Below, in pieces: positions 1-64,000 of a stretch of DNA of 64,000 bases (position 1 is its first letter; the number at the start of each line of letters is the position of its first letter). The position numbers and the translations under genes are program-made. Under the pieces are notes generated by a model. It saw only the letters and a program-made list of their open reading frames with translations. It ran no database searches and was not told the DNA's origin. Origin of the DNA: Puia sp. (GTDB lineage: Bacteria > Bacteroidota > Bacteroidia > Chitinophagales > Chitinophagaceae); the NCBI GenBank assembly GCA_035948015.1, contig DASZJO010000114.1, positions 31,780 to 95,779 on the forward strand, in the 5' to 3' direction.

Positions 1-210
1 CCGCGTGATATTGACATCATTCAGAAAGACTTCGCCGCTGTCAGGTTTGATCAACCCTACAACCATATAAAAGGTGGTCGTTTTTCCCGCTCCGTTCGGC
101 CCCAGCAATCCGACGATCTCTCCCTGCTCCAATTTGACGGATACTTGGTTGACCACCGTTCGGCTATGGTAAGTTTTAACCAGGTCCTTTGAATGAATAA
201 TAATGCTCAA
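1..210 (-). CDS. lptB: LPS export ABC transporter ATP-binding protein LptB, N-terminal 70 codons (gene runs off the left edge)
   Basis: Reverse translation from TTG at 210 gives [61 protein letters not shown]. It has Walker [10 protein letters not shown] plus the LptB-typical TTFYMVVG. Absent from the ORF track because it is truncated. Confidence 0.8.
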
Positions 211-301
211 ATCTCTTCGTTATTTGGACGCAAATTTAGGCCCTGCGGCCAAAGGGACAACATCCCGAGCTAAAATTATAGGCGTTTTAAGACTTATCGC
301 C

Positions 302-309
302 TAATTTTG
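302..309 (+). promoter_or_regulatory. Bacteroidota-type -7 promoter box TAATTTTG upstream of metF
   Basis: Exact match to the TAnnTTTG consensus, 43 nt before the metF ATG. The short leader contains the hairpin TGCGGC-ttc-GCCGCA (325-339). Confidence 0.4.
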
Positions 310-351
310 CCGACCAAATGCGAACTGCGGCTTCGCCGCACATCTATATTT

Positions 352-1305
352 ATGAAGGTTATCGAGCATCTGCAACACGTAAAAGAGACCCTGGTCTCAT
401 TCGAAATACTCCCACCCCTGAAGGGCAAGACCATTAGTTCCATTTACGAGCATCTGGACCCCCTGATGGAATTCAAACCGGCTTTTATCAATGTGACCTA
501 TCACCGGAGCGAAACGATGTTCAAGAAGAAGACCGACGGCACTTTTGAAAAAGTAGAGGTCCGCAAACGACCTGGCACCGTTGGCATCTGCGCGGCTATT
601 ATGAACCATTATAAGGTCGACGCCGTACCCCACCTGATCTGCGGCGGATTCGCGAAACGGGAAACGGAAGATGCCCTGATCGACCTCCATTTCCTCGGCA
701 TCGACAACGTACTCGTCCTTCGCGGGGATGCGCCAAAGAACGAAAGCTCCTTTGAGCCCGAGCCTGACGGACACCGCTATGCTATCGATCTCCTCAAACA
801 GGTCGTTTGCCTCAACCAGGGCGAATATCTCGAAGAGGATATCAAGAATGGAGGTAAGACGAACTTCTGCATCGGCGTCGCCGGCTATCCCGAAAAACAT
901 TTCGAAGCTCCAAACCTCGAGACCGATCTCATGTACCTGAAGGCAAAAGTCGACGCCGGCGCCGAATATATCACCACCCAGATGTTCTTCGACAACCAGA
1001 AATATTTCGACTTTGTCCGCAATTGCCGCGAGCAGGGGATCAACGTTCCGATCATCCCCGGCCTGAAGCCTATCACCAATAAGAAACAGCTTTCCATGCT
1101 GCCGAAGGTCTTCCACGTAGACCTGCCCACGGACCTGTCCAATGCCATCCTTAAATGCAAAAATGACGCAGAAGTGGAGCGGGTTGGCACAGACTGGATG
1201 ATCGGGCAGAGCCGCGAACTGAAGAAGGCAGGGGTACCCGTATTACACTATTATACGCTCGGAAAAGCCAAGGTCATCGAAGAGGCGGTGAAGGCAGTGT
1301 TTTAA
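352..1305 (+). CDS. metF: 5,10-methylenetetrahydrofolate reductase
   Basis: The ORF 307..1305 product is MetF-like over its full length (SFEILPP, HLICGG, VLVLRGD, GVAGYPEKH). The ATG at 352 (MKVIEHL) is preferred over the TTG at 307. Confidence 0.9.
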   Translation: MKVIEHLQHVKETLVSFEILPPLKGKTISSIYEHLDPLMEFKPAFINVTYHRSETMFKKKTDGTFEKVEVRKRPGTVGICAAIMNHYKVDAVPHLICGGFAKRETEDALIDLHFLGIDNVLVLRGDAPKNESSFEPEPDGHRYAIDLLKQVVCLNQGEYLEEDIKNGGKTNFCIGVAGYPEKHFEAPNLETDLMYLKAKVDAGAEYITTQMFFDNQKYFDFVRNCREQGINVPIIPGLKPITNKKQLSMLPKVFHVDLPTDLSNAILKCKNDAEVERVGTDWMIGQSRELKKAGVPVLHYYTLGKAKVIEEAVKAVF

Positions 1306-3220
1306 ACACCTTTTCATCCACCTTAACCGGATACTCCTTCCGAAGCCCCTCCACCCACTGCTCCTCCAGGAACCCCTGATAGTCATTGATGACGAAACCG
1401 CGTGCATCATGATAATTGCGCGGCTCCCGGTTATTGTAGACCGTCAGTACATATGCAAAGCTGACCGTGTTGTCCGCCTTATTACCGGTGAACTCCGTAA
1501 AAGTCTGCGCTACCGGCGTTCCGAACGCAGTGCCCGGGATCTGCGGCAGTTCATACCGGCCCGAGTCCGCCTGAATGGCCGCCCCCATACTATCGGAAGA
1601 CAACCGCCACCCGGCGACCGGACCGGCCGCCAGCCGCGCTTTCAGCGCCTCCGCCGTCCCTGCATTATTGCACGTGAATAACAGCGCGTCTGCGCTGGCA
1701 TTCCACCAGTATTTGCCTTTATGCGCCTCATAATATTTCACCAGCCCCGCACTGTCCGCCGAAGCCTTGTCCCAGATCTTTCGCTGCATGATCTCGAATA
1801 ACAGATTGCCTTCCTTGAACTCATTTAGCTGAAAAGCAAAATCCTTATTGTATTGCTCCAGGTAATTCCGGTAATAGTCCATGGCCGTGCGCTCGATATA
1901 CCGCTGAAAAAGCTCCTTATCCGACAACCCGCTGCCCGCCCTCGTCGGCCGCGTGGCATGCGCAAAATCCAGCCACTCCCTTATCGTATAGGCCCGCTGC
2001 GGATAGGAAAATACGATCGTGGAATTTCTGAGGTTCCCATAAGAGGAATAACGCGGGTTCCGAAAGACGCTGTCCGTAAAGGCCCAGAGATCCGATTCCG
2101 GAATATCCGCCCGCTGGAATCCCGTCTCATGATAGATCCGGTTGAACATCGCCTGCCGGCTGATCTCCACCCGGGGATCGTTGAGCACCTGCTGCCTCAA
2201 GGCAGCCTTCGCCAGGTCGTCGAACTGCGCAGGAGCCGCCTTCCGCGCAAGCCGCTTTATAATATGATAACCGAAACCCGTGGCCACCGGCCGGCTGACC
2301 GCCCCATCCCGGTCGAGCCCGAAAGCCGCCGCTTCAAACGCGGAGTCGTAACGGCCGACACCAAATTCAGGTAGCTCGCCTCCATTCTGATACGAAAGAT
2401 TATCACCGCTGTATGCCCGCGCCAACGCCGCAAAATCACCCCCACGCAAAATCGCCCCGTAAAGGGAGTCCGCCTTCAGCCGCACCTGCTCCCGGACCTC
2501 CGCTGAAGCTCCCGGCGGGACGGACAGGAGTATCTGCGCCACTTTGACCCGGCCCAGCGCCTTCCTTTCTCCTTCATTCCTGAAAATATGGTAGCCGCCT
2601 TTACTCCGGTAGGGCTTCGACCACTGACCCGGCGCCAGCGAATAGGCCAGGTTCTCCAATTCATAAGGGAGCGAAAACACCGTGATATACCCGATCTCCC
2701 CTTTATTCATTTTCACCGCCGGATCATCCGAGAACGCTATTGCCGTCTCCCCGAACTTCTTGCCCTTCTTCAGTTCGTTATACGCCGTCATTGCCTTCTC
2801 ATAAACCCGTAATGTATCCGCAGGCGAAACGTTCTTAGGCAGTGCAAAATAGATATGCGCCAGCCGGATATCCTTCTGGCCTCGCACAAATACCTCTTTC
2901 ACCAGCCGGTCCAAACTTTCCTGGTCCTTCATATAGGCATCGGCCACCTGGGATCTGAAATTTTGCAGCTCCGTCCGCTGCGCAGGCAACGTATCGAGCT
3001 GCGCCGCATAAGCCGCCTTCACCTTCAGTTTATACCGGATGTATAACTCCAGGTAATCCCGGTATGCTTTATCGGTCGGTGCGACCCCATTATTATTTTT
3101 CGTAAATGCCTTTAGGAATTCCTCCTTACTGACAGGTGTGCCATCGACTGTGAAAAGGGTCTGCGCCGTGAGACCGTAAGAAACGAGCAAAAAAAAGAAA
3201 AAAAGAATGACCCCTTTCAT
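1274..3220 (-). CDS. Periplasmic parvulin-type peptidyl-prolyl isomerase (SurA/PpiD-like chaperone)
   Basis: Signal peptide MKGVILFFFFLLVSYGLTAQ. PpiC/parvulin signatures are present (GGYHIFR, GFGYHIIK). The start at M11 (3220) avoids overlap with the upstream gene ending at 3234. Confidence 0.8.
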   Translation of the reverse strand: MKGVILFFFFLLVSYGLTAQTLFTVDGTPVSKEEFLKAFTKNNNGVAPTDKAYRDYLELYIRYKLKVKAAYAAQLDTLPAQRTELQNFRSQVADAYMKDQESLDRLVKEVFVRGQKDIRLAHIYFALPKNVSPADTLRVYEKAMTAYNELKKGKKFGETAIAFSDDPAVKMNKGEIGYITVFSLPYELENLAYSLAPGQWSKPYRSKGGYHIFRNEGERKALGRVKVAQILLSVPPGASAEVREQVRLKADSLYGAILRGGDFAALARAYSGDNLSYQNGGELPEFGVGRYDSAFEAAAFGLDRDGAVSRPVATGFGYHIIKRLARKAAPAQFDDLAKAALRQQVLNDPRVEISRQAMFNRIYHETGFQRADIPESDLWAFTDSVFRNPRYSSYGNLRNSTIVFSYPQRAYTIREWLDFAHATRPTRAGSGLSDKELFQRYIERTAMDYYRNYLEQYNKDFAFQLNEFKEGNLLFEIMQRKIWDKASADSAGLVKYYEAHKGKYWWNASADALLFTCNNAGTAEALKARLAAGPVAGWRLSSDSMGAAIQADSGRYELPQIPGTAFGTPVAQTFTEFTGNKADNTVSFAYVLTVYNNREPRNYHDARGFVINDYQGFLEEQWVEGLRKEYPVKVDEKVFKTLPSPPLR

Positions 3221-3233
3221 CGAAAAGCGGATA

Positions 3234-4682
3234 TCATTTGGATTTTGCATGCTGCAGTTTCAGATTTATAACTTCATCCAGTTGGTCGTAAGACAGCTTT
3301 TTTGCGATAATGCGTTTGTCCTGATCCAGCAGGTAGAGGGTTGGGGTCTGGTACACGTCGTATAGCTGACGGAATCCGGGCTGACCCGCTTTCTCCGTTG
3401 CGTCCTGGTGCTCCTTTGTCTCATAAACGTGCGTCCATTCGCTTAAATTGTGATCCTTAATGAATTGTATCCATGCATCCTTGCCGCCATCCACCATCAC
3501 CCCATAGATCTTCACTCCCTCGCCCTTCCATTTAGCCTTGTACATCGAATCCAGCTTCGGAACAACCTCCTTGCAATGGCTGCACGTCGGATCCCAGAAA
3601 CAAACGACGGTAAACTTTGCAGTCACCCCATACAAAGGCCGGAGCGCACCTTCGCTGTCCACCATCTCCAGGTTGGCCGCCGGCTGGCCAATGAGGTTGG
3701 CCATAATACTGTAGGCCCTGTCATTCAGATACTTCCGGTACTTCTCCGTGAAGAATTCCGTTTCCCCGGCATTGATATATTTATCAAATAGGTGGACGAA
3801 AACGGCATCCTGCCCCATATACGGCGGGTTGACATATTTCTGCACGAAATAGACCATCAGATATTGGAACATGGGCTTGCTGACCCGGGCATACAGCAGC
3901 ATATGGTCCACCTCTTTTTCAATGGAATCGGGATCCGGCGACACCAGTTCCCTGAAATATTTGTCCAGCCGGGGCTCGAATACCGGTGTCCGCGTCAACC
4001 GCTCATCGCTGAATGACAGCCCGTCCCAGTAATGATCCTTGAAGTAGCGAAAGGCGAAGACACTGTCATACTTGCCACCCGGCTGGCGGGACGCCGACGG
4101 TACCTCGGGCTCCTTTAGCGCCTGAAAGAGCGTCGCCAGCAGGGTCGTCGGATATTGGCTGCAGATCTTCTCCCGGTACTTCGTGATTTGCTCATTGAAT
4201 AATCTGATCTTTTCCCGGTTGGACCGGACGGTCGCGGAGTCACCCGCCTTTTGCGCAGCATTCATAGCCTTTTGATCCTCTGTGATCTCCATACCCATCC
4301 CGGCCGTGAACTTCGTGTAGGTCTGAAATATCGTATTGTCGGTCGATCCTGTAAACACTACGCTGCCCGGCATATTGGTCGTATCCGCCGATATCGAAAA
4401 ATTCTGTTGCGAATCGACCAGCAACTCGAAAAGGATCGAACGATTGGGCGATACCACGAAATAAACTCCGCCGGGCAGCCGGCTCTCGCCTCTGAACAAC
4501 CCTTCACCACCGGCGGTCAGCTGCGCCGAATCCGCCAGGGCCTTGATCTTCCCATAATAATAGCCGAGATATACTTTTCCGCTCGTATAGGGTTTGAGAT
4601 GGAGTCGGATCGAATAGCCAGTTTGCGAATTGGCCGTCTGTAATGATAGACAAGCCGCCAGAAAGAGAACGATTTTGCTCAT
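3234..4682 (-). CDS. Thioredoxin-fold thiol:disulfide oxidoreductase (TlpA/ResA-like) with a large N-terminal domain
   Basis: Signal peptide MSKIVLFLAACLSLQTANSQ. The C-terminal thioredoxin fold carries a CxxC motif (VVCFWDPTCSHCKE). Confidence 0.75.
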   Translation of the reverse strand: MSKIVLFLAACLSLQTANSQTGYSIRLHLKPYTSGKVYLGYYYGKIKALADSAQLTAGGEGLFRGESRLPGGVYFVVSPNRSILFELLVDSQQNFSISADTTNMPGSVVFTGSTDNTIFQTYTKFTAGMGMEITEDQKAMNAAQKAGDSATVRSNREKIRLFNEQITKYREKICSQYPTTLLATLFQALKEPEVPSASRQPGGKYDSVFAFRYFKDHYWDGLSFSDERLTRTPVFEPRLDKYFRELVSPDPDSIEKEVDHMLLYARVSKPMFQYLMVYFVQKYVNPPYMGQDAVFVHLFDKYINAGETEFFTEKYRKYLNDRAYSIMANLIGQPAANLEMVDSEGALRPLYGVTAKFTVVCFWDPTCSHCKEVVPKLDSMYKAKWKGEGVKIYGVMVDGGKDAWIQFIKDHNLSEWTHVYETKEHQDATEKAGQPGFRQLYDVYQTPTLYLLDQDKRIIAKKLSYDQLDEVINLKLQHAKSK

Positions 4683-4709
4683 ACGCAGGTAAAATTAGAC
4701 CTTTACGCC

Positions 4710-6131
4710 GTGCGAAAAAAAAATAAGAACATCACGCTAACAGCGGTCCTGGTAGAGGATTACGCCGCGGAAGGCAAGTCCCTTGCCCGGGTGGACGGAA
4801 AGGTAATTTTCATCGAGAACGCAGTACCCGGGGATATCGTCGATATCCGCCTCTCTAAAAACAAGAAAGACTGGGCCGAAGGCCATATCATCGCTTTTCG
4901 GCAATATTCCCCGGAGCGCGTCGAGCCATTTTGCGCGCATTTTGGCGTCTGCGGGGGCTGTCGCTGGCAAATGCTTCCCTACCACCGGCAACTGGAGTAT
5001 AAACAACAACAGGTAGAAGATAACCTCCGGCGGATAGGGAAGGTAACCCTTCCGGCTATCAGCCCCATCCTCGGCGCCGAAAACACTGTCCACTACCGCA
5101 ACAAGATGGAATATACCTTTTCGAACCGCCGCTTCCTTCTTCCCCATGAATTGAATGACCCAACGGTGTCCGCCGACCAGCGGGTAGCCGGTTTCCACGC
5201 CAAAGGCCTTTTTGATAAGGTCGTGGATATCGACACCTGCCACCTCCAGGCCGAACCCACCAACAGAATTCGCAAAGCCGTCCGCGACTTCGGCCTCCGG
5301 GAGAGTCTGAGCTTTTACGATATCCGGCAGCATGAAGGCTGGCTCCGTAACCTCCAGCTCCGCATCTGCACGACGGGCGAGATCATGGCCAACCTCGTCC
5401 TCGGCTACCGGGACGACGACCTCACCCAAAAACTTGCCAAAGACCTGCTGCAACAATTCCCCGAACTGACCACTCTCTTATATACCATCAACCCCAAATG
5501 GAACGACAGCATCTCCGATCTGGAGCCCCGTGTTCTGTTCGGAAAAGGATATGTCATCGAGCGCATGGAGGATTTTCAGTTCAAGATCGGCCCGAAATCT
5601 TTCTTCCAGACCAATACCCGGCAAGGCGAAAGTCTCTACCGGGTCACCCGGGAGTTCGCAGCGCTGACCGGGAAGGAGACCGTCTATGACCTGTATTGCG
5701 GAACCGGCAGCATCGGCATCTTCGTAAGCCCCCGTGCCGCCAGGATCATCGGTGTGGAGGTCATCGATGAAGCCGTGGAAGACGCGCGGGAGAACGCCGC
5801 CCTGAATGGTGTCAGCCACGCCCGCTTCTTTTCCGGCGATGTGACCGCCCTCTGTCAGGATGCCTTCTTTGAACAAGAGGGGCGCCCGGACGTTATAATC
5901 ACCGATCCGCCCCGTGCCGGGATGAGCGAACGACTGGTGGCCAAAATCCTGGAGATCGCCGCGCCTACTGTGGTCTACGTTAGCTGTAACCCCGCCACGC
6001 AGGCCCGCGACCTTCGGTGGCTGGACTCCAAATATGCGGTGACAAGGGTACAACCCGTCGATATGTTTCCGCATACCCATCATATAGAGAATATAGTACA
6101 ATTGAAGCTCAGGGAGCCTGTGCAACAATAA
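4710..6131 (+). CDS. rlmD: 23S rRNA (uracil-5-)-methyltransferase RlmD/RumA family
   Basis: N-terminal TRAM-like segment, Fe-S Cys cluster CAHFGVCGGCRWQ, SAM motif DLYCGTGSIG, catalytic YVSCNP. Confidence 0.9.
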   Translation: MRKKNKNITLTAVLVEDYAAEGKSLARVDGKVIFIENAVPGDIVDIRLSKNKKDWAEGHIIAFRQYSPERVEPFCAHFGVCGGCRWQMLPYHRQLEYKQQQVEDNLRRIGKVTLPAISPILGAENTVHYRNKMEYTFSNRRFLLPHELNDPTVSADQRVAGFHAKGLFDKVVDIDTCHLQAEPTNRIRKAVRDFGLRESLSFYDIRQHEGWLRNLQLRICTTGEIMANLVLGYRDDDLTQKLAKDLLQQFPELTTLLYTINPKWNDSISDLEPRVLFGKGYVIERMEDFQFKIGPKSFFQTNTRQGESLYRVTREFAALTGKETVYDLYCGTGSIGIFVSPRAARIIGVEVIDEAVEDARENAALNGVSHARFFSGDVTALCQDAFFEQEGRPDVIITDPPRAGMSERLVAKILEIAAPTVVYVSCNPATQARDLRWLDSKYAVTRVQPVDMFPHTHHIENIVQLKLREPVQQ

Positions 6132-6179
6132 TTATAGTAATTTGCAGCCCTTAATACATCAATCAAGGAAAAATAGCGT

Positions 6180-6884
6180 ATGACAGAGTTTCGTCCGGGT
6201 GGCTTTCAGCTGATACCGACAGTAATTAAGAATCTGATTATAATCAATGTATTGATCTATCTCGCGCAGGCGACGCTTGGCGACGCATTCAATACGAAAC
6301 TGATCAACCTCTTCGCCCTTCACGACATTCGTTCCCCCTTATTCCGACCACACCAGCTGGTCACTTATCTTTTCCTTCACGGAGGCTGGGACCATGTGCT
6401 CTATAATATGCTTGCGCTTTGGGTATTTGGCTCCATCCTGGAAAACTATTGGGGACCGAAGCGTTTCCTGGTCTTCTATGTTATCTGCGGCCTCGGCGCA
6501 GCAGTCGCTCACCTGGCGGTCCTATACCCGGAAATGACCCCTTACTTCAACGAGTTGCATCAAGTTCCGAACTACGATCAAATTGCGGAGTATTACGATC
6601 CGAACAAACCATGGAATGGCGCCACCCTCGGCGCATCCGGCGCGGTATTCGGCTGTCTCGCCGCGACGGCCTGGCTTTTCCCCAATAGTCTCATATATCT
6701 CTACTTTTTCGTCCCCATCAAGGTAAAATGGGTCGTCCTCTTCTACGCTGCCGGGGAACTGATTTCCGGCATCAACCCTACTGCCGGTGATAACGTGGCG
6801 CATTGGGCCCACCTCGGTGGTGGCCTGGTTGGCTTATTGCTTGTCATGTATTGGAATCGCAGGAACCGGCGTAATTTTTATTAA
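6180..6884 (+). CDS. Rhomboid family intramembrane serine protease (catalytic residues intact)
   Basis: HGGWDHVLYNM (HxxxN), GASGAVFG (catalytic Ser) and HWAHLGGG (catalytic His). Multi-pass membrane protein. Confidence 0.88.
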   Translation: MTEFRPGGFQLIPTVIKNLIIINVLIYLAQATLGDAFNTKLINLFALHDIRSPLFRPHQLVTYLFLHGGWDHVLYNMLALWVFGSILENYWGPKRFLVFYVICGLGAAVAHLAVLYPEMTPYFNELHQVPNYDQIAEYYDPNKPWNGATLGASGAVFGCLAATAWLFPNSLIYLYFFVPIKVKWVVLFYAAGELISGINPTAGDNVAHWAHLGGGLVGLLLVMYWNRRNRRNFY

Positions 6885-6915
6885 ACTCTTTACCTGATAT
6901 AACTGTTTAGAAAAT

Positions 6916-7842
6916 ATGAGGGTAATGGAAGACAACTATCGGAAGCGAATGGTCCTGGGGCAGGATGGAAATGCACTGGTGCAGCTGGTGGTTGTCAACG
7001 CTTCCTTGTTTGTGATCCTGAAGTTCATCTGGCTTATCTACGATCTGAACTCCCTCAACCCGGCCGCCTATGAGACGAATGTGCTCAATTGGTTTGCCCT
7101 GCCCGCCTCCACCGACAAGCTCTCTTCCCGGCCCTGGACTGTGCTGACCTATATGTTCTCCGACAGCCATATCCCGCGTTTTATCGGCAATATGTTTTGG
7201 CTTTGGTGCTTTGGATATATCCTTCAGGACCTGACCGGCAACCGGAAGCTGATACCCATTTACCTCTACGGCGGATTGGCGGGCGCGTTGTTTTTTGTCC
7301 TGTCCTACGCCATTTTCCCACAGCTGCAGGCCACACTGCCGGTCGCGCGCCTCCTCGGGTCCAACGCGGCCATCGTTGCGCTCGCCATAGCTACTACCGC
7401 CGTCGCTCCGGACTACCGGATCTTTCCCATGATCAATGGCGGTATCCCCCTTTGGATATTGACCCTGCTCTTCCTCCTGATCGACTTTTCCAGTATTTCC
7501 CATGGCGACTCGGGCGCCTATATCGCCAACCTGGCCGGCGGCGGCGCCGGATTCTTCTTTATTTACCAACTTCGCAGAGGCCATGACGGTAGTGTCTGGA
7601 TCAACCAGATCTTTGACTGGTGCAACGACCTCTTCAACCCCAATAAGAAAAAGAAGAATCGCTTGCCAAAAGATGAGTTCTATTACAAGGTGTCCGGCAC
7701 CCAGCCTTTCAAAAAGATCCCCAACGTAACACAGCAGCGCATCGACGAGATCCTCGACAAGATCAACCAGCAAGGTTACCGGTTCCTCACCGACGAGGAA
7801 AAAGAGATCCTCAAACGGGCAGCGGACGAAGAAGATTTGTAG
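6916..7842 (+). CDS. Rhomboid-fold membrane protein, probably catalytically inactive, with a SHOCT-like C-terminal tail
   Basis: The rhomboid TM2 motif is retained (SHIPRFIGNM). The Ser motif reads LLGSNAA and the TM6 AHLGG motif reads ANLAGGG (His to Asn). The cytoplasmic tail is QRIDEILDKINQQGYRFLTDEEKEILKRA. Confidence 0.75.
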   Translation: MRVMEDNYRKRMVLGQDGNALVQLVVVNASLFVILKFIWLIYDLNSLNPAAYETNVLNWFALPASTDKLSSRPWTVLTYMFSDSHIPRFIGNMFWLWCFGYILQDLTGNRKLIPIYLYGGLAGALFFVLSYAIFPQLQATLPVARLLGSNAAIVALAIATTAVAPDYRIFPMINGGIPLWILTLLFLLIDFSSISHGDSGAYIANLAGGGAGFFFIYQLRRGHDGSVWINQIFDWCNDLFNPNKKKKNRLPKDEFYYKVSGTQPFKKIPNVTQQRIDEILDKINQQGYRFLTDEEKEILKRAADEEDL

Positions 7843-7863
7843 GAGCCGGCCGGAGGCCGGCTC
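7843..7863 (+). terminator. GC-rich hairpin after the second rhomboid gene (terminator-like, no U tract)
   Basis: GAGCCGGCC-gga-GGCCGGCTC, a perfect 9-bp stem starting 1 nt after the stop codon. Confidence 0.4.
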
Positions 7864-7947
7864 GACCGATAGGTCAGACTTTAGACGATTGCGAGAAATT
7901 CGCTATTTTTATTTAATGAGAATTTCTCGTACATATTAGGAGTTGCG

Positions 7948-9087
7948 ATGCCTAAACTCCGCAATTTCACCCGCCATCTCTTTCTGATCCTGAACGGCCT
8001 GGCAGTTCTCCTGTTCCTGTTGGCCTGCGCCAATTCCTTCCTTCATCCCGGGAAATGGTGGCTTATTTCACTGCTCGGATTGGCCTTCCCCTACCTGTTC
8101 CTCCTTGTCATCCTCTTTTTCCTGACTACTCTCTTCATTCGCCCCTTTCGCCGCTGGTCCCTGCTCTCACTCGCAGCCCTGGCGATCGGCTGGTCCAATA
8201 GCCGCCATTTCCTTGCCATGCACCCTGGCGCTCCATTCCACGAAGCCCGGCAGCCGGGCACGACCGTTCGCATCCTGACCTGGAACGTTCGGAGCTTTGA
8301 CGACTTTGTAACAAAAAAGCGGCCGCCTGTCCGGTCCCGGATCCAGATGCTCGACTTCATCGGCACACAGCAGGCAGATGTCCTCTGTCTTCAGGAGTTC
8401 TACGAACCGCTGACCCGCCATGGCCTCGAATCCAATATCACCTTTATCCAGACCCAGCTGCATTATCCATATTATTTTTTCTCCCGCGACTATGTTCGCC
8501 CCGGACTGTATGCCGCCGGCGTTATCATCTTCTCCCGGTTTCCCATCGTAGATACCTTCCTGCACGAATACAAGCGCCCCAATGGATTTCGCACCACGGA
8601 AAGCCTTATCGCTGCGGATATCCTGGCCGGTGAGGACACCATTCGCGTCTTCACGACGCATCTCCAATCCGTACTGTTCGGCAGCAAGGAATTCAGGGAT
8701 CTGGAAATTATTAAGAACGTCGATGACAGCATCGTCGATGCCTCCCGCTCCATCGTCCGCAAGCTCCGGGATGCCTTCCGGCGTCGCGCGGACCAGGCCG
8801 AAGAAGTGCGCTCCCGCCTGGATAGCTGCCCGCATCCGGCCTTTATCTGCGGCGACTTTAACGATGTTCCCAATTCTTATACCTATGCCACAATTCGCGG
8901 CGATTGGCAGGACGCATGGCTGCGCAAAGGATTCGGCATCGGCCGGACGTATAAGAACATATCTCCGACGCTTCGGATCGACTATATCCTCGCGTCCCCG
9001 GATCTAACGGTGCTCCAATGCCGGAAAATAATGACCCCCTGGTCTGACCACAACCCCGTTGAAGCCGACCTGCAATTGAACCCCTAA
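7948..9087 (+). CDS. Membrane-anchored endonuclease/exonuclease/phosphatase (EEP) family protein
   Basis: N-terminal TM helices followed by EEP motifs: [41 protein letters not shown]. Confidence 0.85.
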
Positions 9088-9110
9088 TATTCGGTATCTT
9101 CGCGAGTTAT

Positions 9111-10634
9111 ATGAGCGTTCTAAAAGTCCATAATAACTATACGCGACAGAAAGAAATTTTCACCCCCATCACACCCGGCCATGTGGGAATGTATGTGTGC
9201 GGACCTACTGTAAGCGGCGAAAGTCACCTGGGCCACGCCCGCCCCTTCATCACGTTCGATTTTATCTATCGCTATCTCCTCCACCTCGGCTATAAGGTCC
9301 GCTACGTCCGGAATATTACGGATGCCGGTCACTTTGAGGAAGAAGGCCGGGAGGCAGAGGACAAGATCTCCAATAAGGCAGTACTGGAAAAGCTTGAACC
9401 CATGGAGCTCGTACAGAAATATACCAACCTGTTCCATTGGGCGATGCGCCAATTCAATAACCTGGACCCCAGCATCGAACCGACAGCCACCGGCCATATC
9501 GTCGAACAGATCGGCATGATCCAACAGATCATTGACGCAGGCTACGGCTATGTCATCAACGGCTCCGTTTATTTCGATGTAAAAAAATACGCCGCACATT
9601 ATCCCTACGGCAAACTTAGCGGCCGCATCCTCGACGACCTTCTCGAGACCACCCGCGACCTCGATGGTCAGGATGAGAAACACAACCGGCAGGACTTTGC
9701 CCTCTGGAAAGCCGCGCCCCCCGAACATATCATGCGCTGGCAAAGCCCCTGGGGCGAAGGCTTCCCGGGCTGGCATATCGAATGCTCCGCCATGAGCACT
9801 AAATATCTCGGGGTTGAATTTGACATCCACGGGGGAGGGATGGACCTCCAGTTCCCCCACCATGAAAGCGAAATTGCCCAAAGCACCATCTGCAATAAAC
9901 ACGTGCCCGCCCGTTACTGGCTGCATAATAATATGATCACCATCAACGGGAAGAAGATGGGGAAGAGTTATGGCAACGTGATCCGGCTGACTGAAATGTT
10001 CTCCGGCAACAACCCCATGCTCCAACAGGCATACTCGCCGATGACCATCCGCTTCTTTATCCTTCAAACCCATTACCGTAGCACCCTCGATTTCAGTAAT
10101 GAGGCCCTCCAGGCCGCGGAGAAAGGCCTGAAGCGACTCTGGGAAGCCTACGAGCTGCTAAAGAAATTTGCTTCAGCCCCCGCCGATCCCGCCGGAGCCC
10201 CCGCCGACCCCGCCTCCACCGCTGCCGACCCTACACTCGACGACAAGGTCCGCCGCCAACTCACCAGTTTGGACGACTTCATGAACGACGATTTCAACAC
10301 CGCCAAAGTCCTCGCCACCCTTTTTGACCTCGTACCCGTCATCAACTCGCTAAAGAGCGGCCACATCGCCCCGGACGCCCTGAGCCCCGCCACCATCGGG
10401 ATGATGAAGAAATATTTTACCGACTACCTGGAAAATATCCTCGGGCTGAAGGGCGAATTTGCCGACGAAGATCACAAGCTCACCGGCGTAGTGGAATTGC
10501 TGATCGACATCCGTCGCGACGCCCGCACCCGTAAGGACTATGCGACTTCCGACAAGATCCGCAACCAGCTGAGCCAGCTCGGTATTGTTCTCAAGGATGA
10601 GAAGGATGGAGGGATCAGCTATTCGTTTTCGTAG
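9111..10634 (+). CDS. cysS: Cysteine--tRNA ligase
   Basis: Class I motifs HLGHARP (HIGH) and KMGKSYGN (KMSKS); CGPTV; full-length CysS architecture. Confidence 0.95.
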
Positions 10635-10657
10635 AAATTAACGACAAAAACTTCCCC

Positions 10658-11308
10658 ATGGATCATCTGACCCACCTCGCCAAAGATCGGCGGCTTAAGA
10701 AGCTCATCGACCAGCAACCCGAACCCCCGACCATCAAAAAGCAAAAAGACATCGTCTTCTACCTCACCGCGTCGATCATGAGCCAGCAGCTTTCCACAAA
10801 AGTTGTCCAGACCATCCGGAAGCGATACCTCGACCTTTTCGGCGGCCGGTCCCCAACCCCGGAGCAGATCCTTGCTACGCCGCCCGCCACCATCCGGGCT
10901 ATCGGCCTTTCAAATTCCAAAGTGGCCTACGTGCTGAATGTAGCGCGTTTCGCCATCCAAGAAGGTCTCGACTACCGCAAGCTGAATAAGATGGGCAACG
11001 AAGCCGTTATCGCCTACCTTACCCGCATCAAAGGTGTCGGACACTGGACCGCCGAAATGTTGCTCATGTTCGCCCTGGGCAGGGAAGACATATTTGCCAT
11101 CGACGACTGGGGCATACAGAACGCCATGATCCGCCTTTATAAACTGGACCGGGAAGACAAAAAGGCCTTTCGGGAAAAGATGTTGCGCATCTCGGAGAAA
11201 TGGAGCCCCTATCGCACCTATGCTTGCATGTATCTTTGGAGATATAAGGATAATACACCTGTCGCGGCAAAGAAATCTGCTCCCGGTAAATCAACCAGGA
11301 AAAAGTAA
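10658..11308 (+). CDS. DNA-3-methyladenine glycosylase II family (HhH-GPD, AlkA-like)
   Basis: HhH-GPD signature IKGVGHWTAEMLLMFALGREDIFAIDDWGIQ. Confidence 0.8.
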   Translation: MDHLTHLAKDRRLKKLIDQQPEPPTIKKQKDIVFYLTASIMSQQLSTKVVQTIRKRYLDLFGGRSPTPEQILATPPATIRAIGLSNSKVAYVLNVARFAIQEGLDYRKLNKMGNEAVIAYLTRIKGVGHWTAEMLLMFALGREDIFAIDDWGIQNAMIRLYKLDREDKKAFREKMLRISEKWSPYRTYACMYLWRYKDNTPVAAKKSAPGKSTRKK

Positions 11309-11446
11309 TAAGTTTGTTCACCGGCAAAAAATCCGGTTTGGCCGATTATTTGTAGACCTTTTATACAGGATTTGCGTATCCCACTGTTAGAAACAACACA
11401 GCAATCAATAGACACTCAATACATTCACTCTTTAAAACTAAAAGTT

Positions 11447-11980
11447 GTGCGAAATCTAAAAATCTTCTTCCTAGCCTCCACCATCGTTGGCTTCTTTTCC
11501 CTGATCGGTTGTTCGAAAAGCAATAACAATAACAACAATAATTCATCAGGTAAGGATAGCATTTATCACTCGCAGTGGATGACTATTTCGATGCAACCGA
11601 CGGACGCTGGCGATACGATCTACACGGAGACCATTTCCGCTGCTAAGGTGACCAGTGCCGTTGCGGATGGAGGCGCTGTCCTAAGCTATCTGGGCGAACC
11701 CGGCTTTCCCAGCACGGGCGACACAACCGTCACGAACGCGGTAGAATTTGGCATGTATACCACCTTTGTGCCGGGGTCTATTCAGCTGACCACTTTGGGG
11801 TACCTGAACGATTACAGCACCACTAATACGGGCCTTTTGTACCGTTATGTAGTCATTCCCGGAACCGTCCTGACGACAAATGGATTAACGCCAAAGCAAG
11901 CGAGATCCCTGACCTATGCCGAAGTGACGAAACTCATCGGCTCGCCGGCACGACAAACTGAATCTCCAACCATACAATAG
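11447..11980 (+). CDS. Hypothetical lipoprotein with a poly-Asn linker
   Basis: Lipobox FFSLIGC followed by SKSNNNNNNNSSGK. The GTG at 11447 (VRNLKIFFLAS) is preferred; the ORF track's longest start is 11372. Confidence 0.6.
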   Translation: MRNLKIFFLASTIVGFFSLIGCSKSNNNNNNNSSGKDSIYHSQWMTISMQPTDAGDTIYTETISAAKVTSAVADGGAVLSYLGEPGFPSTGDTTVTNAVEFGMYTTFVPGSIQLTTLGYLNDYSTTNTGLLYRYVVIPGTVLTTNGLTPKQARSLTYAEVTKLIGSPARQTESPTIQ

Positions 11981-12003
11981 CACAAAGAATACAATAGCAC
12001 ATT

Positions 12004-12036
12004 GAACCCCGGGCGAAGCCCGGGGTTCTTTTATTA
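12004..12036 (+). terminator. Rho-independent terminator of the lipoprotein gene
   Basis: GAACCCCGGGC-gaa-GCCCGGGGTTC (11-bp perfect stem) followed by TTTTATTATTTT. Confidence 0.85.
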
Positions 12037-12408
12037 TTTTATCTCCTGCACATTCACATCCTCAACCAAATGGGTGTTTGTTTCCACCTGAAATCGTTGG
12101 GAAGAATGGTCTCCCAGATTCCGGATCAAAAAGACCAGCCTGGTATAGTTTTCCGGCTCGGCCAACTGAAAATTCCTGTTGAACAGCTTATCCGTAAAAA
12201 TATTCTGATACAGCTGATTGCCATCCTGGTCCTCGATCTGCAGCAAAAACCGGCTGCCGGCCTCATTGTTATATACGACATTGAACACGCCCTGGGTCTC
12301 GCTGACCGGGATATACTTCACTTCGGCGGTACCGGCACTGTGGCCGCTGCCTAACAGGACACTGAAAAGAAAGGGAAGAATTGGTTTTATGATCGGTAAT
12401 GCGTTCAT
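12034..12408 (-). CDS. Small secreted hypothetical protein (paralog A of a tandem pair)
   Basis: Signal peptide. The core GVFNVVYNNEAGSRFLLQIEDQDGNQLYQNIFTDKLFNRNFQL is homologous to the neighbouring gene. Confidence 0.65.
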   Translation of the reverse strand: MNALPIIKPILPFLFSVLLGSGHSAGTAEVKYIPVSETQGVFNVVYNNEAGSRFLLQIEDQDGNQLYQNIFTDKLFNRNFQLAEPENYTRLVFLIRNLGDHSSQRFQVETNTHLVEDVNVQEIK

Positions 12409-12418
12409 AGATGTTTTT

Positions 12419-12829
12419 TTAAAGTTTTTTAATAGCTACTTCCTGCACCAGACGGCTGTTGACGTTTACCGCAAACGTCTTCACTACAGGGGCATCCTGC
12501 CCGCTGCTGAATACGAATACGATCCTGTCTTTATCGGTCTTGGGAAGTTTGAATTGCTTGTAAAAGGATTTATCCTTAAACACGTCCTGGTAAATCTTGG
12601 TGCCATCCTGGTCTTTGATCGCGACGACAAACCTGTTTCCCTGCGGGTTGTAATAGGAAACATTGAAGACCAGCATGTCGTCCTGCGCTCCCAGGAACCT
12701 GACTACGACATGGTCCTCGCCGCCAACCGCCCCGGAAACCTCCGATTGGGCGTTCACAGTAGCGACAGTTAATAAAAGGATGATCCCGCACGTAAGCCTG
12801 CCAATAGAAGCATGGAATAATGACTTCAT
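12419..12829 (-). CDS. Small secreted hypothetical protein (paralog B of a tandem pair)
   Basis: Signal peptide ending VNAQ. The core LVFNVSYYNPQGNRFVVAIKDQDGTKIYQDVFKDKSFYKQFKL aligns with paralog A. Confidence 0.65.
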   Translation of the reverse strand: MKSLFHASIGRLTCGIILLLTVATVNAQSEVSGAVGGEDHVVVRFLGAQDDMLVFNVSYYNPQGNRFVVAIKDQDGTKIYQDVFKDKSFYKQFKLPKTDKDRIVFVFSSGQDAPVVKTFAVNVNSRLVQEVAIKKL

Positions 12830-13063
12830 ATAAATGGGTTTTTAGTGACGAAAAATCATGGATATGGAAGCAACCGGGTTCAGGTTCGCAACCGGATGAC
12901 AAGTCAACGCAGGCGTAACAATCTATAATATTTGGACAACAATCGGAGAGAACGCCGGCAATCGGCGGCAGCAATCAGTAGTTGGCTGCGGGGTGATGGA
13001 TAGATACATGCCAAAAATATACCAAAAATTGAATAATTCCTATAAATCTATATAAAATAAAAG

Positions 13064-14068
13064 TTAACTGGCTGGCTCTTCATTCAGAACGTTCCACAAC
13101 AAATCCTTGAGCTCGACAAGCCCTTGTTGGGTGATGGAAGAAATAAACAGATGCGGAACGGAGGCGGGCAATTCCTGCTCTATCGCCTCCTTCAACTCGC
13201 GGTCCAACATATCGCTTTTGCTGATCGCGATCACCAACCGCTTGTGAAGCAATTCAGGATTATACTTCTCCAGCTCGGCCAGCAGGATCCGAAATTCTCC
13301 CGCATGATCCTTACTATCTGCCGGTATCAGGAAAAGCAGGACGGGGTTGCGTTCGATGTGCCGGAGGAACCGGTGGCCCAACCCCTTTCCCTCCGCCGCG
13401 CCCTCGATGATCCCGGGGAGATCGGCCATGCAAAAAGAAAGTCCATCGCGGTACTCTACCATTCCCAGCTGCGGGGTCAACGTGGTGAACGCATAGTCGG
13501 CGATCTTCGGCCGGGCCGCCGTGATGACCGAGAGTAATGTCGATTTACCCGCATTCGGGAAACCCACCAGCCCCACATCCGCAAGCACCTTCAACTCCAG
13601 GATCTTCCAGCCCTCGACCCCCGGTAGTCCCGGCTGTGCATGCTCGGGAGCCTGATTGGTGGGTGTCGCGAAATTGGCATTGCCCAGACCACCCCGGCCG
13701 CCTTTTAACCAAATGATCTCTTGTCCATCCTCCAATATTTCCACCTCCTGCTTGCCTGTCTCTTCATCTCTCGCGATGGTCCCCAACGGGACTTCGATGA
13801 TGATATCCTTGCCGAATCGTCCGGTACAGTTATTGCCGCTGCCTGACTCGCCATTCTCCGCCAATACATTTTTATAATACCGCAAATGCAGCAGCGTCCA
13901 GAGATGTTTGCTCCCCCTAAGGATAATATGCGCGCCCCTGCCGCCATCCCCGCCATCCGGACCCGCCATCGCATTGAACTTCGTCCGCATAAAATGCTTG
14001 CTGCCCGCCCCGCCATGCCCGCTGCGGCAAAAGACCCTGATCTGATCGACAAAATTTGATTTCTCCAC
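13064..14068 (-). CDS. obg: GTPase Obg/CgtA
   Basis: Obg fold with Gly-rich N-terminus ([16 protein letters not shown]), G1 GFPNAGKST and G3 DLPGIIEGA. Confidence 0.95.
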
Positions 14069-14113
14069 TACTTCCTTTTGAACCGCAAATATACGACAGT
14101 TGGCCGGAGGTTA

Positions 14114-15271
14114 TTAATCACTTAGCTTCGGAAACCGGACATTCTCATAGATCTCTTCCAGCAACAGATCCACTTTGACCGTCTCCACCATCAACCTATC
14201 CGTGAGTTTATCATAGTTCCTCAAAACCCAATTCCCCTCCCCATCCTTACAAAACTGCTCGACCAACACCGATCTTGAATCCACCAGAATATATTCCCTT
14301 AAGCTGGGCAACGCCTTGTATAGCTCGAATTTCTCATTCCGATCATAATCCATGGTCGACTTTGAAAGCACCTCGACGATAACCGATGGGTTCATTAGAT
14401 TCCAATCATCATTATTTCTGGTCACGAGCTCTCCGCAAACGATAGACAGATCAGGATAGGTCAGCAATTCCTCAGATTCTACGTAGACCCGAAGATCGGT
14501 GGGAAAGACCTCACAGCTGCTGCCCCGGAGCTTCCCCCTTAACAATGCTGTCAGATTCCTCGTAATCCGGATGTGATCGAGCTTCGGCCCGGACATCGAA
14601 AAGATCCGACCCTTATAATATTCGTGCTTCACATCTGACTTCTCTTCCATTTCGAGAAATTCGTCAATAGTGAGTTCCCTTCTTTTGTATACCGCAGCCG
14701 GCTCCTCCACCCCAAGAGGCTCCTCCACCATATTCTCCTTGGGCCTCTCCGCCTCACACTCCCTCCAGCTTTCCCTCATCTCCCCCGGCAGCGCCTGATA
14801 CAGCGCCGTTCCCTCCGTCTTCCATCGCAGCATCTCCTCACTGACCTCCCTGATCAACTTCGCCGGATTGCCCGCAATCAAACTCCGCCGCGGGATCTTC
14901 TCCCCCGCCTTGACAAAACTCATCGCCCCGACGATACATTCATCTTCGATCTCCACATTATCCATGATCACGCTGTTCATCCCGATCAGACAATTCCGGC
15001 CGATGATCGCGCCATGCACGATCGCTCCATGTCCGATATGCGCCCCTTCCTTCAACAGGACTGTCACGCCCGGAAACATATGAATGGTGCAGCTCTCCTG
15101 AACGTTACACCCGTCCTCGATGACGATCCGCCCCCAATCCCCGCGGATGGCTGCACCGGGACCGATATAAACATTCTTGCCGATCCATACATTACCGGTT
15201 ACCGCCGCCAGCGGATGAATAAAGGCAGAAGGGTCCACCACCGGCCGGTGTCCTTTAAATTCGTAAAGCAT
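14114..15271 (-). CDS. paaY: Fusion protein: PaaY-like hexapeptide-repeat thioesterase (N-terminal ~200 aa) plus Uma2/DUF820 PD-(D/E)xK endonuclease-fold domain (C-terminal ~185 aa)
   Basis: The N-terminus is collinear with E. coli PaaY (GPGAAIRGDWGRIVIEDGCNVQE, HIGHGAIVHG, AGNPAKLIREVS). The C-terminus has Uma2 hallmarks (TIDEFLEMEE, HEYYKGRIFSMSGP, YPDLSIVCG, PSVIVEVLSKST, EYILVD). It is a single uninterrupted ORF. Confidence 0.8.
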   Translation of the reverse strand: MLYEFKGHRPVVDPSAFIHPLAAVTGNVWIGKNVYIGPGAAIRGDWGRIVIEDGCNVQESCTIHMFPGVTVLLKEGAHIGHGAIVHGAIIGRNCLIGMNSVIMDNVEIEDECIVGAMSFVKAGEKIPRRSLIAGNPAKLIREVSEEMLRWKTEGTALYQALPGEMRESWRECEAERPKENMVEEPLGVEEPAAVYKRRELTIDEFLEMEEKSDVKHEYYKGRIFSMSGPKLDHIRITRNLTALLRGKLRGSSCEVFPTDLRVYVESEELLTYPDLSIVCGELVTRNNDDWNLMNPSVIVEVLSKSTMDYDRNEKFELYKALPSLREYILVDSRSVLVEQFCKDGEGNWVLRNYDKLTDRLMVETVKVDLLLEEIYENVRFPKLSD

Positions 15272-15336
15272 AGTCTTAATTTTTTGAATGAGCGACTTAT
15301 TCGCCCTCGCCCGCCGAAGCTATGCGTAGGCCGCCC

Positions 15337-16113
15337 TTACTCCCCCATGAACAGCGGCAGCCGCTTTCCCAGGAATGCATTCACCCCCTCCGCGTAGTCT
15401 TTGGACTGCGCCGCTTTCTGTTGCAACTCATCTTCCAATATTAGCTGGGCCTCAAGCGTATTGGCGGCCGAATAGTTGAAAGCATGTTTTGTGAAGGCCA
15501 GCGCCCGCGTAGGTAGCTGCGCCAATACCGACGTCAATGCCCGCGAAGCGCCCTCAAACTCTTCGTTGTCGTATACCTTATAGACCATTCCCATTCTTTC
15601 CGCCTCAACAGCGCTGATTTTATCTCCCAGCATCGCGATCGCCGTCGCCTTCTGCCAGCCTACCAATCTCGGCAGGAAATACGTTCCACCACTATCCGGG
15701 ATCAATCCGATCTTCGAGAACGCCTGGATAAAGCCAGCCGATTGCGCCGCCACCACAATATCACAGCACAGCGCAATATTAGCCCCCGCACCCGCCGCCA
15801 CTCCATTGACCGCCGCAACTACCGGCTTTGGCAAATTTCGGATCCGCGTAACGATCGGATTGAATTGCTCGCGCAGAATATTCGTCAAGCCCGGCCCTTC
15901 CGGGTCGACGACCTCCGCCAGATCCTGGCCCGCCGAAAAGGCCTTCCCCGCTCCGGTCAGGTACACCGCTCTCACCTCACGCAGGCTCGCACTTTCATCC
16001 AGCCTGTTCTGTAGCAACAACGCCATCTCCCGCGTGAAACTATTCAGCTTATCCGGCCGGTTCAAAGTTATAAAAGCGATCTGATCCCGAATTTCGAAAA
16101 GAATGCTCGACAT
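15337..16113 (-). CDS. paaG: Enoyl-CoA hydratase/isomerase family, PaaG-like
   Basis: Crotonase fold (FITLNRPDKLNS, GAGKAFSAGQDL, AAVNGVAAGAG) in a paa context. Confidence 0.85.
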   Translation of the reverse strand: MSSILFEIRDQIAFITLNRPDKLNSFTREMALLLQNRLDESASLREVRAVYLTGAGKAFSAGQDLAEVVDPEGPGLTNILREQFNPIVTRIRNLPKPVVAAVNGVAAGAGANIALCCDIVVAAQSAGFIQAFSKIGLIPDSGGTYFLPRLVGWQKATAIAMLGDKISAVEAERMGMVYKVYDNEEFEGASRALTSVLAQLPTRALAFTKHAFNYSAANTLEAQLILEDELQQKAAQSKDYAEGVNAFLGKRLPLFMGE

Positions 16114-16122
16114 CCCTCAAAG

Positions 16123-16611
16123 TTAATGACATTTGAAATAATCGAAAGGCTCCCTGCAATCCTCACAACGGTAAAGCGCCTTACACGCCGTACTCCCGAA
16201 TTCGCTGATCAGGGTCGTATGGTAGGAATGACAATGCGGACAAGGGATCGCTTCTTCGCGGTGGAACATGGCCGGATGACATACTTGCTGCAAGGGCAGG
16301 GGAGGAGCGATACCATACGCTGCCAGTTTCTCCTTTCCCCTTTCAGTCATCCATTCCGTTGTCCATGCCGGCGACAGTACCGTGGTCAGCCGGACATCCC
16401 GGTACCCGTGCTCCATCAACTTCATCCGGATATTCGTCCGGATCACATCCATGGCCGGACAGCCGCTATACGTCGGGGTGATGACGATCTCTATTCCATC
16501 TTCTCCGGTCCGCACTTCCCGGATGATCCCCAGGTCCGCCACGGACAGAACCGGCACCTCAGGGTCATAGACCTCTTCCAACATGGACCATATCTGCGCG
16601 TTCTCTACCAT
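16123..16611 (-). CDS. paaD: Phenylacetyl-CoA epoxidase subunit PaaD (PaaJ)
   Basis: N-terminal DUF59-like EVYDPEVPVLSVADLGII, TPTYSGCPA, and a C-terminal Cys-rich CPHCHS...YRCEDC. Confidence 0.88.
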   Translation of the reverse strand: MVENAQIWSMLEEVYDPEVPVLSVADLGIIREVRTGEDGIEIVITPTYSGCPAMDVIRTNIRMKLMEHGYRDVRLTTVLSPAWTTEWMTERGKEKLAAYGIAPPLPLQQVCHPAMFHREEAIPCPHCHSYHTTLISEFGSTACKALYRCEDCREPFDYFKCH

Positions 16612-17387
16612 TCACAATTTGGATAAGCCCGTTGTAAAAATTGCATCTCCGCCAGCAAATAACCCAGCTGCTCAGTGTGCTTCCCGTCCTTCCCGCCGCC
16701 CTGCATCCAGGTCATAGGTATCTCCAAGCCCGCTTCATTAAAAACTTCTCCCACCTTCTCTCCCCACAAAGGCCGGATCTCCCCGGCGTCGACTGCGATC
16801 CCAAGGCGTATAAGCTCCTTTTCATACGCCGCAGGCGCAAACATTTCCCCCGTATATTTCCAAAGCTCATCTACCGCCCGCCTCATCCGCTCATGGCTCT
16901 CCTCCGTCCCATCTCCCAGCCGGATCACCCACTCGCCGCTCCACCGAAGATGGTAAGTAACCTCCTTGACTGATTTTTCCGCTATGGCCGCCAACTCCTG
17001 GTCCCGGCTGTTTCGTAGCTGCCCATAGAAATAGTATTGCCAGGCGCTGAAGAGGAATTGCCGCAGGATCGTCTTTCCCCAATCCCCATTCGACTGCTCG
17101 ACCAGCAGGCAATTTCGGAAATCCCAGGCATCCCGCCCGTAAGCCAGCCCATCCTCGGTAACCTCCCGCCCCCCGGACCCATCCTCGGTAACTTTGCCGC
17201 CTATCAACCGCGCCGCATGCTGATACAAATATCTCGCCTGCCCGATCAGGTCCAGGGCGATATTCGACAGCGCAATGTCCTGCTCCAGGATCGGCCCATG
17301 CCCCGTCCATTCACTATTGCGATGGCCGAGGATCAACGCATTGTCCGCCAATTGAAGCGAATAATCGATATGTGCCGGATAACCCAT
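16605..17387 (-). CDS. paaC: Phenylacetyl-CoA epoxidase subunit PaaC (PaaI)
   Basis: PaaC-like (LQLADNALILGHRNSEW, LDLIGQARYLY) in the paaABCD order. Contains a 10-aa in-frame duplication (VTEDG...VTEDG). Confidence 0.88.
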   Translation of the reverse strand: MGYPAHIDYSLQLADNALILGHRNSEWTGHGPILEQDIALSNIALDLIGQARYLYQHAARLIGGKVTEDGSGGREVTEDGLAYGRDAWDFRNCLLVEQSNGDWGKTILRQFLFSAWQYYFYGQLRNSRDQELAAIAEKSVKEVTYHLRWSGEWVIRLGDGTEESHERMRRAVDELWKYTGEMFAPAAYEKELIRLGIAVDAGEIRPLWGEKVGEVFNEAGLEIPMTWMQGGGKDGKHTEQLGYLLAEMQFLQRAYPNCEW

Positions 17388-17388
17388 C

Positions 17389-17676
17389 TTACATATGTTT
17401 TAATTCGTCAGGCAGGTCGTAAAAGGTCGGATGGCGATAGACCTTATCATTCGCAGGATCATAAAGCGACGAAGCCTCGTCGGGATCCGAAGCATGGATA
17501 TATTTGCTTTCGACGACCCAGATGCTGACCCCTTCCATCCGCCGCGTATATACGTCACGGGCATTTTCGATAGCCATCGCGGCATCGGCGGCATGCAGAC
17601 TGCCGGCATGCTTATGATCGAGCCCCTGCTTGCTTCGGATAAAAACTTCCCATAACGGCCACTGTTTATCATGCAT
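17389..17676 (-). CDS. paaB: Phenylacetyl-CoA epoxidase subunit PaaB
   Basis: The 95-aa product ([24 protein letters not shown]) is typical of PaaB. Confidence 0.9.
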
Positions 17677-18604
17677 AAAGCCTCCTCCTTTTTTCGGTAT
17701 GCGCCAACGCCGCTTCCCTTACCCAGGCCCCATCCTCATGCGCCTGAACCCGCGCCGTCAGCCTTTCCTTATTGCATGGGCCATTGCCCTTGATGACGTT
17801 GTTGAACTCCGTCCAATCGATCGGCCCGAAGTCATAATGCTGCCGCTCGTCGTTCCATTTCAGATCGGCATCCGGCAACCGCATCCCCAGGATTTTCACC
17901 TGCTCCGCACACACGTCCACAAAACGTTGCCTCAGCTCATCATTCGAGAACCGCTTGATCTTCCACTGCATACTCTGCGCCGAATTCGGCGACGCATCAT
18001 CATTCGGCCCGAACATCATCACGGAGGGCCACCACCAACGATCTATCGCATCCTGGCACATCCGCCGCTGCTCCTCACTCCCCTTGCTCAACACCAGCAG
18101 GATCTCGAAACCCTGCCGCTGGTGGAAGCTCTCTTCTTTACAGATCCTCACCATCGCCCGCGCATAAGGGCCATAGGATGCGCGGCATAACGGAACCTGG
18201 TTCATGATCGCCGCACCGTCGACCAGCCAGCCGATAGCGCCCATATCTGCCCAGGTCAGCGTCGGGTAATTGAAGATCGACGAATATTTCGCCTTCCCGC
18301 TGTGCAGCTGTCCGATCATCTCCTCCCGGCTGATCCCCAGTGTCTCCGCAGCCGAATACAAATAGAGCCCATGACCCGCCTCGTCCTGCACCTTGGCGAT
18401 CAACGTCGCCTTCCGCTTGAGCGTAGGCGCGCGCGTGATCCAGTTCGCTTCCGGGAGCATCCCCACGATCTCACTGTGCGCATGCTGCGAGATCTGCCGG
18501 ATCAGCGTCTTCCGATAGGCCTCCGGCATCCAGTCCCGCGGCTCGATCCGGACCTCCTGATCGACCTTGTCTTGAAATTGTTTTTCACTGTCGGACAACC
18601 CCAT
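17669..18604 (-). CDS. paaA: Phenylacetyl-CoA epoxidase catalytic subunit PaaA
   Basis: Di-iron carboxylate protein motifs ([29 protein letters not shown]). Confidence 0.92.
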
Positions 18605-18648
18605 AGTGTTATCGAATTATCCCATAAAGATACTTTTTTTTATATAAG

Positions 18649-18662
18649 CTAACAATTGTTAG
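18649..18662. promoter_or_regulatory. Perfect 14-bp palindrome CTAACAATTGTTAG upstream of paaA (candidate TetR/PaaR operator)
   Basis: Lies 45-58 nt upstream of the paaA ATG and next to a near-consensus minus-strand -7 box TATCTTTA (18625-18632). The same CTAAC-N4-GTTAG half-sites occur upstream of the TetR gene at 26713-26730. Confidence 0.55.
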
Positions 18663-19027
18663 TATCGGCCGCGTGTCTGCATCGCCCCGGGGCCACTACG
18701 AAATAAATGTGTTGCCCGATTAACAAAAGTTTTATAGTCGATTCACAAAAGCATTATAATTTTGCGGCCGGAAATGCGGTTACCCGGATACCCCTGCCGG
18801 GAATTGCAAAAGCTGACTCAACAATTCACCCACCCACCACCATTCCGGCTGCCAGCGCGGCACCGGCGCAGGATATCGCTGTTAACCCAATATTCGGATC
18901 GTCATCCGGGAATTGCGGCTGACCAGATAAACTATAAATAAAAACAACGTAGCAAGTGATTTTTATGCAAAACAAGAATGATACCGGCTAGGCCAAACGG
19001 CATCACGGTGAGATCGGAACAATAAAA

Positions 19028-19055
19028 AACGGGAAATGTTAGCGCATTCCCCGTT
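19028..19055 (-). terminator. Intrinsic-terminator-like hairpin oriented on the minus strand, 77-104 nt upstream of susC-like gene 1
   Basis: The minus-strand sequence is AACGGGGAATGC-gctaa-CATTTCCCGTT followed by TTTTTATTG. No minus-strand CDS lies upstream of it. Confidence 0.45.
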
Positions 19056-19131
19056 CAGATTGCAACGGAAACCTTTTGACCAACTGGGAGGGCGGTCGGG
19101 TTTCGCATTTTATAATCCTTAATATAAATGT

Positions 19132-22100
19132 ATGAAATTTTTAGTACCCGTGCTGTTTGTGTTGCTGGGAATCCCGCAAGCCAGAGCGAACGTTGATACA
19201 CGGGAATCCGTCACCCGCTTACCCATCCGCATCACCGGGACGGTAACTGGCGACAACAACGAACCGCTTTCCGGAGTCACGGTGCAGGTTAAAGGCTCCG
19301 CGGCAGGCACGACCACCAATAACCTGGGACAATTCACCATTACTGCCGCCGATAGCGCTACATTGCTGTTTTCCTATATAGGCTATACCTCGAAGGAGGT
19401 GCCGGTCAGCGGACAGAATGAGCTCAATGTCCAGCTGAAGACTTCCACCAGTGCGCTGGACCAGGTCGTAGTGATCGGTTACGGTAGCCAGCGTAGAGGC
19501 GACATTACTTCAGCGATATCCACGATCAAATTGAACGACGTCAGTGAACGACCCATCGTCTCGACATCGGAAGTGCTCGCCGGTAAGGCGCCGGGTGTAC
19601 AGGTCTTTCAACCTTCCGGCGCGCCGGGTGCAGATTTCAGCGTACGGGTTAGAGGGATCGCCTCCACGGGCGGAGCCGAACCGATCTATGTGATCGACGG
19701 CGTCGTCGCTTCGGATACCCATACCCTCGATCCCAATGATATTGAGTCGATCAGCGTGCTGAAAGATGCGGCCGCGGCAGGTATTTATGGCTCGGCCGGA
19801 AGCACGAACGGCGTAGTGCAGATCACAACCAAACATGGCTCCCGGGGGAAGACCCGGACAGAAGTCTCCGCCTATACGGGCATCCAGCAAATTGTAAAAA
19901 AACTACCGGTGTTGAACGGTTCTCAATACCTGTCGCTGTTGACGGATGAATATGCCAATGCCGGGAGCACCCTGCCTTCGATCCCGTCCAGTCTGAATGC
20001 CAACAATAACTGGCAGAACCTCGTATATCACACCGCAAACCAGACCGGCGCCAATGCCAATTTTTCAGGCGGCTCCCAGAAGGGGACCTGGTTTCTGGGC
20101 CTTGGCTATCTCGACCAAAACGGGATCGTCCATACCTCGGACTTTAAGCGTTACTCCCTCAATCTCAAGCTGGACCAGGACATGAATAACTGGCTGAGCG
20201 TAGGCGCCAATGTCAGCTATAACCGGTCCTACACCACGACCATCGCGGATGGCGCATCAGCGCAACATGGCGGCACCGTGCTGGCGGCACTTACCGTTCC
20301 GCCAATCGTTCCGGTCAGTGTCAAAGGGATCTATGCCGCTAATTTCGACGGTACGAACAACCCCGTTGGAAACATTTATGACAATACGAACTCGAATGCA
20401 GCCAATAATCTGGTGGGGAATGTCCATGCCGAGATCAAACTGCCGTTTGACCTCAAATACAGATCCCAGGCCGGCGTCACCCTGGAACAATTTAACTACA
20501 ACTATTTCCTCAATCCATTCAATAACGCGTATGGCATCTCGATCGGCGGTGCGGGCAGCAATACCAGCCAGGAAGTGCTGAGATATGTGCTGGACAACAC
20601 CCTTACCTGGGACAGATCCTTCGGGGCAAACGCCTTTAATGTGGTGATCGGTACGGAGACGGTCAATGAGAAGTATTATAACAACACTCAGTCGGGCCGC
20701 GGCTTCGCTACAGCGGCAGTTCCTACCCTCAACGCAGCGACCTCCAATCAGTCCATTTACAGCTACCAGACGGACTGGGCCGACCTCTCTTATTTCGGCC
20801 GGGCCACTTATTCATATGACGACAAATACCTGGCGACTGCCACCATTCGGGCGGACGGTTCGTCCCGCGTGGGCATCGATAACAAATGGGGTTATTTCCC
20901 GGCCTTCTCGGCCGGCTGGCGGGCTTCGAAGGAGGCCTTTCTTCAAAACTCCAATTTTATCGAAAACCTGTTGATCCGCGCGGGCTGGGGCGAAACGGGC
21001 AATCTGCCTGCAACTTCCCTGACGGACTACCCTTCCTATACTTCGCTTAACCCCGGCTCACCTTATATCTATGGCACGACAACTTCGCCGGGCGTTCAAC
21101 TTTCCAGCCCGGTCGGCAATCCCAAACTGAAGTGGGAATCCGGCCAGCAGGTGAATATCGGCTTCGACCTGTCTGTCCTGAAAGGCCGGATCAGCCTCTC
21201 GGCCGACTATTATAACAAAAAGACCACCGACCTGATCTTCCCCGAGACCCTGCCTGCGACCAGCGGCAATAATGACGGCCAGATCATCGTCAACCTCCCC
21301 GGCAACGATAACAACCGCGGGGAAGAATTTGCGTTGACAGGGTTCATCTTTAAAACAAAAGATTTCGGCTGGTCCAGCACCGTCAATATGTCCTTTAACA
21401 AGAACGAGGTTACCGGACTGGATAGCGGTCAGATCTTTTACTACGGGGGGATCGAGTTTGGCGGTACCGGCACCAACCAATATGTTTCTGTCGTGAAGAA
21501 CGGGTTGCCTCTTGGGGCTTTCTATGGCTATAAGGCACTAGGCGTCAATCCTCAGACTGGGAATGAAACATTTGCCGACCTGAATCACGACGGCGTAATA
21601 GACCCTACCCATGACCGGACCTATCTGGGTAGCGGCTTACCGACCTTTGTATATAGCTGGTTGAATAACCTGACCTATAAGAGCTTCGGCCTTGACCTTC
21701 TCCTGGACGGGGTAGGCGGAAACAAAATATTCGACGCCACGCGGATCGAGACCGAAGGCATGTCCACAGCCAACAACGCTTCCACCGCCGTGCTGCGCCG
21801 CTGGACGACGCCCGGGCAGATCACGGACGTGCCAAAAGCCGTGTTCGGTGACCCGGGAGCCGCGAACTCGGTTCCCAACTCCAGCATTTCTTCCCGCTTT
21901 GTGGAAAGCGGAGCCTTCTTCCGGCTGAAAGCCGCTACGCTGAGCTACACCGTGAAATCGGATGGCTTGCAGCATATCGGGGTTTCCGGCATCCGCATCT
22001 ATTTGACAGGCCAAAACCTGTTTACCGTCACAAAATACAAAGGCTATAATCCGGAAGTGAACCAGCAGGGGGTGAGCTCGACTGCCTTGGGCATAGATTA

Positions 22101-22155
22101 TGGCACCTATCCCCAATCAAGGATTTATACGGTCGGGGCTAACGTAGATCTCTAA
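19132..22155 (+). CDS. SusC/RagA family TonB-linked outer membrane transporter
   Basis: Signal peptide, carboxypeptidase-regulatory-like domain (ITGTVTGDNNEPLSGVTVQVKG), plug (VVVIGYGSQRRGD, SISVLKDAAAAGIYGS), and a C-terminal barrel ending in a Phe/Leu-type terminus. Confidence 0.93.
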   Translation: MKFLVPVLFVLLGIPQARANVDTRESVTRLPIRITGTVTGDNNEPLSGVTVQVKGSAAGTTTNNLGQFTITAADSATLLFSYIGYTSKEVPVSGQNELNVQLKTSTSALDQVVVIGYGSQRRGDITSAISTIKLNDVSERPIVSTSEVLAGKAPGVQVFQPSGAPGADFSVRVRGIASTGGAEPIYVIDGVVASDTHTLDPNDIESISVLKDAAAAGIYGSAGSTNGVVQITTKHGSRGKTRTEVSAYTGIQQIVKKLPVLNGSQYLSLLTDEYANAGSTLPSIPSSLNANNNWQNLVYHTANQTGANANFSGGSQKGTWFLGLGYLDQNGIVHTSDFKRYSLNLKLDQDMNNWLSVGANVSYNRSYTTTIADGASAQHGGTVLAALTVPPIVPVSVKGIYAANFDGTNNPVGNIYDNTNSNAANNLVGNVHAEIKLPFDLKYRSQAGVTLEQFNYNYFLNPFNNAYGISIGGAGSNTSQEVLRYVLDNTLTWDRSFGANAFNVVIGTETVNEKYYNNTQSGRGFATAAVPTLNAATSNQSIYSYQTDWADLSYFGRATYSYDDKYLATATIRADGSSRVGIDNKWGYFPAFSAGWRASKEAFLQNSNFIENLLIRAGWGETGNLPATSLTDYPSYTSLNPGSPYIYGTTTSPGVQLSSPVGNPKLKWESGQQVNIGFDLSVLKGRISLSADYYNKKTTDLIFPETLPATSGNNDGQIIVNLPGNDNNRGEEFALTGFIFKTKDFGWSSTVNMSFNKNEVTGLDSGQIFYYGGIEFGGTGTNQYVSVVKNGLPLGAFYGYKALGVNPQTGNETFADLNHDGVIDPTHDRTYLGSGLPTFVYSWLNNLTYKSFGLDLLLDGVGGNKIFDATRIETEGMSTANNASTAVLRRWTTPGQITDVPKAVFGDPGAANSVPNSSISSRFVESGAFFRLKAATLSYTVKSDGLQHIGVSGIRIYLTGQNLFTVTKYKGYNPEVNQQGVSSTALGIDYGTYPQSRIYTVGANVDL

Positions 22156-22173
22156 CTCAAAAAATGAATTATC

Positions 22174-23643
22174 ATGCGTATCAATCATAAATTATTTGTT
22201 TTCCTGCTGCTTGCCGGCGTCCTGACCATGGCCGCCGCTTGTAGCAAAACGATCGAAAAAACTCCGATCTCCAGCCTTACCACGTCGAATTACTGGAAGA
22301 CCGCTACCGACGCGGAAGCGGGACTGACGGGAGCATATAACAGCCTCTACCAGCAATTTTATATCTGGGACTATATGACCAACGGGGACGTACAGGCCGA
22401 CAACTGCTATGCGGGCGGTAACAATCCGGACAATTTCAGCATCGACCAGTTTGCGCTTAGCCCGCTTAACGGTAACGTCACGCGCGACTGGCAGGGACTT
22501 TATTACGGTGTCGCCAACGCCAATGCCGTGACGGACAACGTCCCCGCGATCAACGATCCCATCTGGACAGGCACTACCCGGAAATCGCAGATCATCGCGG
22601 AAGCCAAATTCCTCCGCGCACTGCATTATTTTTTCCTGGTGACTACCTATGGCGACGTGCCCCTGGTGGTGACCAATAATAACACCGGGAATGCGCTTTT
22701 TCCGGCCCGTACTGCCGCCCCCGCCGTCTATTTGCAGATCGAGCAGGACCTCATGTCCGCCGACTCCAACCTGCTGGCGGCTTCCGGAGGCAACCCGAAC
22801 AACGGGAGAGCTACCCGGGGCGCGGCGGAAGGTCTGCTGGCCAAAGTATATGCACAGCAAGGCAAATATGACTCCTGCATCATCTATTGCAATAAGGTGC
22901 TGGCTAATTCGTATTATTCGCTATTGCCCAATTATGCCGATCTCTTTGACGGTAACCATAAGCTAACCGTTGAATCCTTGTTCGAGATCCAGCATGGCAC
23001 CGTATCGGGAACAACGAACTATGGCCCCGAATTGCTGCTGCCCTACTCGTTAACGGGAGATACCTACGCTAAATTCAATGAATGTACCAACGACCTGATC
23101 AAGGCCTACCGCGCTGCGGGCGATACGGTCCGGCTCAACGCATCGGTCTATTTTTCGCTGCCCGAAGACACGATTGCGATCCCTCCCCCTTATACGGTTG
23201 CCACCAGCCCCGTACCCTACGCCTATAAATGGAAACAGGCGGCCGGCTACAACAGCCCGGATAACGAGATCCTTATCCGGCTGGCGGATATCATTCTGCT
23301 GGACGCTGAAGCGCTCAACCAGACCGGCCAGACGGCCGCGGCCATCCCGCTGCTCAACCAGATCAGGGCCCGCGTAGGTCTGCCTCATACTGCCGCCTCC
23401 GCCCAATCCGATGTTGCCACGGCCATCCTGAATGAAAGACGGTTGGAATTGGCCCTGGAAGGTTGGCGCTGGACAGACCTTTTACGTTTCGGCGCGCAGT
23501 ATACGATCAATCTGATGAATAGCCAGGTGGACCCGATCGGTGCCTCGCTGAACTATAATGTCACCCAGAATAAATTGCTGTTTCCCGTCCCTCAGTCTGA
23601 AAGGGACCTCGATCAGAACCTCACCCAAAATCCGGGGTATTGA
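22174..23643 (+). CDS. SusD/RagB family nutrient-binding outer membrane lipoprotein
   Basis: Lipobox MAAACS, SusD-like TPR core, C-terminal ERRLELALEGWRWTDLLRFG and PVPQSERDLDQNLTQNPGY. Confidence 0.92.
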   Translation: MRINHKLFVFLLLAGVLTMAAACSKTIEKTPISSLTTSNYWKTATDAEAGLTGAYNSLYQQFYIWDYMTNGDVQADNCYAGGNNPDNFSIDQFALSPLNGNVTRDWQGLYYGVANANAVTDNVPAINDPIWTGTTRKSQIIAEAKFLRALHYFFLVTTYGDVPLVVTNNNTGNALFPARTAAPAVYLQIEQDLMSADSNLLAASGGNPNNGRATRGAAEGLLAKVYAQQGKYDSCIIYCNKVLANSYYSLLPNYADLFDGNHKLTVESLFEIQHGTVSGTTNYGPELLLPYSLTGDTYAKFNECTNDLIKAYRAAGDTVRLNASVYFSLPEDTIAIPPPYTVATSPVPYAYKWKQAAGYNSPDNEILIRLADIILLDAEALNQTGQTAAAIPLLNQIRARVGLPHTAASAQSDVATAILNERRLELALEGWRWTDLLRFGAQYTINLMNSQVDPIGASLNYNVTQNKLLFPVPQSERDLDQNLTQNPGY

Positions 23644-23680
23644 GCTATCTTTATGCTCCACCATAAACAACTTTGTGCAA

Positions 23681-24904
23681 ATGAAAAAGGTATTCTTCTT
23701 ACTCATGCTCCTCCCTTTCCTGACACAGGCACAGGTGGACACAGGCGTACATTTCGAGCATGGGCTTAGCTGGTCCGCTATTCAGGCAAAAGCCAAAGCG
23801 GAAAACAAATATATCTTCATGGACTGCTTCACGACCTGGTGCGGTCCATGCCGGTATATGTCCACGACGATCTTTCCGCAGGAAGAGACCGGCAATTATT
23901 TTAACGATAAATTCATCAGCGTCAAAGTACAGCTGGATACGACTGCGGGCGACGCCGCCAACATCAAGGCCTGGTATGCCGACGGCCACGATATCGCAGT
24001 CAAATACGGAGTGCGCGCGTATCCGACCTACCTGATCTTCGCCCCGGACGGCCAGATCATCCACCGCACCGTCGGCTCCAGCCCGACCGCGAAAGAATTC
24101 ATCAGCCACATATCTGAATCCTTCGACAGGACGAAGCAATACTATACGCTGCTGAACCAATACAAGAGCGGTCGCAGTGATACCGCCTTCCTCCATAAGG
24201 TAGCTATGTCCTGCTTCCACGCCTATGACCTTGCAGGCGGTAACGCGGTGGCCAACGAATGGCTGGCCACCCAGTCGGACCTGTTTTCCCGCGACGCCCT
24301 TTACCTACAGGAAGCCTTTACACAAAAGAGCACCGACAAATACTTTTCGACCTTCACCGACCATCCGGCCGAAGTAGATAAGGTTTTAGGACCCGGCTTC
24401 GCGAGCATGAAAGTGCGCAACATCTTCGTGAACGAAGTCCCTACCCGCAAGCCCGGCGATAACCGGCCGCCGGATTGGACAGCGCTCCACAAAAAGATCG
24501 CCGCCAAGCTCCCCGCGGAAGCCGACGAACTCACCGCACGGGTCAAAATCACTTATTACATGGGCAAGAAAGACTTTCCCAACTTCGAAAAAGTCATGGT
24601 TGCCTACATGAAGACCTACAACAACAAGATCTCCGACGGCGAGCTCAATAATATCGCCTGGTCCGTTTTCCAGAACTGCCCCGACATGACCTGCGTATCC
24701 GATGTGCTGGATTGGGGCAAGCGCTTGAAGGACAACACGGACCCCACCTTAGTGGACACCTACGCCAACATACTGTATAAGCTTGGGAAAAAGGACGAAG
24801 CCATCGCCCTCGAAACAAAAGCCAAGAGTCTTGCCGGCGACACCGATAAGGCCTCCTTCCAGCAGACCATCGACAAAATGAGGAGAGGCGAAAAGACGTG
24901 GTAG
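23681..24904 (+). CDS. Secreted thioredoxin-fold protein (DUF255/thioredoxin_7-like) with a helical C-terminal region
   Basis: Signal peptide MKKVFFLLMLLPFLTQAQ; CxxC in FMDCFTTWCGPCRYM. The ATG at 23681 is preferred over the track start at 23558, which overlaps susD. Confidence 0.75.
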   Translation: MKKVFFLLMLLPFLTQAQVDTGVHFEHGLSWSAIQAKAKAENKYIFMDCFTTWCGPCRYMSTTIFPQEETGNYFNDKFISVKVQLDTTAGDAANIKAWYADGHDIAVKYGVRAYPTYLIFAPDGQIIHRTVGSSPTAKEFISHISESFDRTKQYYTLLNQYKSGRSDTAFLHKVAMSCFHAYDLAGGNAVANEWLATQSDLFSRDALYLQEAFTQKSTDKYFSTFTDHPAEVDKVLGPGFASMKVRNIFVNEVPTRKPGDNRPPDWTALHKKIAAKLPAEADELTARVKITYYMGKKDFPNFEKVMVAYMKTYNNKISDGELNNIAWSVFQNCPDMTCVSDVLDWGKRLKDNTDPTLVDTYANILYKLGKKDEAIALETKAKSLAGDTDKASFQQTIDKMRRGEKTW

Positions 24905-24937
24905 TCCCTTAGCGCCGCCCGCACCCGGGGGGCCACC

Positions 24938-26065
24938 CTATTTCGAATCAAAATCCACCACTACCTTATCCGACCGCGGATGCGACTGACAGGTAAGGAC
25001 AAATCCCGCCTCCAGTTCATCCGCTTCCAACGCATAGTTGGCATCCATCTCTACCTTTCCCTCAAGCAGCCTTGCCCTGCACGTGGCGCATACGCCGCCT
25101 TTGCAGGCGAACGGAAGATCGACTCCCTCCATCAACGCCGCTTGCAGCACCGAAGACCCCTCAAAAGGCAAGGCAAACGTATGGCTTAACCCATCCAATC
25201 GCACCGTCACCCGGCTCACTCGATTAAGCCTGCCCCCGAACCCCGAAGCACTCTCTGTCAAAGGTCCTCCCGACGGCCCGCCTTCCTCCACCAGCCGCTG
25301 CCGGACAGCACCCCCGCCCTCCAGCGTGTGGAACAACTCAAAATGGATCCGCCGCCTCTCCACCCCCTGACCCTCCAGCCAATCTTTGACTGAAAAGATC
25401 ATTTGCTCCGGCCCGCACAGGAACACCTCATCCAGGGAATGAAGATCGATCAGCCGATCGCAAAGCTCGACGCACTTCTGAACGTCGATCCGTCCCTGAA
25501 ATAACGGGATATCCATCTCCTCCCGGGAAAGAATATGGTAAAGGGAAAACCGGTCGATGTACCGGTTCTTCAACGCCTCCAGCTCCTCCCGGAAAATGAT
25601 CGACAACCGGTGCCGGTTGCCGTATACCAGCGTGAACCGGCTTTCAGGCTCCACCGCAAGCGTGGTTTTGATCAGCGAAATGACCGGCGTGATACCACTG
25701 CCCGCCGCAAAAGCCAGGTAGTCCTTCCTATTCTCCGGGCTTACCTCGGTGTAGAACCTTCCACTCGGCGGCAGCACCTCGAGCTGAGACCCGACCGCCA
25801 GCCGCGCATTCGCCCACGTCGAGAAGACCCCTCCGGGTACCTTCTTTATTGCGATCCGCAGCTCACTTTCCAGCGGACTGCTGCAAATAGAATAAGATCG
25901 CCGGACTTCCTCACCACCGACCTTCATCCGTACCGTTATATTCTGCCCTTGCCGATACCCGAATTCCTCCTTCAGCCCGGCCGGGATCGCAAAGGCAACC
26001 GACACACAATCCGCCGTCTCCCGCCGCACATCTTCGATCGTCAATGTTCTAAAGTGAGTAGCCAT
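24938..26065 (-). CDS. paaE: Phenylacetyl-CoA epoxidase reductase subunit PaaE (PaaK): FNR-like plus a C-terminal 2Fe-2S ferredoxin
   Basis: RSYSICSSP (FAD binding), AAGSGITPV (NAD binding), and plant-type ferredoxin CKGGVCATCRARLLEG. Confidence 0.9.
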   Translation of the reverse strand: MATHFRTLTIEDVRRETADCVSVAFAIPAGLKEEFGYRQGQNITVRMKVGGEEVRRSYSICSSPLESELRIAIKKVPGGVFSTWANARLAVGSQLEVLPPSGRFYTEVSPENRKDYLAFAAGSGITPVISLIKTTLAVEPESRFTLVYGNRHRLSIIFREELEALKNRYIDRFSLYHILSREEMDIPLFQGRIDVQKCVELCDRLIDLHSLDEVFLCGPEQMIFSVKDWLEGQGVERRRIHFELFHTLEGGGAVRQRLVEEGGPSGGPLTESASGFGGRLNRVSRVTVRLDGLSHTFALPFEGSSVLQAALMEGVDLPFACKGGVCATCRARLLEGKVEMDANYALEADELEAGFVLTCQSHPRSDKVVVDFDSK

Positions 26066-26092
26066 AATATCAATTTGCGCCCTGGCCCCCGT

Positions 26093-26683
26093 TTACTTTT
26101 TCAACCCCTCGATCAGGAATTTAACCATATTCGTCTCCAGCGCCTCCGCACTGGTAGTCTTCCTGGACCGCTGCCAGGAATCGATGCCGCTGACCGCGGA
26201 CAGGATAACCAGCACCGCGGTATAAGGCTCAATAGCCTTCAACTCCCCCTTGCTGATACCGTCCTCTATAAGATCACCCAGCCTTTTACGGTAGTTCCGC
26301 CGCTGGTTCAGGAAGTTGGAAAGATAAGGCTCCGGCAAATGCCGCCATTCATGATCGGCAATATAGACATATTCATACTGGTCCAGCATCATTCGGATAT
26401 GCAGCCGGATAATCGTCTCCATTTTCTTCAGGGTCGGATGATGGCTTGCCTCGACGACCTCCAGGTTGCTCATAAACTCATTAGCTATCTTGAAACAGAT
26501 CGCCTGCAGGATCTCTGCCTTGGACTGGATATGATTGTATAAACTCGCAGCTTCCACTCCGACATGCTCGGCAAGATCACGCATACTGGCGGCACCGAAA
26601 CCCTTCTCCCGGAAAAGCTTCGACGCCTTCTCGATGATCACATCTTTTTTGGTGCTGTTCTTCTTATTTACAATTTTAGCCAT
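26093..26683 (-). CDS. TetR/AcrR family transcriptional regulator (candidate PaaR-like repressor)
   Basis: N-terminal HTH IIEKASKLFREKGFGAASMRDLAEHVGVEAASLYNHI. The ATG at 26683 (MAKIVNKK) is preferred over the track start at 26869. Co-oriented with, and 27 nt upstream of, paaE. Confidence 0.85.
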   Translation of the reverse strand: MAKIVNKKNSTKKDVIIEKASKLFREKGFGAASMRDLAEHVGVEAASLYNHIQSKAEILQAICFKIANEFMSNLEVVEASHHPTLKKMETIIRLHIRMMLDQYEYVYIADHEWRHLPEPYLSNFLNQRRNYRKRLGDLIEDGISKGELKAIEPYTAVLVILSAVSGIDSWQRSRKTTSAEALETNMVKFLIEGLKK

Positions 26684-26712
26684 AGAACAAACGACCGTCA
26701 GGGGCAAACCGC

Positions 26713-26730
26713 CACTAACGAGTGTTAGTG
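26713..26730. promoter_or_regulatory. Inverted repeat CACTAAC-gagt-GTTAGTG between the divergent TetR and PfkB-kinase genes (candidate TetR operator)
   Basis: 7-bp arms with a 4-nt spacer. Shares CTAAC-N4-GTTAG with the paaA upstream palindrome. Lies 30-47 nt upstream of the TetR ATG. Confidence 0.55.
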
Positions 26731-26778
26731 CGCAAGTTACGTTAAAAATATGTAGGTTGCAGCCCAAAAACCAACAGC

Positions 26779-27702
26779 ATGTCATTAACCGTCGTCGGAA
26801 CCATGGCCTATGACGCCATCGAGACGCCTTTCGGAAAAACGGACTGGATCGTGGGTGGCGCGGCAACATATGTAGCTTACGCCGCCAGCAATTTTGTCAA
26901 TCCCATCAACCAGGTCTCCATTGTCGGCTACGATTTTGAAAAAGCTGAGATGGATGAGCTGGAACGACGTGGTGTCAGCCTCGAAGGTGTGGAACGGAAA
27001 AAAGATAAGAAGTCCTTCTTCTGGAAAGGAAGATATCACCTCGATATGAATACCCGCGATACGCTGGTCACCGACCTGAACGTGCTGACAGACTTCAACC
27101 CCGTTATTCCCGAAAGCTACCAGGGCAGCGAATTCCTGATGCTCGGCAACGTCCTGCCCAGCCTGCAGATGAGCGTCGTCCAACAGATGCGCAAGCGCCC
27201 CAAACTGATCGCAATGGACACCATGAATTTCTGGATGGATAACGCCCTCGACGACCTGAAGAAACTACTGACGATGGTCGACGTCCTGATGGTCAACGAC
27301 AGCGAAGCCCGCCAGCTCAGCGGCCAGTTCTCCCTCGTAAAAGCTGCCCGGGCGATATTCGGGATGGGCCCCCGTTATGTGATTATCAAGAAAGGCGAGC
27401 ATGGCGCCCTGTTGTTCCATGAGGACAAAGTCTTTGTGGCGCCCGCCCTGCCGCTGGAAGATGTTTTTGATCCGACAGGCGCGGGCGATACCTTTGCCGG
27501 CGGCTTTATGGGCTATCTCGCAAAAACAAAAGATATCTCCTTCGAAAATATGAAGACCGCGATCATCGTCGGATCGGCCATGGCCTCCTTCTGCGTGGAG
27601 AAGTTCGGCCCCACCCGGCTTAAGGAGATCACCCGTTCCGACATCGATACCCGGATCCGGCAATTCGTCGACCTGGTAAATTTTGATATTAAGTTGATCT
27701 AA
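26779..27702 (+). CDS. PfkB/ribokinase-family carbohydrate or nucleoside kinase
   Basis: C-terminal PfkB signature DPTGAGDTFAGGFMGYLA; N-terminal VVGTMAYDAIETPFG. Confidence 0.85.
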   Translation: MSLTVVGTMAYDAIETPFGKTDWIVGGAATYVAYAASNFVNPINQVSIVGYDFEKAEMDELERRGVSLEGVERKKDKKSFFWKGRYHLDMNTRDTLVTDLNVLTDFNPVIPESYQGSEFLMLGNVLPSLQMSVVQQMRKRPKLIAMDTMNFWMDNALDDLKKLLTMVDVLMVNDSEARQLSGQFSLVKAARAIFGMGPRYVIIKKGEHGALLFHEDKVFVAPALPLEDVFDPTGAGDTFAGGFMGYLAKTKDISFENMKTAIIVGSAMASFCVEKFGPTRLKEITRSDIDTRIRQFVDLVNFDIKLI

Positions 27703-27727
27703 AATTGTTTTATTAGATCTTCCTGTT

Positions 27728-27861
27728 TATATTTGCCGCGAAATGAAAATGGTAAAGTCTACAAAGCAGATTAAGAAGTGCTTCCCCGAGCGGGAAAGGG
27801 TCTGATCGTTTTGTAACAAAATATGTCAGGAGCCTTCCCGCAGGGAAGGCTCTTTTTTTTT
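27728..27861 (+). promoter_or_regulatory. Candidate asd leader: -7 box, 20-codon leader ORF (27743-27805, MKMVKSTKQIKKCFPERERV) and a 4-segment attenuator
   Basis: -7 box TATATTTG at 27728-27735. The uORF is rich in Lys/Met/Thr/Ile. Segments: seg1 CTTCCC 27781-27786, seg2 GGGAAAGGGTC 27792-27802, seg3 GAGCCTTCCC 27830-27839, seg4 GGGAAGGCTC 27843-27852. Confidence 0.5.
27830..27861 (+). terminator. Perfect rho-independent terminator 15 nt upstream of the asd start codon
   Basis: GAGCCTTCCC-gca-GGGAAGGCTC (10-bp perfect stem) followed by nine T residues. Confidence 0.9.
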
Positions 27862-27876
27862 AATAAATCCGAAAAA

Positions 27877-28872
27877 ATGAAAGTTGCAGTCGTCGGCGCC
27901 ACCGGCCTGGTAGGCACCAAAATGTTACAAGTTCTGGCAGAAAGGAATTTCCCCGTTACCGAATTGATCCCGGTGGCCTCTGAAAAGTCCATTGGGAAAG
28001 AAGTCGAGTTCAAAGGCAAAAAATACAAGGTAGTCAGCGCAACCGACGCCATCGCAGCGAAGCCGGCCGTTGCCCTCTTCTCCGCGGGCGGCAGCACCTC
28101 CCTGGAATGGGCCCCCAAATTCGCCGCGGCGGGCATCACCGTCATCGACAACTCCTCTGCCTGGCGGATGGACCCGGCTAAGAAACTGGTCGTCCCCGAA
28201 CTCAATGCCGACGTTCTCACAAAAGAAGATAAGATCATCGCCAACCCCAATTGCTCCACCATCCAGATGGTCGTCGCGCTGAACCCCCTGCACAAGAAGT
28301 ATAAGGTCAGGCGGATCGTGGTTTCCACCTACCAGAGCGTCACCGGCACCGGGGTCAAGGCCGTGGCCCAACTGCAAAACGAGCGGAAGGGCGTAAAGGG
28401 CGACATGGCCTACAAATACCCTATCGACCTCAACGCCATCCCCCAGATTGACGTGTTCCTTGATAACGGTTATACGAAAGAAGAGATGAAGATGGTAAAT
28501 GAGACAAGAAAGATCATGCGCGACAACGACATCCGGGTAACGGCAACCACCGTCCGCATTCCGGTGATGGGCGGTCATAGCGAAGCCGTTAACGTCGAAT
28601 TCGAGAAGGATTTCGACCTTGAAGAGGTGCGCACCCTCCTGGGCAAAGCGCCCGGGATCATCGTCGTCGACGACCCGGCTACCCAGCAATACCCGATGCC
28701 GCGGGACTCGCACGAAAAGGATGAGGTATTCGTAGGCAGGTTACGCCGCGACGAATCCCAACCAAATACCCTGAACATGTGGGTAGTAAGCGATAACCTG
28801 CGTAAGGGCGCCGCAACAAACGCCGTCCAGATCGCGGAGTACCTGCTTGAAAAGGGTTTGTTGAAGCCATAG
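27877..28872 (+). CDS. asd: Aspartate-semialdehyde dehydrogenase
   Basis: MKVAVVGATGLVG Rossmann start and active-site NPNCSTIQ. Full-length Asd; the track ORF starts earlier at 27823, inside the terminator. Confidence 0.95.
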   Translation: MKVAVVGATGLVGTKMLQVLAERNFPVTELIPVASEKSIGKEVEFKGKKYKVVSATDAIAAKPAVALFSAGGSTSLEWAPKFAAAGITVIDNSSAWRMDPAKKLVVPELNADVLTKEDKIIANPNCSTIQMVVALNPLHKKYKVRRIVVSTYQSVTGTGVKAVAQLQNERKGVKGDMAYKYPIDLNAIPQIDVFLDNGYTKEEMKMVNETRKIMRDNDIRVTATTVRIPVMGGHSEAVNVEFEKDFDLEEVRTLLGKAPGIIVVDDPATQQYPMPRDSHEKDEVFVGRLRRDESQPNTLNMWVVSDNLRKGAATNAVQIAEYLLEKGLLKP

Positions 28873-28873
28873 T

Positions 28874-29536
28874 CTATTCGATCGCCCGATTGAGGAAATA
28901 GACAAACCCCTTCATCGATTCAAAGGTATTTAACACCTCCTTCAGGAGGGACCGGGATGCCATCAACTCATCGGTAAGAGAACGCGTGACTACGAAACTC
29001 TTTAATTTCAGGAACTCGATGGCTGGATTTTCCGCATCATAGCCCTTGGGCGGCCTGGAAAGGATCTCACCCCGATCCAGGCCCTCAGGGAAGTGCTTTT
29101 TAAAGCGCCGGTCCCCAAGTATCTTCGACCATTCGGGAAAGTTATAGTCAATCTCCTGCCGCACCTTGTTCAACTCCGCAGGCTTCGGCATCCACAACCC
29201 GCCACCCGCCATGCTTTGACCGGGCTGCATATGAATATAATAACCCGCCGTCGGGGCTTTCTTGCCGCCTTTGTTGAGAAAGGCGCCCATATGGGTCTTA
29301 TAAGGGGTTTTGTCGCTGGAGAAGCGAACATCGCGATAAATCCGGTAAGTACAATCCTTTGCCTCCAAAGATTTGATGTCGGGGTCAATCTTTCCCAAAC
29401 CTTCGATCAACTGTGCTACGAAAAGTTCGGCATCTTCTTTAGCATCCAGGTAAACAGATTTGATCTTCTCGAACCAGGGCTTGTTGTTATTCTTTTTGAG
29501 GTCTTTTAGGAATTTGAGAGTAGAAGTTTTGAGCAT
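28874..29536 (-). CDS. DUF2461 (TIGR02453) family protein
   Basis: FLKDLKKNNNKPWFE and YRIYRDVRFSSDKTPYKTHMGAF are typical of the family. Confidence 0.8.
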   Translation of the reverse strand: MLKTSTLKFLKDLKKNNNKPWFEKIKSVYLDAKEDAELFVAQLIEGLGKIDPDIKSLEAKDCTYRIYRDVRFSSDKTPYKTHMGAFLNKGGKKAPTAGYYIHMQPGQSMAGGGLWMPKPAELNKVRQEIDYNFPEWSKILGDRRFKKHFPEGLDRGEILSRPPKGYDAENPAIEFLKLKSFVVTRSLTDELMASRSLLKEVLNTFESMKGFVYFLNRAIE

Positions 29537-29551
29537 AATCGGTAATTCGGT

Positions 29552-30124
29552 CTATCTGATCCGTCCCCAGTTCTCTCCGCTCTTGATGCGGTACATGGTC
29601 ATTTCGCTGACATGATACTTTTCAGCAAGCTTCTTGATGGTCAGCTGCCGGTTCTTACTCGATAAGGTTTTCTTAATGGTCTTTACCTGGTTGGCGGTAA
29701 GCTTTAGTCCAACGGTACGGTTTGCCTGAACTTTTTTGTACGCGATCTTCGCAGGGCTCTTTTGCTGGTGGTCAATCATCTCCTCCAACGTAGCCCATTT
29801 CAGATTCCTTGCCGCGTTCTCCAGCTTGTTATGATTCACATGAATGACATACTTGTGCTTGAGCGACGCCTTGCTTAGAAAAAGACGGGCGATCTCCCGA
29901 TGGATATAGAGAGTCCCATTGTTGCCTGGCCGGTGCAGATTTAGGGTCTTGTAACCGGTAGTCAGGCTGCCGTTCAGCAGTTTGCCGTCGGCTAGCACAT
30001 CTTCCGAGTAGCTGGCAACGCGACCCAGAGAAGATAGTGCGTATTTTTTTCGGAGTTGTTTCCAGCCGGGAAACTGCAATGGTTTCCACACTTCGCCGGT
30101 GAGTTTTCTAATCATGCCGAACAA
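29552..30124 (-). CDS. Free-standing NUMOD4 / HNH_3 homing-endonuclease-like protein with a C-terminal HTH
   Basis: NUMOD4-like WKPLQFPGW...YALSSLGRVASY; HNH_3-like GYKTLNL...IHREIARLF...VIHVNHNKLENAARNLKWAT; C-terminal HTH LTIKKLAEKYHVSEMTMYRIKSGENW. Visibly more AT-rich than its neighbours. Confidence 0.7.
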   Translation of the reverse strand: MFGMIRKLTGEVWKPLQFPGWKQLRKKYALSSLGRVASYSEDVLADGKLLNGSLTTGYKTLNLHRPGNNGTLYIHREIARLFLSKASLKHKYVIHVNHNKLENAARNLKWATLEEMIDHQQKSPAKIAYKKVQANRTVGLKLTANQVKTIKKTLSSKNRQLTIKKLAEKYHVSEMTMYRIKSGENWGRIR

Positions 30125-30220
30125 TTTTCTTAAAGTTACGAAAAAGAATTTCGAATTACCAGTAACGTAAGAAAATAATATTATATGTTATTGCCCCGCC
30201 CCTTACCTATCATTGCCTCC

Positions 30221-32311
30221 CTACTGCGCATTTATCAACGTTATGAACTCGTCCTCCGTGAGTATGTGTATCGAAGTGATCTTTTTGGCCTTTTCCAGTT
30301 TGCTGCCCGCGTCTTCACCGACTACAAGGTAGTTGAGCTTGCTGCTAACTCCGCTCAGCAGCTTGCCGCCGTTCCTTTCAACCGCCTCCTCCGCTTCCGA
30401 CCGCTTCAGCCGGTTAAGGGTGCCGGTGAACAAGAACGTTTGGCCATCCAGGTTGCCTCCCGCCGCCTTGGACTTATTGCTCTGTAAACTCAGCCCCAGG
30501 GCCTCCAGCTCCTTTATTAAATGCAGGTTATCCGGATTGTGGAAGAACTGGTAGACGCTGGTAGCCACTTTGGGGCCTATGTCTTCCAAATTCTGAAGGT
30601 CTTCTACCGTATAATCCGCAAGATCCTTAAGGTGTGCGACGGCTGCAGCGAGTACCTTGGCGGTAGTCTCCCCGACATAACGGATACCCAGTCCGAAGAT
30701 CAGCCGGTGCAGCGGTTGCTGCCGCGACGCCTCGATCGCTGCCTGAAGATTGCCGACGCTCTTCTCCCCAAAACCCTCCAACTCCCGGATCTTGTCAAAC
30801 GGCAGCCGGTAGATCCCCGGAATATCCTTGACAAACCCAAGCTCGTAGAATTTACGGACATTCGCTTCCCCCAAACTGCGAATATCCATGGCATCCTTAC
30901 TGGAAAAATGAATGATCCGCTCTACCACCTGCGCCGGACAAGTGATATTTATACAACGCCAGACCGCTTCCCCCTCCGGCTTAACCAACTTGTCCCCGCA
31001 AACGGGACAATGCGTCGGGAATACGATAGGTTGCTCTTCCCCGGTCCTCAACTCCGTAAGCGGTTTCACAATGTAAGGAATGACATCCCCCGCCCGCTCA
31101 ACCAGCACCTTATCCCCTATTCGAAGGTCCTTTTCCCGGACTACATCCTCATTGAATAAAGAAATGGAACCGATCGTAACGCCGCTCAGCGGAACAGGAT
31201 CGATCTTGGCAACCGGCGTAATACTCCCGGTACGGCCCACCTGGAACTCGACCTTCCGCAAAATACTGGTTGCCTGACGCGCCTTGAACTTAAATGCAAT
31301 GGCCCAACGCGGATGGTGCGTCGTCATCCCCATCCTCTCCTGTAAGGCGATCGAATCCACCTTGATCACCATCCCGTCGATCTCATATGGCAAACCGTCC
31401 CGCTGCTGCTCGAATGCGTGACAATAGTCGATCACCTCCCGAATACCCTTCACCGTCTTGAGCTCTTTTTGCGGACTGCGGAAGCCAAGGTCCCACAACA
31501 TCTTCAGACTGCCGCTGTGGGTAGCCAACGCCGGATGGTCGGTCGCAGGCGTGAAATAACTGACATGATATAGGAAAGCTTCGAGGTTGCGGCGGCTCAC
31601 CTCCCTGGGATCTTTGATCCGCAACGACCCTGCCGCGGCATTCCTGGGATTGGCGAGCGGCGGGAGCTGCTGTTCGGCCAACTGCTCGTTGTATTTGGCG
31701 AAATTGCGCTTATTCATCAACACCTCCCCCCGGATCTCGATCAATTGAATTCCATACCGGGAAAATGCGGCAGCCAGCGGAACCGAACGGATCTGCCGGA
31801 TATTTGTCGTGATCTCATCGCCCGCCACCCCATCTCCCCGGGTAACCCCTCTCAATAACCTGTCGTTTTCATATACCAGCGAAATACTGGCGCCATCGAA
31901 TTTCGGCTCGATGCAGTAATCCAATACCTCGAGGCCGGTTAGTTCACGCGCCTTGCGGTCCCAATCCAACAGATCATCCTCGTTATAGGAGTTCTCGAGC
32001 GATAACATCGGCACCAGGTGCTCCACGGTCGGAAATTCCTTGGTTAACTGACTGGCTACCCGCTGGGTCGGTGAATCGGCGCTCACCAGCTCCGGGTACT
32101 CCTGCTCCAATTTTTCCAACTCCTTATATAATATGTCATACTCGAAGTCGGCGATCAACGGATCATTTAGAATAGCATACCGGTATTCGTGAAAACGCAG
32201 CACATCCCTGAGCTCCTCCAGGCGATCCTTGTCCACGCCCTTCGATTTAACCTCGGAAAGTAAATCCTTGGAAAGATTTTGCAGCCGCTGCGTTTGGTCG
32301 GAAGAATACAT
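30221..32311 (-). CDS. ligA: NAD-dependent DNA ligase
   Basis: Adenylation motif IEPKFDGASI, Zn finger HCPVCGDKL...CINITCPAQ, HhH repeats, and a C-terminal BRCT (GQTFLFTGTL). Confidence 0.96.
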   Translation of the reverse strand: MYSSDQTQRLQNLSKDLLSEVKSKGVDKDRLEELRDVLRFHEYRYAILNDPLIADFEYDILYKELEKLEQEYPELVSADSPTQRVASQLTKEFPTVEHLVPMLSLENSYNEDDLLDWDRKARELTGLEVLDYCIEPKFDGASISLVYENDRLLRGVTRGDGVAGDEITTNIRQIRSVPLAAAFSRYGIQLIEIRGEVLMNKRNFAKYNEQLAEQQLPPLANPRNAAAGSLRIKDPREVSRRNLEAFLYHVSYFTPATDHPALATHSGSLKMLWDLGFRSPQKELKTVKGIREVIDYCHAFEQQRDGLPYEIDGMVIKVDSIALQERMGMTTHHPRWAIAFKFKARQATSILRKVEFQVGRTGSITPVAKIDPVPLSGVTIGSISLFNEDVVREKDLRIGDKVLVERAGDVIPYIVKPLTELRTGEEQPIVFPTHCPVCGDKLVKPEGEAVWRCINITCPAQVVERIIHFSSKDAMDIRSLGEANVRKFYELGFVKDIPGIYRLPFDKIRELEGFGEKSVGNLQAAIEASRQQPLHRLIFGLGIRYVGETTAKVLAAAVAHLKDLADYTVEDLQNLEDIGPKVATSVYQFFHNPDNLHLIKELEALGLSLQSNKSKAAGGNLDGQTFLFTGTLNRLKRSEAEEAVERNGGKLLSGVSSKLNYLVVGEDAGSKLEKAKKITSIHILTEDEFITLINAQ

Positions 32312-32393
32312 AGCTCAGTTTTATTGAGTAAAATTAATTAAGTGGAATCGCATTCGAAATAACTAAATTCGTATAGTAGCCGCACATATTTCC

Positions 32394-33158
32394 ATGAACT
32401 CCGAAACTATCTCTAATAAAAATGCGTTGCCCAACGATACCACAGTCGGGCAAAAAGATATAAAGACCATCCTCAAAGAGCTGGAGAGCGAAGGCATTAT
32501 CGGGATCTCGGTGGACTGTGTCATTTTTGGTTTCGACGACAACGAATTGAAAGTCCTTCTCATCAAGTCGGATTTCCAGCAATATGACAACAAATGGAGC
32601 CTGCTCGGCGACCTCGTCAACAACCACGAAGACCTCGACGAGGCAGCTTACCGTGTCCTCCACGAACGAACGGGCATGGAAGACGTCTACCTCGAACAGG
32701 TAAAAGCATTCGGCGAAACCGGCCGCCACCCAGCCGCCCGCGTCGTCACGATCGCCTACTGTTCGTTGATCAATATCGAACACCATCAGCTGAAGATCCT
32801 GGCCAACGAACTGCACTGGCACCGCGTAACCACCCTCTCCGAAATGGCCTTCGACCATCGGAAGATCCTCGATGCCTGCTACGTATGGCTCCAGAAGAGG
32901 ATCCAGGAGCACCCCCTCGGCTTCAGCCTCCTCCCCAGGAAGTTTTCCCTCCGCGAGCTCCAGAACCTCTACGAAGCCATCCTCGACGTCAAGCTCGACC
33001 GCCGCAACTTCCGAAAGAAATTCTTTTCCATGGACCTGCTCGAGGACACGGGCGAGCTGGAAACCGACGTCCCCCACCGCCCGGGAAAACTTTACCGCTT
33101 CAACTATGAGAAATACCAGAAGAAGGAACGGAAGAAATGGTTCGGCATCGATTTTTGA
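32394..33158 (+). CDS. NrtR-family (Nudix-related) transcriptional regulator, likely regulator of the adjacent alpha-glucan PUL
   Basis: N-terminal Nudix fold with a degenerate Nudix box (GDLVNNHEDLDEAAYRVLHERTGM; REUxEE is replaced by RVLHER). C-terminal NrtR-type winged helix (FSLRELQNLYEAILDVKLDRRNFRKKF...PGKLYRFN). Confidence 0.75.
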   Translation: MNSETISNKNALPNDTTVGQKDIKTILKELESEGIIGISVDCVIFGFDDNELKVLLIKSDFQQYDNKWSLLGDLVNNHEDLDEAAYRVLHERTGMEDVYLEQVKAFGETGRHPAARVVTIAYCSLINIEHHQLKILANELHWHRVTTLSEMAFDHRKILDACYVWLQKRIQEHPLGFSLLPRKFSLRELQNLYEAILDVKLDRRNFRKKFFSMDLLEDTGELETDVPHRPGKLYRFNYEKYQKKERKKWFGIDF

Positions 33159-33213
33159 CCTCAGGCAATCGATTTTTGACCCCGCTTGGACAACCGATTG
33201 CATTCCTTAACCG

Positions 33214-33221
33214 TATATTTG
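33214..33221 (+). promoter_or_regulatory. -7 promoter box TATATTTG upstream of the PUL susC
   Basis: Exact TAnnTTTG match 168 nt before the susC ATG. Confidence 0.4.
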
Positions 33222-33322
33222 TATTGCCCCCGCCCGGTCCGCAGCCCGCATTTTTGTTAACAAAAAATTTTTCATGGAATTCCGCCGTGAATATTGTGAG
33301 AAACGAAAAATGTTCCTAACAT

Positions 33323-33362
33323 TGTGTATTCTTTACACAGACTAATGTGTAAAACTTACACA
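33323..33362. promoter_or_regulatory. Two tandem inverted repeats TGTGTA-N5-TACACA and TGTGTAA-N3-TTACACA just upstream of susC (operator or RNA hairpins)
   Basis: IR1 33323-33339 and IR2 33346-33362, with centres 23 bp apart, ending 27 nt before the ATG. Confidence 0.5.
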
Positions 33363-33388
33363 ATAACACACTAAAACTGATTGCCAAT

Positions 33389-36300
33389 ATGAGAAAAAAG
33401 CGATTGCTTGCAAAAGCAGGTGTTTTCTGCTTACTGATTATGCTCGCGCTACCGGCATATAGTCAGAACACTGTGGTTACCGGCAAGATCACCGATTCGA
33501 CCGGCACCCCCTTAGTCGGAGCATCGGTAACCATAGCAGGCTCCCCGAGAGGCACCACTACGGATGCAAACGGTGTCTACCACCTGAATGTAACTTCCAG
33601 TGATAAGACCCTGCTCGTTTCCGCTGTTGGATATTCTCCCCGGCGGATCTCCATCGGCAGTTCCGGTCTCATCATCCTTTCGGCCGTCAATTCCAGCCTG
33701 AATGAGGTAGTCGTCATCGGTTACGGCACCCAGCTGAAAAAGGACCTGACAGGTTCCGTCGCATCCGTCAACGCCAAAGATTTCCAGCATGGGGCCATCA
33801 CGAGCTTCGATCAGCTGATCGCAGGCAAGATAGCGGGGGTCTCCGTAACCTCAAATGGCGGCCAGCCTGGCAGCGCCAGCACGATCCGCATCCGCGGGGT
33901 TTCTTCGATTAACGGTAATACCGATCCATTATACGTTCTCGACGGTTTGGAATTGCCGAACTCAACAAATAACGGGATTTCGACAACAGCCGCAATAAAT
34001 AGCCCGCTGGATTTCCTAAACCCGGATGATGTCGCAAATATCACCGTGCTGAAGGACGCTGCCTCATCTGCTATTTATGGTTCGCGGGCGTCAGCGGGTG
34101 TGGTTATGATCAACACTAAAAGAGGCGCAAGCGGAAATCCGGTCATGAATTTCAACACCTCCATCACGGCGGGCACGATCGCGAAATATCTGCCCGTGCT
34201 GTCCGCAGGCCAGTTCCGGAACTACGTGAACAGCCAGGTGGCTATCAACCCGGCTGATTCGACATTTGCGGATATGATGGGCGGCGCGAATACGAACTGG
34301 CAAAAGCTGATCTATCAGACGGCCGTAACGGACAACGAAAACCTCAGCGTTATGGGTACCACAGGCAGTATGCCTTATAGGGTCTCATTGGGGCATCATG
34401 GTGAACAGGGGATCCTGAAAACGGATAACCTCCAACGGCAAACCGTCGGCATCCACCTTTTCCCGCATTTCCTGGACGACAAGCTGAAGATTGACGTGAA
34501 TCTGAACGGCATCTATACCGGCTCACGTTTTGCCAACACTAGCGCAGTGGGCTCGGCAACTACCTTCGATCCCACCCAGTCACCGTACCAAAAAGGTAGC
34601 GCCTGGGGCGGCTTTTTTGAATGGACCAACCGCTCTACCGGAGCCTTGAACGCGCTGGCCACCAAGAACCCGCTTGCACTGCTCCAACAGGATAACAATT
34701 ACGGCAATGCGGCCGCAAGCATCGGTAATGTGCATGCCGACTACCAAATCCCCCACGTAAGCGGGCTGCATGCCATTGCCGACCTGGGTTATGAGGTTAC
34801 CTCCGGCTACGGTCAGAACGCAGTGCCCGGGGATGCAGCACAGCAGGCTGCCAACTCACCGGGACCCGGGCTCATCAGCAAATACAAGACCAACAATACT
34901 TATATTCGGGCTCTTTATCAGCTGAGTTATATAAAGGATCTCCCGTCTATCAAGAGTAATATAAACTTGATTGGAGCGTACACCTATGCAAACACGGCGA
35001 CTACACAGTATAATTATCAATCGTATGATGCATCCAATGCTATCCTCAGCGGTTCGGTGCCTGTTTATCCTACAAATCCTGCGGACTATACGCTGATCTC
35101 TTATCTCAGCCGCCTGATCTATACCTTCGACCAGAAATATATCCTGACTGCCTCGATCCGGGACGACAGATCATCCAAGTTCAACCCATCCAATCGCCAG
35201 GCGATCTTCCCGGCCGTAGCCGCAGCCTGGCGGATCAAACAGGAAAAATTTCTTAGCGGCGTTAATTGGCTGACGGACCTCAAACTACGGGGCAGCTATG
35301 GCAAGACCGGAAATCAGGACGGTATCAACGATTACAGTTACATCCCGGTCTATTCGCTGAGTACCAACTCCTCGCAGTATAAATTCGGCAACACTTTTTA
35401 TAATACCTATACGCCTGCTGCCTTCAACGCCAACATCAAGTGGGAACAGACCACTTCCGCCAATGTAGGCCTGGATTTCAGCCTGTTCGAGGGCCGGATC
35501 ATCGGCGCCGTCGACTATTACAACAAGTCGATTTCCAACCTGTTCTTTCCCACTTCGGTTCCGGCAGGAACCAATTTTACCAATAACCTGACCGCGAATA
35601 TCGGGACGATGACCGATCACGGGGTCGAGTTGGCCCTGAGTATTAATTTGATAAAGGCTCGCAATTTTAACTGGGACGTGGATTACAACATCGCTTATAA
35701 CAAGAATACGATTACCAAAATAACGGTTGGGCAACCCGGCAGCAATTTCTACGGCATCCAGGCGGGCCCCATTGGCGGCGGGACAGGCAACATGATCCAG
35801 ATCCAAACCGTCGGTTATGACCCCTATTCCTTTTTTGTGCTTCAACAGGCTTATGGGAAAAACGGCCAGCCGCTGGAAGGTATCTTTGTGGACCGCAATC
35901 GGGATGGCGTGATCACTCCGCCGCCCTCAGGAGATGCGTATCACGATCATTCCCCTTATGCGCCCGTGATCATGGGCATGACGAACACCTTCAGCTATAA
36001 CAAATGGAGCCTTACAATCGTAGCCAGGGCTAACATCGGCAATTATATGTATAACAACGTCGCCTCTGACCTTGGGGTGACGGAGTATATGCTGAACCCG
36101 CTCAACTATCTGACGAATGCGTCGACGGATATCTATAAGAGCCATTTTTACGCCCCGCAATACTACTCGGACTATTATGTCGAGAATGCCTCCTTTGTGC
36201 GAGTGGATAATATCGGGATCAACTATAAAGTTGGCCGGGTAGCTCGTACTTCCACGCTGAACCTGAGCGCCAATTGCCAGAATGTGTTTGTGATCACCAG

Positions 36301-36397
36301 GTATTCCGGTCAGGATCCGGAGGTAAGCGGCGGTATCGACAATAATATTTACCCCCGGCCCAGAAATTATACGATCGGAGCAAGTCTTAATTTCTAA
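33389..36397 (+). CDS. susC: SusC-like TonB-dependent transporter of the alpha-glucan PUL
   Basis: Signal peptide, CarboxypepD_reg-like domain (VTGKITDSTGTPLVGASVTIAG), plug (VVVIGYGTQLKKD, ITVLKDAASSAIYGSRA), TIGR04056-type barrel. Confidence 0.93.
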   Translation: MRKKRLLAKAGVFCLLIMLALPAYSQNTVVTGKITDSTGTPLVGASVTIAGSPRGTTTDANGVYHLNVTSSDKTLLVSAVGYSPRRISIGSSGLIILSAVNSSLNEVVVIGYGTQLKKDLTGSVASVNAKDFQHGAITSFDQLIAGKIAGVSVTSNGGQPGSASTIRIRGVSSINGNTDPLYVLDGLELPNSTNNGISTTAAINSPLDFLNPDDVANITVLKDAASSAIYGSRASAGVVMINTKRGASGNPVMNFNTSITAGTIAKYLPVLSAGQFRNYVNSQVAINPADSTFADMMGGANTNWQKLIYQTAVTDNENLSVMGTTGSMPYRVSLGHHGEQGILKTDNLQRQTVGIHLFPHFLDDKLKIDVNLNGIYTGSRFANTSAVGSATTFDPTQSPYQKGSAWGGFFEWTNRSTGALNALATKNPLALLQQDNNYGNAAASIGNVHADYQIPHVSGLHAIADLGYEVTSGYGQNAVPGDAAQQAANSPGPGLISKYKTNNTYIRALYQLSYIKDLPSIKSNINLIGAYTYANTATTQYNYQSYDASNAILSGSVPVYPTNPADYTLISYLSRLIYTFDQKYILTASIRDDRSSKFNPSNRQAIFPAVAAAWRIKQEKFLSGVNWLTDLKLRGSYGKTGNQDGINDYSYIPVYSLSTNSSQYKFGNTFYNTYTPAAFNANIKWEQTTSANVGLDFSLFEGRIIGAVDYYNKSISNLFFPTSVPAGTNFTNNLTANIGTMTDHGVELALSINLIKARNFNWDVDYNIAYNKNTITKITVGQPGSNFYGIQAGPIGGGTGNMIQIQTVGYDPYSFFVLQQAYGKNGQPLEGIFVDRNRDGVITPPPSGDAYHDHSPYAPVIMGMTNTFSYNKWSLTIVARANIGNYMYNNVASDLGVTEYMLNPLNYLTNASTDIYKSHFYAPQYYSDYYVENASFVRVDNIGINYKVGRVARTSTLNLSANCQNVFVITRYSGQDPEVSGGIDNNIYPRPRNYTIGASLNF

Positions 36398-36431
36398 ATT
36401 ATACGTATTACTATCATAAATGCTTGAATAT

Positions 36432-38030
36432 ATGAAACGCAATATTTTCACGATAGGGATAGCGACAATGCTTGCGGCGGGAACACTGGTTTCCTGCTCG
36501 AAGAAGCTGGATCGCCAGCCGCCCAATTCAGTAACCGCGGCGCAGGTCTTTAGTACCGATACGGGCGCCAAACAGGCGTTGGCACAGGTATATGCCGCTT
36601 ATGCCCTCACCGGCAGCAACGGCTCGGGCAGCACTACCCTGATTGGCATAGACCCCGGGACCTCCGATTTTGTGCGGTTGCTATGGGACGCCTCGGAACT
36701 GAGTACCGACGAAGCCGTATGCGCATGGAATGACCCGGGTGTTCCGGATTTCCACAACATGGCCTGGAACTCGAGTAATCCGATCCTTCTCGGGCTGTAT
36801 TTCCGGATCATGTACCAGGTTACCGTTGCCAATGCCTTTATCCAGGAAGCCGATGCGGTTAAAGGGAAATTCACCGGCGGGGCCCTGACGGACCTCAACC
36901 ATTATATCGCCGAATCCCGGTTCCTGCGGGCCTTCGATTATTGGGAGATGTTGGACCTTTTTGGCAAAGCGCCCTTCGTGACCGAGAAAAGCCCGATCGG
37001 CGTCGGGACTTATCTTCCGCCGCAAGCATCAGCAGATTCGCTGTTCTCCTATGTCGAATCCGAGTTGAAAGACCTGGATAACACGAACGCGATGGTCACC
37101 GCGCGACAGAACGAATTCGCCCGCGCCGACCAGGCCTGCGTTTGGGCCCTGCTGGCCAGGTTATACCTGAATGCCCAGACCTATACGGGGACAGCGCGCT
37201 TTACCGATGCCATCACTTATTCCAGCAAAGTCATCACTACTGGCGGTTACGCCCTGCTGCCAAATTTCCACAATAACTTTCTCGCAGATAACGATTCGTC
37301 GAACAATACCGAGCAAATTCTCTCGATCGCTTACGACGGGGTCAACACGCAAAACTACGGCGGTACTACTTTCATCATCAATGCCGAAATAGGCGGTTCG
37401 ATGAATCCGGCTGCCTACGGTGTTCCCACGGGCGGATGGGGAGGTAACAGGACCACGGCCAATATCCCTAATCTTTTTCCCGACGTGACCGGGACCGTCG
37501 ACAAGCGATCGCTGTTCTATACTCCGGGGCAATCAGAAGCGATCGCCAGCATCAGCACCTTTACCGATGGGTATCCTTCGGTTAAATTCCAGAATGTTAC
37601 CTCCAAAGACAAACTGCCGGCGGGCGCAGCCACCTACTGCACCACGAGTTTCCCGCTCTTCCGGCTTGCCGAACAATACCTGATCCGCGCGGAATCCGTG
37701 CTGAGGGGTGGCTCCGGCAGCACCCAGGCTCAGGCACTTGCTGACTACAATATTCTTAGAGACCGGGCATCGGACACCAGCGCCAGCTACGAAGCCACCA
37801 GTATCGTCCTGCAGGACATCCTGAATGAGCGGGGCCGGGAACTGAGCTGGGAATGTTTCCGGCGCACCGACCTGATCCGTTATGGACTTTTCACTTCCTC
37901 GACCTATCTCTGGCCATGGAAGGGTGGGGTCTCCTCGGGTACGGGTGTCGATTCGCATTACAATCTATTCCCGCTACCGGCCTCCGATCTGAATGTCAAC
38001 CCCAACCTTATTCAGAACAAGGGCTATTAA
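36432..38030 (+). CDS. susD: SusD-like starch/glycan-binding outer membrane lipoprotein
   Basis: Lipobox GTLVSCS; SusD/RagB core; ERGRELSWECFRRTDLIRYG; C-terminal LFPLPASDLNVNPNLIQNKGY. Confidence 0.92.
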   Translation: MKRNIFTIGIATMLAAGTLVSCSKKLDRQPPNSVTAAQVFSTDTGAKQALAQVYAAYALTGSNGSGSTTLIGIDPGTSDFVRLLWDASELSTDEAVCAWNDPGVPDFHNMAWNSSNPILLGLYFRIMYQVTVANAFIQEADAVKGKFTGGALTDLNHYIAESRFLRAFDYWEMLDLFGKAPFVTEKSPIGVGTYLPPQASADSLFSYVESELKDLDNTNAMVTARQNEFARADQACVWALLARLYLNAQTYTGTARFTDAITYSSKVITTGGYALLPNFHNNFLADNDSSNNTEQILSIAYDGVNTQNYGGTTFIINAEIGGSMNPAAYGVPTGGWGGNRTTANIPNLFPDVTGTVDKRSLFYTPGQSEAIASISTFTDGYPSVKFQNVTSKDKLPAGAATYCTTSFPLFRLAEQYLIRAESVLRGGSGSTQAQALADYNILRDRASDTSASYEATSIVLQDILNERGRELSWECFRRTDLIRYGLFTSSTYLWPWKGGVSSGTGVDSHYNLFPLPASDLNVNPNLIQNKGY

Positions 38031-38054
38031 TAACGCTTTAAAGTGCACGCTTAT

Positions 38055-38909
38055 ATGAAAAGATACTTTGATAAACTTATTCTCCTTGCGGCATCCGGTT
38101 TCACGATCCTGACGTCCTGCAATAAGAATGACACTCCCGTTTACTTCAACGGTGGGACCGCCCCGGTACTCACGTCGACTGCCGCCGATTCCATCGCACT
38201 TCCGCTTTCGGATACAACCGAAACTGCGGTTACTTTTTCGTGGACAAACCCAAATTATCAATTCAGTGACGGGACCAGCTCGCTCGATGTCAAGTATTAC
38301 CTGGAGATCGATACGGCGGGTGGCAATTTTTCCAGCCCCGCGCTGGCCCAGCTCGGGATCACTTCCCAGTTGAATATCACCTATACAGTTGCCCAAATGA
38401 ATGCGATCCTATCCAATCAGATGTTACTGGCGGCCAATATGCAGCACAATATCCAGGTCAGGATCGAATCCTTCCTTGCTCCATTGAGCTCCGGGACCGC
38501 TAATCAGGGCGTGCTATACTCCAACATGCTTGCCTTTACGGCGACACCCTACCAGCTGCCGCCTGCCGTGAACCCGCCGGCATCGGGCGTACTTTATATA
38601 ACCGGGAGCGCAACAAATGACGGCTGGATGGCAGGCGGAAAGCCTGCGAGCGTGGCTGGCCAGCAAATGACACAGGTGACCCCGCTGATCTATAAAATTA
38701 CGCTGCCGCTGATCGGCGGTCAGCAATTCCTTCTCGTGCCGGTGGCGGGGGACTGGTCCAATAAGTATGCTACATCAAACAGCAATTCCGCAACGACAGG
38801 CGGAACATTTAGTTATAACGCCGCCAACAACTTCAACGGCCCCGCGAGTAGCGGCACCTATACCGTAACATTCAATTTCCAGTCGGGCACTTATACTATC
38901 ACCCAATAA
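38055..38909 (+). CDS. susE: SusE-like outer membrane lipoprotein
   Basis: Lipobox FTILTSCN. SusE N-terminal domain pattern (VTFSWTNPNYQF...YYLEID). The C-terminal module LYITGSATNDGW...LLVPVAGDWSNKYA is paralogous to the next gene. Confidence 0.8.
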   Translation: MKRYFDKLILLAASGFTILTSCNKNDTPVYFNGGTAPVLTSTAADSIALPLSDTTETAVTFSWTNPNYQFSDGTSSLDVKYYLEIDTAGGNFSSPALAQLGITSQLNITYTVAQMNAILSNQMLLAANMQHNIQVRIESFLAPLSSGTANQGVLYSNMLAFTATPYQLPPAVNPPASGVLYITGSATNDGWMAGGKPASVAGQQMTQVTPLIYKITLPLIGGQQFLLVPVAGDWSNKYATSNSNSATTGGTFSYNAANNFNGPASSGTYTVTFNFQSGTYTITQ

Positions 38910-38917
38910 TACCAGCC

Positions 38918-40354
38918 ATGAGCAAAAATATTTTACGACTTTACTTTATCATCGGCATGGCGGCCCTGGGAATGGTAGCCTGCGAGAAGAAATTGACCAA
39001 CCAATATTTCGGGAACGGGTCAACGCCCACGATGAAAGTGTCGACGACAACGCTTGCGCCTCCAACGGCCGATTCCCTGAATAAGGTCCTGACGATCAGT
39101 TGGACGAATCCGCACTATGCGACCGACTCGGCGACGGAGCTTTATTCCATCCAGATCGACTCAGCGGGCCGTAACTTTTCCAAAGCCATCACTGTTCAGG
39201 TCACGGGTGCGCTGTCAGATTCGATGACCGCAAAACAGATCAATACGATCGCCTTAAACCTTGGCTTTAGCTACAATGTGGCTTATAACATGGATATCCG
39301 CGTGGTTAGTTCGTATGCCAATTACAATCAGGAGCTTTTCTCGAACACTGTCACGATCAACTATACACCCTACGTCACTCCGCCCAAGGTGGCCCCGCCG
39401 AACAGCAAAGCACTGTTCCTCGTCGGCAGCGCTTCCTCCGGCGGCTGGAACAACCCCGTCCCCGTGCCGGCGCAGGCTTTCACGGTAGTTGACTCGGTTC
39501 TTTACCAGGGGACCTTCTTCCTCAATGGAGGCCAGCAGTACCTGCTCCTGCCGGTAGACGGCGATTGGAGCAACAAATACGCGGTCGCCAGTGCCAACAT
39601 TCCCGCAACCGGCGGAGCTTTCGGCTATAACGGCGGAAACTCCACCTACAACACAAATTTCCCCGGCCCCGCCGCGTCAGGGTTATACACCATTACGGTG
39701 GATTTTCAGCAGGGTACATTCACCTGTACGCTTGCGCAGCAATATGGACTGCTCTATGTACCCGGTGATTATCAGGGATGGACGCCGGCCACCGCACCCG
39801 CCCTCGGCTCGCCGAAGAAAGACGGCAATTATGACGGGTATATCAATTTCCCCTCGGGCGGTACTTATCAATTCAAGTTTACCGGTGAACCGGACTGGAA
39901 TGGCGCCACTTATGGCGATACCGCGGGTAACGGCCAATCAGGCGTCCTCAGCCTCGGCGGCGGCAACAACCTTCAGGTGCCCGGCGCCGGTTGGTATGAG
40001 ATTTCCGCCAACACAACCGCCAAAACCTGGTCGGCGACGGCGATCACTTCCTGGAGCCTCATCGGCAGCTTTGCCGCCAGCACCTGGTCAAACGATATCA
40101 ATATGACCTATAATTCGGGCTCCAATTCCTGGACGGGGACGATCACCACGGCTGCGGGCGACCAGTTCAAGTTCAGGGCGAACCATGCATGGACGGTCAA
40201 CCTCGGCGATGCCGGCGGCACTGGCGTTGGGAGCCTTGCCTATAACGGAAACAACATCGGCGATCCTTCGAAGAATTTCTCCGTTCCAGCCGGAACACAT
40301 ACGATCACCCTGTATCTGGGTAATCCTGATTATTATTCGTACATGATCCAATAG
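38918..40354 (+). CDS. susF: SusF-like outer membrane lipoprotein with repeated starch-binding-like modules
   Basis: Lipobox LGMVACE; LTISWTNPHYATD; repeated modules LFLVGSASSGGWNNP...LLLPVDGDWSNKYA and LIGSFAASTWSNDINM...FKFRANHAWTVNLG. Confidence 0.8.
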   Translation: MSKNILRLYFIIGMAALGMVACEKKLTNQYFGNGSTPTMKVSTTTLAPPTADSLNKVLTISWTNPHYATDSATELYSIQIDSAGRNFSKAITVQVTGALSDSMTAKQINTIALNLGFSYNVAYNMDIRVVSSYANYNQELFSNTVTINYTPYVTPPKVAPPNSKALFLVGSASSGGWNNPVPVPAQAFTVVDSVLYQGTFFLNGGQQYLLLPVDGDWSNKYAVASANIPATGGAFGYNGGNSTYNTNFPGPAASGLYTITVDFQQGTFTCTLAQQYGLLYVPGDYQGWTPATAPALGSPKKDGNYDGYINFPSGGTYQFKFTGEPDWNGATYGDTAGNGQSGVLSLGGGNNLQVPGAGWYEISANTTAKTWSATAITSWSLIGSFAASTWSNDINMTYNSGSNSWTGTITTAAGDQFKFRANHAWTVNLGDAGGTGVGSLAYNGNNIGDPSKNFSVPAGTHTITLYLGNPDYYSYMIQ

Positions 40355-40391
40355 CGCCGTTTTGACAATGATCCGTATTTAAGATCACGAT

Positions 40392-43319
40392 ATGAAGAAA
40401 CTGTTTATCCTTACCGGGCTCCTGGCTTTCCTGCACTCCACAAAAGGCCAGGAGCTCACTTCCGTTCCCTCCTTTCCCCAGGATACCAGTACCGTTACGA
40501 TTGTCGTGAACTGCAACCTCGGCAACCAGGGATTATTAAGCGCCGGCGGCACCGGCGTATACGCCTATATAGGGCTGGTAACCAGTTCCAGCACGCCCTC
40601 TTCGCTCTGGCAACATATACCCGCTGCCTGTATATGGGGAACGCCTAATGCCGCGGTTGCGGCTACTTACCTGGGTAATAATCAATACTCGTTCACCATC
40701 CACAATATCCGTTCTTATTTCGGCGTGCCGACAGCGGAGGTCATCTACAAAGTGGCCATTCTATTCTGGGGCAACAATGGCAACATCGCGCAACGCAACG
40801 CCGACGGCGGCGATATGTTCGTCCCCGTTTATACCCAGGCCCTTGGCGGATTTTTCGCCGCTCCCCCTTTTCAACCGACCTATACCCCGATTCCGCAGCC
40901 ATTATCCGAATCCGTTGGCAACACCCTGCCTATAAAATTCATCACCAACAAGACCGCCGCCCTGGCCCTTTCTGTCAACGGCTCAACCGTTGCCACCGCC
41001 GCATCCGCCGACTCTATTCTCTATTCCCTCTCCGTTGCAGCGGGGAGTCAGCAGATCATCGCGACTGCCAACGACGGCGTGACCAACGTGGCGGATACCT
41101 TCAGCTTCTTTGCCGGCGGCGCGGTGAATATCGCGCCGATCCCTTCCGGCGCAAACGAAGGGATCAACTACCTGCCCGGGGATACGTCCGTCTTGCTGGT
41201 CCTGAACGCCCCGCTTAAGCACAAGATCGTAGTGGTCGGAGACTTTTCCAATTGGACCCAGCAATCCGCTTACCAGATGAACGAAACACCCGACAGCAAT
41301 TTCTGGTGGCTGCAGATCAACGGCCTGACGTCCGGCACCGAATATGCCTACCAGTATGTGATCGATGATAGCCTTCAGCTGGCGGATTACAACACGGAGA
41401 AGGTACTCGACAAGAACGTAGACCCCTCGATACCTTCATCTACCTATCCGAACCTGAAGTCCTTCCCCGCGGGCGCCGCCGGGACCCTGGCCAGCATCAT
41501 CCAGACCGGTCAGACACCCTATAACTGGCAGGTGACCAATTTCCAGCGACCCGCGAAGTCCAACCTGATGATCTATGAGCTCTGGCTCGCCGATTTCACT
41601 ACTGCCGGCAACTGGCAAGGCCTGATCGACACGCTGAGCTACCTCAGGCATCTCGGCATCAACGCCGTTGAAGTTGAACCGATCTGTAATTTCGAAGGTG
41701 CCAACAGCTGGGGCTATAACCCGAATTTCTATTTTGCACCCGATAAAGTATATGGTACGGCGGCCGCCGTGAAGCAATTCGTGGATCTTTGCCATAGCAT
41801 GGGCATGGCAGTGATCATGGACCTCGTGATGAACCATTCATTCGGAAGCTCGCCGATGGTACAGATGTATTGGAATAACCCCCTCGGCGTCCCCGCGGCC
41901 AATAACCCCTGGTTCAACCCATACCCCACCCATGCTTTTAATGTCGGGTTCCAGTTCAATCACGAAAGCCCCGCCACCATCGATTTCACCCATCGCGTCG
42001 TCAACTACTGGCTGACCAATTATCACGTCGACGGCTACCGCTGGGACCTCGCCAAGGGCTTTACCCAAACCAACACCTGCGACCCAACGGGTAATAATTG
42101 TAATGTCGGCGTCTGGGGTGCATACGATGCGGGCCGCGTCGCCACCTGGGACAATATCTATAACCAGATGCAGACCGCGTCGCCCGGCAGTTACTGCATT
42201 CTCGAAATGTTTGCCGACAACAGCGAACAACAGGTCGAAGCCAACTATGGGATGATGTTGTGGGGAGAAGATCTGGGAACCACCTACAACCAGGCAACCA
42301 TGGGCTATAGCACTCCTTCGCCCGGCGGCGCTACCTGGGACCTTTCGGGCAGCATCTATACTTCGCTCGGCGGTTGGAATAATCCAGGTCTCGTCGTCTA
42401 CCAGGAAAGCCATGACGACGAACGTCTCATGTACAACAACGAACAGTATGGCAACGGCAGCGGCAGCTATAGCATCAAAGACACCACGACCGCGCTGGCC
42501 CGCGACGCCATGTCAACTTCGTTCTGGGCCCTGGCTCCGGGACCCAAGATGCTGACGGAATTCGGCGAATTGGGATTCGACTATTCGATCAACTGGTGCT
42601 CCAACGGGACCGTAGACCCCACAGGCGGCTGCCGTCTCACCCCGAAGCCTATCCGCTGGGACTACCTTCAGGTGCCCGCCCGCAAGAAACTTCATGACAC
42701 CTATGCCGCTCTGTTAAAGCTCCGTACCAATTATCCCGGCCTGGCCACCGGAAGCACCAATTATTCCCTCACCGGAAACGTCAAATATCTTGGCGTACAG
42801 AGTGACTCACTGGATGTGATGGTTGTCGGGAATTTCGATGTTGTATCGGCTACGGGTTCCATCCCCTTCGCCACTGCAGGCACCTGGTACGACTATCTGT
42901 CGACCGACAGCATCCAGGCCGGTGCAGGACTTCAGTCTTTGAACCTCGCGCCCGGGGAATACCATGTCTTCACGAACAGGAACCTCAACGCCAGCGATAC
43001 AACCAGCGATACGACCACCACGCCGCCGCCGCCGCCGTCTTCCTCCCTCAGCCTGCAGATCCGCCCCAATCCGGTCGTCAGCAGTGCCACCAACATCGTC
43101 TTTAACCTGCCAACCGACGCTTCCGTCAGCCTCGTCGTCTATTCCATTAGCGGCCAACGCATGGGTGCCGTTGATCTCGGAAGCCGCAGCGCGGGCCAAT
43201 ATACCATTCCAGCCAGCCAGTTGCCCGTGGACCCGATCGGATTGCCAAACGGCTACTACGTGCTGCAGATGATCACTTCATCCGGGACCACGCATCTGCC
43301 GTTCATTGTCATTCATTAA
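40392..43319 (+). CDS. GH13 alpha-amylase/pullulanase-family enzyme with an E-set/CBM48-like module and a T9SS C-terminal sorting domain
   Basis: GH13 regions AVIMDLVMNHS, VDGYRWDLAKGF, ILEMFAD and YQESHDDERL. E-set-like VVVGDFSNW. Thr/Pro linker DTTSDTTTTPPPPPSSS, then a T9SS CTD (LQIRPNPVVSSATNIVFNL...GYYVLQMITSSGTTHLPFIVIH). Ordinary signal peptide with no lipobox. Confidence 0.88.
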   Translation: MKKLFILTGLLAFLHSTKGQELTSVPSFPQDTSTVTIVVNCNLGNQGLLSAGGTGVYAYIGLVTSSSTPSSLWQHIPAACIWGTPNAAVAATYLGNNQYSFTIHNIRSYFGVPTAEVIYKVAILFWGNNGNIAQRNADGGDMFVPVYTQALGGFFAAPPFQPTYTPIPQPLSESVGNTLPIKFITNKTAALALSVNGSTVATAASADSILYSLSVAAGSQQIIATANDGVTNVADTFSFFAGGAVNIAPIPSGANEGINYLPGDTSVLLVLNAPLKHKIVVVGDFSNWTQQSAYQMNETPDSNFWWLQINGLTSGTEYAYQYVIDDSLQLADYNTEKVLDKNVDPSIPSSTYPNLKSFPAGAAGTLASIIQTGQTPYNWQVTNFQRPAKSNLMIYELWLADFTTAGNWQGLIDTLSYLRHLGINAVEVEPICNFEGANSWGYNPNFYFAPDKVYGTAAAVKQFVDLCHSMGMAVIMDLVMNHSFGSSPMVQMYWNNPLGVPAANNPWFNPYPTHAFNVGFQFNHESPATIDFTHRVVNYWLTNYHVDGYRWDLAKGFTQTNTCDPTGNNCNVGVWGAYDAGRVATWDNIYNQMQTASPGSYCILEMFADNSEQQVEANYGMMLWGEDLGTTYNQATMGYSTPSPGGATWDLSGSIYTSLGGWNNPGLVVYQESHDDERLMYNNEQYGNGSGSYSIKDTTTALARDAMSTSFWALAPGPKMLTEFGELGFDYSINWCSNGTVDPTGGCRLTPKPIRWDYLQVPARKKLHDTYAALLKLRTNYPGLATGSTNYSLTGNVKYLGVQSDSLDVMVVGNFDVVSATGSIPFATAGTWYDYLSTDSIQAGAGLQSLNLAPGEYHVFTNRNLNASDTTSDTTTTPPPPPSSSLSLQIRPNPVVSSATNIVFNLPTDASVSLVVYSISGQRMGAVDLGSRSAGQYTIPASQLPVDPIGLPNGYYVLQMITSSGTTHLPFIVIH

Positions 43320-43456
43320 TAGCAACCGCCATTCATTGATGGGGTATCCGCCTCCTCGTCCGATTCCGCATTCCCCAATGCAACGCTTCGCCCGAACCAA
43401 TTGTCATCCATCCAATCTGCATAGATCAAGACAAATTAACCTTTACCTCCCAAGCA

Positions 43457-43894
43457 ATGCGCGCAACCTTTGTTCTAGCGACCTCCCTCCTCATTTCTGC
43501 CCTTGGGGCTTTACCCGCCTGCAAACACCCGGAAATCTGCTGTGGTCCAGCGATCCAACCCGGCCTGATCGGCAACTGGTCGTTGGTCTACGTAGACAAT
43601 GGGCTTGCCGGCGGGTATAACGTGCCTGCCGATTCGACTGTCATCCTCACTCTCACCCGCGACAGCACCTACCATCTGCAGGATAATATGGTCGTCGCAG
43701 AATCCGGGACTTTCCACCTTGCCGATACGCCAATAGCGACCTTAGCCAATATACCCCAACCTGTCATAGTATTCAGCGCGGGCCTAACGCCCTTTGGCAA
43801 TGGGCCGACAGTCTATGCCTTAAGCCACGACAGCCTTACACTGGGCACAAGCGTTTATGATGGACCTTCGACCATTTACGTGAAGATTGATTAA
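43457..43894 (+). CDS. Hypothetical lipoprotein
   Basis: Signal/lipobox SALGALPAC. No recognisable catalytic motif. Confidence 0.55.
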   Translation: MRATFVLATSLLISALGALPACKHPEICCGPAIQPGLIGNWSLVYVDNGLAGGYNVPADSTVILTLTRDSTYHLQDNMVVAESGTFHLADTPIATLANIPQPVIVFSAGLTPFGNGPTVYALSHDSLTLGTSVYDGPSTIYVKID

Positions 43895-43895
43895 T

Positions 43896-44510
43896 TTATT
43901 GCACCTCTCTCTGGTGGTCAATAATGAACTGGATGATCTCCTCCAACGGAAGATCGACCCGGCTGAGCGCATCGTTGATGTCATCCCGGTTCACCTGCGC
44001 CGCGAATGATGGCGTCTTTAATTTTTTGAGTATGCTTTTCACATCCATTCCCTCATACCGGGTCGGCCGGATCAGCGCCGCGGCATGGATAAATCCCGAA
44101 AGCTCATCGAATACATAGATCATTTTGTCCATCGTATTCTCCGGCTCTACACCAAAATGTTTTGGCCCGTGTGAAGCGATACAGTGAATGACTTCCGGAT
44201 CAGTATTCATCGACTCCAAATGCTCGATGATGACCCGGCAATGTGATTCAGGATATTTCTCCCAATCGGCATCATGCAGCAAACCGGCCAGCTCCCACTT
44301 TAGCGCAGTCTTCTCGTCGGCTCCTTCCCGCTCCAGCGCCCAGGCCTTCATCACCGCCCCCACCTGTTTCATATGCAGCCGCAGCCGCTCATTCGGCACC
44401 CACTCGGCCAAAATCGCATGCGCCTCCTCGAGCGTCGGTAAATTGCCGTTATTGGCCGGATCGCCAAATGTACTGCGCCCAAGCGCCAGGATAGGAGTGG
44501 AAGAAGACAT
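43896..44510 (-). CDS. HD/HDIG domain metal-dependent phosphohydrolase
   Basis: H...HD motif (LRLHMKQV, AGLLHDADWEKYPESH, ASHGPKHFG). Confidence 0.8.
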   Translation of the reverse strand: MSSSTPILALGRSTFGDPANNGNLPTLEEAHAILAEWVPNERLRLHMKQVGAVMKAWALEREGADEKTALKWELAGLLHDADWEKYPESHCRVIIEHLESMNTDPEVIHCIASHGPKHFGVEPENTMDKMIYVFDELSGFIHAAALIRPTRYEGMDVKSILKKLKTPSFAAQVNRDDINDALSRVDLPLEEIIQFIIDHQREVQ

Positions 44511-44578
44511 AGATTGTGATTTGCGGCAATTTAATAAATGGAGCGATTGGCAGAGATTATTTTTTACTAAGTTTTCGG

Positions 44579-44983
44579 CTAGCCCGGCTGGCGCAGGGAA
44601 TATTCTTTTGTCAGCGCCTCGACCGGGATGCGAAGAAGTTTGCTGAACTTACGGATCATTGTAAGTGAAAGGGCCTGCTTATAATTCAATACCTTGCTTA
44701 CCGTCCCCTTATCGCCGTACTCCTTTGCGAGGTCCGACGCGTTATAGCCAAAATCTTCCATTCGGATCTTAATCATCTCAATCGGACCCACCTCCGGGAG
44801 GCTCCATTTCTTTTCTTCGTATACAGATACGAGATGAACGAGCAACAGCATTTCCCTATACTCCGGAGTACCCTTCGGTGCTTCTCTTATTTCTTCAAAA
44901 CGCGCGGTTGCTTCCCTATATTCTTTTTCATTTTCAATAAGCAGCCACTGCTTTGGTTTCTTAATTTGCTGTATTGTGGTCAT
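44579..44983 (-). CDS. higA: HigA-family antitoxin (XRE HTH, COG5499-like)
   Basis: The ATG at 44983 gives MTTIQQIKKPKQWLLIENEKEYREA. C-terminal HTH ASDLAKEYGDKGTVSKVLNYKQALSLTMIRKFSKLL. Lies directly downstream of higB (16-nt gap). Confidence 0.8.
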   Translation of the reverse strand: MTTIQQIKKPKQWLLIENEKEYREATARFEEIREAPKGTPEYREMLLLVHLVSVYEEKKWSLPEVGPIEMIKIRMEDFGYNASDLAKEYGDKGTVSKVLNYKQALSLTMIRKFSKLLRIPVEALTKEYSLRQPG

Positions 44984-44999
44984 TTGTTTATCCCTTTTT

Positions 45000-45281
45000 C
45001 TAAACGGTTGTCGGGTCGACCCGGTCGTACTCCGCATGCGTCCCGATAAATCTGATTTCTGCGAACTTTTCTTCATAATGGATATGCGCGATCAATCGAT
45101 AAGTATTGTGAACAATCTCGAATCTCGCCCGGTTATTTTTGATCATCTTCGCCCTCGGGAAATCTCTAAGGACATCTTGCTTGTTTTTCCATTGGGCTTT
45201 TTGCACAACATCTTTCCATGTGGCCAGACTTATCAGTTTAAAGCACCCATCAAAAATAAAAGAAAGTTGGCAAATTACCAA
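45000..45281 (-). CDS. higB: HigB-family toxin (mRNA interferase, pfam09907-like)
   Basis: SLATWKDVVQKAQWKNKQDVLRDFPRAKMIKNNRARFEIVHNTYRLIAHIHYEEKFAEIRFIGTHAEYDRVD matches the HigB_toxin pattern. The start is uncertain: the TTG at 45281 gives the family-typical ~93 aa, while the track start 45398 would run through an upstream palindrome. Confidence 0.75.
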   Translation of the reverse strand: MVICQLSFIFDGCFKLISLATWKDVVQKAQWKNKQDVLRDFPRAKMIKNNRARFEIVHNTYRLIAHIHYEEKFAEIRFIGTHAEYDRVDPTTV

Positions 45282-45344
45282 CTTAAAATTATTTACTTCA
45301 AAGCTTAAGTGACCTGATCGGCTGGCTGGTCCCTTTAGCAAATC

Positions 45345-45369
45345 AAAAGTTCGCAAACTGCGAACTTTT
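45345..45369. promoter_or_regulatory. Perfect 11-bp inverted repeat AAAAGTTCGCA-aac-TGCGAACTTTT upstream of higB (candidate HigA operator or bidirectional hairpin)
   Basis: Read directly. A related site GTACGCAA-t-TTGCGAAC lies at 45444-45460. Confidence 0.5.
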
Positions 45370-45642
45370 CTGTGTTTATGTGATCTTTCAACCGCCAATC
45401 AGTATTGATTTCCAATTCAATCTGAAAGACAGTCTTTTCAGAAGTACGCAATTTGCGAACTCCTTCCCTCCAAACTAACATATACTCGACCCGACCTTTG
45501 GAATCGACCTAGCCCCACAACCAAACCACACCAATAGTGATCATTTTAAATCCCAGTCAAAATTTTTATTGTAAATCAATAACTTACAAACCTCCCCTCA
45601 AAATAACCCCATTTTTTCTTGGTACTTCCCTATGAAAAACTC

Positions 45643-45650
45643 TAATTTTG
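45643..45650 (+). promoter_or_regulatory. -7 promoter box TAATTTTG for the rplM-rpsI operon
   Basis: Exact TAnnTTTG match ~110 nt before the rplM ATG. The leader contains the hairpin CCATTG-ggatag-CAATGG (45720-45737). Confidence 0.45.
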
Positions 45651-45759
45651 CGGTCCTTTAGGTTTAAGCCATCGGCTGAGTCCAAAGCTAAAAACCGTAT
45701 AGGATCATCAAATTCACTGCCATTGGGATAGCAATGGAATCACGTAAAAAGTAAAGAAA

Positions 45760-46203
45760 ATGAGCAAATTGCATTTCACCACCAAACACGCGAACGAGGC
45801 TACCGTTAAACGCGACTGGTATGTCGTGGACGGTACTAATCAAACCGTTGGTCGCATGTGTTCCAAAATTGCCGCCGTCCTCCGGGGCAAGAACAAAGCC
45901 TACTACACCCCCCACGTCGATTGCGGCGACTTTATCGTTGTCATTAACGCCGAGAAGATCGTCTTCACGGGTAACAAACTGGAAGACAAAGTCTACATCA
46001 ACTTCTCCGGTTATCCCGGTGGAAAGAAGGAAGAGATCGCCAAGAACCTCCTCCGCCGCCGCCCCGACGCCATTATCGAAAGGGCCGTCAAAGGCATGCT
46101 GCCTAAGAATCGCCTGGGCCGTAAAATGTACAAGAAACTGTTTGTTTACGCCGGCGACCAGCACCCGCACGCCGCACAGCAACCAAAATCTCTAACCTTC
46201 TAA
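45760..46203 (+). CDS. rplM: 50S ribosomal protein L13
   Basis: [28 protein letters not shown]... is canonical L13. Confidence 0.97.
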
Positions 46204-46216
46204 TCTTAACAGATAA

Positions 46217-46606
46217 ATGGAAAAGCAAAAGAACGCAGTTGGTCGCCGTAAGGAAGCCGTAACCCGGGTCTTCCTCAGTAAAGGTGACGGTAAGATCATC
46301 ATTAACGATAAGGACTACAAACAATATTTCACCCTGGTATACCTGCAGAACCAGGTCGAACTGCCGCTCAAGACAGTCGAGCTCGCCGACAAATACGACG
46401 TGAAGATCAACGCCACCGGCGGCGGAATAAAAGGACAGGCTGAAGCCGCCAAGCTCGGCATCGCCCGCGCCCTCCTGGAAGTCAACGTGGAATTCCGGCC
46501 CGCTCTCAAAGCCGCCGGCCTCCTGCGCCGCGACCCGAGAGCCGTCGAACGGAAAAAACCAGGCCGCAAAAAAGCCCGAAGAAGCTTCCAGTTCAGCAAA
46601 CGTTAA
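46217..46606 (+). CDS. rpsI: 30S ribosomal protein S9
   Basis: GRRKEAVTRVFL...GGGIKGQAEAAKLGIARAL...RRDPRAVERKKPGRKKARRSFQFSKR. Confidence 0.97.
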   Translation: MEKQKNAVGRRKEAVTRVFLSKGDGKIIINDKDYKQYFTLVYLQNQVELPLKTVELADKYDVKINATGGGIKGQAEAAKLGIARALLEVNVEFRPALKAAGLLRRDPRAVERKKPGRKKARRSFQFSKR

Positions 46607-46631
46607 CAATCAAACTTATCAAATATAGAAA

Positions 46632-47504
46632 ATGGAAAATAACACTTCATTACAACAACAACTCCTCGAAGCAGGCGTCCATTTCGGCCACCTGCGTAAG
46701 AAGTGGAACCCCAAAATGCTGCCTTATATCTTCGCCGAGAAGAAAGGTATTCATATTATCGATCTCAACAAGACGACTGAGGCCCTTCAGGAAGCAGCTT
46801 CCGCACTGAAACAGATTGCAAAAAGCGGCAAAAAGGTCATGTTCGTCGGCACCAAAAAACAGGCAAAAGAGATCGTCACCGAATCTGCGACGAAGGTCAA
46901 TATGCCGTTCGTGACGGAGCGCTGGCTGGGCGGAATGCTCACCAACTTCAATACCGTCCGCAAAAGCGTCAAGCAGATGCAGAGCATCGAGAAAATGCTC
47001 AACGACGGCACCTTCGACAGCATCACCAAAAAAGAACGCCTCACTCTCTCCCGGGAAAAGGATAAGAAAGAAAAGGTCCTCGGAGGTATCGCTCAGCTGG
47101 GACGCGTCCCCGCCGCCCTGTTCATCGTCGACATCGGCCACGAGCATATCGCACTGGCAGAAGCCAAACGCCTCGGTATCACGACCTTTGGCATGGTCGA
47201 CACCAACTGCGACCCCAATAAGGTAGACTTCGCCATCCCTTCCAACGACGACGCCACTAAGTCCATAGCGATCATCGTAAACTATGTCACCGCCGCCATC
47301 GCCGAAGGCCTTGCCGAAAGACAAGCGGCAAAAGAAGAGGACGTGGAAGATACGGCAGCCGACGAGAACGAGAAGAAGGCCGCCCGCCTCCAGGCGGAAG
47401 CCGAAAGCGAAGCCGCCCGCAGCCGAGGCGAAAAGGTAAGAGGTGTCAGCCAGCCCAAACGCCGCATCCCGAACTCGGGTCCGCGACGCACAGGGGCGCG
47501 CTAG
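46632..47504 (+). CDS. rpsB: 30S ribosomal protein S2 (with an acidic/basic C-terminal extension)
   Basis: [30 protein letters not shown] and a full S2 core. The last ~60 aa are low complexity. Confidence 0.95.
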
Positions 47505-47517
47505 CGGACGGGCCGGG

Positions 47518-47589
47518 ACGGGCCGGAGGCCCGTCGGACGCCGAAGGCGTCCCGACATTAGCGCTAAATAGATGGGCCGCAGGCCCATC
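47518..47589 (+). other. Three consecutive GC-rich triloop hairpins in the rpsB-tsf spacer
   Basis: ACGGGCC-gga-GGCCCGT (47518-47534), GGACGCC-gaa-GGCGTCC (47536-47552) and GATGGGCC-gca-GGCCCATC (47571-47589). None has a U tract. Confidence 0.6.
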
Positions 47590-47658
47590 GGCAAACACTT
47601 AGCGTTTGATGGAACAAAAACTATTTAAGGAACCTAAAGCATTTACAAAACCTAATAT

Positions 47659-48507
47659 ATGTCAACTGCAACAATCACCGCAGCAGATATCAATAAACTG
47701 CGCCAGACGACCGGCGCGGGTATGATGGATTGCCGCAAGGCATTGGTAGAGAGCGATGGCGACTTCGAAAAAGCTATCGACTACCTGCGAAAGAAAGGTC
47801 AGAAAGTAGCGGCCCTCCGTAGCGACAGGGAAGCTAAAGAAGGGGTGATCATCGCGACGACAACTCCCGACCACAAAACCGGCTTCATCGTTACCGTGGC
47901 TTGTGAGACAGACTTCGTGGCAAAGAACGCCGATTTCGTTGCCTTCGCCCAAAGCATAGCCAACATCGCGCTGAAAAATAATGTAAAGACCCTCGAAGAA
48001 CTGCTTGCCGCCAAGCTCGACGGCGCCACCGTCGCCGATAAGATCAACGATCAGGTTGCACGTATCGGTGAGAAGATCCAATTGGCCCGCTTCGAAAGGA
48101 TCGATGCGGAAGCCGTCGCGGCTTATATCCACGGCGCTTACCGCATGGGCGTATTGGTAGGGTTGTCTACGAACACTCCCGCAGTGCTGGAAGCCGGCAA
48201 GGACATCGCCATGCAGATCGCAGCCATGAACCCCGTAGCCGTTGACCCCGACTCCGTCCCCGCCGATGTCGTCAGCCGGGAAAAGGCGATCGTTACCGAA
48301 CAGATCAGGAATGACCCTAAGATGGCCGGCAAACCCGACGAAATGATCGAGAAGATCGCCGTTGGAAAACTCAACGCCTTCTTTAAAGAGAACACCCTCA
48401 CCGCCCAGGCCTTCGTAAAGGACGCCTCCAAAACCGTCGGGGACTATCTGAAAAGCGTCGACGCCTCAGCAAAAGTCACCCAGTTCAAAAGAGTTCAATT
48501 AGGATAG
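47659..48507 (+). CDS. tsf: Translation elongation factor Ts
   Basis: ITAADINKLRQTTGAGMMDCRKALVESDGDFEKAIDYLRKKG (UBA-like N-terminus) and a full EF-Ts core. Confidence 0.96.
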   Translation: MSTATITAADINKLRQTTGAGMMDCRKALVESDGDFEKAIDYLRKKGQKVAALRSDREAKEGVIIATTTPDHKTGFIVTVACETDFVAKNADFVAFAQSIANIALKNNVKTLEELLAAKLDGATVADKINDQVARIGEKIQLARFERIDAEAVAAYIHGAYRMGVLVGLSTNTPAVLEAGKDIAMQIAAMNPVAVDPDSVPADVVSREKAIVTEQIRNDPKMAGKPDEMIEKIAVGKLNAFFKENTLTAQAFVKDASKTVGDYLKSVDASAKVTQFKRVQLG

Positions 48508-48510
48508 CAT

Positions 48511-48538
48511 AAGCCGGGTTCGCCCGGCTTTTTTATTT
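48511..48538 (+). terminator. Rho-independent terminator after tsf
   Basis: AAGCCGGG-ttcg-CCCGGCTT followed by TTTTATTT. Confidence 0.85.
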
Positions 48539-48585
48539 ACCTTTTGTTTACCTTCGCCCCAACATTATAAGAACCATCCTTCTAT

Positions 48586-49299
48586 ATGGTGCCAAAGTAT
48601 AAGCGCGTCCTGCTCAAATTATCCGGTGAAGCCCTCATGGGCGACAAGAGTTTCGGCTTTGATAATGAGGTGATCGCTCAATACGCAAAAGACATCAGGA
48701 GCATCGTCGAGCTCGGCGTCCAGGTCGCCATTGTCATCGGCGGCGGCAATATCTATCGGGGAACGAACGAAGCGGAAACAGGCATCGAGAGAGCACACGG
48801 CGACTACATGGGAATGCTGGCCACCGTCATTAACGGGATGGCCATGCAGGCCGGCCTTGAAAAGATCGGCGTCTATACCCGCCTCCAAAGCGCCATCAAA
48901 ATGGAACAGATCGCCGAACCCTACATCCGCCGCCGCGCCATCCGCCACGTAGAGAAAGGCCGCGTGGTCATCTTCGGCGCCGGGACCGGAAACCCCTACT
49001 TTACCACCGATACCGCCGGATCCCTCCGCGCCATCGAGATCAATGCCGAAGTTATCCTCAAAGGTACCCGGGTCGATGGCATCTATACAGCCGACCCCGA
49101 GAAGTTTCCGGACGCGAAAAAATTCGAAACTATTACCTTCCAGGAGTGTATTTCGAAAAACCTGCGCGTCATGGACATGACCGCCTTCACCCTTTGCATG
49201 GAAAACCAACTCCCCATCATCGTCTTTGATATGAATAAACCAGGCAATCTTCTCCGGGTTGTTCGCGGTGAAAAAGTAGGCACTTTAGTAAAAGACTGA
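48586..49299 (+). CDS. pyrH: UMP kinase
   Basis: [43 protein letters not shown]. Confidence 0.96.
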
Positions 49300-49536
49300 T
49301 TATAAATCGGTTATCAAATAGGATCGGATTAGCACGTTTATGGATTTGCATTTATGCGATCCGTATAGTAATTTGTGCAATCGTAACACGCCAGCCTATT
49401 TTGGAAAAGGTCTCCTAGCCTTCCCCCCGTCAATATTCCCTTGAAAAACGGTAGTTGTTTATCGATGCATTCCCTGAGAACAAGATTGCACAAAGTATGT
49501 ATTTTAGATTGGTAAATTTTTTCGTTCCGAACCATT

Positions 49537-50613
49537 ATGAACAGCTTACATAATGAGGTATTGATGATACTGGGATTTCAGCTGACTGTGGGTCTGCCTG
49601 AGATAATCATCTGCGAGCTAGGCGCCTTAATTCTTGGATTTACGATCCATTTTTTCTGGAATTCCAAAAAAGACCTCGACCTCAACAACCAAACCAACCA
49701 GAACACCGGCATCAGCGACAATGATAATTGGAAGCTGAAGTATTACAACGACATGGATATGCAGGAGCGTGCCCAGCAACAGCTGCGCGAGCGCCTCACC
49801 CAGATCCAGGAGACGGAACGCAATCTGTCGATGGAGCTCGAAGAAAACCGCTCCGAGACGGAAGAACTGCGCGAAGAACTGGAGATCGTCCATACCCGCC
49901 TCAGCGATGCGGAAGCCAAGCTTAAACCTCCGACTCCGGCATCCGACCAGCCCGATCTGGCCAATAACTATATTTTTCAATTACGGCTCGCCCAGGAAAA
50001 ACTGGCCGAACATAATATTAATATCACCCGCCTGCTCGAACAGACTAGTCTGGTCGAAGAGTCGGAAAAGAAGACCCAGGAGCTCCTTCAACAGAACGAA
50101 AACCTCCACGAACAACTCCGCAATTCCGGCCAGCAACTCCTAGAAAAAGACACCGAGATCAGCCACCTCCGCCACCAGCAAAAACTGGCGGAAGAAATGG
50201 GTACCCGCCTCGACAAGGTTTACGAAGAATATAGTACGCTGCAGGATAAATTGCTGAAGCTCCAAAACTATCTCACCCAACCCCATAACCGCGGCACCGA
50301 CTATGAAGAGCTGAAAGACGCCTACTTCAAGCTGGGGAAGGAACACGATGAAATGAAGCTCAAATATCTCTCCCTGCGCGAAGAGAACCAACGCCTCAAC
50401 CGGATCATTGCCGACACCGAAGAGAAACTTAAAGAAGCCAATTTCCAACGGCAGCAATACCAAAAAAGATCCGCCTTCCTCGAAGAACTCAACCATGACC
50501 TCCAGGAGATCTCCGAACATAACAAAAAGATCGAGAGCCAGCTCCGGCGTGTCAGCGATATGGAATCCCTGCTGACCAAGATCACCCAATCCGGCCTGCG
50601 CGACGCCTTGTAA
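49537..50613 (+). CDS. Membrane-anchored coiled-coil protein of unknown function
   Basis: One or two N-terminal TM helices (ILGFQLTVGLPEIIICELGALILGFTIHFFW), then ~300 aa of heptad-like E/K/L/Q-rich sequence. Confidence 0.6.
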   Translation: MNSLHNEVLMILGFQLTVGLPEIIICELGALILGFTIHFFWNSKKDLDLNNQTNQNTGISDNDNWKLKYYNDMDMQERAQQQLRERLTQIQETERNLSMELEENRSETEELREELEIVHTRLSDAEAKLKPPTPASDQPDLANNYIFQLRLAQEKLAEHNINITRLLEQTSLVEESEKKTQELLQQNENLHEQLRNSGQQLLEKDTEISHLRHQQKLAEEMGTRLDKVYEEYSTLQDKLLKLQNYLTQPHNRGTDYEELKDAYFKLGKEHDEMKLKYLSLREENQRLNRIIADTEEKLKEANFQRQQYQKRSAFLEELNHDLQEISEHNKKIESQLRRVSDMESLLTKITQSGLRDAL

Positions 50614-50649
50614 GACGGCCTGCACATCTCAAACCAAACAGATTATCCC

Positions 50650-51291
50650 GTGTCTGACAACATTTCCGATATCCGCAAAGAATACAAACTCCGGACCTTG
50701 TCGGAGAAAGACGTGTCCCCCGACCCATTAAGGCAATTCGATAAATGGTGGCAGGAAGCCATCCACTCCAACATCGAAGAGGTCAATGCCATGACCCTCG
50801 CTACCGCCTCCGCCGATGGAATGCCCGACGGAAGAATTGTTCTGCTGAAAGGATTCGATGAGAAAGGGTTTACCTTTTTTACCAACTACAATAGCGCCAA
50901 AGGTCACCAACTCCTGGAAAACCCAAGGGCTTGCCTCGTTTTTTTCTGGGCTGCCCTGGAACGGCAGGTACGCCTCAGCGGCCTCGTAACTCTCGCCTCC
51001 CCAAAAGTAAGCGACGACTATTTCAATAGCCGCCCCGAAGGCAGCCGCATCGGCGCCTGGGCCTCGCCCCAAAGCGAAGTGATCGAAAACCGCGAATGGT
51101 TGGAAGAAAACGAGAAAAGACTAGGCAACGAGATGAAGGAGGACCTCCACCGCCCACCGCACTGGGGGGGCTATGTCGTACAACCTACCCGGATCGAATT
51201 CTGGCAGGGAAGGCCCAGTCGCTTGCATGACCGCATCCTATATACCCTCGCGGGCAAGGGTAAATGGAAGATCGAACGACTGGCGCCCTAA
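50650..51291 (+). CDS. pdxH: Pyridoxamine 5'-phosphate oxidase
   Basis: GRIVLLKGFDEKGFTFFTNYNSAKG, RIEFWQGRPSRLHDR. GTG start. Confidence 0.93.
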   Translation: MSDNISDIRKEYKLRTLSEKDVSPDPLRQFDKWWQEAIHSNIEEVNAMTLATASADGMPDGRIVLLKGFDEKGFTFFTNYNSAKGHQLLENPRACLVFFWAALERQVRLSGLVTLASPKVSDDYFNSRPEGSRIGAWASPQSEVIENREWLEENEKRLGNEMKEDLHRPPHWGGYVVQPTRIEFWQGRPSRLHDRILYTLAGKGKWKIERLAP

Positions 51292-51560
51292 CCTTTTTTG
51301 GCAGCCGGGGTCGCAGCACCCGCCGCCGCAGGTGCAGTAGTGGGCGCAGCCGCCGGTTTGGCCGCCGCAGGTGCAGCCGGAGCCGCCGCAGCCGGTTTTG
51401 CCACCGCAGGTGCAGCCGGGGCCGCCGCAGCCGGTTTTGCCACCGCAGGTGCAGCCGGGGCCGCCGCCGCCGGTTTCTTTACTCGCTTTGCCGGACGACT
51501 CTTGCCAAATGACCCCTTGAATATCTTTCCTTTTTTGGTTTTCTTATCTCCTCTTCCCAT
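51288..51560 (-). CDS. 30S ribosomal protein Thx homolog with a ~60-aa Ala/Pro/Lys-rich repeat extension
   Basis: The N-terminus MGRGDKKTKKGKIFKGSFGKSRPAKR parallels Thermus Thx [26 protein letters not shown]. The tail is (AAAPAAPAVAKPA)n. Its stop overlaps the pdxH stop. Confidence 0.7.
   Translation of the reverse strand: MGRGDKKTKKGKIFKGSFGKSRPAKRVKKPAAAAPAAPAVAKPAAAAPAAPAVAKPAAAAPAAPAAAKPAAAPTTAPAAAGAATPAAKKG
51343..51478. repeat. 39-nt tandem repeat (two identical full units, 51382-51420 and 51421-51459, plus degenerate flanking units) inside the Thx tail
   Basis: The unit GCCGCCGCAGCCGGTTTTGCCACCGCAGGTGCAGCCGGG is read twice in tandem. Confidence 0.85.
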
Positions 51561-51573
51561 AATAATGTTTTTT

Positions 51574-51626
51574 CAAAGCTACAAAAAGCTCCGATACCTG
51601 CATTCACATGCCCGGCAACGGAGCTT
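51574..51626 (-). terminator. hup terminator hairpin plus U tract, immediately followed by the Thx -7 box TAGCTTTG
   Basis: The minus strand reads AAGCTCCG-(25-nt loop)-CGGAGCTT then TTTTTGTAGCTTTG. The -7 box maps to 51574-51581. Confidence 0.55.
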
Positions 51627-51738
51627 CGCTATTCGGCGCAGCCCAGACTGACTATACCAAAGCCGCCGGGGGGAAGCGCAAGCTTCCGAACGAGTTCTTG
51701 CCAGCGGCAAGGACGAAGTTCACGTCCGTAGGACGGAC

Positions 51739-52008
51739 CTATAATTTCGCAGACAGTTCCTTGCCTGCTTTGAACTTAGCTACTTTCTTGGCCTTTATCT
51801 TGATAACAGCCCCGGTCTGAGGATTGCGGCCGTTACGGGCAGCCCTCTTCGATACAGAAAATGTACCGAAACCTACCAGTGTTACTTTACCGCCGCCTTT
51901 CAGCGTTTTGGTGACTGCTTCAACAAAAGAATCCAAAGAGGCATTTGCCTGGGTCTTTGTAATGCCAGCGTCATCGGCAACCTTTGCGATTAATTCAGCT
52001 TTGTTCAT
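51739..52008 (-). CDS. hup: HU family DNA-binding protein
   Basis: MNKAELIAKVADDAGITKTQANASLDSFVEAV...GFGTFSVSKRAARNGRNPQTG. The minus-strand -7 box TATATTTG maps to 52037-52044. Confidence 0.95.
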   Translation of the reverse strand: MNKAELIAKVADDAGITKTQANASLDSFVEAVTKTLKGGGKVTLVGFGTFSVSKRAARNGRNPQTGAVIKIKAKKVAKFKAGKELSAKL

Positions 52009-52277
52009 AGTGTAATTTTTTGTTTAATTAGCTCGACAAATATACCCGCTTTTTGAATCCAACAAAATTTTTTTGATTTTTGCGACGAGTCTGTATGCCG
52101 CTCTAAGCCGCTCCGGGCAAGGATTAGCGGAAAAATGCCTCCGTAATTTTCCCATCAGCCGTCGACATCGTTTCGCTGAAATGCAGTACAGTAAAGAGTT
52201 TCAATGGACATTAGCTGAAATCCTTGCCAGTTAAGGCTTTCGTTATCCACAAATAGTGCACAGGCCGGAAAGCCCGG

Positions 52278-52580
52278 CTACACTGACTCCATCAAGGTTC
52301 GGAAGGCAATGAACCCGTCGCCCCATTTCTCCCACCCCGCCTGCCTGAGCCCTGGTTCGAATTCCCTGCTGAACTGATGATACCGCTCCCGGGAAGTAGT
52401 TATGAACTGGACTACGAATGTCGGACCCTCTTCCTCATCCTGCTCCAGAAGTCGGTATAACCGGTAATCATCGAAGAGCCCCGTAGCTGACGTAGCCGGG
52501 ATCTGTTCCTCCAGTTGCCAGGTTAGCCAGCCTTCCAGGATCTCCCATCGGACCTTGCAGGTAATATTATAGACGATCAT
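52278..52580 (-). CDS. DUF4286 family protein
   Basis: A 100-aa product starting MIVYNITCKVRWEILEGWLTWQ, typical of the Bacteroidota DUF4286 family. Confidence 0.7.
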   Translation of the reverse strand: MIVYNITCKVRWEILEGWLTWQLEEQIPATSATGLFDDYRLYRLLEQDEEEGPTFVVQFITTSRERYHQFSREFEPGLRQAGWEKWGDGFIAFRTLMESV

Positions 52581-52593
52581 TTTTACCCCTTTT

Positions 52594-53490
52594 TTATATC
52601 CCTTTTTTATCGACTGCCCGGGCCAGTTTAACGCTGACGTACAATAACAACAGCAAAATTACCGCCACCGCACCCCACAACAAAAGCTCGGACTTCCTGC
52701 TGCTGCGCCGGTTCCGGATTGCCTGATTAAGCTTGATCCCCTCCAGTACGCTCAACCGATGCAGCGGGCCAAGCCCGACAGTGACCGGCGTCATCCGCAT
52801 GTTATCTGTAAAATACCGGAGGTCATAGTCGGGCAGCCCGACCTTGTAATCCACCGCCAGCTCATATTCATGATCCGGTTCCAAATAGGCTAACAAATAA
52901 ATACCCGACTGCGCCGTCGCCACCCGCTCGATCGTCAGCGGCGCATTGTCGTGGTTAGCAATGTCGATCATAAGCAGGTTCGCGTTGAGCGAAGGCACCT
53001 CAAAGACAGAATCCCCCGGATCGATGCTGATCGTTACCGCCGGTATCGCTGTCCCTTGATCGAAAACCGTCGAAACAACCGCCGTTCTCTTGTATAGCGC
53101 CGGCCGGGTGATAACGAGCGACAACCGATCGATCCGGTATCTGTCGTCGTATTTAAGCCAATAATAGGAGTGCCGGTCACTACTGTCCTGTTGCCGGATT
53201 ATCGGGTCGGGGATCGGCAAAAACCCCGCATTCAGCGGGTCATGAATATCCGTCTTCAGCACATACGGAGCCTCCTTGCCGTATTCATCGAGAATACGCA
53301 GATCGGAAAGATCATTCCCGCAGGAGGCGACAAGGGGCGGCGGAAGCACGATTCGATAGATACCAGCTTTCGCAACACGATCCACCTTTTCGGTGGCGGT
53401 AGGCGTATATTGCGCGGAGCAGGTGACGCTCAGCAGAAACCCCGCAGCTGAAAGCCATCCCCTAATCCGGTATTTTCGCCTCATGGTCAA
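52594..53490 (-). CDS. DUF3999 family protein (secreted, C-terminal TM anchor)
   Basis: Signal peptide GWLSAAGFLLSVTCSAQ and a C-terminal TM LLLWGAVAVILLLLLYVSV. Overlaps the upstream DUF2339 gene by 29 nt. Confidence 0.7.
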   Translation of the reverse strand: MTMRRKYRIRGWLSAAGFLLSVTCSAQYTPTATEKVDRVAKAGIYRIVLPPPLVASCGNDLSDLRILDEYGKEAPYVLKTDIHDPLNAGFLPIPDPIIRQQDSSDRHSYYWLKYDDRYRIDRLSLVITRPALYKRTAVVSTVFDQGTAIPAVTISIDPGDSVFEVPSLNANLLMIDIANHDNAPLTIERVATAQSGIYLLAYLEPDHEYELAVDYKVGLPDYDLRYFTDNMRMTPVTVGLGPLHRLSVLEGIKLNQAIRNRRSSRKSELLLWGAVAVILLLLLYVSVKLARAVDKKGI

Positions 53491-55849
53491 TAATGATTTT
53501 TTTCAGCCGTTGATACATGAACGACACAACCAGCAACAATACCCCCAAACAGAAGAATGCCGCAATCTTGCCGGCAATGGGAATATCCCGGATATCGAAC
53601 AGGAAGAGCTTCAGGAGCGTGATCGTAAACAACACAAGAGAGAATATCCGCAAGGGCCTGAACTTATGCCGCATCCCCAACCACATACAAACAAATGAAC
53701 ATAACCCCCAAAGGATCGGCAATCCCGCTTTTTCATAAACCCGCTGAAGCTCATCCAGCCGATGCTGCGGGGAATAAAATAGCACATTCACCACCATCTG
53801 CCCTTCCGCACTCAGCAAAATGACGGCTATTATCGCCACCACCCACGCAAAAAGCGCCTCCTCTACCAGCCTGCTGCCCGCCCGGAACAACGCTGTCAGC
53901 CGGTACAGCATGTACAGGACGACCGCCGTGCCTATCCAGTGGGCAATAAAATGACCCGGGTAGAGCTTTTTCTCCAACATAGCCTGCTGCAAATCGATCA
54001 CGCCCGGCAACGACGCCAGATAAACCAGCAGCCCAAGCCCCAATAGCGCCATGTTGAAGATGCGAAAGTCTGCCACCTTTAGCCGTCCGTTAAATGCAGC
54101 AAATAGGCTGATAAAGATCCATGTATACAATAGTAAATAGAAGGCTTCGATGCCCAGCCGTGGATACCGGCTGTTGAATTGATACCCGATCTCCAGCGCA
54201 CCCGAAATATACAGCAGTACCGCAGCCGCAAACAACAAGACCAGCGCCGTCGCCATGTCCCGCTGCATCCGGAACAGCACAAAACAAGCGGCAGCACAAT
54301 ACAACCCCGTCATACACCCTTTATTGAAAACGATAGCCATACCCGGGGGACAGCCCAGATAAATATTGACCCAATCCCAGACCAGACTGACCAGCATCCC
54401 CGCCAGGACCACCCATGAAGCCACCCCGATGAGCCGCAACTTCGATTGAAGGAATAGCCAATACAACAACACCGACTCCGATGCCCAGAACAGCGTGATA
54501 TAATGGCCATGTAACTGCAATGGGGCCGTCAGCGACACAAAGGACAATGTTATCCCGATCAGCAGATATAAAATGTTCTTATCCACCGACTGCCTGCGGA
54601 AAAGCAGCCATGACAGGGCAATATGTATGACCCCCATTATAGCACAATACAAACCCTTGTAGTTCTCAAGGCCGAGCCTCGAAAGGAAATAAAGTGACAC
54701 GCCGAAATACAGACAAGTGTTGAGCAGCAGGATCAGGAAATCCGAAGCGATAAACTTCTTCTTCTCCCGGATGGTATGGGCGATATTTACAACAAAAAAT
54801 AACGCATAAAAGGCGGTAGCAAACGCCGCTCCGCCATAATAAACTGCCTGCCCGGGATTCTCGGGGAGCGCGATCAGCCACGAACCATAGAGTACAACGG
54901 TAAACCCAAAAGCCAGCCCGTTCAGTAGCCGCCAGGCCTTGTAATAAGCGATCACCAGCAGACCGGTGTTGATGATCAGGAGATAAGTGAACAATACTTT
55001 ATAGTCGCCGCTGCCATTGCTGACCAGGAAAGGAGTGACGAACCCCCCAACCAGCGCGATAATGGCCAGTTCCTGCCGATCGTACAGCAGCGAAAGCACA
55101 ACAGAAAAAGCCGTGATAACCAGCATCAAGACAAAGGCGGAAGTTTGCCCGAAAAGATGATACTGATGATAGGCGAGCGCAATAGTAAAATAGAGAACCG
55201 CAAGCCCGCCGCCGATCAGAACAGAACTGAATGCTTTGTACTGGTTGCGCAGCCGGTGCGCCAACCCGATCAGAACGGCGCCGCATAAGAGCCCGACGCC
55301 AACCCGGCCTACCGGCCCGATCCAGTCATTGTCGATTGCATATTTGACAAAGAAACCAATGGCCAGAACCAGGATGGCGATCCCGATCTTGCTGATCAGG
55401 TTCTCACCGATAAATTTTTCCCAATCCGTAGGCTGTCCCATCGGCTGCTCCACCCGCTGCTCCGCCACTTTCTCCACTTTCGGCGCCTCCCGCCGGACCG
55501 GCCCTCCAGGGGCCGGACTCGCCACTGGCCGGAACGGCTCCATCTCCCTCGGCGGCGCCTTCACTGCAGGCGGTGGCACAACTGGCGGCGGCGCCTTCAC
55601 TGCAGGCGGTGGCACAACCGGCGGCGGCACAACTGGCGGCGTCACAACTGGCGGCGGCACAACCGGCGCCGCAGGCGCCCTCCCCCCCGTTCCCTCCTGC
55701 GCCGCAGGCGCCTCCACCCTCTTCCCCAACTCTTCGCGAAGCCGCATCACCTCCTCCTCCAACCGGTCCATCTTATCCGAAAGACTATACCGTGAGACCA
55801 GGATCAGCGCGATCACAATAATGAAAAATAGAACAAAGACAACTTCCAT
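53462..55849 (-). CDS. DUF2339 family polytopic membrane protein with an N-terminal coiled coil and a Pro-rich linker
   Basis: N-terminal TM, coiled coil (DKMDRLEEEVMRLREELGKR), a PPPVV repeat, then more than 20 predicted TM helices. The start at 55849 (MEVVFVLFF) is preferred; the track start is 55888. Confidence 0.75.
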   Translation of the reverse strand: MEVVFVLFFIIVIALILVSRYSLSDKMDRLEEEVMRLREELGKRVEAPAAQEGTGGRAPAAPVVPPPVVTPPVVPPPVVPPPAVKAPPPVVPPPAVKAPPREMEPFRPVASPAPGGPVRREAPKVEKVAEQRVEQPMGQPTDWEKFIGENLISKIGIAILVLAIGFFVKYAIDNDWIGPVGRVGVGLLCGAVLIGLAHRLRNQYKAFSSVLIGGGLAVLYFTIALAYHQYHLFGQTSAFVLMLVITAFSVVLSLLYDRQELAIIALVGGFVTPFLVSNGSGDYKVLFTYLLIINTGLLVIAYYKAWRLLNGLAFGFTVVLYGSWLIALPENPGQAVYYGGAAFATAFYALFFVVNIAHTIREKKKFIASDFLILLLNTCLYFGVSLYFLSRLGLENYKGLYCAIMGVIHIALSWLLFRRQSVDKNILYLLIGITLSFVSLTAPLQLHGHYITLFWASESVLLYWLFLQSKLRLIGVASWVVLAGMLVSLVWDWVNIYLGCPPGMAIVFNKGCMTGLYCAAACFVLFRMQRDMATALVLLFAAAVLLYISGALEIGYQFNSRYPRLGIEAFYLLLYTWIFISLFAAFNGRLKVADFRIFNMALLGLGLLVYLASLPGVIDLQQAMLEKKLYPGHFIAHWIGTAVVLYMLYRLTALFRAGSRLVEEALFAWVVAIIAVILLSAEGQMVVNVLFYSPQHRLDELQRVYEKAGLPILWGLCSFVCMWLGMRHKFRPLRIFSLVLFTITLLKLFLFDIRDIPIAGKIAAFFCLGVLLLVVSFMYQRLKKIIIDHEAKIPD
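55551..55664. repeat. Coding tandem repeats (33/36-nt units followed by 15-nt units) encoding VVPPP/AVKAPPP
   Basis: GGCGGCGCCTTCACTGCAGGCGGTGGCACAACT occurs twice, then GGCGGCGGCACAACT-like units three times. Confidence 0.8.
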
Positions 55850-55906
55850 AGGCAGCCTTTTATAGTTCACCCCGGCTATCTCCCGCAACCCCGCTCACTT
55901 CCCCCC

Positions 55907-56689
55907 TCATCCCCCCAAACTCAACTCGAGATATACAGGGCAATGGTCGCTCTGTCTGACATCCGGATAGATCTCCGCCTTAACCAGATTGCCTTTCAAC
56001 GGATCGGTAACACTGATATAATCGATCCGCCACCCCTTATTCTCCAACCGCACTGAAGGAAACCGCTGGCTCCACCACGTATAATGGTGAGGATCGGAAT
56101 TCAACTGCCGGAAACCATCCACCCACCCGCTGCTCAGGAACTTATCCATCCAGGCCCGCTCCTCCGGAAGAAATCCGGAATTGTTCTTATTGCCCTTCGG
56201 ATCATGGATATCGATCACATTATGCGCGATATTATAGTCCCCGCACACGATCAGCCGCGGGATCTTCGTCTTCAGTCCTTCAAGATACTCAAAAAATTCG
56301 TCCAGCCATTGATATTTGTAGCTTTGGCGCTGCTCCCCTGACGTACCTGACGGGAAATAAGCATTGATGAGCCGGATATCCCCGAAGTCCAGCTGAATGA
56401 CCCGCCCTTCATCGTCACTCACCGCATGCCCTGTTCCATATTCAACATGATCCGGCTTGAGCCGCGTGAAGACCGCCACCCCGCTATACCCCTTCTTCTT
56501 CGCCGAAAACCAATAGTCGTGATATCCTAATTCTTCTATACGATGATGCGCCACATTCTCCCTGTGCGCCTTCGTCTCCTGTATACAAACAATATCCGCC
56601 GGATCGGTCTTCAACCATTCGATCAAACCCTTGCTCATCGCGGCGCGGATACCGTTAACGTTATAGCTGACAATGCGAATTGATGACAT
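55907..56689 (-). CDS. xth: Exodeoxyribonuclease III
   Basis: IVSYNVNGIR, CIQETK, VCGDYNIAH, RIDYISV, SDHCPV. Confidence 0.94.
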   Translation of the reverse strand: MSSIRIVSYNVNGIRAAMSKGLIEWLKTDPADIVCIQETKAHRENVAHHRIEELGYHDYWFSAKKKGYSGVAVFTRLKPDHVEYGTGHAVSDDEGRVIQLDFGDIRLINAYFPSGTSGEQRQSYKYQWLDEFFEYLEGLKTKIPRLIVCGDYNIAHNVIDIHDPKGNKNNSGFLPEERAWMDKFLSSGWVDGFRQLNSDPHHYTWWSQRFPSVRLENKGWRIDYISVTDPLKGNLVKAEIYPDVRQSDHCPVYLELSLGG

Positions 56690-56729
56690 AATCGTCTATA
56701 TTGCAAACAAAATATAATTGCAATATACT

Positions 56730-57500
56730 ATGGATAGACTAGACAGGATCATCCCCGCCCATGACACCCAATTCCTGGAAGGACCCAAGAGCCGTACCTA
56801 CGAGCTGTATTCCGCGTGGCGGATATTTTGGGAATTCATCAAAGGATTTCGCACCCTCCACTTCGTGGGCCCCTGTATCACCGTTTTCGGTTCGGCCCGC
56901 TTCAAGGAAGATCATCCTGACTACCAATCCGCTCGTGAAATGGGAAGACAGATCGCCGCCATGGGCTTCACTACCATGACCGGCGGCGGCCCGGGAACAA
57001 TGGAAGCAGCCAACCGCGGCGCGTTCGAACAAGGCGGCATGTCCGTTGGCTGCAATATCAAATTGCCGTTCGAACAAAAACCCAACCCCTATGTGCAAAC
57101 CTCCCTCACCTTCGAACACTTCTTCGTCCGAAAAGTAATGCTGGTGAAATATTCCTACGCATTTGTGATCATGCCCGGTGGCTTCGGCACGATGGACGAA
57201 TTCTTCGAAACGCTTACCCTCGTGCAGACCAAGATCATCGTCCGCTTCCCTCTCGTGCTCTTTGGAAAAGATTACTATCAGCCCTTAATGGCATACATGA
57301 AGCAAATGGCCGATCAGGGAACGATCTCGCCCGAAGACCTTTCCCTTGTCCTGCTGACTGACAGCGTCGCCGAATCCATTCAGCATATCGACACGTTTAT
57401 CCAAAAGAATTACCGCCGGCGGCCGCCCCGCCGGAAATGGTGGCTCTTCGAACCAAAGCCCGCGACTGCGACAGCCGCGTCCACCATCAATGATGTGTAG
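56730..57500 (+). CDS. TIGR00730/LOG family protein (lysine-decarboxylase-like Rossmann fold; cytokinin riboside 5'-monophosphate phosphoribohydrolase family)
   Basis: GGGPGTMEAANRGA and PGGFGTMDEFFE. ATG at 56730; the track TTG is at 56718. Confidence 0.85.
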   Translation: MDRLDRIIPAHDTQFLEGPKSRTYELYSAWRIFWEFIKGFRTLHFVGPCITVFGSARFKEDHPDYQSAREMGRQIAAMGFTTMTGGGPGTMEAANRGAFEQGGMSVGCNIKLPFEQKPNPYVQTSLTFEHFFVRKVMLVKYSYAFVIMPGGFGTMDEFFETLTLVQTKIIVRFPLVLFGKDYYQPLMAYMKQMADQGTISPEDLSLVLLTDSVAESIQHIDTFIQKNYRRRPPRRKWWLFEPKPATATAASTINDV

Positions 57501-58299
57501 TCGGTAAAACAAGCCCGAGACTCAATATCATCTCCTCCGTCCCAAACGCCTGGTGCGCAGCACCCCTATAGATATTTATGTTGTGATACCGCGCATAGTC
57601 GAGTTTATCGGAGAACTCAAGATAAACATACCGGAAGAACGTCGCCCGCAGCGACCCCTCCAACCCTGTATTCCAGCCGCCAAACTGAAAACCTTGATCA
57701 TTGGCATGGCCGAACAACTCGTTTTGCGTGTGCGGGATCACCGGTCCAACCCCAAACTTGCCGAGGAAGTCCAACTTGACCTTTTCATCCCCCGATCGCA
57801 ACAAATGCCATTTTTTTGTTAGATTGAAAAGCAAAAAATTCGCGCCGTTGTTAAGATAATAATAAAATCCATTTTCCGCATTGAACGCAATCGCCGTGTC
57901 GACACTCCGATTATTCAATTTGCCCCTGAGCGCAACGCTCTGATCGGCAAATATGTATTTGGTATGGTCAAAATTAATCTCGAAGCCCCAACCCTTCTTC
58001 TCATCCAGCAGGAACCCCAGCCGATAGTTGTATTGCGGGATAGACAACGCTTTGCTTAACAGCCCCTCATTCCAGCCCGGATGATCATGCGCCTTGACAT
58101 GCAAAAAATCATAGTCGTTGCCTAAAGCCGACTGCGAAATATGGATCGTGCTATTCGTATACCACTCCCCGTTGTACCCCCAGGAGGCGTAAACTTCCTT
58201 TATAAAATGCTTTTTCTTTTTCGGGGGTTGCTGTTGTGCAGAAGCCGTTAGAGGCACCGCAAAAATCAGTAAAGCTTTTGCCACGCTTAAAAATCTCAT
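57487..58299 (-). CDS. Hypothetical secreted protein, probable outer-membrane beta-barrel
   Basis: Signal peptide MRFLSVAKALLIFAVPLTASAQ. Alternating aromatic/Gly-rich beta-strand-like segments. No family recognised. Confidence 0.55.
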   Translation of the reverse strand: MRFLSVAKALLIFAVPLTASAQQQPPKKKKHFIKEVYASWGYNGEWYTNSTIHISQSALGNDYDFLHVKAHDHPGWNEGLLSKALSIPQYNYRLGFLLDEKKGWGFEINFDHTKYIFADQSVALRGKLNNRSVDTAIAFNAENGFYYYLNNGANFLLFNLTKKWHLLRSGDEKVKLDFLGKFGVGPVIPHTQNELFGHANDQGFQFGGWNTGLEGSLRATFFRYVYLEFSDKLDYARYHNINIYRGAAHQAFGTEEMILSLGLVLPTTHH

Positions 58300-58404
58300 A
58301 CCAATCGATAGGTTTAAATACTTCTATATGGGGAGCAAAATTATAGAATTATTGTCATCCCAAACCATCTTAACTGCTAAATTGCACCAGAATCCATTTT
58401 TCTC

Positions 58405-58863
58405 ATGCCCACGGAAGCCAATCCCACTACCACGGAACCTACCCCCACGACCGAAGAGGCCGACCTGCTCCGCAAACAAGTCGGTACCGCCAGAACCCTC
58501 CTGCTGATCGTCGCCGTGGCCACCCTCATCTCGGCCCTGCTCCTGCTGCCCCAGCTCCCGGGACGAAATACCCTGACCAATATCCTGTTGACCTCAACCG
58601 TATCGGTTATCTATTTCATTCTCGCCCTATGGACCGGGAAAAAGCCGTACACGGCAATCCTCGCAGGACTGCTCCTGCTTGCGTTCACTATCCTCCTCGA
58701 TATCTTCTGGAACCCTTTCGGACCGTTCGCCCGATGGCAGTCTAAACTCCTGACAATCTTCCTGCTGCTCCTCGGCACCGGCGACAGCAAAGACGCCCAA
58801 CAAAAAATGAAAGCGCCCGCTGCGCCAGGCGCGCGCCCCGCGCCCCCTGCGCCCCCCGCCTAA
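58405..58863 (+). CDS. Hypothetical small membrane protein with a Pro/Ala-rich C-terminus
   Basis: Four predicted TM helices; the tail is [17 protein letters not shown]. Confidence 0.5.
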
Positions 58864-61589
58864 GCATCATAATCCAACACCGGCCTGAGCCACCGCTCCA
58901 CTTCCTCCACCGGCATCTCCTTGCGCGCCGCATAATCCACCACCTGATCCTTTTCGATCTTCCCCACCCCGAAATATTTGCTTTGAGGATGCGCAAAATA
59001 CCAGCCGCTTACCGTCGAAGCCGGATACATCGCCAGCGACTCTGTCAACACAACCCTTATTTGCCGATCAGCATCCAGCAACCCGAATAGCTTCCGCTTC
59101 TCCGTATGGTCCGGACAAGCCGGATAACCGGGGGCAGGCCGGATACCCAGATATTCTTCATGGATCAGCTGTTCGCTGCTCAGGCGCTCGTCGCCGACAT
59201 AGCCCCACCACTCCTTCCGTACCCGCTCGTGCAGCAATTCTGTGAACGCTTCTGCCAGCCGATCTGCCAATGCCTGCAACATGATCTTGTTATAATCGTC
59301 ATGCGCGGCTTCGAATCGTTTGAGATGCGGCTCGATACCCGCGATCGTCGTCACGAATGCCCCCAGGTGATCAGCGAGACCCGTTTCAGCCGGCGCGATA
59401 TAGTCACTCAGCGAAATATTCGGCTGACCCGCCGCCTTCTTGATCTGCTGGCGCAGGAACTCAAGATGCACATAACCGTCCGGCCCCTTGACGACAACCG
59501 TATCCTTCCCGTTGGATTGAGCCTGCCAGAATCCGATGACCGCCCGCGCCTCCAGCCATTTTTCCTTCACGATCTGCTCGAGCAGCCCTTGCGCGTCGTC
59601 ATACAGCTTCTTCGCTTCAACACCCACGACCGCATCCTGCAGGATCTGCGGGAACTTTCCATGCAATTCCCAGGCGATGAAGAAAGGACCCCAGTCGATA
59701 TACGGCACGATCTCCGCGAGATCATACCCGTGGAATACTTTTCGGCCCGTAAACTGCGGCGCCACCGGCCGGAACGATGCCCAGTCGACCTTGACTTTAT
59801 TCTCCTGCGCTGCCCCGAATGACAGATATTGCTTGATCGTCCGCTTATTGTTAAAGTCAACTCTTAATTTGCCGTATTCCGCCCCGATCCCTTTCAGGAA
59901 TTCAGGCTTCTGTTCGGCATTCAGCAACGACCCCACCACCGTAACACTCCGCGAAGCATCCAGCACATGCACAACCCCATTCGAAAATTCCGGCGCGATC
60001 TTTACCGCCGTATGCATCCGGGAAGTCGTAGCCCCGCCGATCAGCAATGGCACCTCGAAACCCTGCCGCTTCATCTCCCGCGCTACATGTACCATCTCGT
60101 CCAGCGATGGAGTGATCAACCCGCTCAGCCCGATCACATCCACCTTCTCCCGCTTCGCCGTTTCCAATATCTTATCGGCCGGCACCATGACCCCAAGGTC
60201 GATAATGTCATAACCGTTGCAGCCCAGCACAACACCCACAATGTTCTTGCCGATATCATGCACATCCCCCTTCACCGTAGCCAACAGGATCTTCGCCGCC
60301 CCCGCCTCGGCCGCCGAAGCCTCCGCAAAGGCAGCCCCTTCGACCAGCGCGCGCTTCCTCCGCTCCTCCTTCTCCTGCTCGATATATGGCGTGAGTATCG
60401 CAACCGACTTTTTCATGACCCGCGCACTCTTCACGACCTGCGGCAGGAACATTTTACCGCTTCCAAACAAATCCCCCACGACATCCATCCCCGCCATCAA
60501 TGGCCCCTCTATCACATCCAACGGTTTAGGATATTTCAGCCGCGCCTCCTCCGTGTCACCATCGATAAAGTCGGTAATGCCATTCACCAACGCATGTTTC
60601 AACCGCTCCTCCACCGTACCCTGCCTCCACGCCTCATCCTTTACCTCCGCTTTATCTTTTGCCTTCACTGTCTCCGCAAATGCCAGCAGCTTGTCCGTAG
60701 CCTCCGGATTCCGGTTCAGGATCACATCCTCGCAAAGCTGCCGCAGCCGCGGCTCGATCTCGTCGTAAATGACCAGCTGCCCCGCATTGACGATACCCAT
60801 GTCCATCCCCGCCTTGATCGCATAGTAGAGGAATACGCTATGCATGGCCTCCCTCACCGCCTCATTCCCCCGGAATGAGAAGGAGATATTGCTGACACCC
60901 CCGCTGATCCGCGTAAGCGGCATGATCGTTTTTATTTCTTTTATCCCTTCAATAAAGTCGACCGCATAATTATTATGCTCCTCGATACCGGTAGCAATAG
61001 CGAATATGTTCGGATCAAAAATGATATCCTCCGGATCAAACCCCACCCGCTCTGTCAGTATCTTATAAGCCCGCGCGCTGATATCCACCTTCTTCCGCAG
61101 CGTATCGGCCTGCCCGCCCTCATCAAAAGCCATGACGATGACCGCCGCGCCATAACTCTTGCAAATGACCGCCTGCTCGATGAATTTGGCCTCCCCTTCC
61201 TTCAGGGATATGGAGTTGACAATACACTTGCCCTGTACGCACTTGAGCCCGGCTTCAATGATGGAGAACTTCGACGAGTCGATCATGATCGGGATCTTCG
61301 CGATATCCGGCTCCGCCTGCAACAGGTTCAGGAAGGTCTGCATCGCTTTCTCCCCATCCAGTAATGCATCGTCCATGTTGACGTCCAGGATCTGCGCCCC
61401 ATTCTCCACCTGTTGCCGCGCCACACTCAGCGCTTCCTCGTATTTATTGTCCCGGATAAGCCGGGCAAATTTCTTCGATCCGGTCACATTGGTACGCTCC
61501 CCGACGTTCACGAAATTGGTCATCGGCCTGATGACCAGCGGCTCTAATCCTGATAACCGTAAGAAAGGTTTTATTACAACTTCATCCAT
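58860..61589 (-). CDS. metH: Methionine synthase, B12-dependent: pterin-binding + cobalamin-binding + AdoMet-activation domains (lacks the Hcy domain)
   Basis: [10 protein letters not shown] (pterin domain start), [11 protein letters not shown] (DxHxxG B12 motif), [12 protein letters not shown] (activation domain). Confidence 0.95.
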
Positions 61590-62641
61590 TAGACTAACTC
61601 TTTTTCAATGATCGGTAACGGCCTTGGTTTGATCCTGGCCACCTCCTGTGCAATATGCCGGATATGCTCGGGGGTCGTTCCGCAACAACCGCCGACAATA
61701 TTGACAAATCCATTCTCCGCCCACTCCTCGATAAAATGCGCGGTGTCCTCCGGCATTTCATCATATTCACCCATCGCATTGGGAAGCCCGGCATTCGGAT
61801 ACGCCGATGTATAGCAGGCCGCGATCTGACTTAGCTCCTCGATATGCGGCCGCATTTCAGCCGCACCCAGCGCACAGTTGAGCCCGATGCTCAACGGCCG
61901 GGCATGCATCACCGAGACATAGAACGCTTCCAGAGTCTGCCCGCTAAGGGTCCGGCCGCTGGCATCCGTAATGGTCCCGCTTATCATGATCGGCAACTCG
62001 GGAAGGCCCGAATCACCTCCGATCCCCCGCCCCGAATCCCGGAAGTATTTTTTGATCGCAAAAATGGCCGCCTTCGCATTGAGCGTATCGAATATCGTCT
62101 CTACCAGCAGCAAGTCCACGCCGCCTTCTACAAGCGCCTTTACTTGCTCATAATAAGCGGCCGAAACCTCATCAAAAGTCACCGCCCGGAAACCCGGATT
62201 GTTGACATCAGGCGACAATGACAGCGTCTTATTCATCGGCCCGATCGCTCCCGCCACAAACCGGGGCTTGTCAGGAGTCTGCGCCGTATAGTCCGCCGCC
62301 GCCTTCTTAGCCAGCTTCGCCGCCGCCACATTGATCTCGAACGCAATGTCCTCCATGTGATAGTCGGCCATGCTGATCCGCTGGGCATTGAAGGTATCGG
62401 TCTCGATAATATCCGCACCGGCTTCAAGGTACTCCCGGTGTATCCCCTCGATGATCCCGGGCTGCGTGAGCACCAACAGGTCGTTATTCCCCTTAAGGTC
62501 GGAAGCCCAATCCTTAAAACGCTCCCCGCGATAGTCCTGTTCCTCCAGCTTGTGCCGTTGGATCATCGTCCCCATCGCCCCGTCAATGATCAGGATGCGC
62601 TCCTTCAGCGCCTTTTCAATATAATCTTTTGAATTAACCAT
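61589..62641 (-). CDS. Homocysteine S-methyltransferase domain protein (N-terminal module of split MetH)
   Basis: [21 protein letters not shown] and [11 protein letters not shown] (Zn ligands). Its stop TAA overlaps the metH ATG by 1 nt (TAATG). Confidence 0.92.
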
Positions 62642-62796
62642 TTGATCCTCCTTTTGTAAGGTGAATAAATCCGGAGGTCAAACGCTTTGTGGAAGAAAAA
62701 ATTTTCTGGACGTTTATTAGTTCAGTGATTTCCACTTCGAAGCGCTGGCTCCGGCCATCCAGGTTGAACAATAAACAAATCCGCCTGAATGGATCG

Positions 62797-62804
62797 CAAA
62801 TATA
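62797..62804 (-). promoter_or_regulatory. -7 promoter box TATATTTG (minus strand) about 155 nt upstream of the split metH operon
   Basis: The reverse complement of CAAATATA is an exact TAnnTTTG match. Confidence 0.4.
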
Positions 62805-62848
62805 CGAACAATTTGTCAATATCCCACGATTTGACGCCCCTCGCCCCT

Positions 62849-63469
62849 TTAACCACCCGTCCGGTAACTCTCCACCGGCAACCTATTCATGATCGACCTC
62901 GCCAGCGTCATCTCATCCGCATACTCCAACTCGCCGCCAAACGCGATCCCCCGAGCAATCGTCGTGATCCTCAACGGAATATCCTGCAACTTCTTCTGGA
63001 TATAATAGATGGTGGTGTCCCCCTGTATCGTGGGATTCAACGCGAAGATCAATTCGACCGGCCGCTCCTTCCTGACCCGCCCAACCAGCGACTCGATATT
63101 CAACTGCTCCGGCCCAACCCCATCCAACGGCGAGATGATCCCGCCCAGGACATGATAAACGCCACTGAATTGCTGCGTACTTTCAATGGCGATCACCTCC
63201 CGCAGGGTCTCCACCACACAGATCAGATCCTGCTTCCGAAATGAATTGGAACAGATGGAACAGATATCCCCATCAGCTACATTATGACAACGCTGACAAA
63301 ACTTGATCTCCTGCCTCATCCTCACCAACGCCTCGCTCAAGCCCTGCACGCTCGCTGCATCAGCCCGCAGCAAATGCAGCACCAGCCTCAACGCCGTCTT
63401 TTTCCCAATACCCGGCAGCCGGGCAAATTCACTGACGGCACTCTCCATTAAAGCCGAAGAAAATTGCAT
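62849..63469 (-). CDS. recR: Recombination protein RecR
   Basis: HhH (LPGIGKKTALRL), C4 Zn finger CQRCHNVADGDICSIC, Toprim (ICVVETLREV). Confidence 0.95.
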   Translation of the reverse strand: MQFSSALMESAVSEFARLPGIGKKTALRLVLHLLRADAASVQGLSEALVRMRQEIKFCQRCHNVADGDICSICSNSFRKQDLICVVETLREVIAIESTQQFSGVYHVLGGIISPLDGVGPEQLNIESLVGRVRKERPVELIFALNPTIQGDTTIYYIQKKLQDIPLRITTIARGIAFGGELEYADEMTLARSIMNRLPVESYRTGG

Positions 63470-63518
63470 TCTGTAAAGTTACGACCCAAACCCCGGCCAG
63501 CCAAACCTCAGCCCCGGG

Positions 63519-64000
63519 TTATCGCCCCATATTGATATCCCGATCATTGTCCCAATTCGCCTTCACCGTAAACTTCTTCATGACCGTCACCACCTTCTCC
63601 GGCTGCTGGTGCTTTCCAAAAAAATGCCCCGGATCCCACTTCCCATTCCCATTCGTATCATAAAGGATCCGTAACTCATAATCCCCGGGCTTGAACAACA
63701 ACTGCCGCACCACCTTCTTGTTCCCGAAAGGAATGGAGTATTTCAGGACATCGGAGGAATAGAACAGCAGCACCGGCTTCTTCGAAAGATCCAGGTTAAA
63801 CACCCTGATCTGCACCTCCCCATAATCTATATCCTTTTTCGTCCGAAAGGTAATAGTATCATCTTTTAGCAACCGCCTGCCCGCGCTATCCGCGGCAAAA
63901 CCCCTGTCCAGGATCAGGTTGAACTTGGTGTCCAGCGGCCACGGATAGGCCAGGTAGATATTTTTATACGTCGTATCCCGCACCCAACGGTATTTGGTCA
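63519..64000 (-). CDS. Hypothetical protein, C-terminal portion (reading frame stays open to the right edge)
   Basis: The frame remains open upstream of the track's GTG at 63983. The C-terminus is ILYDTNGNGKWDPGHFF. No confident family call. Confidence 0.5.
   Translation of the reverse strand, partial: TKYRWVRDTTYKNIYLAYPWPLDTKFNLILDRGFAADSAGRRLLKDDTITFRTKKDIDYGEVQIRVFNLDLSKKPVLLFYSSDVLKYSIPFGNKKVVRQLLFKPGDYELRILYDTNGNGKWDPGHFFGKHQQPEKVVTVMKKFTVKANWDNDRDINMGR

Follow-up and report, generated by a model that had tools for sequence, protein, structure and literature searches.

In the DNA of Puia sp. analysed here, a stretch of 64,000 nt that we call the window, the leader of asd is very likely a classical ribosome-mediated (leader-peptide) transcription attenuator, as judged from sequence comparison and from modelling the positions of a ribosome on the leader. 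A preliminary description of the same DNA had read the asd leader in this way, and comparative evidence from relatives argues in favor of that reading. The leader is a member of a new family of a textbook mechanism, which we found in over 100 Chitinophagaceae sequences, in part of the Chitinophagaceae, upstream of either asd or dapA. Most likely, these genes are switched on when Lys, Thr, Met, and Ile are scarce.

Features of the asd leader in the window

The features on which the argument draws are the following.

27704..27707, + strand: candidate -33 promoter element ATTG, 20 nt 5' of the -7 box (motif match only)
27728..27735, + strand: -7 promoter box TATATTTG, Bacteroidota sigma-A consensus TAnnTTTG
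27743..27805, + strand: leader-peptide ORF (uORF) of 20 codons encoding MKMVKSTKQIKKCFPERERV, stop codon TGA at 27803-27805
27746..27778, + strand: putative regulatory codons 2-12 (K M V K S T K Q I K K), from codon composition by frame and the mask model
27757..27776, + strand: 5' strand of the outer helix of the 5' domain (anti-antiterminator), inside the uORF, pairing with 27801-27817
27781..27787, + strand: seg1 CTTCCCC, 5' strand of the inner hairpin, 6 pairs with 27792-27798
27790..27804, + strand: seg2, the switch strand GCGGGAAAGGGTCTG, with seg1 or the terminator 5' arm as alternative partners
27801..27817, + strand: TCTGATCGTTTTGTAAC, the outer-helix 3' strand, whose GTTTTG part switches to a local hairpin with 27817-27822 in the ON state
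27828..27854, + strand: intrinsic terminator hairpin (seg3 27828-27839, loop GCA, seg4 27843-27854)
27853..27861, + strand: T9 run of the terminator, read from the sequence
27877..28872, + strand: asd (aspartate-semialdehyde dehydrogenase; NF011456, TIGR01296), the regulated gene in our proposal

The asd product matches NF011456 with 450 bits (cut-off 223) and TIGR01296 with 435 bits (above the cut-off), and the Asd closest to it, with 87% identity, is from a Flavihumibacter MAG. Since the next gene lies on the opposite strand, asd is monocistronic. As for the leader itself, all the sequence features given in the preliminary description are borne out at their positions. The -7 box TATATTTG is present at 27728-27735, the proposed 20-codon ORF (27743-27805) does encode MKMVKSTKQIKKCFPERERV, with five Lys, two Met, one Thr, and one Ile among residues 1-12, and both TTCCC (27782-27786) and GGGAAAGGGTC (27792-27802) occur where a pairing had been drawn, the latter abutted by the TGA at 27803-27805. 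The terminator described in front of asd has a stem (27828-27839 / 27843-27854) of 12 pairs, 7 of which are G-C, and then the T9 run, with 15 nt left to the asd ATG at 27877. Here, the near-invariant Lys-Lys pair of the family corresponds to codons 11-12 (27773-27778). The window copy is otherwise an atypical member, having KSTKQ in place of KHTKR and a weaker outer helix.

Distribution of the leader family

We followed the leader beyond the window with a covariance model (R1) and compared a genome set of 25 elements with metagenome sets of 103 and of 92 unique elements. R1 gave a single match in the window (27743-27861, 37.7 bits, E of about 1e-5). Upstream of asd, it matched 23 of 80 species-representative genome loci at E < 1e-4, with a 24th (L035) at E = 0.09, and it revealed no further copies, either in the remainder of the window or in other parts of the 80 asd loci. 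A scan of metagenomes with a leader-only DNA pattern returned 120 loci, where asd lies 110-470 nt downstream in 99 and dapA (TIGR00674, 307 bits) in 5. Seven pattern-only metagenome matches (L102, L124, L138, L142, L175, L187, and L199) were unscored by R1 and were set aside as chance matches. With the seven candidates that R1 rejected subtracted from 113, there are 106 elements judged to be real with enough downstream DNA, and asd or dapA follows immediately 3' on the same strand in 104 of these. In all, the element is known from 24 species-representative genomes and about 110 metagenome contigs. Only 33 of 101 loci share the PfkB-like kinase as their upstream neighbor, and so the element travels with asd or dapA.

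The family is absent from Rfam 15, no model of which reached its gathering threshold in the whole window or in 7 relatives. Nor did we find, in the freely accessible literature, a prior description of a leader-peptide attenuator for asd, for lysine, or in Chitinophaga.

Coding signature of the leader ORF

All 25 genome-set elements and 103 metagenome elements contain a uORF of 14-22 codons, the consensus of which reads M-x-x-M-K-H-T-K-R-(T/I)-K-K, followed by a C-terminus that is conserved in neither sequence nor length (14-22 residues in total). In the 25-element genome set, ATGs at codons 2-13 number 21, 0, and 1 in the three frames, stop codons number 0, 38, and 17, and Lys, Thr, Met, and Ile together account for 69% of codons in the uORF frame versus 21% and 35% in the other two. 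The 92 unique metagenome elements all have an in-frame ATG exactly 12 or 15 nt 5' of the KHT anchor, and ATGs just 5' of this anchor are distributed 161, 2, and 0 by frame. Moreover, the length differences before the anchor (3, 12, or 15 nt) are all multiples of three. At codons left free by the search pattern, Lys, Thr, Met, and Ile make up 72% in the same 92 elements, as against 22% and 21% in the other frames. Met, Lys, Ile, Thr, and Asn occupy these free positions, and the variable residue of KR-x-KK is Thr in 54 cases, Ile in 27, Asn in 5, Ser in 4, and Val in 2. Because the codons for Lys, Thr, Met, Ile, and Asn all begin with A, part of this bias could reflect an A-periodic, unstructured 5' end.

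These patterns suggest that the uORF is translated, that ribosomes would stall on it, and that codons 2-12 would act as the sensor, for which lysine and the other amino acids just named are the putative signals. The in-frame AUGs could, alternatively, be back-up start codons and not Met sensors. Leaders linked to dapA, when set against those linked to asd, average more Lys (5.3 vs 4.5), less Thr (1.0 vs 2.1), and less internal Met (0 vs 0.75), as counted on 3 unique dapA leaders. That the family stands before dapA as well as asd points to lysine as the probable main signal.

Two mutually exclusive RNA folds

In the window, RNA nt 1-86 folds into the 5' domain (-18.6 kcal/mol), nt 1-101 into the antiterminator (-27.2 kcal/mol), and nt 1-112 into the 5' domain plus terminator (-38.9 kcal/mol), the last of these compared with -40.0 kcal/mol for a single long hairpin, which is the lowest-energy fold at full length. 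The preliminary description had seg1 paired with seg2 in a simple hairpin. This hairpin is indeed there, but the element is larger than was claimed, with codons 6-12 pairing around the hairpin to 27801-27817. The resulting outer helix (27757-27776 with 27801-27817) has 17 pairs and appears in the folds of both nt 1-80 and nt 1-86 (-18.6 kcal/mol). Across the family (alignment A5), the outer helix (helices 1-2) is 87-90% paired with 8 of 12 pairs changed on both sides, and the inner seg1:seg2 hairpin (helix 4) is 93.5% paired with 3 of 4 pairs compensatory. For the 5' domain as a whole, pairing is 80-94% per helix, and 12 of 20 pairs are changed on both sides. The terminator (-20.1 kcal/mol in the window) is 100% paired in the family, with 8 of 9 pairs changed on both sides, and a T-rich tail follows it in all relatives.

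The antiterminator role given earlier to seg2, in competition with the seg3:seg4 terminator, is well borne out, as both exclusive pairings are conserved and covary in relatives. Independently of any alignment, the terminator 5' arm invariably has its best duplex partner in seg2, which is RNA nt 49-62 in the window. In all 117 elements this partner falls at nt 37-64, and it starts at nt 43-52 in all but one (L003). The seg2:seg3 duplex amounts to -10 to -21 kcal/mol in 24 of 25 genome-set elements (-5.2 kcal/mol in the remaining one, L022), with z < -2 in 23 of 25 genome-set elements and in 96% of the metagenome elements. Overall, the OFF fold has 91.8% of cells paired and 20 of 29 pairs changed on both sides, and the ON fold has 88.7% of cells paired and 18 of 20 pairs so changed, with a nested ON-state hairpin that is 93.8% paired (5 of 6 pairs compensatory). 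Covariation scores were 0.479 for the OFF fold (0.228 in shuffles, none of 500 reaching the observed value, and ≤0.15 in slid controls) and 0.449 for the ON fold (0.188 in shuffles and ≤0.10 in slid controls), though both alignments were fitted to the structure under test and the sequences are related, so that the shuffle statistics overstate the significance. The uORF, the terminator, and the alternative 2:3 and 3:4 pairings are thus all kept in the alignment of relatives, with compensatory changes, as the preliminary description had expected of a genuine attenuator.

With plain MAFFT and RNAalifold, the terminator alone was recovered, and the 5' domain was recovered by per-sequence folding with covariance-model alignment. 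ON pairing was not counted on alignment A5, since the terminator columns there are register-shifted between subgroups (GGCCUUCC vs GCCUUCCC); alignment-free duplex tests and a second covariance model were used instead. Taken by itself, the window gives modest values, these being a fold z-score of -2.8 with 3 of 200 shuffles folding equally well, and -13.8 kcal/mol with z = -1.9 for the seg2:seg3 duplex. The window element is more than chance because its reading frame, codon bias, and covarying helices are conserved in relatives.

Promoter motif and predicted transcript start

A Bacteroidota -33/-7 promoter motif is common to the family, with a -33 consensus of TTTG or TTTTGG. Going by motif matches, 20 of 25 genome-set elements have a TAnnTT[TC]G-like box whose 3' end is 5-9 nt from the uORF ATG, and in most of the 25 a TTTG-type motif stands at the matching distance from the -7 box. 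In 81 of 92 metagenome elements, the end of a -7-like box falls 18-25 nt 5' of the KHT anchor. As claimed at the outset, there is no sign of a promoter between terminator and asd: the spacer is 15 nt long in the window, and a motif scan of the corresponding spacers found no TAnnTTTG in 83 of 85 relatives (present in 2). In Flavobacterium psychrophilum the -7 box spans -12 to -5 (PMC9723704), from which we predict that the asd leader starts near 27740-27741. Because the promoter ends 5-9 nt before the ATG, the uORF would be nearly leaderless, with its AUG about 2-3 nt from the predicted start as estimated from promoter spacing. Transcripts with so short a 5' UTR (<10 nt) are a minority in the Bacteroidota studied, which counts against a near-leaderless start; they make up 3.7% of the 5' UTRs of B. 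thetaiotaomicron, and leaderless mRNAs make up 5.5% in F. psychrophilum (PMC9723704).

Ribosome geometry and proposed mechanism

In 67 of 92 elements, the uORF stop codon ends at nt 45, directly 5' of seg2 (which starts at about nt 46), and otherwise it is at the 3' edge of seg2. This is in keeping with the earlier suggestion about stop codon placement, as a terminating ribosome would there mask seg2. In our mask model of 117 elements, a ribosome with its A site at codons 2-12 leaves the antiterminator in the lowest-energy fold in 94-100% of cases, and moving the A site to codon 13, codon 14, and the stop codon lowers this proportion to 80%, 28%, and 4%, respectively. For the window, the score of antiterminator presence with the ribosome at the stop codon stems from a weak long-range pairing (-8.4 kcal/mol) that is not seg2:seg3. 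Without a ribosome, the antiterminator is thermodynamically favored in 77% of elements before seg4 emerges, and hence the OFF default relies on folding kinetics.

We therefore picture the switch in conditional terms, as follows. Transcription would begin at the -33/-7 promoter, with only a few nucleotides preceding the start codon of the 20-codon leader ORF. By default, the nascent RNA would form the 5' domain, in which codons 6-12 pair downstream and enclose the seg1:seg2 hairpin. With seg2 locked away, the GC-rich hairpin and U9 would form 15 nt before asd and end transcription. A fast ribosome that reaches the stop codon would cover seg2 and likewise bring about termination. When charged tRNA is short, a ribosome would instead stall within codons 2-12 at a Lys, Thr, Met, or Ile codon, chiefly at Lys-Lys 11-12, thereby melting the 5' domain and covering seg1. 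The freed seg2 could then pair with the emerging 5' arm of the terminator, and RNA polymerase would enter asd.

Alternative explanations

Both alternative folds being real, the same switch might belong to a riboswitch-like or T-box-like leader RNA binding a metabolite, a protein, or a tRNA, with the ORF incidental. Such a reading, which we consider very unlikely, would account for the core AAACAUACAAAACG, whose primary sequence is conserved beyond what simple pairing requires and is kept, together with that of its partner CGUUUUGUAUG, across many genera, and in other organisms the control of lysine genes usually falls to the L-box riboswitch. It is, however, at odds with the frame bias of the ATGs (161, 2, and 0) and the multiples of three before KHT, with Lys, Thr, Met, or Ile at the variable positions, and with a stop codon precisely at the edge of seg2. 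The 5' domain is, moreover, a simple nested hairpin with no obvious ligand pocket. No Rfam family reached its threshold in the window or the relatives, including the Lysine riboswitch (RF00168), T-box (RF00230), and asd RNA motif (RF01732), for which there was also no hit at E up to 10 in a 600-nt region. Another ligand or protein may nonetheless act on the core AAACAUACAAAACG. A uORF-dependent attenuator that responds to how much or how fast the cell translates overall, for instance through ribosome availability or the slow decoding of a poly-basic chain, is very unlikely in our view. In its favor, the conserved peptide is strongly basic (K, H, K, R, K, K), its near-invariant consecutive Lys codons are only two, and its His and Arg codons are conserved too, yet these last are paired in the outer helix, which could be why they are kept. 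Against a general sensor, the residues at the variable positions are specifically Thr, Ile, Met, Lys, and Asn, no targets other than asd and dapA were found, and the 3 unique dapA leaders are richer in Lys and poorer in Thr and internal Met.

Its own promoter, a strong terminator, and the conserved N-terminal motif K-H-T-K-R-x-K-K would also suit an independent small gene, that is, a trans-acting sRNA of ~115 nt or a basic micropeptide, with asd reached by constitutive readthrough or from an unrecognised promoter. There is some precedent, as S. meliloti is known to have both attenuator-derived sRNAs and trans-acting leader peptides. We regard this reading as highly improbable given that asd or dapA lies directly 3' on the same strand in 104 of 106 elements, that upstream neighbors vary, that neither the C-terminus nor the length (14-22 residues) of the peptide is conserved, and that an sRNA acting by itself would have no use for a conserved antiterminator overlapping the terminator. 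A function in trans could coexist with attenuation. Least credible of all, and close to negligible, is the notion that the terminator belongs only to the upstream PfkB-like kinase, with the uORF and pairings arising by chance in an AT-rich spacer. The terminator is 126 nt 3' of the kinase stop codon (27702), no second terminator was found between the two genes in the window, and the fold statistics of the window are modest when viewed singly. The comparative data contradict this notion all the same, as the whole unit, promoter and uORF included, is conserved and covaries, the kinase lies upstream in only 33 of 101 element loci, and some relatives, L048 and L059 among them, have the kinase adjoining asd without the element. 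The terminator may additionally end kinase transcripts, which would leave the rest of the element unexplained.

Comparison with known regulatory leaders

Among known systems, E. coli thrL (Rfam Thr_leader, RF00506) is likewise a multivalent attenuator of the aspartate family, with 1:2 / 2:3 / 3:4 logic and a terminator before the gene. It differs in using Thr and Ile codons and in targeting thrABC, whereas the leader family here is dominated by Lys with Thr, Met, and Ile and targets asd and dapA. Also unlike thrL, the asd leader has a Bacteroidota sigma-A promoter and a putatively almost leaderless uORF, and the two share no sequence or structural homology. Thr_leader gave no match in the window, and its best score in relatives was 36.8 bits in Limnovirga soli KCS-6 (L008), mostly from the terminator, against a gathering threshold of 55. 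The best Rfam leader in the window, Phe_leader, was similarly driven by the terminator (22.9 bits vs gathering 55). The L-box (RF00168) is the usual lysine-responsive regulator of lysC, dapA, and sometimes asd, and often works as a terminator/antiterminator switch. It binds lysine directly through a five-helix aptamer of ~180 nt and has no ORF, while the asd leader would sense charged tRNA via the ribosome. The asd RNA motif (RF01732) of Lactobacillales is a conserved structured RNA upstream of asd genes, but it has an unrelated structure and no leader ORF.

The polycysteine sORF attenuators of mycobacteria are not known to operate by a classical intrinsic-terminator switch. They resemble the asd leader as leaderless regulatory sORFs with codon-specific control of a downstream operon, and differ in being from Actinobacteria and in using Cys codons (bioRxiv 10.1101/834739). 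S. meliloti SEP5, located in the 5' UTR of an aspartate-pathway gene (aspartate dehydrogenase), is a translated sORF in which Thr (6) and Lys (3) codons are clustered and for which a leader-peptide role was suggested by its authors in the passage concerned (PMC10117765). In contrast to the asd leader, SEP5 is alphaproteobacterial, found only in Sinorhizobium, and unrelated in sequence, and alternative RNA structures are not analysed in that passage (PMC10117765). Closer in lineage are the Bacteroid-trp leader and the predicted leader-peptide attenuators of F. psychrophilum, namely those of ilvE, hisG, and the aromatic amino acid leaders, which belong to the same phylum and also combine an ORF with end-product codons, a structured leader, and a terminator (PMC9723704). 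They differ by having Trp, Ile, His, or aromatic codons and other target genes, and the hisG leader has about 15 nt 5' of its AUG in place of the predicted 2-3 nt or so in the asd leader (PMC9723704). No asd, dapA, or lysine leader is reported in the text or supplements of that study (PMC9723704), though its predicted leaders show that attenuation is used in the phylum.

Implications

On balance, we lean towards regarding this as the first attenuator family with lysine as its main signal. It would gauge charged tRNA-Lys at the invariant Lys-Lys pair, with Thr, Met, and Ile making it multivalent, and would be essentially leaderless, filling the role of the L-box for a small asd and dapA regulon in part of the Chitinophagaceae. 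Its choice of codons would be adapted to the branch point, with Thr and Met more frequent in asd leaders and Lys nearly alone in dapA leaders. The textbook picture of ribosome-mediated attenuation comes almost wholly from Proteobacteria and a few Gram-positive bacteria, and control of lysine pathway genes is generally ascribed to the L-box riboswitch or to proteins. If true, our proposal would add a new amino acid specificity, lysine, to the attenuator repertoire and provide a clean case of multivalent control at the aspartate-semialdehyde branch point. The leader would also lend itself to studying how ribosomes initiate on Bacteroidota transcripts that are nearly leaderless and lack a Shine-Dalgarno sequence. 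In transcriptomes, the predicted terminated RNA of roughly 115 nt could pass for an sRNA. Moreover, the covariance models could serve to add the element to annotations of Chitinophagaceae genomes and metagenomes, from which it is now missing.

The asd leader and its surroundings

Each feature that the preliminary description had assigned to the asd upstream region was recovered in the window at its coordinates. Here, seg2 is the switch strand (27790-27804), which can pair with either seg1 or seg3, the 5' arm of the terminator, while seg4 is the terminator's remaining arm.

Features of the asd locus in the window
26779-27702, plus strand: kinase ORF (PfkB-family sugar kinase by weak matches), stop 174 nt before asd
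27728-27735, plus strand: -7 box TATATTTG, from sequence
27743-27805, plus strand: 20-codon upstream ORF (uORF) MKMVKSTKQIKKCFPERERV, from sequence
27782-27786, plus strand: seg1 TTCCC, from sequence
27792-27802, plus strand: seg2 core GGGAAAGGGTC, from sequence
27828-27854, plus strand: 12-bp terminator hairpin, T9 at 27853-27861, asd ATG 15 nt on
27877-28872, plus strand: asd (NF011456, 450 bits, cut-off 223)
28874-29536, minus strand: TIGR02453-family protein gene, next after asd (ORF map and family match)

Since this next gene lies on the opposite strand, asd is monocistronic. The window leader folds with a z-score of -2.8, and its seg2:seg3 duplex (-13.8 kcal/mol) has z = -1.9, values that taken alone are just suggestive. 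Neither tRNA genes nor Rfam families at the gathering threshold were found anywhere in the 64-kb window (1-64000). Separately, a 258-aa minus-strand ORF (26093-26869) shares ~90 nt with the beginning of the kinase gene. By eye, the C-terminal two thirds of its product (MAKIVNKKNSTKKDVIIEKASKLFREKGF...) resemble a TetR/AcrR-type regulator, and its true start is probably the internal ATG at MAKIVNKKNSTKKDVIIEKASKLFREKGF, which would leave the gene divergent from the kinase-asd region.

Distribution and linkage to asd and dapA

In a protein-anchored scan with one genome per species, which gave 80 asd loci, a homologous element was found upstream of asd in 24, all Chitinophagales-type, including Flavihumibacter, Limnovirga, Terrimonas, Pseudobacter, Parafilimonas, Sediminibacterium, Flavisolibacter, and many MAGs. 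Among the same 80 loci, the element was absent upstream of asd from Sphingobacteriales, Flavobacteriales, Cytophagales, Saprospiraceae, and some Chitinophagales, and many element-less loci (e.g. L025, L031, L043, and L058) carry a TAnnTTTG-like box near the asd ATG. A covariance model of the terminating (OFF) fold, R1, trained on five close relatives, gave 37.7 bits (E about 1e-5) for the window copy at 27743-27861, no further hit within the 64 kb, and recovered 23 of the 24 other genome-set elements at E < 1e-4, with L035 at E = 0.09.

Moreover, a metagenome scan with a pattern derived from the leader only (AAACATACAA-N9-ARAAAC-N20-45-TGTATG) gave at least 120 loci. In at least 99 of the 120 listed, asd follows on the same strand at a distance of 110-470 nt. 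The conservation to be looked for in asd upstream regions was found in both sets. At least five further true elements (R1 39-59 bits) lie ~70-110 nt before dapA (4-hydroxy-tetrahydrodipicolinate synthase; TIGR00674, 307 bits), these being L092 2476-2596, L164 1934-2054, L105 2965-3085, L129 2192-2316, and L160 922-1044 (minus strand of stored locus). Seven of the listed matches were rejected as chance, and the remaining listed loci have downstream DNA too short to judge. As the upstream neighbor is a PfkB-like kinase in just 33 of 101 loci among the matches listed, the element belongs to asd or dapA and not to the preceding gene. In two Chitinophagales MAGs (L048 and L059, ~2960-3000), such a kinase is followed by asd after a ~30 nt gap with no leader, which implies that the attenuator was gained or lost inside an otherwise conserved gene pair.

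Promoter and spacer

In 20 of 25 genome-set elements, 5-9 nt separate the uORF ATG from the end of a TAnnTT[TC]G-like -7 box, with TTTG or TTTTGG ~20 nt 5' of the box, and the spacing is the same in the metagenome set among the matches listed. Given that the Flavobacterium psychrophilum sigma-A box lies at -12 to -5 (PMC9723704), transcription is predicted to start near 27740-27741, leaving a 5' UTR of ~2-3 nt, and from this motif spacing we infer a nearly leaderless uORF. The motif evidence also favors the earlier contention that the terminator-asd gap has no room for a promoter. The gap is 15 nt in the window and 23-208 nt (median 58) among the matches listed, where TAnnTTTG occurs in the spacers of 2 of 85 unique elements; asd transcription is thus predicted to cross the terminator.

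Many relatives, though not the window, have a second small GC-rich hairpin in this spacer and, after it, a G-rich tract (GGAGGG or GGGGGG) no more than ~10-15 nt from the asd start (e.g. CTTCCGCCTTGCGGAAG-ATGGGGGG-ACAAACAATG; L004 at ~2955-3000; also L002, L005, L013, L016, and L018), which could be a Shine-Dalgarno-like or translational element, unusual for Bacteroidota. In other loci, the terminator and asd are separated by an insert of ~100-200 nt (L008 2833-3000, L014 241-380, L017 2886-3000, and L094). These inserts hold self-complementary segments (e.g. GTACAAG...CTTGTAC in L008), share GCGACGCAA- or GTGACACAA-like motifs in three of the four (L008, L017, and L094), and have no Rfam match at E up to 0.01.

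Coding signature of the uORF

The Lys/Met/Thr/Ile richness noted for the window uORF proved to be specific to its frame throughout the family.

Frame test on codons 2-13 of the 25-element genome set (frame 0, the uORF; frame 1; frame 2)
ATG trinucleotides: 21; 0; 1
Stop codons: 0; 38; 17
Lys+Thr+Met+Ile: 69%; 21%; 35%

Among the metagenome matches listed, 92 unique elements could be used similarly, their 5' end lying outside the search pattern. An in-frame ATG precedes the Lys-His-Thr anchor by exactly 12 nt in 81 elements and by exactly 15 nt in the other 11, and ATGs within 15 nt of it number 161, 2, and 0 by frame. In these 92, the three pre-anchor codons (Met 69, Lys 47, Ile 43, Thr 41, Asn 30, Leu 15) are 72% Lys/Thr/Met/Ile versus 22% and 21% in the other frames, and the variable residue of KR-x-KK is Thr 54, Ile 27, Asn 5, Ser 4, or Val 2. 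The consensus peptide is M-x-x-(M)-K-H-T-K-(R/Q)-(T/I)-K-K, ending two codons on or after seven or eight further variable codons, and divergent uORFs such as MNTTTSIKTTTKHIPATEGY and MINFTNTTIKTIKGFPRGKA keep the same amino-acid richness. While Lys, Thr, Met, and Ile codons all begin with A, and the in-frame AUGs might serve as back-up starts, this codon usage indicates that the uORF is under coding-type selection.

Relative to asd-linked leaders, the dapA-linked set (MKWIKKHTKRIKKHSIFREG and two others) is richer in Lys and poorer in Thr and internal Met codons; in leaders such as MKWIKKHTKRIKKHSIFREG and MQLIKKHTKRVKKHSVYREG, internal Met is absent. From three unique dapA sequences among the matches listed, this is a hint of a codon difference, and may point to a small regulon in which codon content is tuned to each branch.

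Mutually exclusive folds

Three parts, an outer helix, an inner hairpin, and a separate terminator, make up the lowest-energy fold of the full-length leader in nearly all relatives. The outer helix, formed by the conserved CAUACAAAACG (codons His-Thr-Lys-Arg) with the downstream CGUUUUGUAUG, encloses the small seg1:seg2 hairpin described earlier; the helix, which places regulatory codons in segment 1, had been missed. When seg4 is omitted, seg2 pairs instead with the terminator 5' arm, with a small local hairpin nested within (the ON fold).

In an alignment-free search, seg2 (RNA nt 37-64) is the best partner of the 5' arm in 117/117 elements (25 genome-set and 92 listed metagenome), starting at nt 43-52 in all but L003. 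The duplex has -10 to -21 kcal/mol in 24 of 25 genome-set elements (L022, -5.2); for the metagenome elements among the matches listed, the range is -6.5 to -18.9 (median -12.6). In the two sets, z is below -2 in 23/25 and 96%, respectively. Its strands change together, as in L018 (GGGGCU with GGCCCC), L003 (CGGGAG with CUCCCG), L013 (GGAGGGUUUGC with GCAGGCCCUCC), and L019 (GGAAAGGC with GCCUUUCU), and the flanks also covary (GAGG with bulged CUC; UAGAG with CUUCUA).

On alignment A5 (24 sequences, model-fitted), 91.8% of OFF cells are paired with both-side changes in 20 of 29 pairs, and on A6, made with the ON model R2, the values are 88.7% and 18 of 20. Covariation is 0.479 for OFF versus 0.228 in shuffles (0/500 reach it; 0.06-0.15 with slid partners) and 0.449 for ON versus 0.188 (slid controls <= 0.10), figures that overstate significance since A5 and A6 are fitted to the tested structures and hold related sequences. 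The same direction is given by the slid controls and by the alignment-free test. Both folds, proposed earlier as exclusive alternatives, are recovered and conserved in relatives.

Lowest-energy folds of the growing window transcript
nt 1-86: 5' domain (27757-76 with 27801-17, enclosing 27781-87 with 27792-98), -18.6 kcal/mol
nt 1-101: antiterminator (27790-27813 with 27817-27841), -27.2 kcal/mol
nt 1-112: 5' domain plus terminator, -38.9 kcal/mol

The uORF stop codon ends at nt 45, directly 5' of seg2, in 67 of 92 metagenome elements among the matches listed, and lies at the seg2 3' edge in the others, including the window. In a simple model, a ribosome masked 15 nt on the 5' side and 12 nt on the 3' side, counted from the first A-site nucleotide, and the transcript was folded as far as the terminator loop.

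Antiterminator in the lowest-energy fold (117 elements, including matches listed)
A site at codons 2-12: 94-100%
A site at codon 13: 80%
A site at codon 14: 28%
Later codons: 23% or less
Stop codon: 4%

The model switches state immediately after the near-invariant Lys-Lys pair. With the A site no further than codon 13, the window forms a strong 2:3 antiterminator (-18 to -24 kcal/mol), which is lost from codon 16 onward; what resembles one when the ribosome occupies the stop codon is an unrelated weak pairing (-8.4 kcal/mol).

Proposed mechanism and relation to known systems

The best-supported reading of the asd element is a classical leader-peptide attenuator. With no ribosome, or one at the stop codon, seg2 would be unavailable and transcription would terminate before asd; with a ribosome stalled on codons 2-12, seg2 would be free to form the antiterminator and asd would be transcribed. 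The comparative evidence supports the original outline of this model and refines its details, adding the outer helix, the predicted near-leaderless start of the uORF, and dapA as a further probable target. The dapA link and the near-invariant Lys-Lys pair argue for lysine as the main signal, while the Thr, Ile, and Met codons would give multivalent asd control, fitting the place of Asd before the pathway divides toward Lys/DAP, Thr, Met, and Ile.

For the window and the relatives searched, Rfam 15 holds no matching family. The best scores are sub-threshold (gathering 55) and terminator-driven, namely Phe_leader at 22.9 bits (window) and Thr_leader at 36.8 bits (L008 2689-2838, Limnovirga soli), the latter alignment beginning in the promoter and covering mainly the terminator, a case of analogy rather than homology. 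Leader-peptide attenuation has been predicted in F. psychrophilum for trp, ilvE, hisG, and aromatic amino acid genes (PMC9723704), and leader-peptide-like sequences have been remarked on in B. thetaiotaomicron. Elsewhere, a Thr/Lys-codon sORF before aspartate dehydrogenase is a proposed leader in S. meliloti (PMC10117765), and leaderless amino-acid-sensing sORFs are known in mycobacteria (bioRxiv 10.1101/834739). In agreement with the preliminary description, a search of openly readable full text yielded no description, within Bacteroidota, of a leader peptide for asd, dapA, or lysine. Together with the attenuation already predicted there, this makes the element a new family of a known kind and not a new mechanism. 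The case is solid, and the element is well conserved and at present unannotated; its logic is textbook, and its unusual points would be the apparent lysine specificity and the predicted leaderless start.
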